Shown piece after piece: positions 1-32,000 of a stretch of 32,000 nt of DNA (position 1 is its first letter; each line of letters opens with the position of its first letter). The notes under the pieces were generated by a model. The model saw nothing but the letters and a program-made list of their open reading frames with translations, was not told the DNA's origin and ran no database searches. The stretch lies in the NCBI RefSeq assembly GCF_017876815.1, contig NZ_JAGIOS010000001.1:1-32000 (forward strand). The letters are read 5' to 3'. A program made the position numbers and the translations under genes. The stretch comes from Sinorhizobium meliloti (GTDB lineage: Bacteria; Pseudomonadota; Alphaproteobacteria; Rhizobiales; Rhizobiaceae).

Positions 1-1825
1 AGGACGGGGTTTCGGCGAAGGTGGAATTGAGGAAGGAACGCGCCGGCGACGTGGCCAGCCGGAACGGATGCCGCTCGTCGGCCACCTCGATGAGGTCGAC
101 GTGATCGGGAAACTCGGGAAGCTGACCGTGTGGCCCCTGAGCCCCCATCGCCTTCGGTGGCCGGTTCGGCGCGGGCGTACCCGTCCAATCCGCCTTGAAC
201 CGGAACCTGCCGTCCGGATGCCCGAAACCGTTGAGGAAATGCGCCTCGTCGAAAGCCGGTTGGCAATCGAGCCATTTCCGCTCTTTCATCTCGTCGTAGC
301 CGATGCCGTAATTGGCGAGCAATTGGTCGATATGCTGCCGTTCCGTCAGGCGGAAGCCGGGACAGTCTGCAACGCCGAGACGCTTTGCCAGCTCTTCGAT
401 GACGAAAAGATTGGTGCGCACGGTCGGCGGCGGCTCGACGACTTTCGGCCCGAGCAGGATATGCTGGTGGCCGCCACCGCGATAAAGATCGTCGTGCTCG
501 AGGAACATGGTGGCCGGCAGGACGATATCCGCGAGCTGCGCGGTGTCCGTCATGAATTGCTCGTGCACGGCGACGAAGACGTCGTCGCGCAGGAAGCCGC
601 GCTTCACCAGCCGCTGCTCCGGTGCGACATTGACCGGATTGGTGTTCTGGATGAGCAGTGCCGTCACGGGGCCGCGATGGCGAAGCGCTTCGGCATCTCC
701 GGTCAGAACGCGGCCGATCTGCGACTGGTCGAGCATGCGCACATCCGGATCGTGAAAGGCGCTGCCGACGAGTTCGCGCTTGTCCAGCCGGAAAATGTCG
801 TTGTTCGAATGGAAGGCGCCGCCGCCCTCATGTTTCCAGGAGCCGAGCACCGTGGCAACGGAGGCTGCGGCATGGATCGCGACGGAACCGTTGCGCTGGC
901 GGGTGAAGCCGTAGCCGAGACGGAAATAGGTCCGCGGCGTCGTTCCGACGAGTCTCGCGAAAGCTTCGATCTCCTCCACCGAAAGCCCGGTGATCGCGGA
1001 GGCCCATTCCGGTCCGCGCGTCTTCAGATGCGCTTCGAGTCCCGCGGGATCGTCGGCGAATTCAGCCATGTAGGCGCGGCCCGCATGACCGTCGCGGAAG
1101 GCGACGTGCATGACGGCGCAGGCGAGCGCCGCGTCGGTGCCGGGCTTCAGGACCAGCCCCATATCGGCCTGCTTGATCGTCGGATTGTCGTAGACGTCGA
1201 TGACGACGATCTTGGCGCCGCGCTCCTTTCGCGCCTTGACCGCGTGGGTCATGACGTTGACCTGCGTCGCCACCGCATTGGTGCCCCAGATCACCACGCA
1301 ATCGGACTTGGCCATCTCCCTTGGGTCCGGTCCGCGCAGGGTACCGGTCCCCATGGTGTAGCCGGTCCAGGCCATGTTGGTGCAGATCGACCCGAAGAAG
1401 CCGGAATAACGCTTGGCGTGGCGCAGCCGCTCGATGGAGTCGCGCTGCACCTGCCCCATGGTCCCGGCATAGAAATAGGGCCAGACCGCCTCCGAGCCGT
1501 GTCTCTGTTCGGCCTTGACGAACTGGTCGGCGATCTCGTCGAGGGCCGTCTCCCAGGAAATCTCCTGCCAACGCCCCTCGCCCTTCGCACCGACCCGGCG
1601 TTGCGGCACCATCAAGCGGCCGGGATGATAGATACGCTCCGCATAGCGGGCGACCTTGGCGCAGATGACCCCGGCGGTGTAGGTGTTTTCCGCCGCGCCG
1701 CGTACGCGCCCGATCCGGCCCTCGGCGGTGAGGTCGACCTCCAGCGCACAAGCCGAGGGACAGTCATGCGGACAGACCGAATGGCCGATTGTCTTTTCTT
1801 GTCTGATAGGGGTCGCAACGTTCAT
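1..1825 (-). CDS. Molybdopterin (bis-MGD) oxidoreductase family protein, N-terminal ~608 aa; the 3' end runs off the left edge
   Basis: It is absent from the ORF track because it has no stop inside the window. My reverse-strand translation from ATG 1825..1823 stays open to position 1. It reads MNVATPIRQEKTIGHSVCPHDCPSACALEV..., with the Cys-x2-Cys-x3-Cys 4Fe-4S motif of Mo/W bis-MGD enzymes. It continues through ...DCVVIWGTNAV..., ...KIVVIDVYDNPT... and ...LIQNTNPVNV..., which are typical of this superfamily. The 612-aa + ORF 68..1906 is its antisense shadow. Confidence 0.85.
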   Translation of the reverse strand, partial: MNVATPIRQEKTIGHSVCPHDCPSACALEVDLTAEGRIGRVRGAAENTYTAGVICAKVARYAERIYHPGRLMVPQRRVGAKGEGRWQEISWETALDEIADQFVKAEQRHGSEAVWPYFYAGTMGQVQRDSIERLRHAKRYSGFFGSICTNMAWTGYTMGTGTLRGPDPREMAKSDCVVIWGTNAVATQVNVMTHAVKARKERGAKIVVIDVYDNPTIKQADMGLVLKPGTDAALACAVMHVAFRDGHAGRAYMAEFADDPAGLEAHLKTRGPEWASAITGLSVEEIEAFARLVGTTPRTYFRLGYGFTRQRNGSVAIHAAASVATVLGSWKHEGGGAFHSNNDIFRLDKRELVGSAFHDPDVRMLDQSQIGRVLTGDAEALRHRGPVTALLIQNTNPVNVAPEQRLVKRGFLRDDVFVAVHEQFMTDTAQLADIVLPATMFLEHDDLYRGGGHQHILLGPKVVEPPPTVRTNLFVIEELAKRLGVADCPGFRLTERQHIDQLLANYGIGYDEMKERKWLDCQPAFDEAHFLNGFGHPDGRFRFKADWTGTPAPNRPPKAMGAQGPHGQLPEFPDHVDLIEVADERHPFRLATSPARSFLNSTFAETPS

Positions 1826-1911
1826 GGCTTTTCTATATGGCATGGCCAGGGACGCTCAAAGCCCCATTCGCCATTCATCGAAACAATTGATCGCGGCCAT
1901 CGGTAACGCTT

Positions 1912-2781
1912 ATGAACTACCGGCACATCTACCACGCGGGCAACTTCGCCGATGTCCTGAAGCACGCGGTGCTGGCGCGGCTCGTCACCTATCTGAAGCA
2001 GAAGGACAAGGCCTTCCGCGTGCTGGACACCCATGCGGGGATCGGCGTTTACGACCTTTCGAGCGAGGAAGCGCAGAAGACCGGCGAATGGCGCGAGGGC
2101 ATCGGAAGGCTGATCGAGGCCGAGCTTCCCGCGCCGGTCGCCGCCATTCTCGAACCATATCTTTCCGCCGTTCGCGACCTCAATCCCGAAGGCGGCCTCA
2201 TGCATTATCCGGGGTCGCCGAAGCTCGCCCGCATGTTGCTTCGTCCGCAGGACCGGCTGTCGGCCATGGAACTTCATCCGGAGGATCACGAGGCGCTGCA
2301 CCGGCTCTTCGAAGGCGATTTCCAGAGCCGCATCACCCGGCTCGACGGCTGGCTGGCGCTGGGCGCACATCTGCCGCCGAAGGAAAAGCGAGGGCTCGTT
2401 CTCGTCGATCCTCCGTTCGAAGCCGAAGGCGAGTATGAGCGGCTGGTGGATGGGCTTGCCAAGGCATACCGCCGGTTCACCGGCGGCATCTACTGCCTCT
2501 GGTATCCGCTGAAGAAGGGCGCGCCGATCAGGGATTTTCACGAGTCGCTCAAGGCTTTGGAAATCCCGAAGATGCTTTGCGCCGAACTGTCGGTGCGCAG
2601 CGATCGCGTTACCCCGGGGCTCGCGGGATCGGGCCTCGTCATCGTCAACCCGCCCTTCACGTTGAAAGGCGAACTCGACATTCTCCTACCCTACCTGAAG
2701 ACACAACTCGCCCAGGATCGTTTCGCTTCGGGACGTTGCTTCTGGCTGCGCGGCGAGGCGCCGCTCAATCGAGGGCCTTGA
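1912..2781 (+). CDS. rlmJ: 23S rRNA (adenine2030-N6)-methyltransferase RlmJ
   Basis: The N-terminus MNYRHIYHAGNFADVLKH matches the RlmJ/YhiR signature (YRHxFHAGNxADVxKH). The 289-aa length fits, and a DPPF methyltransferase motif (LVLVDPPFE) is present. Confidence 0.85.
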   Translation: MNYRHIYHAGNFADVLKHAVLARLVTYLKQKDKAFRVLDTHAGIGVYDLSSEEAQKTGEWREGIGRLIEAELPAPVAAILEPYLSAVRDLNPEGGLMHYPGSPKLARMLLRPQDRLSAMELHPEDHEALHRLFEGDFQSRITRLDGWLALGAHLPPKEKRGLVLVDPPFEAEGEYERLVDGLAKAYRRFTGGIYCLWYPLKKGAPIRDFHESLKALEIPKMLCAELSVRSDRVTPGLAGSGLVIVNPPFTLKGELDILLPYLKTQLAQDRFASGRCFWLRGEAPLNRGP

Positions 2782-2832
2782 CGGATAAGGTTCTGTGGCT
2801 TCAATCTCTTACGACGACTCAGGGAGGTAGCC

Positions 2833-3276
2833 ATGACTTGCAAGCTTGCCGCAATGCTTCTCACCTCGCTTTCCCTCGTTGCCGGCATGGCCAGCAGCGT
2901 GGCCGCCGCAGACTTTGCGGAAGTTCCCGTCGCCCGGCACACCTACGACGTCGGCGTTTGCGGCAACCCCTCCGTCCTCGGCTTCATCACCCGACGCTTC
3001 GACTACAAGGCGGCGAACTACCTGCGCGCCAACATCGCCATCGCCGAGATCCGCGAAATGGGTCAGAGCCGCTTCGAACCGCGCGATTACACCCATCTGG
3101 TGGAACGCGAATATTGCTACGCGACCGCGGTGATGACGGACGGCGTTCGGCGCCCGATGTGGTATCTGATCGAGAGACCATGGGGTTTTGCCGGCGTCGG
3201 GTCCAATATCGAGTTCTGCGTCGGCGGCCTCGACCCATGGTATGTCTACGGCGCCAACTGCGCTTCGCTTCGGTGA
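2833..3276 (+). CDS. Secreted hypothetical protein (signal peptide, 4 Cys)
   Basis: A GGGAGG Shine-Dalgarno sits about 6 nt upstream. The N-terminal signal peptide is MTCKLAAMLLTSLSLVAGMASSVAA|AD. The mature part has four Cys and normal codon usage. I recognise no domain. Confidence 0.6.
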   Translation: MTCKLAAMLLTSLSLVAGMASSVAAADFAEVPVARHTYDVGVCGNPSVLGFITRRFDYKAANYLRANIAIAEIREMGQSRFEPRDYTHLVEREYCYATAVMTDGVRRPMWYLIERPWGFAGVGSNIEFCVGGLDPWYVYGANCASLR

Positions 3277-3290
3277 TCAGCACCTGACGC

Positions 3291-4088
3291 ATGTCGCCCA
3301 AAAGTGCGCAGCGGCTTTGGGACAACGACATGCTTGAGTACAAAAAGCTGAAGCGCATCTCACGAATTCGATCGAACGCGACGCGTTTCTGGCTGCTGCC
3401 GGCAATCGTCGTCCTTGGTACGCTTGTCGGCTGTGGCGGTGAAGACGGCAGCCAGACTGCCCCGAACCCCTCGAAAGATTTGGCGAGAAGTGCGTCAATC
3501 GCGCCTGCGCCCGTCGGCACGGGCTTCGACTTCTATGTGCTTTCCCTCTCCTGGTCGCCGACCTGGTGCGACGCCAACGATCCCAAAGGCAAGTCCGATC
3601 AGTGCGAAACCGGCAGCGGACATGGCCTGATCGTACACGGACTCTGGCCGCAGAACGAAAACGGCTATCCGGAATATTGCCGGACGCGGCACTCGGACCG
3701 CGTGCCCGAATCGCTCGGACGGCAATATTTCGACCTCATCCCCTCTATGGGCCTTATCGGCCACCAGTGGCGCAAGCACGGCACCTGTTCTGGCCTCAGC
3801 CAGAGGGATTATTTCGCGGTCACGCGCGCCGCGCATGAGAGGCTCACCATTCCTCCGGAATTGACGACTGCGGACGGCGCGGAGAGCCTCTCCGTCCAGG
3901 CGATCGAAGCGGCCTTCGAGAAGAAAAATTCCGGGATGACGAGCGAGTCGATCGCTGTTACCTGCGAAGGCAGGCTACTCGAAGAAATCAGGATCTGCTT
4001 CGACAAGGAACTGAAATTCAGGGCTTGTCCTCAAGTCGACCGACAGGCCTGCAGACGAGACACCGTCTCGCTGCCTCCAGCACCATGA
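3291..4088 (+). CDS. Ribonuclease T2 family (RNase I-like) lipoprotein; start may be the internal ATG at 3330
   Basis: Both catalytic RNase T2 motifs are present: CAS I (GLIVHGLWPQ) and CAS II (QWRKHGTCSG). The family-typical FDFYVLSLSWSPTWC is also there. The signal sequence with lipobox LVGC (..LLPAIVVLGTLVGCGG) predicts a lipoprotein. The first ~100 nt overlap a dispersed intergenic repeat, so the start is uncertain. Confidence 0.85.
   Translation: MSPKSAQRLWDNDMLEYKKLKRISRIRSNATRFWLLPAIVVLGTLVGCGGEDGSQTAPNPSKDLARSASIAPAPVGTGFDFYVLSLSWSPTWCDANDPKGKSDQCETGSGHGLIVHGLWPQNENGYPEYCRTRHSDRVPESLGRQYFDLIPSMGLIGHQWRKHGTCSGLSQRDYFAVTRAAHERLTIPPELTTADGAESLSVQAIEAAFEKKNSGMTSESIAVTCEGRLLEEIRICFDKELKFRACPQVDRQACRRDTVSLPPAP
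3296..3400 (+). repeat. Copy of a dispersed rhizobial intergenic element (AAAAGTG-GCGCAGCGG-CTTT ... AAAAAGCTGAAGCGC ... imperfect palindrome centred on TTCGATCGAA)
   Basis: The conceptual translation KSAQRLWDNDMLEYKKLKR matches a motif I remember recurring in intergenic pseudo-ORFs of Rhizobiales. Its 5' core (aaaagtg.gcgc.gcgg.ttt) recurs in reverse orientation at about 10339..10405. The boundaries are approximate. Confidence 0.4.
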
Positions 4089-4102
4089 TGGAAAGACATC
4101 GG

Positions 4103-4693
4103 ATGAAGATACTCTACTCGCCCGCCTCCCCCTATTCGAACAAGGTCCGCATGGCGGCTCATCATGCCGGAATCGCGGCGGAAAGCGTTCTCACGGAAAC
4201 CAATTCCAATCCGCCGCAGCTGATCGACAACAACCCGCTGGGCAAGATTCCGACGCTGATAACCGCGGACGGCCTGGCAATCTACGACAGCCGGGCGATC
4301 ATGCATTTCATCGATCGTGAAACCGGGGGCAAGCTCTATCCGAAGAATCACGAAAAGCGTACCCGGATCGAGATCTTCGAGGCGCTTTGCGACGGCATTT
4401 GCGACAGCCTGCTCGCTATCGTCTACGAGAAACGCTTCCATCCGCCTGAAAAGGTGCACCAGCCCTGGATCGACCGGCAATGGGACAAGGTGGAACGGGG
4501 GCTCGACCACCTCGAAGCGAACCTGCCCAAGACCGGCAGCAAGCTCAATGCCGGTCACTTCGCGCTCGCCGCCACGCTGCGCTACATCGAACTGCGCTTC
4601 GCCGGCGAATGGCAGAAGGGCCGGCCCAAGCTGAAGAACTGGCCTGCCAAATTCGAGAAGCACTTCCCGGATTATTCGAAGTTCAAGGCTTGA
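4103..4693 (+). CDS. Glutathione S-transferase family protein
   Basis: MKILYSPASPYSNKVRM...NPLGKIPTL...DSRAIMHFI is a thioredoxin-like GST N-domain, followed by a helical C-domain. I chose ATG 4103 rather than the track start 4025, which would overlap the RNase T2 3' end. Confidence 0.8.
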   Translation: MKILYSPASPYSNKVRMAAHHAGIAAESVLTETNSNPPQLIDNNPLGKIPTLITADGLAIYDSRAIMHFIDRETGGKLYPKNHEKRTRIEIFEALCDGICDSLLAIVYEKRFHPPEKVHQPWIDRQWDKVERGLDHLEANLPKTGSKLNAGHFALAATLRYIELRFAGEWQKGRPKLKNWPAKFEKHFPDYSKFKA

Positions 4694-4703
4694 GCTTTTG
4701 CGC

Positions 4704-4753
4704 GTGCCCCTCATCCCGCTGCCGCGACCTTCTCCCCGCAGGCGGGGAGAAGG
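4704..4753. repeat. GC-rich RIME-like intergenic repeat, left copy (arm plus internal 10-bp-stem hairpin 4728..4753)
   Basis: The sequence is gtgcccctcatcccgctgccgcga followed by ccttctcccc-gcaggc-ggggagaagg. A reverse-complement copy lies at 4826..4875. Confidence 0.75.
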
Positions 4754-4825
4754 GACACGCAGCCCCGCCTTGCCCCGAATTCAACGGCGAAACAGGCCTG
4801 GCGCTTGCCGCTTAGCCCCTTCGCC

Positions 4826-4875
4826 CCTTCGCCCCGCTTGCGGGGAGAAGGTGCCGGCAGGCGGATGAGGGGCAC
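4826..4875. repeat. GC-rich RIME-like intergenic repeat, right (inverted) copy
   Basis: It has a hairpin ccttcgcccc-gcttgc-ggggagaagg, then tgccggcaggcggatgaggggcac. Its reverse complement gtgcccctcatccgcctgccggcaccttctccccgcaagcgggg differs from the left copy at only a few positions. Confidence 0.75.
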
Positions 4876-4894
4876 GTAAAGCAGCCCACAATAC

Positions 4895-4922
4895 AAAAAG
4901 GCCGGGTCGCCCCGGCCTTTTC
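4895..4922. terminator. Bidirectional rho-independent terminator between the GST and the porin gene
   Basis: The sequence is aaaaaggccggg-tcgc-cccggccttttt. It has a G/C stem flanked by an A-run and a T-run, and lies 17 nt past the porin stop. Confidence 0.8.
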
Positions 4923-4938
4923 GCACTGTTGATGCGGA

Positions 4939-5577
4939 TCAGAACTTGACGCCCATACCGAGTTTGACGCTGTGCTCGTCGTAACCGGACGAGATCGTCG
5001 AACCGCCGGCGCGGAAGTCCTTGGAGCCGTAATCCGTGTAGCGGTATTCGGCACGCGCAGTGATGTTGTCGGTGACGAAGGTTTCGGCGCCGACGCCTGC
5101 GGTCCAACCGACAAGGGTCTTGTCGTCGGAGCCTGCCGGAGTCGAAAGCTTGGCATTGCCGAGTGCGACACCGGCCGTGCCGTAGACGAGAACCGGGTTC
5201 AGGTCGACACCGACGCGACCGCGGACCGAGCCGTTGACACCCTGCTTGACGCGGCGGCCGCTGGAGCGGGAGTCGTTGCCGGTGTAGTTTACGTCGGCCT
5301 CACCGCCATAAACCATCTGACCGTCCTGAACGTTGTAGCCGCCATAGAGACCGCCACCGAAACCGACCGACTTATTGTTGCCGGTCGCATCGGCCTCGCC
5401 ATGGTGCCAGTCGATGGTGCCGCCGACATAGGCGCCGGACCAGTTGCGCACTGCCGGTTCGGTATATTCGGCAGCCGGAGCAGCCGGAACTTCGTCGACC
5501 ACGTCAGCGGCGTGGGCGGCCTGGAAGGCAACGAGGGCCATGGCCGAGGCCATGAGGGTGGTGGTGAGCGTACGCAT
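4939..5577 (-). CDS. ropB: Outer-membrane beta-barrel protein, Omp25/Omp31/RopB family
   Basis: The signal peptide ends AHA|AD. Alternating beta-strand segments are rich in G, Y and T, and the C-terminus ends ...KLGMGVKF with a terminal Phe. A strong AAGGAGAA Shine-Dalgarno is present. The gene symbol comes from my recollection of the Rhizobium/Sinorhizobium gene next to uvrC. Confidence 0.8.
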   Translation of the reverse strand: MRTLTTTLMASAMALVAFQAAHAADVVDEVPAAPAAEYTEPAVRNWSGAYVGGTIDWHHGEADATGNNKSVGFGGGLYGGYNVQDGQMVYGGEADVNYTGNDSRSSGRRVKQGVNGSVRGRVGVDLNPVLVYGTAGVALGNAKLSTPAGSDDKTLVGWTAGVGAETFVTDNITARAEYRYTDYGSKDFRAGGSTISSGYDEHSVKLGMGVKF

Positions 5578-5939
5578 ACTATTCTCCTTTCGAACCGGCG
5601 TTCCGTTTTAGTTGTTTCTCAGCGGAACACCGGACATCTGCAATTAACCCGCCCGGTTGACCCGAAATTGATCAGGAAATGAGGAATCTCAAGAGCCAAA
5701 ATGTGAAATTTTAGTGGCGGCAACGCGACTGAAATGCGATGTTGCAGCGCAGACACAGGTACTTTATTAACCACGATTCAATATTAACGAAAGATATACT
5801 ATAGCAATACAAACTGATGCAAATTACGGCTTCCGCGTTAATTTTTCAGAAATGAATCGTCCGGCGAGAGTTCCGGCGAGCGTTTCCAGCCTATATCTTC
5901 TGCCACTCGGCATCAGGATTCGAAGAACGGGACGAAACG

Positions 5940-6704
5940 TTGAAAAGGACACTCAAGGCGGCGCTCGTTACCGGCGGCGCCCGACGCATCGGCAGGGCAA
6001 TAGTCGAGGATCTGGCGGCGCACGGTTTCGCGCTCGCCATTCACGCGAACGGATCGTTCGCAGAAGCGGAGGCGCTCGCCGGGAAGCTTGGAAAGACCGG
6101 CGCGAGGGCGGTCGCGCTCAGGGCCGATCTTACCGAGGTCGGCGCCGCCTCCGGGCTCGTCGCGGAGGCAACGGCCTTGCTCGGTCCGCTGGATCTCCTC
6201 GTCAACAATGCCTCGGTATTCAACAAGGACAGCCTCGCCGAGTTCGACGAAGCGGTCTGGGAGCGGCACTTCGCGCTGCATGTCAAAGCCCCCTCCCTGC
6301 TCGCCCGCGATTTTGCGCTGCAGCGGCCGGCCGACGTCTCCGGTCTGATCGTCAATGTCATCGATCAGCGCGTCTGGTCTCCAAATCCGCGCTTTTATTC
6401 CTATATGTTGTCCAAATCGGCGCTGTGGACGGCAACCCAGACGATGGCCCAGGCGCTCGCCCCCGACATTCGCGTCAACGGCATCGGACCCGGGCCGACG
6501 CTGCCCAACGAGCGACAGGATCCGCGTGATTTCGAGGCCCAGGTCGAGGCGCTCATCCTCAGGCGCGGTCCGGCGCTCGAGGAATTCGGACGTGCGATCC
6601 GCTTCCTTTTCGACACGCCGTCGGTTACCGGACAGATGATTGCACTCGACGGCGGCCAGCACCTTGCCTGGGAGACGCCGGATATTCGGGAGATAGTGGA
6701 ATGA
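5940..6704 (+). CDS. Short-chain dehydrogenase/reductase (pteridine-reductase-like SDR)
   Basis: It has a TTG start. The cofactor motif is [16 protein letters not shown], with NNAS and a YxxxK-type region (YMLSKSAL). Its stop overlaps the uvrC ATG (ATGA at 6701..6704). Confidence 0.8.
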
Positions 6705-8725
6705 ACGGGCAGACGCCCACCGATGGCGGCATCCTTTACGACGCCACGGAGACCGACGACGAAGACGATCTGGTTGAAGTGACCGAGGCCGAACGGCCGG
6801 CGCCGGCAATAGGATGGGCGGAGAGCCTGCCGGAAGCGGCGGGCCTCAAGGGAGCCGAACTCATCCAGGCCTTCGTCAAGCGCCTGCCGAACGGGCCCGG
6901 CGTCTACCGGATGCTCAACGAGGCCGGCGACGTGCTCTATGTCGGCAAGGCCCGCAGCCTGAAGAAGCGGGTGAGCAACTATGCGCAGGGGCGAGGCCAC
7001 TCGAACCGCATCGCGCGCATGGTCCGCGAGACTGCGCATATGGAATTCGTGACGACGCGGACGGAGATCGAGGCGCTGCTGCTCGAAGCAAACCTCATCA
7101 AGCGCCTGCGCCCGCGCTTCAACGTGCTTCTGCGCGACGACAAGTCCTTCCCCTATATCGTCGTCACCGGCGATACGCGTGCGCCGGCGCTCTACAAGCA
7201 TCGTGGGGCGCGCAGCCGCAAGGGCGACTATTTCGGCCCCTTCGCCTCGGCCGGAGCAGTCGGACGCACGATCAACTCGCTGCAGCGCGCCTTTCTTCTC
7301 AGAACCTGCACCGACAGTGTCTTCGAAACACGCACGCGCCCCTGTCTGCTCTATCAGATCAAGCGTTGTTCCGCGCCGTGCACGAACGAGGTCAGCGATG
7401 CGGATTACGCGGAACTGGTCAGCGAAGCCAAGGATTTTCTCTCCGGCAAGAGCCAGGCGGTGAAGGCGACCATTGCCTCCGCCATGGCCGAGGCTTCGGA
7501 GAACCTCGATTTCGAGCGTGCCGCGCTTTACCGCGACCGGCTGGCCGCGCTGAGCCACGTCCAGAGCCACCAGGGCATCAATCCGGCCGGCGTCGAGGAA
7601 GCGGACGTCTTCGCCATCCATCACGAAGGCGGCATCTCCTGCATCCAGGTGTTTTTCTTCCGGACGGGGCAGAACTGGGGCAATCGCGCCTATTTTCCGA
7701 AAGCCGATCCTTCGATTCCCCCTGCCGAGGTGCTCAGCGCGTTTCTTGCGCAGTTCTATGACGACAAGCCCTGTCCGCGGCAGGTCCTGCTCTGCGCCCC
7801 CGTCGAGGAACAGGAACTGCTTGCACAGGCGCTCAGCGAGAAATCCGGCTACAAGGTCTCGATCCTCGTGCCGCAGCGCGGAGAGAAGAAGGATCTCGTC
7901 GAGCATGCGCTCGCAAACGCCCGCGAGGCGCATGGCCGCAAGCTCGCCGAAACGGCTTCGCAGGGGCGCCTGCTCGAAGGCTTTGCCGCAACCTTCCAAC
8001 TCCCTTACGTGCCGCGCCGCATCGAGATCTACGACAACTCGCATATTATGGGCACCAATGCGGTGGGCGGCATGGTCGTCGCCGGCCCGGAGGGCTTCGT
8101 CAAAGGCCAGTACCGAAAGTTCAACATAAAATCGACCGACATCACGCCGGGCGACGATTTCGGCATGATGCGCGAGGTCATGACGCGGCGCTTCTCCCGC
8201 CTCCTGAAAGAAGAGGGCAAGCCGGATCGGTCCGCAGAGCCGGGTGAGGATGCCGGTTTCCCCGCGTGGCCCGACGTCATCCTGATCGATGGCGGCCAGG
8301 GCCAGATGACGGCAGTTCGTACGATTCTCAAGGAACTCGGCATTGAGGACTGCGTGACGGCGATCGGCGTCGCCAAGGGCGTCGACCGCGACGCCGGGCG
8401 CGAGCGTTTCTTCGCCGAAGGCCGGGAAAGCTTCACTCTGCCGCCGCGCGACCCCGTCCTCTACTTCATCCAGCGTCTGCGCGACGAAGCGCACCGTTTC
8501 GCGATCGGCTCGCACCGGGCTCGCCGGAAAAAGGAAATGGTCAAGAATCCGCTCGACGAGATCGCCGGAATCGGCCCGACGCGCAAACGCGCGCTCCTCA
8601 CCCATTTCGGAACCGCCAAAGCCGTCTCCCGCGCCGGCATCAACGACCTGATGTCGGTAAACGGCATTTCCGAAACGGTCGCCCGTATCGTCTACGAGCA
8701 TTTCCACGAAGACGCCGCCAAATGA
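6701..8725 (+). CDS. uvrC: Excinuclease ABC subunit C
   Basis: The GIY-YIG motif is [32 protein letters not shown] domain ([11 protein letters not shown]), an endonuclease V-like region and a C-terminal HhH ([11 protein letters not shown]) follow. The N-terminal acidic extension is typical of rhizobia. Confidence 0.95.
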
Positions 8726-8959
8726 CGGGGCGGCGCGGTTCAGCCTGCGTTCAGGCGAAATCCGCCAAATATGACAGGCGTCACGCAATGATCTGTTGAC
8801 CTTATGGTCGCAAAGTCATTCTGTACAGCTGAACCCGGAGGGGATGAGGAAAGGCGTTCGGCGTTTCCGCCCGCATCCCGCTTCGACCACTAGAATCGAT
8901 CGCGCCGAGACCCCAGATGGCGGGAAATGAGGACTGTCGTGTCCAGAGAAACCGAATCC

Positions 8960-9547
8960 ATGCCAACGCCCATAGCCTATAGCATCCCAAATCTGCTGAC
9001 CTATTTCCGCATCCTCATCGTGCCGCTGATCGTCTTCTGCTTCTTCATCGAAGGCCGGCTTCACAGCTCGGATTTTGCGCGCTGGACCGCGCTCATCCTC
9101 TTTGTCGCGGCTTCGATCACGGACTTCTTCGACGGCTATCTCGCCCGCATATGGAAGCAGACCTCGAATATCGGCCGCATGCTCGACCCGATCGCGGACA
9201 AGCTGCTGGTCGCCTCGATCCTGCTGCTCGTGGCCGCCGACGGAACGATCGCCGGCTGGTCGATCTGGGCTGCCATCATCATCCTCTGCCGCGAGATACT
9301 GGTTTCCGGCCTCCGCGAATATCTTGCAGCCCTCAAGGTCAGCGTTCCGGTGACGCGGGTTGCCAAATGGAAGACGACGATCCAGATGGTCGCGATCGCC
9401 TTCCTGCTCGCCGGTCCCGCCGGCGACAAGATCGTGCCCTATGTGACGGAAGCCGGTATCCTGCTGCTGTGGATCGCCGCGGCCATCACACTCTATACCG
9501 GCTACGACTATTTCCGCGCCGGCCTGAAACATGTGGTCAACGAATGA
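8960..9547 (+). CDS. pgsA: CDP-diacylglycerol--glycerol-3-phosphate 3-phosphatidyltransferase
   Basis: NLLTYFRI... plus the CDP-alcohol phosphatidyltransferase motif DFFDGYLAR...G..LDPIADK. The alternative upstream start is 8927. Confidence 0.88.
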   Translation: MPTPIAYSIPNLLTYFRILIVPLIVFCFFIEGRLHSSDFARWTALILFVAASITDFFDGYLARIWKQTSNIGRMLDPIADKLLVASILLLVAADGTIAGWSIWAAIIILCREILVSGLREYLAALKVSVPVTRVAKWKTTIQMVAIAFLLAGPAGDKIVPYVTEAGILLLWIAAAITLYTGYDYFRAGLKHVVNE

Positions 9548-9804
9548 GCACGGTAAACCTCGTCTATTTCTCCTGGGTTCGCGAGCGCATCGGCAGGCCT
9601 GAAGAAACACTGGACCTGCCGGAGAATGTCGTCACGATCGCCGACCTGCTGGGCCATCTGAAGACCCGCGGTGAGGAATATGCCGCGGTTTTCGAGCACG
9701 CGAACGTCATCCGCGCGGCGATCAACCAGGAACATGTGGAGCACGGCGAGCCGATCGCCGGCGCCCGAGAGATCGCCCTCTTCCCGCCGATGACGGGCGG
9801 CTGA
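9544..9804 (+). CDS. moaD: Molybdopterin synthase sulfur-carrier subunit MoaD
   Basis: This 86-aa protein ends in the obligatory C-terminal GG (..FPPMTGG). Its ATG overlaps the pgsA stop (ATGA). It sits inside the longer track ORF 9151..9804. Confidence 0.85.
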   Translation: MSTVNLVYFSWVRERIGRPEETLDLPENVVTIADLLGHLKTRGEEYAAVFEHANVIRAAINQEHVEHGEPIAGAREIALFPPMTGG

Positions 9805-9808
9805 AGCC

Positions 9809-10276
9809 ATGGCCGCCCCCGTCACCGTGCGCGTCCAGCGCGACGACTTCGACATCGCCGCCGAAGTCTCGGCGCTTTGCCGTGCGCGGACTGACATCGG
9901 TGCGGTGGTCACGTTTTCGGGGCTGTGCCGGGACGAGGCCGGAGCCCTCAGTGCGCTCGAGCTCGAGCATTATCCCGGCATGGCAGAGGCGGAGATCGAA
10001 CGGATATGCCACGAAGCGGTCGAGCGCTTCGGCCTGCAGGCTGCAACCGCCATCCATCGCTTCGGCCGCATGGAGCCGGGAGCGAATATCGTCCTGGTGG
10101 TGACCGCCTCGCCGCACCGGCAGGCGGCATTCGATGGCGCGAATTTCATCATGGATTTCCTGAAGACCTCGGCCCCCTTCTGGAAGAAGGAACATCACGC
10201 CGACGGCAGCGCAGGCGATTGGGTCAGCGCGAAGGATGCGGACGACGCGGCACGCGATCGCTGGACGCGCCGCTGA
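9809..10276 (+). CDS. moaE: Molybdopterin synthase catalytic subunit MoaE
   Basis: GAVVTFSGLCRD...LEHYPGMAE...VVTASPHRQAAF...FIMDFLKTSAPFWKKE are classical MoaE blocks. The gene starts 4 nt after moaD. Confidence 0.9.
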   Translation: MAAPVTVRVQRDDFDIAAEVSALCRARTDIGAVVTFSGLCRDEAGALSALELEHYPGMAEAEIERICHEAVERFGLQAATAIHRFGRMEPGANIVLVVTASPHRQAAFDGANFIMDFLKTSAPFWKKEHHADGSAGDWVSAKDADDAARDRWTRR

Positions 10277-10294
10277 TCTCTCACGCCGCCTGAA

Positions 10295-10338
10295 TCACGA
10301 TGTTTTTAGGTCGGGTCGACCTAAAAACATGAGCGTGA
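10295..10338. terminator. Long A/T-rich hairpin between convergent moaE and the LivH-like gene (possible bidirectional terminator or repeat)
   Basis: The core is atgtttttaggtcg-ggt-cgacctaaaaacat, a perfect 14-bp stem at 10300..10313 and 10317..10330. An outer tcacg/cgtga pairing extends it across a 3-nt bulge. Confidence 0.5.
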
Positions 10339-10405
10339 TAGATTCCAAGAAGTTGAGACGCGCGATGCGGGCGGAAAACCGCGCACACTTTTCCTCTTCC
10401 CGCTC
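10339..10405 (-). repeat. Second, reverse-oriented copy of the dispersed rhizobial intergenic element
   Basis: The reverse complement reads ggaaaagtgtgcgcggttttccgcccgcatcgcgcgtctcaacttcttggaatc. It shares the aaaagtg.gcgc.gcgg.ttt core with 3296..3330. The boundaries are approximate. Confidence 0.4.
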
Positions 10406-10408
10406 TGA

Positions 10409-11305
10409 TCAGGGAATGATCTTTTCCCGGCGCGTGACCACGAGCACGATCACCAGAAAGCCGAATATGGCGAAGTCCCGCCAGAGGATGGGTCCATAGG
10501 CGCTCCACACCGTCTCCATGAGGCCGATGCCGGCTGCGCCCAGTGCCGCGAATAACGGCGAAGTCTGCCCGCCGATGGCGGCGATGAACAGGACCTTGAC
10601 CCCGAAGGTCAGCCCGGTGCCGAAATCCATGTTGCCGTAATAGGAAGCAGCGAGAATCCCGCAGAACGCAGCGATCAGCGACGCCACGCCATAGGCGGCG
10701 ATATAGACCGCTCCCGGATCGATGCCGCAAAGCGCGGCGGCCTTGCGATCCTCGGAAACGGCGCGCCAGTAGCGGCCTGCATAGGAACGGGTCAACAGCC
10801 AATGGCCGCCGGCGACAAGGGCCATCATGAGCGCGGTGTTGACGAGCTGCACGACCGTCAGCGCGACCGGAAAGGCAGGGTTCGGCCAGAACACCACCAC
10901 GTCGTTCAGGAAGGGCGGCAGCCAGAGGCTTCTGGTGTCGGAGGCGAGCCGGGCCGTTTCCATCAGCACCAGCAGGCTTCCGAGCGAGGCGACGACCACG
11001 GCATTGGCGGAGGAAAAAGCCAGGGGCCGCATGACGTAGCGGCCGGCAATAAGACCGGCACCTAGCCCGAATGCGAGCGCCGCTGTCGCCCCGAGCCCGA
11101 GCGCCGCCGGCAGTACCAGCCACAGCCGGTTCCAGCCGACATCCGCGAAGAGCACGAAGATTTGCCCGGCAAAGGCGAAGAGCGCGCCATAGGTCAGGTC
11201 CGCCCGCCGTGTGACAGCAAAGGCGATCGCGTATCCGAAGGCGAGCGCCGCATAAAGCGCGGCCACGGGTACGGCATTGGCGATCTGCTGCAGAAAATAG
11301 GCCAT
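10409..11305 (-). CDS. Branched-chain amino acid ABC transporter permease, LivH family (stand-alone)
   Basis: The N-terminus MAYFLQQIANAVPVAALYAALAFGYA resembles the canonical LivH start (MEYFLQQLxNG). It has about 8 hydrophobic segments and the conserved ..RAVSEDRKAAALCGID.. loop. I chose ATG 11305 rather than TTG 11326. Confidence 0.8.
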   Translation of the reverse strand: MAYFLQQIANAVPVAALYAALAFGYAIAFAVTRRADLTYGALFAFAGQIFVLFADVGWNRLWLVLPAALGLGATAALAFGLGAGLIAGRYVMRPLAFSSANAVVVASLGSLLVLMETARLASDTRSLWLPPFLNDVVVFWPNPAFPVALTVVQLVNTALMMALVAGGHWLLTRSYAGRYWRAVSEDRKAAALCGIDPGAVYIAAYGVASLIAAFCGILAASYYGNMDFGTGLTFGVKVLFIAAIGGQTSPLFAALGAAGIGLMETVWSAYGPILWRDFAIFGFLVIVLVVTRREKIIP

Positions 11306-11335
11306 GGCACATCCGCGTGGTGACAAGCGTACTAT

Positions 11336-11361
11336 AACTGGTAAAATGGCTTTTACCAGTT
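11336..11361. promoter_or_regulatory. Perfect 11-4-11 palindrome AACTGGTAAAA-tggc-TTTTACCAGTT in the 67-bp divergent intergenic region
   Basis: Read directly from the sequence. It ends 1 nt before the AGGA Shine-Dalgarno of the CGNR gene. It is a candidate operator or 5' leader hairpin. Confidence 0.55.
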
Positions 11362-11372
11362 AGGATTTTCGC

Positions 11373-11933
11373 ATGAGCTTCACCTGGACCGCACATCGAT
11401 TCTCCGGCGGCGCGCTCGCACTGGACGTCGCCAATTCCGTGGTCATGCGCTTCGATGCGGAGCGCAGGATCGATCGCTTCGACGACCCGGCCGCGATCGA
11501 CACCTTCGCCGAGGCCGCAAATCTCTACGGCGCCGAACGGAACCGTTTCGGCACGCTCGTCCCGGCAAAATCAGAGCGCCGAAATGCATTCATCGGATTG
11601 CGCGAGGCGACGGACCGCCATTTCCGCGCCCTGGTGAGGACTGAGGACCGGCCGGATCTCCTGGCCGACCTGCTCGAGGCGATCGCCACCGTCCTGCGTC
11701 AACCCGCAGACACGCGCAAAGGCACGCCGCTCGATGTGGCCACGGCGCATTCGGCACTTGGCCTCATTGCCGGACCGGAGAGGGAACGCCTGAAAATCTG
11801 CCCCAACTGCGCGTGGCTGTTTCTCGACCGCAGCCGCAACCGGAGCAGGACGTGGTGCGACATGGCGGTTTGCGGCAACCGGACGAAGGCCAGGCGCCAT
11901 TATCGCCGCAGCAGGGAGGAACCGAAGCCATGA
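11373..11933 (+). CDS. CGNR zinc-finger domain protein (ABATE N-domain plus zf-CGNR)
   Basis: The C-terminal region reads CPNCAWLFLDRSRNRSRTWCDMAVCGNRTKARRHY, which contains the eponymous CGNR motif and a Cys4-type finger. Confidence 0.85.
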   Translation: MSFTWTAHRFSGGALALDVANSVVMRFDAERRIDRFDDPAAIDTFAEAANLYGAERNRFGTLVPAKSERRNAFIGLREATDRHFRALVRTEDRPDLLADLLEAIATVLRQPADTRKGTPLDVATAHSALGLIAGPERERLKICPNCAWLFLDRSRNRSRTWCDMAVCGNRTKARRHYRRSREEPKP

Positions 11934-12433
11934 AGAGCGCCATGATATCCGCTCTGCTCGCCGCAGCGGTCGCTGCCGGCTGTCAACGCGAAAGCGGCAG
12001 GGATCCGCTCGAACTGACCGGCAAGATGTTCGTGTTCAACTATCGGCTGGCCTATGCGACCTATATGGTCACACTCAACAAGACGGAGCCGGTTCCGGAT
12101 GGAAGCACTGTCGTCGCAACCTTCGAAAACCCTGCCGGCGGCAATCCGCTGACGCTTGAACGGAAGCTTTTCCCGAAGCTGAACAAGGTGGTGCTGGAAA
12201 GTCCGGACATCACCTGCGTGAAGAAGCAGAGACCCTATGCCGTGACCATCGAGGTCAAAGGACCGGACGGGACATCGCTTCAGAGGCTGGAGACGACTGT
12301 CGTTTCGGACATCGATCAGGACGTGATGCCGGCGAAGCCCCTTGTCGAAGGTCCGGCCTACGACAAGAACCCGGAGGTCTTCAAGGACGGCAAGGCGCCG
12401 GCGCGCTTCGAGACCGCCACCTGTCCGACGTAA
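11930..12433 (+). CDS. Hypothetical lipoprotein
   Basis: MKSAMISALLAAAVAAGCQ carries a lipobox (AAGC). Its ATG overlaps the CGNR stop (ATGA at 11930..11933). I recognise no domain. Confidence 0.65.
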   Translation: MKSAMISALLAAAVAAGCQRESGRDPLELTGKMFVFNYRLAYATYMVTLNKTEPVPDGSTVVATFENPAGGNPLTLERKLFPKLNKVVLESPDITCVKKQRPYAVTIEVKGPDGTSLQRLETTVVSDIDQDVMPAKPLVEGPAYDKNPEVFKDGKAPARFETATCPT

Positions 12434-12460
12434 AAAGCCGGAGCGTCGCCGCCCCGGCTT
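12431..12460 (-). terminator. Likely ndk terminator (also follows the + strand lipoprotein gene)
   Basis: On the minus strand it reads aagccgg-(12 nt)-ccggctt followed by a T-run (ttttta). Confidence 0.5.
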
Positions 12461-12485
12461 GAAAATCACTTTGCTGGTTTACCGA

Positions 12486-12908
12486 TTAGCCGACGATCTC
12501 GGTGCCGGAGAACCAGTAGGCGATTTCCTCGGCAGCCGTTTCCGGGGCATCGGAACCGTGAACCGAGTTTTCGCCGATCGAAAGAGCGTGGACCTTGCGG
12601 ATCGTGCCCTCGGCAGCGTTGGCCGGGTTGGTAGCGCCCATGACTTCACGGTTCTTGGCAATGGCGTTTTCGCCTTCGAGAACCTGAACCACGGTCGGAC
12701 CCGAGGACATGAATTCGACGAGCTCGCCGAAGAACGGGCGCTCCTTGTGCACGGCATAGAAGCCTTCGGCTTCGCGGCGGCTCATCCAGACGCGCTTCGA
12801 GGCGACGACGCGAAGCCCGGCATCCTCCAGCATCTTGGTGATGGCGCCGGTCAGATTGCGCTTCGTCGCATCCGGCTTGATCATCGAAAAGGTACGTTCA
12901 ATCGCCAT
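12486..12908 (-). CDS. ndk: Nucleoside diphosphate kinase
   Basis: [14 protein letters not shown]...NSVHGSDA includes the active-site His. The 140-aa length is canonical. The track ORF start at 12947 is an upstream extension. Confidence 0.95.
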
Positions 12909-12964
12909 TGGCTCAATTTCCCTTGCTCTTGAGAAGTGGCGGTTCATTAGCCGCCAATTCCGCG

Positions 12965-12997
12965 CAAAACAAGGGGGCGCGGCGATGATTCGCCCCC
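12965..12997 (-). terminator. Rho-independent terminator after the second GST
   Basis: On the minus strand it reads gggggcg-aatcatcgccg-cgccccc followed by ttgttttg. Confidence 0.65.
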
Positions 12998-13010
12998 TCG
13001 TGCCGTAGTT

Positions 13011-13700
13011 TCACGCTGCTGTCACGCTGCGGCCCAGGCCATCGTGAAGGTCAAGGCAACGCTCGAACCAGTCGGTGACGACGTCGCCTGCGGCAAGCAG
13101 GCGATGTGGCGAAACGATGCGTGCCCATTGCAGCGCGCCGAAGACGATATAATCGGCAAAGAGCGGCCTGTCGCCGCCGAGGAACGGCTGAAACTTCAGC
13201 ATGTGGCGGATCGGTTCGAGCTTCGCCGAGAAGGTTTCGAGGTCTCCTCGCCCGGCCTCGGCGACCGCCTCCAGCGGCCTTCCGAAGCGCTCCTCGCGGC
13301 TCGCCCGGAAATAAGCCCGGTCGATCGGGTCGAGGCTGTCATGAATGTCCATGATCGCGATACGCCCGATCGCCGGATGCAATGTCGTTTGCGACCAGCC
13401 CTCGACGAAGCGCGCCATGGCCTTGCCGCCTTCGCCGGACAACAGGGGCGGACGATCGGGATAGGCCTCTTCGAGATAGAGAGCGATATCGAAGCTGTCG
13501 CTGACGAGCTTCTCTCCGTCGCGCAGCAGCGGAACGATCTTGGTCGCCCCCTGCTCCAGCCTCGGAATCTCGGTGAAGCCGACCGGCGCGATGTCGAAGG
13601 TTAGGCCCTTGTGGGCGAGCGACAGCTTCGTCTTCCACACATGCGGCGAAAAGGGGCGGCTCGTGTCGGTTCCGGAGAGTGCGTAGAGTTTGCGGGTCAT
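13011..13700 (-). CDS. Glutathione S-transferase family protein
   Basis: It has a thioredoxin-like N-domain (..KIVPLLRDGEKLVSDSFDIALYLEE..) and a helical C-domain. Length is 229 aa. Confidence 0.78.
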   Translation of the reverse strand: MTRKLYALSGTDTSRPFSPHVWKTKLSLAHKGLTFDIAPVGFTEIPRLEQGATKIVPLLRDGEKLVSDSFDIALYLEEAYPDRPPLLSGEGGKAMARFVEGWSQTTLHPAIGRIAIMDIHDSLDPIDRAYFRASREERFGRPLEAVAEAGRGDLETFSAKLEPIRHMLKFQPFLGGDRPLFADYIVFGALQWARIVSPHRLLAAGDVVTDWFERCLDLHDGLGRSVTAA

Positions 13701-13835
13701 TCAGGCTCCTGTACTTCGCTACCGGGCGACATAAGGGGAGCATCGCTTGCGGATCAATCATTAAATTTCATGAGTGGCATTTGCCACCGGAATACGAATT
13801 CGCGATAGGTTGCCGACCACACAAGGAGATTGCCG

Positions 13836-14348
13836 ATGCTCGACCATTACCGGATGTTTGCCGATTACAATCGCTGGGCGAACCGGCGTGTCTACGCCGC
13901 CGTCTCGGAACTATCGGATTCGGAATACCGGGAAGACAAGGGAGCGTTCTTCGGCTCGCTGCACGGGACGCTGAACCATATCCTCGTGGCGGACCGGATC
14001 TGGATGAAGCGGTTTACGAAAGAGGGCGAGGCGCCGTCGCGGCTCGACGCCATCCTGCACGAAGATCTCAACGGTCTGACGGCGGCGCGGGTGGCCGAGG
14101 ACGAGCGAATCATCGCCTGGATCGACAGCCTCGACGAGGAGCGTCTTGCGGGGCACTTCACCTATTCTCCGCTCACCAATCCGGTCGAGGTCACGGAACG
14201 GCTCGCACGGACGCTCGCTCACTTCTTCAACCATCAGACCCATCATCGTGGCCAGGCGCATGCGACCTTGACCGCGCTTAAGCACCCCTCACTGACGCTG
14301 GACCTGGTTTCCTTCCTGCGGACCGAGGGCAAGAAGTGGGCCGACTGA
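13836..14348 (+). CDS. DinB family (damage-inducible, metal-dependent four-helix bundle) protein
   Basis: MLDHYRMFADYNRWANRRV...GTLNHILVADRIW...HFFNHQTHHRGQ are the conserved DinB His motifs. An AAGGAG Shine-Dalgarno lies 7 nt before ATG 13836. The track start is TTG 13830. Confidence 0.85.
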   Translation: MLDHYRMFADYNRWANRRVYAAVSELSDSEYREDKGAFFGSLHGTLNHILVADRIWMKRFTKEGEAPSRLDAILHEDLNGLTAARVAEDERIIAWIDSLDEERLAGHFTYSPLTNPVEVTERLARTLAHFFNHQTHHRGQAHATLTALKHPSLTLDLVSFLRTEGKKWAD

Positions 14349-16958
14349 GGCGAGTCCAGGCTCGAGCCGGCCCACCGGGGCAAGCGAGATGCGCCTGTCT
14401 CGGGTCCCGGCGAGCCACGCGATGAGGCGACGCTGTCCGAGCCAGGCGGCAATCCCGAGCGCGATGCCGCCCAGGATGGAGCAGAGGGCAAAGGCGAACG
14501 GCGAGAGCAACGGCCGGATCGGCAGCAACAGCAACTCCGGCACGAAACGGTGCAGGATGTAGATGTGGAAGCCCGCTGCGGAAAGCGGCAGGATCAGCCG
14601 CCTACCCCATTGCGGCATGCGAATGCGCGGCAGGAAGAGCAGCGCGGCCAGAACGGCGATCTGCAGCAGATATTTGACTTTCGTCCCGATCCAGACGCCC
14701 TCATAGAGCCCGAGGAACAGGAATACGCCTGTCCCTGCCAGCATCACCATCGAGCGCTCTTTCCACGTTTCGGCAATTGCCGCACACCAGCCGAGCACCG
14801 CCATGTAGAAGATCCATGGAAGGGTGAATATCTGGCGGTTGCCGATATCGATGAGAAGCGGAAACGCCATCCGCGCAGCGAAGGCCGCGGCGAACAGCGC
14901 CATGCCCACGGCAAGGGGTCTCTTGGCCGCGGCGCGCCGGACGAACGGAACGGCAAACAGTGCGCCAAACACCAGCAGCATCTGACAATAGGCTTCGATG
15001 AACCAGTAGAGATAGGGCACCATGCCGTGGAGCCCGGGATCTGCGATGCCGAAATTCCCGACGAGAAAGACCGAAGCCCAGGGCACGTCGCCCCAGGCGA
15101 GCGCGTAGCCCGCCACGATCAGATAGTAGGGGACGAGTATCTGGGCGAGCGGCCGCAGCAGCTTGTCTATCGCGCCGGAGAGCAGTGCTCCGCTCTGGAA
15201 TCGCGCAAGACCGAAGCCGGCGAGAATGACCATGGCGGCCGATCCCCCCGGAATCGGCCAAAGCGTCTCGTGGTGGACAACGACCAGCAGGATCGCCAGC
15301 GCCCGGATCAGGAAATCCGCACCGATCCGGCGGCTCTTGCGCTCGCGGCCGTTATGGGCGGCGAGTGCGCCGACCGGCATTTTTTCCCAGCCCTCCGGCA
15401 GTTCTCCGAGCCTCTTCTCAAGGCCGATCGAAAGCTGGACGAAACGGAGCGAATCGCCACCAAGCGATAGAAAGCTGTCCTCCGGTCGAACCTTCTTCGG
15501 ATAGAAGAGCTGGGCAAAAAGCGCCTCGACGTCCCCCTCTTCCGAACTGCCGCACGTCGCCGCGGCCGGCCGCATGCGAAGGGCCGGGTAATCGATCTTG
15601 CCGGATGTCAATCGCGGCAACTTGTCCAGGCGGGAAGCCCCTACATGCATCAAGGTCAAGCCACTCGCCTCGACGAGCAGGCGGCGAACTTCATCCGGAT
15701 CGCCGCTTCCCACATAGTAGGCGTGGATTTCGGTGTCGTTGCCGACGACGGCGGCGGCGACGCCGTGCTGCTCCAGTGCCGCCTCCAGAGCGTCGTGACC
15801 GATTCGCAGGCCGGCAATCTTCGATATCCGCTTTGTTCGTCCGACGATCCGGAAGACGCCGTCCGCGTCTCTTACGGCCAGATCGCCGGTCCGCAATTCC
15901 GACAACTCGGCCCCCCGCGCGAGATCGGCGCGTGACGACGCGTAGCCCATCATCACATTCGGCCCGCGATAGACAAGCTCGCCGGGCTGATCGGCGCTGG
16001 AGATTATCCTTCCATCGTTATCCTCGATCGTCAGGCTCCCGCCCGGGATCGCAATGCCAATCCGGTCTTCCCTGCCCCGGAGACGGTCCGGCGGCATATA
16101 GGCCATGCGAGCCGTTGCCTCTGTCTGGCCGTACATCACGAAAAGGCGCGCATTGCGCGCGGAGAGATGCTCATTGTAGCGGCGCACGAGTTCCGGCGCC
16201 AAACGTCCGCCGGCAACAGTCATGAAGCGCAGCGCCGGAAAATCCCGCGCCCGGAACCCAGCCTTTTCCAGAAGGTCGTAGGAATAAGGGACGCCAGCGA
16301 AATTGGAGCTGGCGCTTTGCGCAAGTTCATCGAGGAAGCCCTCGTCGAGGATGGAACAGCCCGGCATATAGACGCTCGCGCCCACGGCGAGGTGGGCGTT
16401 AAGGACGGAAAGCCCGTAGGAATAGTGGAGCGGCAGGATGAGGCAGCCTCGGTCCGCTGCCGTCAAGCCGAGATATTCCGCGATCGATCGTGCATTGGAC
16501 TGGATATTCATGTGCGACAGCCGCACCCATTTTCCATGCCCGGTGCTGCCGGACGTCGAGAGCAGGACGGCAAGTTCGGGATGCGGCGCGATCGCGTCTC
16601 CCTCCAGCCGCTCCATGCGCCAACGGCCGTCAAAGCGGCGGTAGCAATATTCCGGTCTGAAGACCTCGCGGTCCCGGAGCATGGAAGCGGTGCCGCACAG
16701 GGCGACCGCGTGGCCCGCCTCGAGTGCCGCGAGATAAGCGACGACAGCGTGTTCGGAAAGGTCGGCCTCGATTGTGACCAGTCCGCGATCGCCGCGCCAC
16801 CGAGAAGCGAGCCGGTCGATGCGCTCGGCAAGTTCGCGGTAACTCACGATCCGCCCGCCGCGCAAAAGCAGCGCCGGCCGGTCGCCCCGCGCAGCCAGAC
16901 TTGCAACACCGAACGGAGACACCGAAAGTTCGCCTGAGCCGCCCAAAACCACCTCCAT
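14289..16958 (-). CDS. Tri-domain fusion: ANL adenylation domain, phosphopantetheine carrier domain and AT3 (acyltransferase-3) integral-membrane domain
   Basis: A-domain motifs: LSTSGSTGHGK (aa 133-143), LPLHYSYGL (175-183), YGQTE (276-280), RTGDL (356-360), GRTKRISKIAG (373-383) and SGKIDY (452-457). The carrier motif is FLSLGGDSLRF, with Ser503 at 15450..15452. From about aa 545 there are roughly 10-11 hydrophobic helices, starting IRALAILLVVVHHE as in AT3 TM1 with its conserved His. The start is uncertain: ATG 16958 lacks a Shine-Dalgarno, and a GGAGG within codons 2-3 precedes a TTG at codon 5. Confidence 0.85.
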   Translation of the reverse strand: MEVVLGGSGELSVSPFGVASLAARGDRPALLLRGGRIVSYRELAERIDRLASRWRGDRGLVTIEADLSEHAVVAYLAALEAGHAVALCGTASMLRDREVFRPEYCYRRFDGRWRMERLEGDAIAPHPELAVLLSTSGSTGHGKWVRLSHMNIQSNARSIAEYLGLTAADRGCLILPLHYSYGLSVLNAHLAVGASVYMPGCSILDEGFLDELAQSASSNFAGVPYSYDLLEKAGFRARDFPALRFMTVAGGRLAPELVRRYNEHLSARNARLFVMYGQTEATARMAYMPPDRLRGREDRIGIAIPGGSLTIEDNDGRIISSADQPGELVYRGPNVMMGYASSRADLARGAELSELRTGDLAVRDADGVFRIVGRTKRISKIAGLRIGHDALEAALEQHGVAAAVVGNDTEIHAYYVGSGDPDEVRRLLVEASGLTLMHVGASRLDKLPRLTSGKIDYPALRMRPAAATCGSSEEGDVEALFAQLFYPKKVRPEDSFLSLGGDSLRFVQLSIGLEKRLGELPEGWEKMPVGALAAHNGRERKSRRIGADFLIRALAILLVVVHHETLWPIPGGSAAMVILAGFGLARFQSGALLSGAIDKLLRPLAQILVPYYLIVAGYALAWGDVPWASVFLVGNFGIADPGLHGMVPYLYWFIEAYCQMLLVFGALFAVPFVRRAAAKRPLAVGMALFAAAFAARMAFPLLIDIGNRQIFTLPWIFYMAVLGWCAAIAETWKERSMVMLAGTGVFLFLGLYEGVWIGTKVKYLLQIAVLAALLFLPRIRMPQWGRRLILPLSAAGFHIYILHRFVPELLLLPIRPLLSPFAFALCSILGGIALGIAAWLGQRRLIAWLAGTRDRRISLAPVGRLEPGLASVGPLLALGPQEGNQVQRQ

Positions 16959-17082
16959 TTTAGCAAGGCGGCATATTATTGCTGACTTTGATCGTCAAGT
17001 ATAAAGCCGAAGCGAATACAGGACTTTGTGCGAAACCGATTTTCGCACGGGAGTACGCCGTTTCAAAAGGCCATCCGGGGCA

Positions 17083-17116
17083 CGAAAGGCCCGGTTCGGG
17101 GAAACCGGGCCTTTCG
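17083..17116 (-). terminator. Perfect 12-bp-stem hairpin downstream of the small secreted-protein gene
   Basis: The sequence is cgaaaggcccgg-ttcggggaaa-ccgggcctttcg. There is no clean U-tract, so terminator function is only plausible. Confidence 0.45.
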
Positions 17117-17178
17117 TTCGGGCGGAGCAAAGAGGCGCGTGGGAGGCCGCGCCTGCTCCGTGACTCGTCAGCTGCGGC

Positions 17179-17454
17179 TTAGCGGCTGAGGCCCTGGTAG
17201 TATTCGCCTTCACCGCCGGAAACGACCTTCGGCTGCGGAGCATAGCCGACGGAACCGGTGGACGTACGGTCGAGGGAGCCGTCAGCACGGCGAACGGCCG
17301 TCTGGTCACCGGCTCGCGCTGCGCGTTCGGTGTAGAGCGGCTTGTCGCTGACACCCTGATAATAGCTGCCGCCGGCAAAGGCTGCGGATGCACCGCCAAG
17401 AACGGCTGTGGCAACGAGGGTGGCGGCGAGAGCAGTATGGGTTGCGTTCCTCAT
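17179..17454 (-). CDS. Small secreted protein with YYQG motifs at both ends of the mature chain
   Basis: A CAGGAG Shine-Dalgarno lies 8 nt before ATG 17454 (the track start is GTG 17463). The signal peptide is MRNATHTALAATLVATAVLGGASAAFA|GG. The mature part is about 65 aa and reads GGSYYQG...GEGEYYQGLSR. Confidence 0.6.
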   Translation of the reverse strand: MRNATHTALAATLVATAVLGGASAAFAGGSYYQGVSDKPLYTERAARAGDQTAVRRADGSLDRTSTGSVGYAPQPKVVSGGEGEYYQGLSR

Positions 17455-17770
17455 GATCATCACTCCTGATCGGTCGTTCGCTTGAACGAAGGTTTCGTCG
17501 CGACCGTTTTGATCGGCACCATTCCGGACGCGGTGGCCTCGCCGATGGCGCCCGGTCCGATCAAAGGGTCAGAAGAGCATTCTCGTGCTCTCCGTTCGAA
17601 GATGTGGGGCCTCATCATGAGGATGGGAAGTATTGATTATCGGAACACGTTGTCCATGAATCCATAACAATCCTCACTTGAAAATGCCCTCGGCATCCTT
17701 ATTCGAGCGATCGCGGCAGCAGTGGCGCGAGCCTCTTGCCTTCCCGAAAAAGTCCGGGCAAAAGGCCCGG

Positions 17771-19660
17771 ATGATCCAGATATCCGGCCTCTCCGCCCGC
17801 ATTGCGGGCCGTCTGCTCATCGATAACGCTTCCGTGACGCTTCCGGCGGGCACGAAGGCCGGGCTCGTCGGACGCAACGGCGCCGGCAAGTCGACTCTGT
17901 TCCGGGTCATCACCGGCGAGCTTGCGGCGGAAGCCGGCAGTGTTTCCTTGCCGAAGAACGCGCGGATCGGACAGGTCGCACAGGAAGCGCCGGGGACGGA
18001 AGAACCTCTGATCGAAATCGTGCTCAAGGCCGACAGGGAACGCACGGCGCTCATCGCGGAGTCGGAAACGGCGGTCGATCCGCACAGGATCGCCGAGATC
18101 CAGACGCGGCTCGCCGACATCGGCGCCCATTCGGCGGAAGCGCGCGCGGCAAGCATTCTCGCCGGTCTCGGCTTCGACCACGAGGCGCAGAAACGTCCCG
18201 CCTCCTCCTTTTCCGGTGGCTGGCGCATGCGCGTGGCGCTTGCCGCGGTCCTTTTTTCCGAGCCCGATCTGCTGCTCCTGGACGAGCCTACCAACTATCT
18301 CGACCTCGAAGGAACGCTGTGGCTCGAGGACTATATCCGCCGTTATCCGCACACCGTGATCATCATTAGCCACGATCGCGACCTCCTGAACACCGCGGTG
18401 AACGCGATCGTTCACCTCGACCAGAAGAAGCTCACCTTCTACCGCGGCTCCTACGATCAGTTCGAGCGGCAGAAGGCGGAAGCGGACGAACTGCAGATGA
18501 AGGCGAAGGCCAAGAACGAGGCGGCCCGCAAGCATCTGCAGAGCTTCATCGATCGTTTCAAGGCCAAGGCTTCCAAGGCCCGTCAGGCCCAGAGCCGCAT
18601 CAAGGCATTGGAGCGGATGGGCACCGTGGCAGCCGTCATCGAAGACCACGTCCAGGGCTTCACCTTCCCGGATCCGGAGAAGCAGGTGGCCTCACCGATC
18701 GTCGCCATCCAGGGAGGCGCGGTCGGCTACGAACCGGGCAAGCCTATCCTGAAGAGGCTCAATCTGCGCATCGATGCGGACGACCGGATCGCGCTGCTCG
18801 GGTCCAACGGTAACGGCAAATCCACCTTTGCGAAGTTCATCGCCGGACGCCTCCGCGCGGAAAGCGGCGAGGTGCGGATCGCCCCGGGACTGAAGGTGGG
18901 CTTCTTCGCCCAGCACCAGCTCGACGATCTCGTGCCGACGCAGAGCGCCGTGGAGCACGTCCGCCGCCGCATGCCGGAAGCGCCGGAAGCGAAGGTGCGC
19001 TCCCGCGTGGCGCAGATGGGGCTTGCGACCGAGAAGATGGACACCGCAGCCAAGGATCTCTCCGGTGGCGAAAAGGCGCGGCTTCTCATGGGCCTTGCCG
19101 CCTTCGAGGCTCCAAGTCTGCTTATCCTGGACGAGCCCACCAACCATCTGGACATCGACAGCCGCAACGCACTGATCGCCGCCCTCAACGATTTCTCCGG
19201 CGCGGTCATCCTCATCTCCCACGATCGCCACCTGATCGAAGCGACGGCCGACCGGCTGTGGCTGGTGCGCGACGGAACCGTCGCGAACTACGACGGTGAC
19301 CTCGAGGACTATCGCGGGCTGATCGTCGGCGGGCCGAAGCCGAAGGACGACAAGCCCAGGGTGAACGGATCTGATGAGGCGCTTTCCAAGGCAGACCAGC
19401 GAAAGGCCAATGCGGACAGGCGAGCCTCACTGGCACCGCTCAGGAAAAGGATCAATGAGATCGAGTCCTTGACGGGCAAACTGGAGAAAGTGATTCAGGC
19501 ACTTGATGCCGAGCTTGCAGACCCGGCCCTTTACGAGAAGGCCCCGGCAAAAGCGGCTCAACGCGCCAAGGAGCGCGCCGATGCCGTCGAAAAGCTTGCG
19601 GCTGCGGAAGAGCAATGGCTGGAACTGTCGGCGGAATACGAGGAAGCGATGGCGGGGTAG
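17771..19660 (+). CDS. ABC-F family ATPase (two ABC cassettes, no TMD; Uup/YheS-like translation factor type)
   Basis: Two Walker A motifs (GRNGAGKST and GSNGNGKST), two signature motifs (FSGGWRMR and LSGGEKAR), an inter-domain linker and a C-terminal coiled-coil tail. I chose ATG 17771 (MIQISGLSARIAG..) rather than TTG 17678. Confidence 0.9.
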   Translation: MIQISGLSARIAGRLLIDNASVTLPAGTKAGLVGRNGAGKSTLFRVITGELAAEAGSVSLPKNARIGQVAQEAPGTEEPLIEIVLKADRERTALIAESETAVDPHRIAEIQTRLADIGAHSAEARAASILAGLGFDHEAQKRPASSFSGGWRMRVALAAVLFSEPDLLLLDEPTNYLDLEGTLWLEDYIRRYPHTVIIISHDRDLLNTAVNAIVHLDQKKLTFYRGSYDQFERQKAEADELQMKAKAKNEAARKHLQSFIDRFKAKASKARQAQSRIKALERMGTVAAVIEDHVQGFTFPDPEKQVASPIVAIQGGAVGYEPGKPILKRLNLRIDADDRIALLGSNGNGKSTFAKFIAGRLRAESGEVRIAPGLKVGFFAQHQLDDLVPTQSAVEHVRRRMPEAPEAKVRSRVAQMGLATEKMDTAAKDLSGGEKARLLMGLAAFEAPSLLILDEPTNHLDIDSRNALIAALNDFSGAVILISHDRHLIEATADRLWLVRDGTVANYDGDLEDYRGLIVGGPKPKDDKPRVNGSDEALSKADQRKANADRRASLAPLRKRINEIESLTGKLEKVIQALDAELADPALYEKAPAKAAQRAKERADAVEKLAAAEEQWLELSAEYEEAMAG

Positions 19661-19679
19661 CCGATCGGCGAACCTGTTT

Positions 19680-20519
19680 TCAGCCGAGTTCGAAGGTCGT
19701 AATCCCGTAAATGCGCGCAAGCGGCAGATCGGGCGCCGGTCCGCGATACATGCGGGCGGTCTCGAAAACCGGCTTCATGTTGTAGCGCGTGCAAAGTGCC
19801 CGTGCCGACGCATTCGGCTCGGGGACGTCCAAATAGATCCGTTCCCCGCCGGTGCCGGTTGCGAGCTTGCGAAACAGGAGATCGGCACCGGTCTCGCTGT
19901 CGGCGAGCAGCGGACCGATCTTGTAGCCTTCGCGGCACTTGCGGATCGTTCCGTAACCGGCGATTGCCCCGTCACGCAGCAGGACCACGCTTCTGCGCGT
20001 CTGCAACTGCTTGGTCCATTCGCGCAGAAATGCCTCGCGCCGCGTTGGATTGAACCTCATGTCATAATCGATCAGTGACGCCGCATGCACCGGCGCCACG
20101 TCGACAAGCTCGGTGCCGGGCGGCTCGGTCACGTTCACCACGCCGCCGTAGCGGATGTTCGCATGCGACCAGCCGAAACCCGACTTCCGATAGTTTTCCT
20201 GCTGGCCCACGACCCCGTCGAGGCCGATGGTCCGCCCCTCGGCCCTTGCAACTGCCCACTTCCAGAGATCGAGGCCGATGCCCCTGCCCCGGTACTCCTC
20301 ATCGGCGATGAAAAAGCCGAGAAATGCGTAACCGCTGCCATAGCGCACGAGCGAAATGGCAGCGGCAAGTCGCTCTTCCTCGACCGCGACCCAGTAGCCT
20401 TCGGGATCGGCGGCCCAGAAAGCGTTGCCATCGTCAATACCGGGATTCCATCCCTCCCTGGCGGCCCAGTCGATGATCGTGTCGAGCTCGGCCCGTGTCG
20501 CAAGACGAATATGTGGCAT
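19680..20519 (-). CDS. GNAT family N-acetyltransferase with a YitH-like C-terminal domain
   Basis: The acetyl-CoA motif is MPHIRLATRAELDTIIDW...FFIADEEYRGRGIGLDLW (R-G-x-G-I-G). About 130 aa follow as a C-terminal extension. ATG 20519 was chosen. Confidence 0.78.
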   Translation of the reverse strand: MPHIRLATRAELDTIIDWAAREGWNPGIDDGNAFWAADPEGYWVAVEEERLAAAISLVRYGSGYAFLGFFIADEEYRGRGIGLDLWKWAVARAEGRTIGLDGVVGQQENYRKSGFGWSHANIRYGGVVNVTEPPGTELVDVAPVHAASLIDYDMRFNPTRREAFLREWTKQLQTRRSVVLLRDGAIAGYGTIRKCREGYKIGPLLADSETGADLLFRKLATGTGGERIYLDVPEPNASARALCTRYNMKPVFETARMYRGPAPDLPLARIYGITTFELG

Positions 20520-20708
20520 TCTGAAATCCTGACTTCGCTCCGAAGAACCCCCCTCGAGAGGCAAGAAGACGGACAAGATAGATTTGCGTTCCATCTTGTC
20601 CACCCAAGCGGCTAGGCTAATTTTTGCAACGGGAAGCCGGCTTGTCGGTATTTCCCAATCTGCTAAAAGGGTCCGGAATAAATCATACTAATCAGGGCGG
20701 AAGACACC

Positions 20709-21635
20709 ATGTCCCCAATCAACATTGCCATCGTTGGCGTCGGCAAGATCGTGCGCGACCAACATCTGCCGGCGCTTGCGAAGAACGCGGACTACCGCCT
20801 GATCGCAGCCGCAAGCCGCCACGGAACGGTGGACGGCATCGACAATTTCAAGTCGATAGAGGCCATGATCGACGCCGTGCCGGCGGTCGAGGCGGTTTCG
20901 CTCTGCATGCCGCCGCAATACCGCTACGAGGCGGCGCGTACCGCACTTGCCGCGGGCAAGCATGTCTTCCTCGAAAAGCCGCCGGGCGCGACCTTGAGCG
21001 AGGTCGCGGACCTGGAGGCGCTGGCGGAGGAGAAAGGCGTTTCGCTTTTCGCGAGCTGGCACTCGCGCTATGCGCCGGCAGTCGAAGCCGCAAAGGCGTT
21101 TCTGGCGTCGGCCGCGATTCGCAACGTCCGGATCATCTGGAAGGAAGATGTCCGCCACTGGCATCCGAACCAGGAGTGGATCTGGGCAGCCGGGGGGCTC
21201 GGTGTCTTCGACCCGGGCATCAATGCACTCTCGATCATGACCCACATCCTGCCCCGGCCGGTCTTCATCACCTCCGCGACGCTGGAATTTCCCGAGAACC
21301 GGGACGCGCCGATCGCCGCCACGATCGCCTTCAGCGATGCCGAAAAGCTCGATGTCGCTGCCGAGTTCGATTGGCGTCAGACGGGCAAGCAGAGCTGGGA
21401 CATCGTCGCTGAAACCGACGCGGGCGGAATGGTCCTCTCCGAAGGCGGCGCCAAACTCGCGATAGACGGCAAGATCGTCCACGAGGAGCCCGAGCAGGAA
21501 TACCCCATGCTCTATCGGCGTTTCGCCGAGATCATCAAGGCCGGCAGATCGGACGTCGACCTGGCGCCGCTCCGGCACGTGGCCGACGCCTTCATGCTCG
21601 GCCGACGCAAATTCGTCGAGGCGTTTCACGACTGA
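20709..21635 (+). CDS. Gfo/Idh/MocA family oxidoreductase, galactose/arabinose 1-dehydrogenase-like
   Basis: The Rossmann start is INIAIVGVGKIVRDQHLPAL, with EKPP (HVFLEKPPG). At 308 aa it resembles the short sugar 1-dehydrogenases of this family. The substrate assignment is from memory only. Confidence 0.8.
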   Translation: MSPINIAIVGVGKIVRDQHLPALAKNADYRLIAAASRHGTVDGIDNFKSIEAMIDAVPAVEAVSLCMPPQYRYEAARTALAAGKHVFLEKPPGATLSEVADLEALAEEKGVSLFASWHSRYAPAVEAAKAFLASAAIRNVRIIWKEDVRHWHPNQEWIWAAGGLGVFDPGINALSIMTHILPRPVFITSATLEFPENRDAPIAATIAFSDAEKLDVAAEFDWRQTGKQSWDIVAETDAGGMVLSEGGAKLAIDGKIVHEEPEQEYPMLYRRFAEIIKAGRSDVDLAPLRHVADAFMLGRRKFVEAFHD

Positions 21636-21649
21636 TGGAAAGGGGCTTT

Positions 21650-21670
21650 GACCCCTCCCCAACCCCTCCC
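21650..21670. repeat. Left arm of a perfect 21-bp inverted repeat split by the IS
   Basis: GACCCCTCCCCAACCCCTCCC is the exact reverse complement of 22851..22871. Confidence 0.9.
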
Positions 21671-22845
21671 GGGGCAGGGCTATCGCATATGAGCGATAAG
21701 AGAAGTGAGGAATTCGTCATCCCAGCCCGCCTTTTTAATTTTCCGGCGGATGGAGGCCTTGTCGGGGTGCGATCGCAAGAGGTTGAGAGCGATCTTGCGC
21801 AAGAACGCAATGTTCTGCGGGCCGTTGTCCTTGCGGTTTCTGGCGGCGTCCTCGCGGAAGTGGACATCCAGAACCCAATGCAGGTTGTTTTCGATTTGCC
21901 AATGGGTTCTTACAACCTCGATCAGCGCGCTCGGCGACATGGTGGTTGAGAGCAGGAAGTAGCGGACATGGCTGGTCAAATGGCCGTTGGTATGACGGCT
22001 TGTGGTCTCGACGCAGCCGATGGCCTGCAGGCCCGGAAAGTTGATATCGCCGGCAGCCACAACGCTGGCGCGGCGTGTCTCGATGCGGTCATGGGCAGTC
22101 TCGGCTGCAATCTGGATGCTCTCGACGTGGCCGGCGTCCTCGATGCGGGCGAGCGCCTGGGCCAAGAGGCCGGGCTGGTTGGCCTTCAGTGCCAGAGCAT
22201 AATCGCCGCCGGCAGCGAGGATGGCGCGGGCGGTGTCGGGCCGGCAATGCAGGGCATCGGCGGTGACGATAGAGCCCTCCAGTGCCAGCAGCGCGAGCGC
22301 ATCGAGAGCCCCTTGCACCTCATTGCGGCCCGGCGCGAGCTTTTGGCCGATGACCAGACCGGGACCGGCAGCCCAGACATTGACGAAGTGGAGTGGCGTG
22401 GCCTTGGCGGCGCGCCGGTAGGCACCGCGCACCGCCTTGCCATCGATCGCTACCACCCCTTCGAGACCCTGCGCAAAGCTCGCCGTGAGACGGCGAAAGG
22501 CCGCGTCAAAGGCATCCGGATCGAGATGGCGGAAGACTGTGGAGAAGGTGTCATGGCTGGGAATGCCATAGGGCAGCGGCACGATTGTCTTCAGCCATTT
22601 TTTCTTGGCGACACCCGAAATCGGCCATATCGGTACAGCTTTCCGCACCGCAGACAATCGCCGCAACGGCAATGAACAGGATCGACGTCAACGGATGGCG
22701 CGCATTGCGACCGCGCGGATCTGGCAAATCTTCAAAGCAAGCGGCAAATCTACTCATCGAGACCTCCAAGGCAGCGGAGGACTTCATGAATCGATTTGCC
22801 GCAACAAAACAACCACTTATTCGCTATATGCGATTCCCCTGCCCC
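21671..22845 (-). mobile_element. ISAs1-family insertion sequence (~1175 bp) with ~30-bp imperfect terminal IRs
   Basis: IRL is ggggcagggctatcgcatatgagcgataag. The reverse complement of IRR is ggggcaggggaatcgcatatagcgaataag. The CAGGG-type ends match what I recall for the ISAs1 family. The element holds a single transposase reading frame whose stop lies inside IRL. I found no flanking direct repeat. If the outer 21-bp arms belong to the element, its limits would be 21650..22871. Confidence 0.8.
21680..22787 (-). pseudogene. ISAs1-family (H-repeat-associated) DDE transposase, disrupted by a 1-nt frameshift
   Basis: The N-terminal ORF 22551..22787 reads ..FEDLPDPRGRNARHPLTSILFIAVAAIVCGAESCTDMADFG, then goes out of frame. 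The homologous sequence resumes in ORF 21680..22672 as GVAKKKWLKTIVPLPYGIPSHDTF...AIDGK...THWQIENNLHWVLDV.. The junction is ttcgggtgtcgcc, the reverse complement of about 22608..22620. Confidence 0.8.
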
Positions 22846-22850
22846 TTGTG

Positions 22851-22871
22851 GGGAGGGGTTGGGGAGGGGTC
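22851..22871. repeat. Right arm of the perfect 21-bp inverted repeat
   Basis: GGGAGGGGTTGGGGAGGGGTC is preceded by ttgtg (22846..22850), which would be the loop if the IS were removed. Confidence 0.9.
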
Positions 22872-22898
22872 TGTCACAGGCCATCGATACTCGACCGA

Positions 22899-23348
22899 TC
22901 ACGCCTTCTTTTCCCACCTTCCGTCACGGTTCTGCTGCCAATAGGTGAGATTGTGCCCCTCGCCCTTGAGCCGCTTCCACTGATCGCGCGCCGCCTCGAG
23001 CTGTTGCTGGTCGTAGCCGTCGAACATGAAAACAACCCGCTCATATTCGGAAACCGGCGGCGGCTCGGCGCCGTCGACGACAAAGCGCACAGTCGCGGCA
23101 TTCCGGTTGCCGTCATCGGCAACGACGAGAATCGGTTGCACCGCCGCGAACTCGCCGGCGTCCGTACCGTGCGGCAGGAAGCTGTCGTCCCGATAGACCC
23201 ATAGATGCGTATCCAGCGCATCGCGCCTTTCGGCGTCTATCGTCTGCACGACCACCCGCCAGCCGCGCTCTATGCTCTTGTCGAGCAGCGGCGGCAGGGC
23301 GTCTTCGAGCTTCGATTCCGTCAGGTGGTAAAAAAGGATCTCGGTCAT
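22899..23348 (-). CDS. holC: DNA polymerase III subunit chi
   Basis: MTEILFYHLTESKLEDALPPLL...RVVVQT is typical HolC. At 149 aa it lies immediately downstream of pepA, as in many proteobacteria. Confidence 0.88.
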   Translation of the reverse strand: MTEILFYHLTESKLEDALPPLLDKSIERGWRVVVQTIDAERRDALDTHLWVYRDDSFLPHGTDAGEFAAVQPILVVADDGNRNAATVRFVVDGAEPPPVSEYERVVFMFDGYDQQQLEAARDQWKRLKGEGHNLTYWQQNRDGRWEKKA

Positions 23349-23367
23349 TCCGATCTCGGGCGAACGG

Positions 23368-24861
23368 TCACGATTCGTAGTTCGCGCGCACCAGCTGGTC
23401 GAGGAGACGAACGCCGAAGCCGGACCCCCAGGACTGGTTGATCTCGTCGGTCGGCGAACCCATGGCGGTGCCGGCGATGTCGAGATGCGCCCAGGGCGTG
23501 TCCTTGACGAAGCGCTTCAGGAACTGAGCCGCGGTGACCGAGCCGCCGTGCCGGCCGCCGGTGTTCTTCATGTCGGCGAACTTGCTGTCGATCATCTTGT
23601 CGTATTCCTTGCCGAGCGGCATCCGCCACAGTCGCTCTTGCGTCGCCAAACCGGCGGCGAGCAACTGCTCGGCCAGCCGGTCGTCGTTCGAGAACAGCCC
23701 GGCGTAATGATTGCTGAGCGCCACCATGATCGCGCCGGTCAGCGTTGCGAGATCGATCATCAGCTGCGGCTTAAATCGGTCATTGCAGTACCAGAGGGCA
23801 TCGCCGAGGACGAGCCTGCCTTCGGCGTCGGTGTTGATCACCTCGATCGTCTGCCCGGACATAGACGTCACGATGTCGCCAGGCCGCTGGGCACTTCCGT
23901 CCGGCATGTTCTCCACGAGCCCGATGATCCCAATGGCATTGACGGCCGCCTTCCGCGCGGCAAGGACATGCATCAGGCCGGTCACTGCCGCCGCCCCGCC
24001 CATATCGCCCTTCATTTCCTCCATGCCGGAAGCGGGCTTGATCGAAATGCCGCCGGTGTCGAAGACGACCCCCTTGCCGATGAAGGCGACCGGCTTTTCC
24101 TTGGCCTTTCCGCCCTTCCATTGCATGACGACCAGCCGCGGCGGACGGGACGAGCCTTGCGCTACGCCGAGGAGTGCGCCCATGCCGAGCTTCTTCATCT
24201 CCCGCTCGGTCAGGATCTCGACGTCGACGCCGAGTCTTTCCAGTTCCTTCGCGCGCGCCGCGAACTCCACGGGGCCCAGTACGTTGGCGGGCTCGTTGAC
24301 GAGATCGCGCGCCAGAAACACGCCTTCACCGACCGCCTGGGCAGTCATAAAGGCCTTTTTCGCTGCGATCACCGTGCCGGTGACGATGGTGACCTTCACC
24401 GGCTTCTGCGCCGCCTTCGGTTCGTCATCCGATTTCCGGGTCTTGTAGCTCTCGAAGCCGTAGGCGTTCATTTCCATGCCAAGGGCGAAATCCGCGGCTG
24501 CCTTGCCGGTGACTTCGAGCCCCGGCGCATCCAGGAAAACCGTGATCTTTTCGGCAGACCGCAATTTCGCAGCCGCGGCGCCACCGGCCTTCAGCCAGTC
24601 GTGATCGCCGACGCCGCCCGCGTCCCCGAGGCCGAGCAAGACAATCCGATCGGCCGGCGAGCCGTGCGGCGCAATGACGTCGAGGGTCGAGAGCGCCTTG
24701 CCCGTGAACTTCCCGATCTTCGCCGCCTTCGCCAGGACGCCCTCCGGATCGACGACAGCCGCCCCGGCTGCTTCCTTGGCTCCTGCAACCTGCAGGAGAA
24801 CCGCGGCGCCGCCGGCCGGGCGGTGGGATTTGCTGAAAGAAAATTCGAACTTCATCGGCAT
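23368..24861 (-). CDS. pepA: Leucyl aminopeptidase (M17)
   Basis: It has the M17 signature [14 protein letters not shown], plus [16 protein letters not shown] and metal ligands. Length is 497 aa. Confidence 0.95.
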
Positions 24862-25174
24862 GCAGGACTCCAGGCACTTTCTGACGGTGGCGCCCGGCCT
24901 GTTACCGGACGGCTACAGTGACCGACATTCGCGACGTCGGCGGTGATCGAAGCTGTGGGGCGCACCCTTCTCGCTTTTCAGGCGCTTGGCAAGATGCTCG
25001 CACATGTTTACATGCGGTTAACCGAAGTTCTTCGGCTTATATTTTCCCTGTTGTCGCAGATTCCGATTCGCGGCACGGGGACGAAGACGGTTACATCGGC
25101 CGGCAAGAAATTGCACACTCGTCCGCAACCGAACGGCATACGAATTTGAGCAGGACCTTGGACCGGATACGGCT

Positions 25175-26347
25175 ATGAAGCTCATCGAACGCTACATATT
25201 CCGGCGCGCCACGATCATGTTCCTGGCGACGCTCCTGCCGTTGATGGGCATCGTGTGGACCACGCAGGCGCTCACCAATGTGAACCTCGTTACCGACAGC
25301 GGTCAGTCGATCATCGCCTTCCTGAAGCTCGCGACGCTGATTCTGCCGTCGGTCGTGCCGATCATTCTGCCCTTTGCCCTCGTGATCGGCGTGACGCAGA
25401 CGCTGAGCGCGATGAACACCGATTCGGAGCTTACGGTGCTCAGTGCCGCCGGCAGTTCGCGCATGTCCATCATCCGGCCGGTGATGTTCCTCGCGGCAGG
25501 ACTGAGCGTCCTCTCCTTCGCCATCGACAATTTCGTCGAGCCTTATTCGCGCGTTGCCGTACGCAAGATGATCGCGACGGCCCATGCGGACCTGCTCGCC
25601 TCCGTCGTCCAGGAGAACGCATTCCGCAAGATTACCGACGGGCTTTACGTGCAGGTCGGCGCCCGCCGAAGCGGCGGCGTACTGCAAGGCATCTTCGTCG
25701 CCGATGCGCGTGATCCGAATTTCGAGCTCGTCTATTATGCGCGCGAGGGGGCCGTCGACGAGGAACGCTCCGCGCTGGTGATGAAGGATGGGGAGGTCCA
25801 CCGCAAACTGCCGGACGGCGACGTTTCCATCATCAAGTTCGACTCCTATGCCTTCGATCTGACGGACCTGACCAGGATGGCGGGGGAGGCCAATATCCGC
25901 GCCAAGGATCGCGATCTCTTCTATCTGCTTGATCCCGATCCCGACGACGAAGCCTACAAGCGAGCTCCGCTCGCCTTTACGGCGGAGCTGCACCGGCGCT
26001 TCACCGAATGGACCTTTCCGTTGCTCTTCGGCCTCATTGCACTTGTGGTCAGCAGCGATGCCCGGTCGCACCGCGAAGCACGGGTGCACCCGATGGTCAG
26101 CGCCCTTGGAGCGGCTCTGGTCATCCGGTGGATGACGTTCTACGCGGCCAACAGCGCCGAAGATTCGGTATGGTTCGTGCCGCTCATGTATCTGGTCCCG
26201 CTGGTGACGGGAGCGCTTGCCATACAGCAGCTTGCCAGCAACCGGCGCCTCGACATCCCCATGACCTGGCAGGAAAAGCTCACGGACCTCATGGTCAGGC
26301 TTCGGCTGGTGCGGCCGGCGGGTGCCGACGGGGAGCAGCCCTCATGA
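25175..26347 (+). CDS. lptF: LPS export ABC transporter permease LptF
   Basis: MKLIERYIFRR... is a YjgP/YjgQ-family start, with 6 TM segments and a periplasmic insert. It is divergent from pepA, which is the conserved arrangement. Confidence 0.9.
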   Translation: MKLIERYIFRRATIMFLATLLPLMGIVWTTQALTNVNLVTDSGQSIIAFLKLATLILPSVVPIILPFALVIGVTQTLSAMNTDSELTVLSAAGSSRMSIIRPVMFLAAGLSVLSFAIDNFVEPYSRVAVRKMIATAHADLLASVVQENAFRKITDGLYVQVGARRSGGVLQGIFVADARDPNFELVYYAREGAVDEERSALVMKDGEVHRKLPDGDVSIIKFDSYAFDLTDLTRMAGEANIRAKDRDLFYLLDPDPDDEAYKRAPLAFTAELHRRFTEWTFPLLFGLIALVVSSDARSHREARVHPMVSALGAALVIRWMTFYAANSAEDSVWFVPLMYLVPLVTGALAIQQLASNRRLDIPMTWQEKLTDLMVRLRLVRPAGADGEQPS

Positions 26348-27426
26348 TTTTCAACACGCTCGGACGCTATTTCTTCAAGCGCTATGCACGCACTACGTTT
26401 TGGTTCCTCGTCGGAATTTTCGCGCTGATCTTCATCATCGACTTCAGCGAACTGACCAGCCGCATGTCGAACCTGCCACATTACACGGTGTCGGGCGCGC
26501 TACTGATGACCACGTTCCGCATTCCGACGATCCTGCAGCAAACGGTTCCCTTCGTTGCGCTCTTCGCGGCGATGGCTGCATTGATCTCCCTTAACCGGCG
26601 CTATGAACTCGTCGTAACCCGGGCGGCGGGCATTTCCGTCTGGCAATTCCTGCGTCCGTTCGTCGTCGGCGCCCTGCTCTTCGGCGTGCTTGCCGTGGTC
26701 GTGATCAACCCGCTTGCCGCCTGGGGAACCAAGAAGGCGGAAGCGCTCGAAGCGGAGTGGGGCTCCACCCGTTCGGCTGCCGCGAACTCGATTCCCTGGC
26801 TCCGGCAGATCTACGACGGCACCGACACGATCATCGGCGCACGCTCCGTCCAGAACGGCGGCACCGAGCTGATCAACGTGACCGTTATCCACTTCGATCC
26901 ACAGGGCGCAATCACGCTCCGGCAGGATGCGAAGTCGGCGAAACTCGAAGATGGTTACTGGCTTCTTAACGGCGTCGTCGAGACGGAAGTCGGGCGCCTG
27001 CCGCGTCGTATGGAAACGGCACAGCTTCGCACCAATCTGAAGCCGGATTTCGTCCAGGAACGTCTGGCAAAGGCTGATTCCATTCAGTTTTTCGACCTTC
27101 CGCGGAAAATCGAAGTGGCGCGGTCCTTCGGCTTTTCCACCAACGGCCTGGAAACGCAATTTCACTCTCTCATGTCGCTGCCGCTGCTCCTCGTCGCGAT
27201 GACGCTGATCGCCGCCTGCGTCTCGTTAAAATTTAGCCGGTTCAATCAATCTCGGTCGGTGATTCTCGGTGGAATCCTGTCGGGCTTCGTGCTTTATGTC
27301 GTCACCGTGCTTGTCAAAGCATTCGGGAGCAGCGGCATTGTGCCTCCGTTCGTTGCAGCCTGGCTGCCGGTCGTTGTAGCAATGGCGCTGGGCTCGACGA
27401 TTCTACTGCATCAGGAGGATGGCTAG
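26344..27426 (+). CDS. lptG: LPS export ABC transporter permease LptG
   Basis: MIFNTLGRYFFKRYARTTFWFLVGIFAL... Its ATG overlaps the lptF stop (ATGA). It lies within track ORF 26008..27426. Confidence 0.9.
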   Translation: MIFNTLGRYFFKRYARTTFWFLVGIFALIFIIDFSELTSRMSNLPHYTVSGALLMTTFRIPTILQQTVPFVALFAAMAALISLNRRYELVVTRAAGISVWQFLRPFVVGALLFGVLAVVVINPLAAWGTKKAEALEAEWGSTRSAAANSIPWLRQIYDGTDTIIGARSVQNGGTELINVTVIHFDPQGAITLRQDAKSAKLEDGYWLLNGVVETEVGRLPRRMETAQLRTNLKPDFVQERLAKADSIQFFDLPRKIEVARSFGFSTNGLETQFHSLMSLPLLLVAMTLIAACVSLKFSRFNQSRSVILGGILSGFVLYVVTVLVKAFGSSGIVPPFVAAWLPVVVAMALGSTILLHQEDG

Positions 27427-27449
27427 TGGCGGCAGGCAACCGCAAACGC

Positions 27450-29771
27450 ATGAAGCTTACCAACGCTGCCCTGCTTGCAGGCGTGGCGCTGCATATGCTT
27501 GCCATCGGAATGAATGCGCCAGCCAAGGCGCAGGATGCAGCGGCGCGAATCGACGATCTGCAGCCGAATATCCCTGCCGACGCCAAGCTGCTGCTGACCG
27601 CCAATGAGCTTGTCTACAATCGCGACACGGAAAAGGTGACCGTGCGCGGCAATGTCCAGATCGAATACGGCGGCTACAAGATGGTCGCCCGGCAGGTAGA
27701 TTACGACCAGAAATCCGGTCGTATCCTCGCGACCGGCGACATCCAGCTCATCGAGCCGGGCGGCAACATCGTCTATGCCGACAGGATGGACGTCACCGAC
27801 GACTTCGGCAACGGCTTCGTCCAGGCCCTCAGGATCGAAACGACCGATCTGACGCGCCTGGCGGCGGAGACCGGCGAAAGGCGCAATGGCGAGGAATTCA
27901 TCCTCAACAAGGCCGTCTACACCGCATGCACTCCGTGCAACACCAAGCCGGAACATCGCTCTCTGTGGCACATCAAGGCCCAGCGCATCATTCAGAACGG
28001 ACGCACCCGTACCATTCGGCTCGAGCACGCCTATTTCGAACTCTTCGGCAAGCCGATCGCCTACATTCCGGTGATGGAAATCCCGGACCATACGGTCAAG
28101 CGCAAGAGCGGTGTCCTTTTCCCGCAGTTCCGCTACACGCAAAAGCTCGGCGCCGGCGTGGGAGTACCCTATTACTGGGCGATCTCGCCCCATATGGACG
28201 CGACGATCACCGGCACCGGACTGACCCGCCAGGGCTTCCTCCTCGAGGGTGAGTTCCGGCAGCAATTCCACAACGGCCTGCATACGCTGAACGTCGCCGG
28301 CATCAGCCAGTTGGACAGGGAGCAGTTCACGCCGGGCACCGTCGACGCGCTGGAAACCAATCGCGGCATGATCGCCTCGCGGGGCAAATTCGAGATCAAT
28401 CCCCGCTGGAGTTTCGGCTGGAACGTCCTCGTCCAGTCGGACAACAACTTCGCCAAGACCTACGATCTGTCGACCTTCGACGGCACGACCTATGTGAACC
28501 AGGCCTATCTGACCGGCCTCGGCAAACGCAATTATTTCGACCTGCGGGCCTTCTATTTCGACATTCAGGATGCCGACCCGGACAGCATCGACGAAAACAA
28601 GCAGCCAGTCGCGCAAGTCCTCGACTATTCCTACACTGCACCGGAGCCGATCCTGGGCGGCGAACTCAACGCCGATTTCAACCTGACCAACATCAAGCGC
28701 AACCGCCTCGACAGGGTGAATGTGCTGGGCGTCGAGCGCTTCCGTGGGCTCGAGGGTACCTCGCACAGGCTCACCGGCGAGCTCGAATGGAAGCGGACAT
28801 TCATTGCGCCCGGCGGGCTTGTGCTGACACCGCTGCTCGCGGCACGGGGCGATGCCCTCGGCATGAATGTGGATGACCCGGTCGGTTATACCGGCAACTT
28901 CACCAGCAGCGATGCCGAGACGCGCAGAATGTTGACCGCCGGACTCGAGGCGCGCTATCCGATCCTCTTCGCTGGAGAGACGAGCACCCATGTTCTCGAA
29001 CCGATCGGCCAGCTATATGCGCGCCCGGACGAGCAATATGCGGGCGGACTGCCGAACGAAGACGCGCAGAGTTTCGTCTTCGACGCGACCAACCTCTTCG
29101 ATCGCGACAAATTCTCCGGTTACGATCGCATCGAGGGCGGTACACGCGCGAATATCGGTCTGCGGTATACCGGAAGCTTCGACAGCGGCTACGGCCTGCG
29201 CGCCATTGCCGGCCAGTCGTTTCAGCTTGGCGGCCTGAACTCCTTCGCGACGGACGATCTCGTCAAGGCCGGGGCGGATTCGGGCCTCGAAACCGACAGT
29301 TCCGACTATGTCGCCATGCTGGGTATCGACGCCCCGTCCGGTCTGATGGCGAGCCTCTCCGGACGGCTGGACGAAAGCGACTTCTCGCTGCGCCGGGCCG
29401 ATGCCACGGTCGGCTATCTCGGGCTGAACTGGCAGGCCGCTCTCACCTATACGCGGATCGAAGCGCAGCCGACCTATGGCTCGCCGTTCGATCAGGACGA
29501 AATCCAGACCGCTGCCGCCTACCGGTTCCACGAATATTGGTCGGTATTCGGCGCGGTGACCTACGACATCGACGCGGGCGTCGTCTCCCGCAACGGCCTC
29601 GGCATCACCTATGACGACCAGGACACGCTGTTCTCGATCGTCTACAAGCAGGAGCGGGATACCGACAGTTCGCTTGCGAACGACTGGTCGATCGGCGCCC
29701 GCATCAGCTTCCGCACGCTCGGTGACGTCTATGTCGGCGACACGAGATTTGACGAGCTGGACTACTTCTAA
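27450..29771 (+). CDS. lptD: LPS-assembly outer-membrane protein LptD
   Basis: The signal peptide is MKLTNAALLAGVALHMLAIGMNAPAKA|QD. An OstA N-domain (LTANELVYNRDTEKVTVRGNVQIEY..) is followed by a large beta-barrel. The alternative GTG start is 27426. Confidence 0.9.
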   Translation: MKLTNAALLAGVALHMLAIGMNAPAKAQDAAARIDDLQPNIPADAKLLLTANELVYNRDTEKVTVRGNVQIEYGGYKMVARQVDYDQKSGRILATGDIQLIEPGGNIVYADRMDVTDDFGNGFVQALRIETTDLTRLAAETGERRNGEEFILNKAVYTACTPCNTKPEHRSLWHIKAQRIIQNGRTRTIRLEHAYFELFGKPIAYIPVMEIPDHTVKRKSGVLFPQFRYTQKLGAGVGVPYYWAISPHMDATITGTGLTRQGFLLEGEFRQQFHNGLHTLNVAGISQLDREQFTPGTVDALETNRGMIASRGKFEINPRWSFGWNVLVQSDNNFAKTYDLSTFDGTTYVNQAYLTGLGKRNYFDLRAFYFDIQDADPDSIDENKQPVAQVLDYSYTAPEPILGGELNADFNLTNIKRNRLDRVNVLGVERFRGLEGTSHRLTGELEWKRTFIAPGGLVLTPLLAARGDALGMNVDDPVGYTGNFTSSDAETRRMLTAGLEARYPILFAGETSTHVLEPIGQLYARPDEQYAGGLPNEDAQSFVFDATNLFDRDKFSGYDRIEGGTRANIGLRYTGSFDSGYGLRAIAGQSFQLGGLNSFATDDLVKAGADSGLETDSSDYVAMLGIDAPSGLMASLSGRLDESDFSLRRADATVGYLGLNWQAALTYTRIEAQPTYGSPFDQDEIQTAAAYRFHEYWSVFGAVTYDIDAGVVSRNGLGITYDDQDTLFSIVYKQERDTDSSLANDWSIGARISFRTLGDVYVGDTRFDELDYF

Positions 29772-29962
29772 AGTGGCCCTGACCCGCCCTTACCGCATCG
29801 ATCATGCGGTCTTGTCATTGTTTGGCCGCATGTATTATGCATTTGCCTCACATTGACACCTACGGCGCCGCGCGTCTTGCGTGACGCGCAGAGCTCGCCG
29901 TAGCGAAGTCGGCAGTGTGGCAACTGAAGCCGCCGGCAACGGGAGGCAGAACGAGCAGGGGA

Positions 29963-30913
29963 ATGATGATGGGCGGGAAAAACGCGATCGTGAGGTTGCT
30001 TTCGGCGGTTGCACTGGCGGGTGCGCTGAGTGTCGCAGCGGGTACGGTTACCACGGCAATGGCGGCGAGCACGGTCGAGGTGGTCGTCAACAGCACCGTG
30101 ATCACCTCCGGCGACGTCGCCAAGCGGGTCGCCTTCCTGAAGCTTCAGCGGCAAAGCGGCGGCGCAGCCGAAGCCAAGCAGCAGCTCGTCGACGAGGTAC
30201 TGAAGCGCGCCGAGATCGCGCGCGTTCAGCAGTCCGTCAGCACCGACGAGGTCGATGCCGCCTTTGCGCGTTTCGCCGCCGGTAACAAGCTTTCGCCGGA
30301 GCAGCTCGGCAAGATTCTTGACCAGGCCGGCGTCGGGGTCGACCATTTCAAGCAGTATATCGCAGTCCAGATGAGCTGGCCGCGCGTCGTCAACTTCCGC
30401 TACGGCAGCGCCAGCCGCCTTTCCGGCGGCGACCTCGTCAAGCGCATGATGCAGGGCGGCGGCAACAAGCCGGTCACGACGGAATATTTCCTGCAGCAGG
30501 TCATCTTCGTCATTCCCGAATCGAAGCGCGGCGCCATCACGGCGAAGCGGCAGGCCGAAGCCAATGCCTCGCGCTCGCAGTTTCCAGGCTGCGATACCTC
30601 AAAGGCCTTCGCGGCGAACTACCGCGACGTCTCGATCCGCAGCCTCGGCCGAATTCTTGCACAGCAACTGCCCGAAGACTGGAAGCCGCTCGTCGAAAAA
30701 GCCGGCGACGGCATGACCACGGGTACGCGGGTTACCGAGAAAGGCGTCGAATATCTGGCAATCTGCAAGAAGCGTCAGGTCAACGACGACGCCGCCGCCG
30801 AGATCGTCTTCCGTGCCGAGGACCTCGGCAAGAAGAAGTCCGAGGGGGAAGACCCGAACAGCGCCAAATATCTTGAAGAACTGCGCTCGAAGGCGCAGAT
30901 CGTCAACAAATAA
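29963..30913 (+). CDS. SurA-like periplasmic chaperone (SurA N-terminal domain; degenerate rotamase-like C-part)
   Basis: It has a signal peptide ending AMA|AS and a SurA_N-like segment (VVNSTVITSGDVAKRVAFLKLQ..). It occupies the surA position in the conserved lptD-surA-pdxA-rsmA operon. A GCAGGGGA Shine-Dalgarno precedes ATG 29963. Confidence 0.75.
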   Translation: MMMGGKNAIVRLLSAVALAGALSVAAGTVTTAMAASTVEVVVNSTVITSGDVAKRVAFLKLQRQSGGAAEAKQQLVDEVLKRAEIARVQQSVSTDEVDAAFARFAAGNKLSPEQLGKILDQAGVGVDHFKQYIAVQMSWPRVVNFRYGSASRLSGGDLVKRMMQGGGNKPVTTEYFLQQVIFVIPESKRGAITAKRQAEANASRSQFPGCDTSKAFAANYRDVSIRSLGRILAQQLPEDWKPLVEKAGDGMTTGTRVTEKGVEYLAICKKRQVNDDAAAEIVFRAEDLGKKKSEGEDPNSAKYLEELRSKAQIVNK

Positions 30914-30922
30914 CGAGCCAGC

Positions 30923-31951
30923 ATGAGCGAGACGAGCATCGGGCCGGTCGCCCTGACCATGGGCGATCCGGCCGGGATCGGTCCGGATATCACCCTTTCC
31001 GTATGGGCGAAGCGGGCCGATCGGCCGACGCCGCCGTTTCTCTATGTAGGCGATCCGGCGGTGCTTGCCGCCCGCGCCAAGCTCCTGGGCCAGACCGTGC
31101 CGATATGCGAGACCGATTGTCCCGGGGCCGTCGCCGCTTTCCGGCAGGCGCTGCCCGTTTGGCCGGTCCGCTCCCCTGCCCCCGTGATTCCCGGTAATCC
31201 CGATGCGGCAAATGCTTCCGCCGTGACCGATGCGATCGACACCGCCGTCCGGCTCGTGCTGGCGGGAGAAGCGTCCGCCCTCGCCACCAATCCGATTTCC
31301 AAGGCAGTGCTCTACGAGGCGGGGTTCCGCTTTCCGGGCCACACCGAATATCTCGCGGACCTCGCTGCGCGCGCAACGGGGGTTGCCGCCCTGCCGGTGA
31401 TGATGCTGGCAGGACCGAAGCTGCGCGCGGTCCCGGTCACGATCCATATCCCGCTCAAGGACGTTCCAGCCGCGCTGACGCCGGATCTGATCTACGAGAC
31501 CTGCACGATCACCGCGGCCGACCTCAGGAGCCGCTTCGGCCTGCCGGCGCCGCGCCTGGCGATTGCCGGTCTCAATCCGCATGCGGGCGAAGGCGGCGCG
31601 CTCGGCCGCGAGGACGATGCCGTCATCCGGCCGGTCATCGATCGCCTGCGCGCCGAGGGGCTGGACGTCGTCGGACCCTTGCCGGCGGACACCATGTTCC
31701 ACGATCGCGCGAGAGAGACCTACGACGTCGCCATCTGCATGTATCACGATCAGGCATTGATACCGGCCAAGGCGCTCGGTTTCGATGACAGCGTCAATGT
31801 CACGCTGGGCCTGCCCTTCATCAGAACCTCGCCGGATCACGGGACCGCCTTCAGCCTGGCCGGGAAAGGGATCGCGCGCGAGGAAAGCCTTCTTGCGGCC
31901 TTGCGGCTTGCAGCAGAACTTGCCCGCAATGCCGGCGGGACGAAGCGCTGA
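30923..31951 (+). CDS. pdxA: 4-hydroxythreonine-4-phosphate dehydrogenase
   Basis: The sequence shows [29 protein letters not shown] and [11 protein letters not shown], which are the PdxA metal and substrate motifs. Confidence 0.95.
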
Positions 31952-32000
31952 TGGCGGCTCTCGACGGTCTGCCGCCGCTACGCGACGTCATCCAGCGGCA
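31951..32000 (+). CDS. rsmA: 16S rRNA (adenine1518/1519-N6)-dimethyltransferase RsmA/KsgA, first 16 codons only
   Basis: Its ATG overlaps the pdxA stop (TGATG). [16 protein letters not shown].. occupies the expected position after pdxA. The fragment is too short for motif confirmation. Confidence 0.6.
   Translation, partial: MAALDGLPPLRDVIQR

Follow-up and report, generated by a model that had tools for sequence, protein, structure and literature searches.

We report that a gene in the 32,000-nt stretch of Sinorhizobium meliloti DNA analysed here (the window) joins an adenylation domain (A), a carrier domain (T) and an AT3 membrane acyltransferase domain in one polypeptide, and that its promoter carries a predicted operator of the RirA repressor, shown by cross-species comparison to be conserved in Rhizobiales. 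Relatives of the gene in Actinomycetota are shown by the same kind of comparison to carry predicted IdeR operators and to adjoin genes of FbpABC/SfuABC-type importers. Iron starvation appears to induce the family. With moderate confidence, we propose that the protein is an iron-starvation-induced, self-loading transmembrane acyltransferase, which would activate a small acid other than an amino acid, hold it on its own carrier and pass it through the AT3 pore. The initial annotation had placed the gene in a generic frame of Dlt/Alm-like envelope decoration; we correct this frame to iron starvation, since operators of iron repressors are present.

The RirA box motif has been defined and validated by mutation (PMC1698941). 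Upstream of the A-T-AT3 gene, the predicted box TGACGATCAAAGTCA (TGA-N9-TCA; 16983..16997, minus strand) overlaps with its first half a -35-like CTTGAC (16994-16999). A lone TGA-N9-TCA is not rare, occurring 13 times in the window against 5.5 expected, and therefore its cross-species conservation alone carries weight. Such a box lies upstream in 68 of the 80 orthologous Rhizobiales loci, compared with 2.9 in shuffles, and the boxes of orthologous loci comprise 46 distinct 15-mers with divergent spacers. The coding sequence is very probably SMc00592 of strain 1021, as judged by consecutive locus-tag numbering from ndk (SMc00595) and uvrC (SMc00602), and the expression of SMc00592 follows that of hmu, exbBD and fhu genes in a microarray study (Table 2 of PMC2848241). 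The 10 RirA ChIP-seq peaks reported in S. fredii do not include the A-T-AT3 gene. In a subgroup of Rhizobiaceae, the gene shares its intergenic region with a divergent fbpC-fbpA-fbpB operon.

In Actinomycetota, 19-bp IdeR boxes (a strong box having at most 5 mismatches) occur at the promoter in four of seven loci (L085, L087, L089 and L093), where 0.005 are expected per locus, and two further loci have weaker sites. An FbpA/SfuA-type ferric ABC importer adjoins the family gene in five of the seven genera, in three different gene orders; the importer is absent from two of the seven loci, one of which, that of Actinomycetospora, also has no IdeR box. To our knowledge, the acquisition of Fe(III) by FbpABC-type importers in free-living bacteria is poorly understood. 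The earlier remark that the gene has no partner genes thus holds for Sinorhizobium and fails elsewhere, as the family is linked both to this importer and to a D-2-hydroxyacid dehydrogenase. The latter is fused at the C-terminus of the protein in one clade (four clusters of ~67% mutual identity), and in Amycolatopsis its gene adjoins the family gene.

It is possible, though we consider it unlikely, that the enzyme serves generic envelope decoration, in which, as with Dlt or Alm, an organic acid would be esterified onto LPS, EPS, cyclic glucan or peptidoglycan to alter surface properties or meet stress, and iron regulation would be secondary. Characterised AT3 proteins acylate extracytoplasmic glycans, the NCBIfam model that fits the A domain best is TIGR03098, an exosortase-A-associated ligase, and two distant members occur in polysaccharide/exosortase loci, one (L084) with Wzx, GT2 and a PEP-CTERM protein and the other (L090) with XrtV, WecG and a pyruvyl transferase. 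However, no polysaccharide genes lie near the A-T-AT3 gene in the 80 Rhizobiales loci, and iron in particular is indicated by the conserved RirA/IdeR operators and by the recurrent linkage to ferric importers. The iron signal is absent at the EPS/exosortase loci of the two distant members, and the role may differ between subfamilies. Decoration may also overlap with our preferred reading of an iron-induced acyltransferase, with a glycan as the acceptor.

The coding sequence forms a single uninterrupted ORF on the minus strand (14289..16958), of 889 aa when counted from its ATG. The NCBI product of S. meliloti (AGA06132.1) has 885 aa, its annotated start being 12 nt downstream of this ATG. This length fits a TTG codon on the minus strand (16944-16946) with a Shine-Dalgarno-like GGAGG ahead of it (16952-16956), and TTG is therefore probably the true start codon, giving 885 aa. 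The domain order of adenylation, carrier and AT3 that had been proposed for one ORF can be read in the 889-aa frame, all motifs quoted in the initial annotation were located where it had placed them, and both neighbours it named, DinB and a small secreted protein, were found in place.

The DinB-family gene (13830..14348, plus strand; Pfam DinB 5e-25) is convergent with the A-T-AT3 gene, and the 3' ends of the two genes share 60 nt. The overlap falls on the C-terminal tail of the A-T-AT3 protein (residues 856-889; 14292..14393, minus strand), which has a pLDDT below 50 and no consensus in the family alignment. The DinB-family gene is possibly a weak associate of the A-T-AT3 gene. DinB-superfamily (MDMPI_N) genes also lie downstream of the family member in two actinobacterial loci, those of Saccharothrix and Amycolatopsis. 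The upstream neighbour, a 94-aa signal-peptide protein with two YYQG motifs (17179..17463, minus strand), is not part of the A-T-AT3 system. Its gene was found only in Sinorhizobium/Ensifer and often lies 2 kb further from the A-T-AT3 gene, and a G+C-rich hairpin at its 3' side (17085..17114, minus strand) parts its transcript from the A-T-AT3 promoter.

The family comprises 1224 clusters at E<1e-3 (883 at E<1e-10) and spans Alphaproteobacteria and Actinomycetota. Most of the clusters are 840-880 aa long, the T-AT3 part occupying about residues 470-850. Over 100 clusters at 50-100% identity keep the fusion at full length, as do hundreds of further clusters whose identity falls as low as ~30%, and 223 GTDB species match two family-specific peptide patterns. 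By these comparisons the fusion is shown to be ancient and widespread. A sequencing or assembly error that joined separate genes, or a decaying pseudogene, could be suspected because the architecture is unusual and the Pfam scores of the S. meliloti protein are sub-threshold, and for no other reason; we give this idea practically no credence, as the same full-length ORF is present in 194 S. meliloti sequences on at least 16 contigs, and as the family extends over hundreds of species in two phyla with its catalytic residues conserved. An assembly or frameshift artefact is refuted by this full-length conservation across species. A search of the literature found no characterised family member, in agreement with the earlier statement that no characterised member with this architecture was known to its author. 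Reviews of AT3 proteins name no architectures beyond AT3-only, AT3-SGNH and AT3-racemase, and take the donor to be acyl-CoA.

The A domain (residues ~1-465; 15564..16958, minus strand) matches Pfam AMP-binding at 1e-43, and its pLDDT is mostly above 90 in the AlphaFold model. It contains the A3 motif STSGSTG at residue 134 (16539-16559), LPLHYSYGL in the A4 region at residue 175, the A5 motif YGQTE at residue 276, GELVYRG at residue 326, the A7 motif GDLA at residue 358, the A8 motif GRTKR at residue 373 and the A10 motif SGKIDY at residue 452, with the catalytic Lys454 at 15597-15599. Lys454 and the ANL core motifs are invariant in an alignment of 88 sequences, and by these motifs and the A10 Lys the protein is assigned to the ANL superfamily (PF00501). 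Within the invariant LPLHYSYGL block, the Asp of the FDxS motif, which binds the alpha-amino group, is replaced by Ser/Tyr at the equivalent position, and the closest solved relatives of the domain are oxalate- and malonate-CoA ligases. Both observations bear out the suggestion that the substrate is a carboxylic rather than an alpha-amino acid; most likely it is a small hydroxy- or di-carboxylic acid without an alpha-amino group.

With the NRPS amino-acid adenylation model TIGR01733 the protein reaches 125 bits, the cut-off being 317, and the absence of the FDxS Asp rules out an NRPS amino-acid adenylation domain. Pfam and NCBIfam scans of the whole protein matched no condensation (C), thioesterase (TE), reductase (R) or SGNH domain. 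The scans do not support a non-ribosomal peptide synthetase module, and the label 'non-ribosomal peptide synthetase' in some database records is unjustified; the scans agree with the initial annotation in finding no further release domain.

The scans also bear on a lipid-directed enzyme, in which an Aas-like module would pass a fatty acyl group to the membrane acyltransferase and a lipid or lipoprotein would be acylated. NCBIfam models of long-chain fatty-acid ligases and of Aas (acyl-ACP-phospholipid O-acyltransferase) match weakly, and some members are named long-chain-fatty-acid-CoA ligase in databases, but the matches reach only ~100-120 bits against cut-offs of 476-1349. We regard this explanation as very unlikely, given that the best solved relatives work on C2-C3 diacids, that the linkage is to a 2-hydroxyacid dehydrogenase rather than to lipid genes, and that the carrier is of the PCP type (GGDSL).

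The kinship with oxalate/malonate ligases and the 2-hydroxyacid dehydrogenase fusion could also be explained by a group-translocating exporter, which would hand its acyl group to water or a small soluble molecule; a chelating acid would then be freed outside and the envelope would stay undecorated. This acid might act as a siderophore of low affinity or as the synergistic anion that FbpA-type proteins require. Proteus uses alpha-hydroxy and alpha-keto acids as siderophores, and FbpA can take oxalate or citrate as a synergistic anion. Such an exporter would suit the linkage to importers of the FbpA/SfuA type, whose substrate is unchelated Fe(III), and the lack of an SGNH or other extracytoplasmic transfer domain. 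Yet water is known as the acceptor of no AT3 protein and the ATP cost would be high for exporting a simple acid, which leaves this a doubtful explanation in our judgement.

The carrier domain is of the PCP type (residues ~476-535; 15354..15533, minus strand), as indicated by the PP-binding profile and the motif LGGDSL at residue 499, in which Ser503 (15450-15452) is the predicted phosphopantetheine site. A family-specific motif, LPxGWE (15384-15398), follows this serine. Ser503, Pro521 and Trp524 are invariant in family alignments; Ser503 does not vary among sequences of 50% identity or above, and its conservation is still at least 90% when identity falls to ~30%. In the structure model a helix starts at residue 503, as for the attachment serine of GGxS. 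PF00550 scores 20.6 bits with the whole protein and 21.7 bits with the T-AT3 part alone, against a cut-off of 20.8, and it is matched in 11 of 15 diverse relatives, with a best E-value of 9.6e-9. Relatives score up to 39.8 bits.

The AT3/TmAT acyltransferase domain (residues ~545-855; 14394..15326, minus strand) was assigned by PF01757 and by motifs. Its PF01757 score is 20-22 bits against a gathering cut-off of 31, yet the match spans profile positions 6-324 of 326. The profile is matched at E<0.01 in 14 of the 15 diverse relatives (best 3e-12), and distant family members reach 61.2, 52.4, 35.8, 35.7 and 31.7 bits. Of the three domains named initially, profile searches thus confirmed AMP-binding in the S. 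meliloti protein itself, whereas PP-binding and Acyl_transf_3 stay below threshold when that whole protein is scanned; the carrier and AT3 assignments are secured at the family level, through relatives that pass the Pfam thresholds for all three domains and through the conserved hallmark residues. The hydropathy profile has ten peaks between residues 545 and 840, and with the helical AlphaFold model (pTM 0.84) it supports ten transmembrane helices (TMHs), the lower figure of the 10-11 first claimed, and not eleven.

The hallmark residues include Arg552 (15303-15305), His563 (15270-15272), Gly581 and Arg586, and in TMH9 Tyr800 (14559-14561) and His803 (14550-14552). Together with Ser503, these show little or no variation at identities as low as 27%. 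In TMH1, ILLVVVHHE stands at residue 556, and Arg552 (at least 90% conserved) and the invariant His563 lie 11 residues apart, as in R/K-X10-H. In TMH9, the invariant Tyr800 of SxxxY precedes the invariant His803, with the Ser position (796) being Gly in S. meliloti and Ser in the family consensus. Other hallmarks deviate: the Asp/Glu of the TMH1 DxxR is at -4/-6 instead of -3, the TMH2 FxxxxG keeps Gly581 with Met/Leu for Phe, and the TMH3 RxxR reads RxxxR-I-xx-P-Y in relatives and R602...Q606 in Sinorhizobium, where the second Arg is Gln. An hhalign comparison with E. coli WecH aligns the TMH1 R..H and the TMH9 IY..H (E=0.005). Foldseek against the PDB gave no match at E<=0.001 and did not recover HGSNAT, and a profile search of PDB sequences gave none; a BFVD structural search found one unnamed 637-aa protein (probability 1.0, TM 0.56). 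Given the lack of a PDB match, the AT3 fold assignment rests on Pfam, hhalign, the motifs and the one BFVD match.

With these domains in mind, a mechanism can be proposed. In this proposal, RirA would leave the promoter when iron is short, and the cytoplasmic A domain would then adenylate a small carboxylic acid without an alpha-amino group and thioesterify it to the phosphopantetheine arm of Ser503. The carrier would dock at the cytoplasmic mouth of the AT3 pore, its arm occupying the place usually taken by the pantetheine of acyl-CoA. In AT3 proteins, the Arg of the TMH1 R/K-X10-H faces the cytoplasm (PMC7448272), and in HGSNAT acetyl-CoA spans the membrane, its ADP head blocking the opening on the cytosolic side while the acetyl group lies at the opposite side (PMC11357348). 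In the A-T-AT3 protein the carrier lies ~25 residues ahead of TMH1, the Arg end of which faces the cytoplasm, and a variant T-AT3-T-AT3 exists in which T-AT3 is duplicated as a unit. A carrier arm that feeds the AT3 pore would be consistent with the invariance of Ser503, the adjacency of carrier and TMH1, and this duplication. His563 and Tyr800/His803 would next hand the acyl group on to an acceptor at the outer face of the inner membrane, be it a glycan, another molecule or water, and the product would assist an Fbp-type importer by helping to capture Fe(III) or to mobilise it.

The protein resembles AT3/TmAT enzymes (OafA, OafB, Oac, OatA, WecH, ExoZ, NolL and human HGSNAT) in its 10-helix membrane domain, in the TMH1 R-X10-H, TMH2 Gly, TMH3 Arg and TMH9 (S)xxxY then His, and in presumed acyl transfer from the cytoplasmic to the outer face. 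Unlike it, the known members use acyl-CoA and none has an N-terminal A-T loading module, whereas the A-T-AT3 protein lacks the TMH2 Phe and DxxR Asp and falls below the Pfam threshold. The D-alanylation system of teichoic acids (DltA/DltC/DltB/DltD) likewise leads from adenylation through a carrier thioester to a polytopic membrane acyltransferase and outward, and DltB takes the acyl group from the pantetheine arm of its carrier; but it consists of four separate proteins, DltB is an MBOAT, whose fold is unrelated, D-alanine is the substrate and the Asp that binds its amino group is present, and there is no iron regulation. AlmE/AlmF/AlmG, which place glycine on Vibrio lipid A, also combine an adenylation enzyme, a carrier and a membrane-associated transferase with an envelope target, but as separate proteins with an amino-acid substrate, AlmG being of the LpxL type and acting at the cytoplasmic face. 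Membership in a Dlt or Alm system is ruled out by the AT3 membrane domain and the A domain without the amino-binding Asp, and by this comparison the A-T-AT3 protein is a Dlt/Alm analogue in logic only. Aas (2-acyl-GPE acyltransferase / acyl-ACP synthetase) shares the union of an ANL domain and an acyltransferase in one membrane-bound polypeptide, but its acyltransferase is of the PlsC type, it works with lipids and long-chain fatty acids, and it has neither a fused carrier nor an AT3. NRPS/NIS siderophore synthetases share iron-repressed expression, which is predicted for the A-T-AT3 gene, as well as ATP-dependent carboxylate activation and, in NRPS, a carrier domain, whereas the A-T-AT3 protein has no condensation, thioesterase or IucA/IucC domain and is proposed to release its product via a membrane pore. 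The FbpABC/SfuABC/YfuABC ferric importers, finally, are genomic partners in Actinomycetota and some Rhizobiaceae rather than homologues, and have the same predicted regulators as the A-T-AT3 gene.

The gene at 14289..16958 on the minus strand is best described as part of an uncharacterised, widespread family of proteins that join an adenylation (A) domain, a carrier (T) domain and an AT3 membrane acyltransferase in one chain, with a predicted role in the response to iron starvation. It is a single ORF of 889 aa counted from ATG. The identical protein is annotated in S. meliloti as an 'AMP-dependent synthetase' (AGA06132.1) of 885 aa, with a start four codons later; inspection of the sequence revealed GGAGG five bases 5' of the TTG at 16944-16946, and this TTG start (885 aa) is therefore likelier. 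The initial annotation had proposed a one-protein acyltransferase of this architecture. Each of the motifs it quoted was found at its residue, including Ser503 at nt 15450-15452, and Pfam and NCBIfam scans of the protein revealed, in agreement with it, no domain of the condensation, thioesterase, reductase or SGNH type. The protein is not an NRPS.

When the three domains were checked on the protein itself, the AMP-binding profile was clearly matched (Pfam, 1e-43), whereas the other two fell below their cut-offs, with PP-binding reaching 20.6 bits (cut-off 20.8) and Acyl_transf_3 reaching 20 bits (cut-off 31) while covering profile positions 6-324 of 326. These two domains were secured at the level of the family. 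Relatives that are 27-37% identical over the T-AT3 part match PF01757 in 14 of 15 cases (best 3e-12) and PF00550 in 11 of 15, more distant members score 61, 52, 36, 36 and 32 bits with PF01757 and up to 40 bits with PF00550, and with a distant query the majority of relatives carry precomputed labels for all three Pfam domains. Judged by these family-wide profile matches, the carrier and AT3 domains can be taken as real. The profile matches and the motifs together place the protein in both the ANL and the AT3 family.

Across the family, Ser503, Arg552, His563, Gly581, Arg586, Tyr800 and His803 are invariant or nearly so, as is the Pro521/Trp524 pair in an LPxGWE motif. Arg552 and His563 make up the R/K-X10-H motif by which AT3 TMH1 is defined, and whose Arg is on the cytoplasmic side (PMC7448272), and Tyr800 lies within the (S)xxxY motif of TMH9 (criteria from PMC12423673). 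The R552/H563 and Y800 regions align with E. coli WecH in hhalign (E=0.005). Deviations from the canonical motifs were also seen: the acidic residue of TMH1 is at -4/-6 instead of -3, and the TMH2 Phe is Met or Leu in the family. The TMH3 motif is RxxxR, its second Arg being replaced by Gln in Sinorhizobium. Of the 10-11 transmembrane helices initially counted, ten are present in both AlphaFold models, of the full-length protein (mean pLDDT 85) and of the AT3 domain alone (pTM 0.84), and an eleventh was not borne out. The AT3 model had no significant match in the PDB by Foldseek, the AT3-domain profile matched no PDB sequence, and the only BFVD match to the model by Foldseek was one unnamed 637-aa protein (probability 1.0, TM 0.56); structure comparison therefore contributes little to the fold assignment.

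When 1.84 billion representatives were searched with the T-AT3 part as query, 1224 clusters passed E<1e-3, and 883 of them also passed E<1e-10. The majority are 840-880 aa long, match over about residues 470-850 and so share the architecture of our protein, and shorter matches, which start within the A10 motif, are contig-end fragments. Members were found in Rhizobiales (Sinorhizobium, Ensifer, Rhizobium, Mesorhizobium, Phyllobacterium, Shinella), Caulobacterales (Phenylobacterium) and Actinomycetota (Saccharothrix, Amycolatopsis, Actinophytocola, Prauserella, Kocuria, Pseudarthrobacter, Protofrankia), and two family-specific peptide patterns place relatives in 223 GTDB species. They carry generic database names, and literature searches on the A-T-AT3 fusion, the Pfam pair and the FbpA link found nothing relevant. 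In four protein clusters (P0216 and P0293-P0295, ~67% identical mutually) the architecture is extended by a C-terminal D-2-hydroxyacid dehydrogenase. Two metagenomic variants have the T-AT3 unit tandemly duplicated after one A domain (P0142) or fused to a PhoD-like phosphodiesterase (P0256). The metagenomic proteins P0142 and P0320 are ~1210-1226 aa long, and R. grahamii has a separate PhoD gene (L002 3777-5222) three genes 5' of its family member.

A putative RirA box, TGACGATCAAAGTCA, is located at 16983-16997 on the minus strand, 25-40 nt 5' of the ATG, its first half overlapping a -35-like hexamer (CTTGAC); an E. coli-type promoter scan did not flag this CTTGAC promoter. Mutagenesis in R. 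leguminosarum has validated TGA-N9-TCA as the RirA box, whose TGA half there also belongs to the promoter (PMC1698941). Alone, a single such site means little, because the window holds 13 of them against 5.5 expected, a count that no shuffle reached. The other sites apparently lie within or near unrelated genes, for example at 6346-6360 upstream of uvrC. We therefore place the weight on the orthologous loci, taken from a genome scan built on a tighter alignment, whose best 80 loci are nearly all from Rhizobiales. Here TGA-N9-TCA occurs between -200 and +30 in 68 of the 80 loci, whereas shuffles give 2.9 and the remainder of these loci 0.09 per 230 nt. The sites comprise 46 different 15-mers, in which the spacers have diverged and the TGA and TCA triplets are fixed.

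By counting of locus tags from ndk (SMc00595) and uvrC (SMc00602), the gene is very probably SMc00592, described as a 'hypothetical transmembrane protein'. The four log-ratios of SMc00592 in a transcriptome of swarming (-0.44, 1.47, 1.30, -0.23) track those of hmuV, hmuT, exbB, exbD and fhuP (PMC2848241 Table 2). A RirA ChIP-seq study in S. fredii, in which just ten peaks were reported, speaks against the iron signal, as the gene is not among them. In Mesorhizobium cantuariense the gene sits amid transposase and integrase genes and lacks a RirA box, an indication that this copy was transferred recently.

The gene is surrounded in S. meliloti by housekeeping genes (ndk, GST, DinB, a small secreted protein, an ABC-F ATPase), and clustering of neighbouring ORFs over the 80 loci revealed no common enzymatic partner, just ABC-F synteny and lineage-specific neighbours (cytochrome c, SOD, transposases). 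The exception is an fbpC-fbpA-fbpB operon, divergent from the orthologue in nine loci (Pararhizobium, R. giardinii, R. herbae and relatives), and a solved ferric-binding protein is matched by its binding protein (1e-140); R. grahamii likewise has a similar transporter close to its orthologue. NCBIfam offered a 2-aminoethylphosphonate transporter for the importer linked to the family, at a score far under the cut-off, and we rejected it, as a PDB sequence search gives FbpA/SfuA. The initial view that no partner genes are adjacent thus holds for S. meliloti and fails elsewhere, where a ferric importer adjoins the gene in this Rhizobiaceae subgroup and in five actinobacterial genera.

Among the closer neighbours, the 94-aa signal-peptide protein (17179-17463, minus strand), with two YYQG motifs (GGSYYQGVS ... 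GEYYQGLSR), was rejected as a partner, being confined to Sinorhizobium/Ensifer and loosely linked to the gene; many of these genomes have a second, weaker copy adjoining it. A 139-aa ORF at 16995-17414 appears to be non-coding. The DinB-family gene (13830-14348, plus strand) converges on our gene with a 60-nt overlap, the relatives in Saccharothrix and Amycolatopsis are each followed closely by a DinB-superfamily (MDMPI_N) gene (L085 10593-11441 and L087 10727-11356), and there may be a weak recurring association with the family. Also in the window are a DDE_Tnp_1 transposase, probably of an insertion sequence (21680-22672, minus strand, ~5 kb away), and a CGNR zinc-finger/ABATE putative stress regulator (11373-11933, plus strand) between the moaE-side genes and ndk.

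In Actinomycetota, a set of binding protein, permease and ATPase genes adjoins the gene in five of the seven genera examined: upstream on the same strand, overlapping it or 47 nt away, in Saccharothrix, Amycolatopsis and Kocuria, downstream in Prauserella, and divergent in Protofrankia. The binding proteins are clear FbpA/HitA/SfuA homologues (PDB sequence search, 5e-66 and 5e-109). Each 16-18 kb locus was scanned for the 19-bp IdeR consensus with up to 5 mismatches, for which shuffles give 0.005 matches per locus. Matches were found ~60 nt 5' of the operon in Saccharothrix and Amycolatopsis, 32 nt 5' of the gene in the importer-less Pseudarthrobacter locus, and twice in the divergent region of Protofrankia; Kocuria and Prauserella have weaker sites in the corresponding position, and Actinomycetospora has none. 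Two unrelated repressors, RirA and IdeR, in two phyla, thus both indicate iron. The best IdeR-like box overall, with 3 mismatches, is located just downstream of the Protofrankia gene (L093 9749-9772), preceding two small genes (9799-11030).

Two distant members reside in polysaccharide/exosortase loci, one with Wzx, GT2 and a PEP-CTERM protein (L084), the other with XrtV, WecG and a pyruvyl transferase (L090), and the best NCBIfam match of our A domain is an exosortase-A-associated ligase. Neither a Fur box nor a RirA box was found in these two loci or in the Phenylobacterium locus. For some subfamilies the substrate acylated is probably an exopolysaccharide, and for all of them a glycan is still a plausible acceptor.

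As to the acid activated, our A domain lacks the amino-binding Asp, its best solved relatives are oxalate- and malonate-CoA ligases, and a separate 2-Hacid_dh gene adjoins the Amycolatopsis member. Together with the dehydrogenase fusion, these features suggest that the acid is small and of the hydroxy- or di-carboxylic kind, a lead and not a determination.

Beyond the observed domains, their conservation and their regulatory and genomic links, one may propose that the A domain activates a non-amino carboxylic acid as the adenylate and attaches it to Ser503, that the carrier, ~25 residues before TMH1, brings its acyl-pantetheine arm to the pore mouth on the cytoplasmic side, and that the acyl group moves to an acceptor at the outer face, in support of Fe(III) acquisition. 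A speculative and rather unlikely reading of the whole is that the family supplies the extracytoplasmic half that 'siderophore-independent' ferric uptake by FbpABC/SfuABC importers has been missing, a one-protein, non-NRPS/non-NIS, carrier-fed AT3 pore placing an iron-binding hydroxy- or di-carboxylic acid outside. According to this speculation, the acid would serve either as a tethered chelator, in ester linkage to envelope glycans, or, once freed, as a chelator or synergistic anion. The RirA and IdeR signals and the repeated ferric ABC importer neighbours give a widespread orphan gene a concrete, testable role, which may help explain the supply of Fe(III) to Fbp/Sfu-type importers in soil bacteria and symbionts, and since S. 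meliloti is genetically tractable, the prediction is directly testable there.

Reviews of AT3 proteins describe AT3-only, AT3-SGNH and AT3-racemase proteins only, with acyl-CoA and not ACP as the donor (PMC7448272 among them). Adenylation and carrier domains of its own imply a second donor route for AT3/TmAT enzymes, believed to be acyl-CoA users; if true, this would be the first such enzyme shown with a carrier-protein acyl donor instead of CoA. In HGSNAT, acetyl-CoA spans the membrane and leaves just the ADP head in the cytosolic opening (PMC11357348), and a carrier-bound arm is such a molecule minus the nucleotide, so a carrier-fed AT3 pore appears chemically reasonable; the lost TMH2 Phe and the shifted TMH1 Asp might reflect the missing nucleotide. 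The Dlt system shares the logic of adenylation, carrier and polytopic transferase, but its membrane domain is an MBOAT and not an AT3, and the substrate of our protein is predicted not to be an amino acid. A carrier donor route would parallel DltB mechanistically in an unrelated fold, and would extend cell-surface chemistry past CoA-activated acids.
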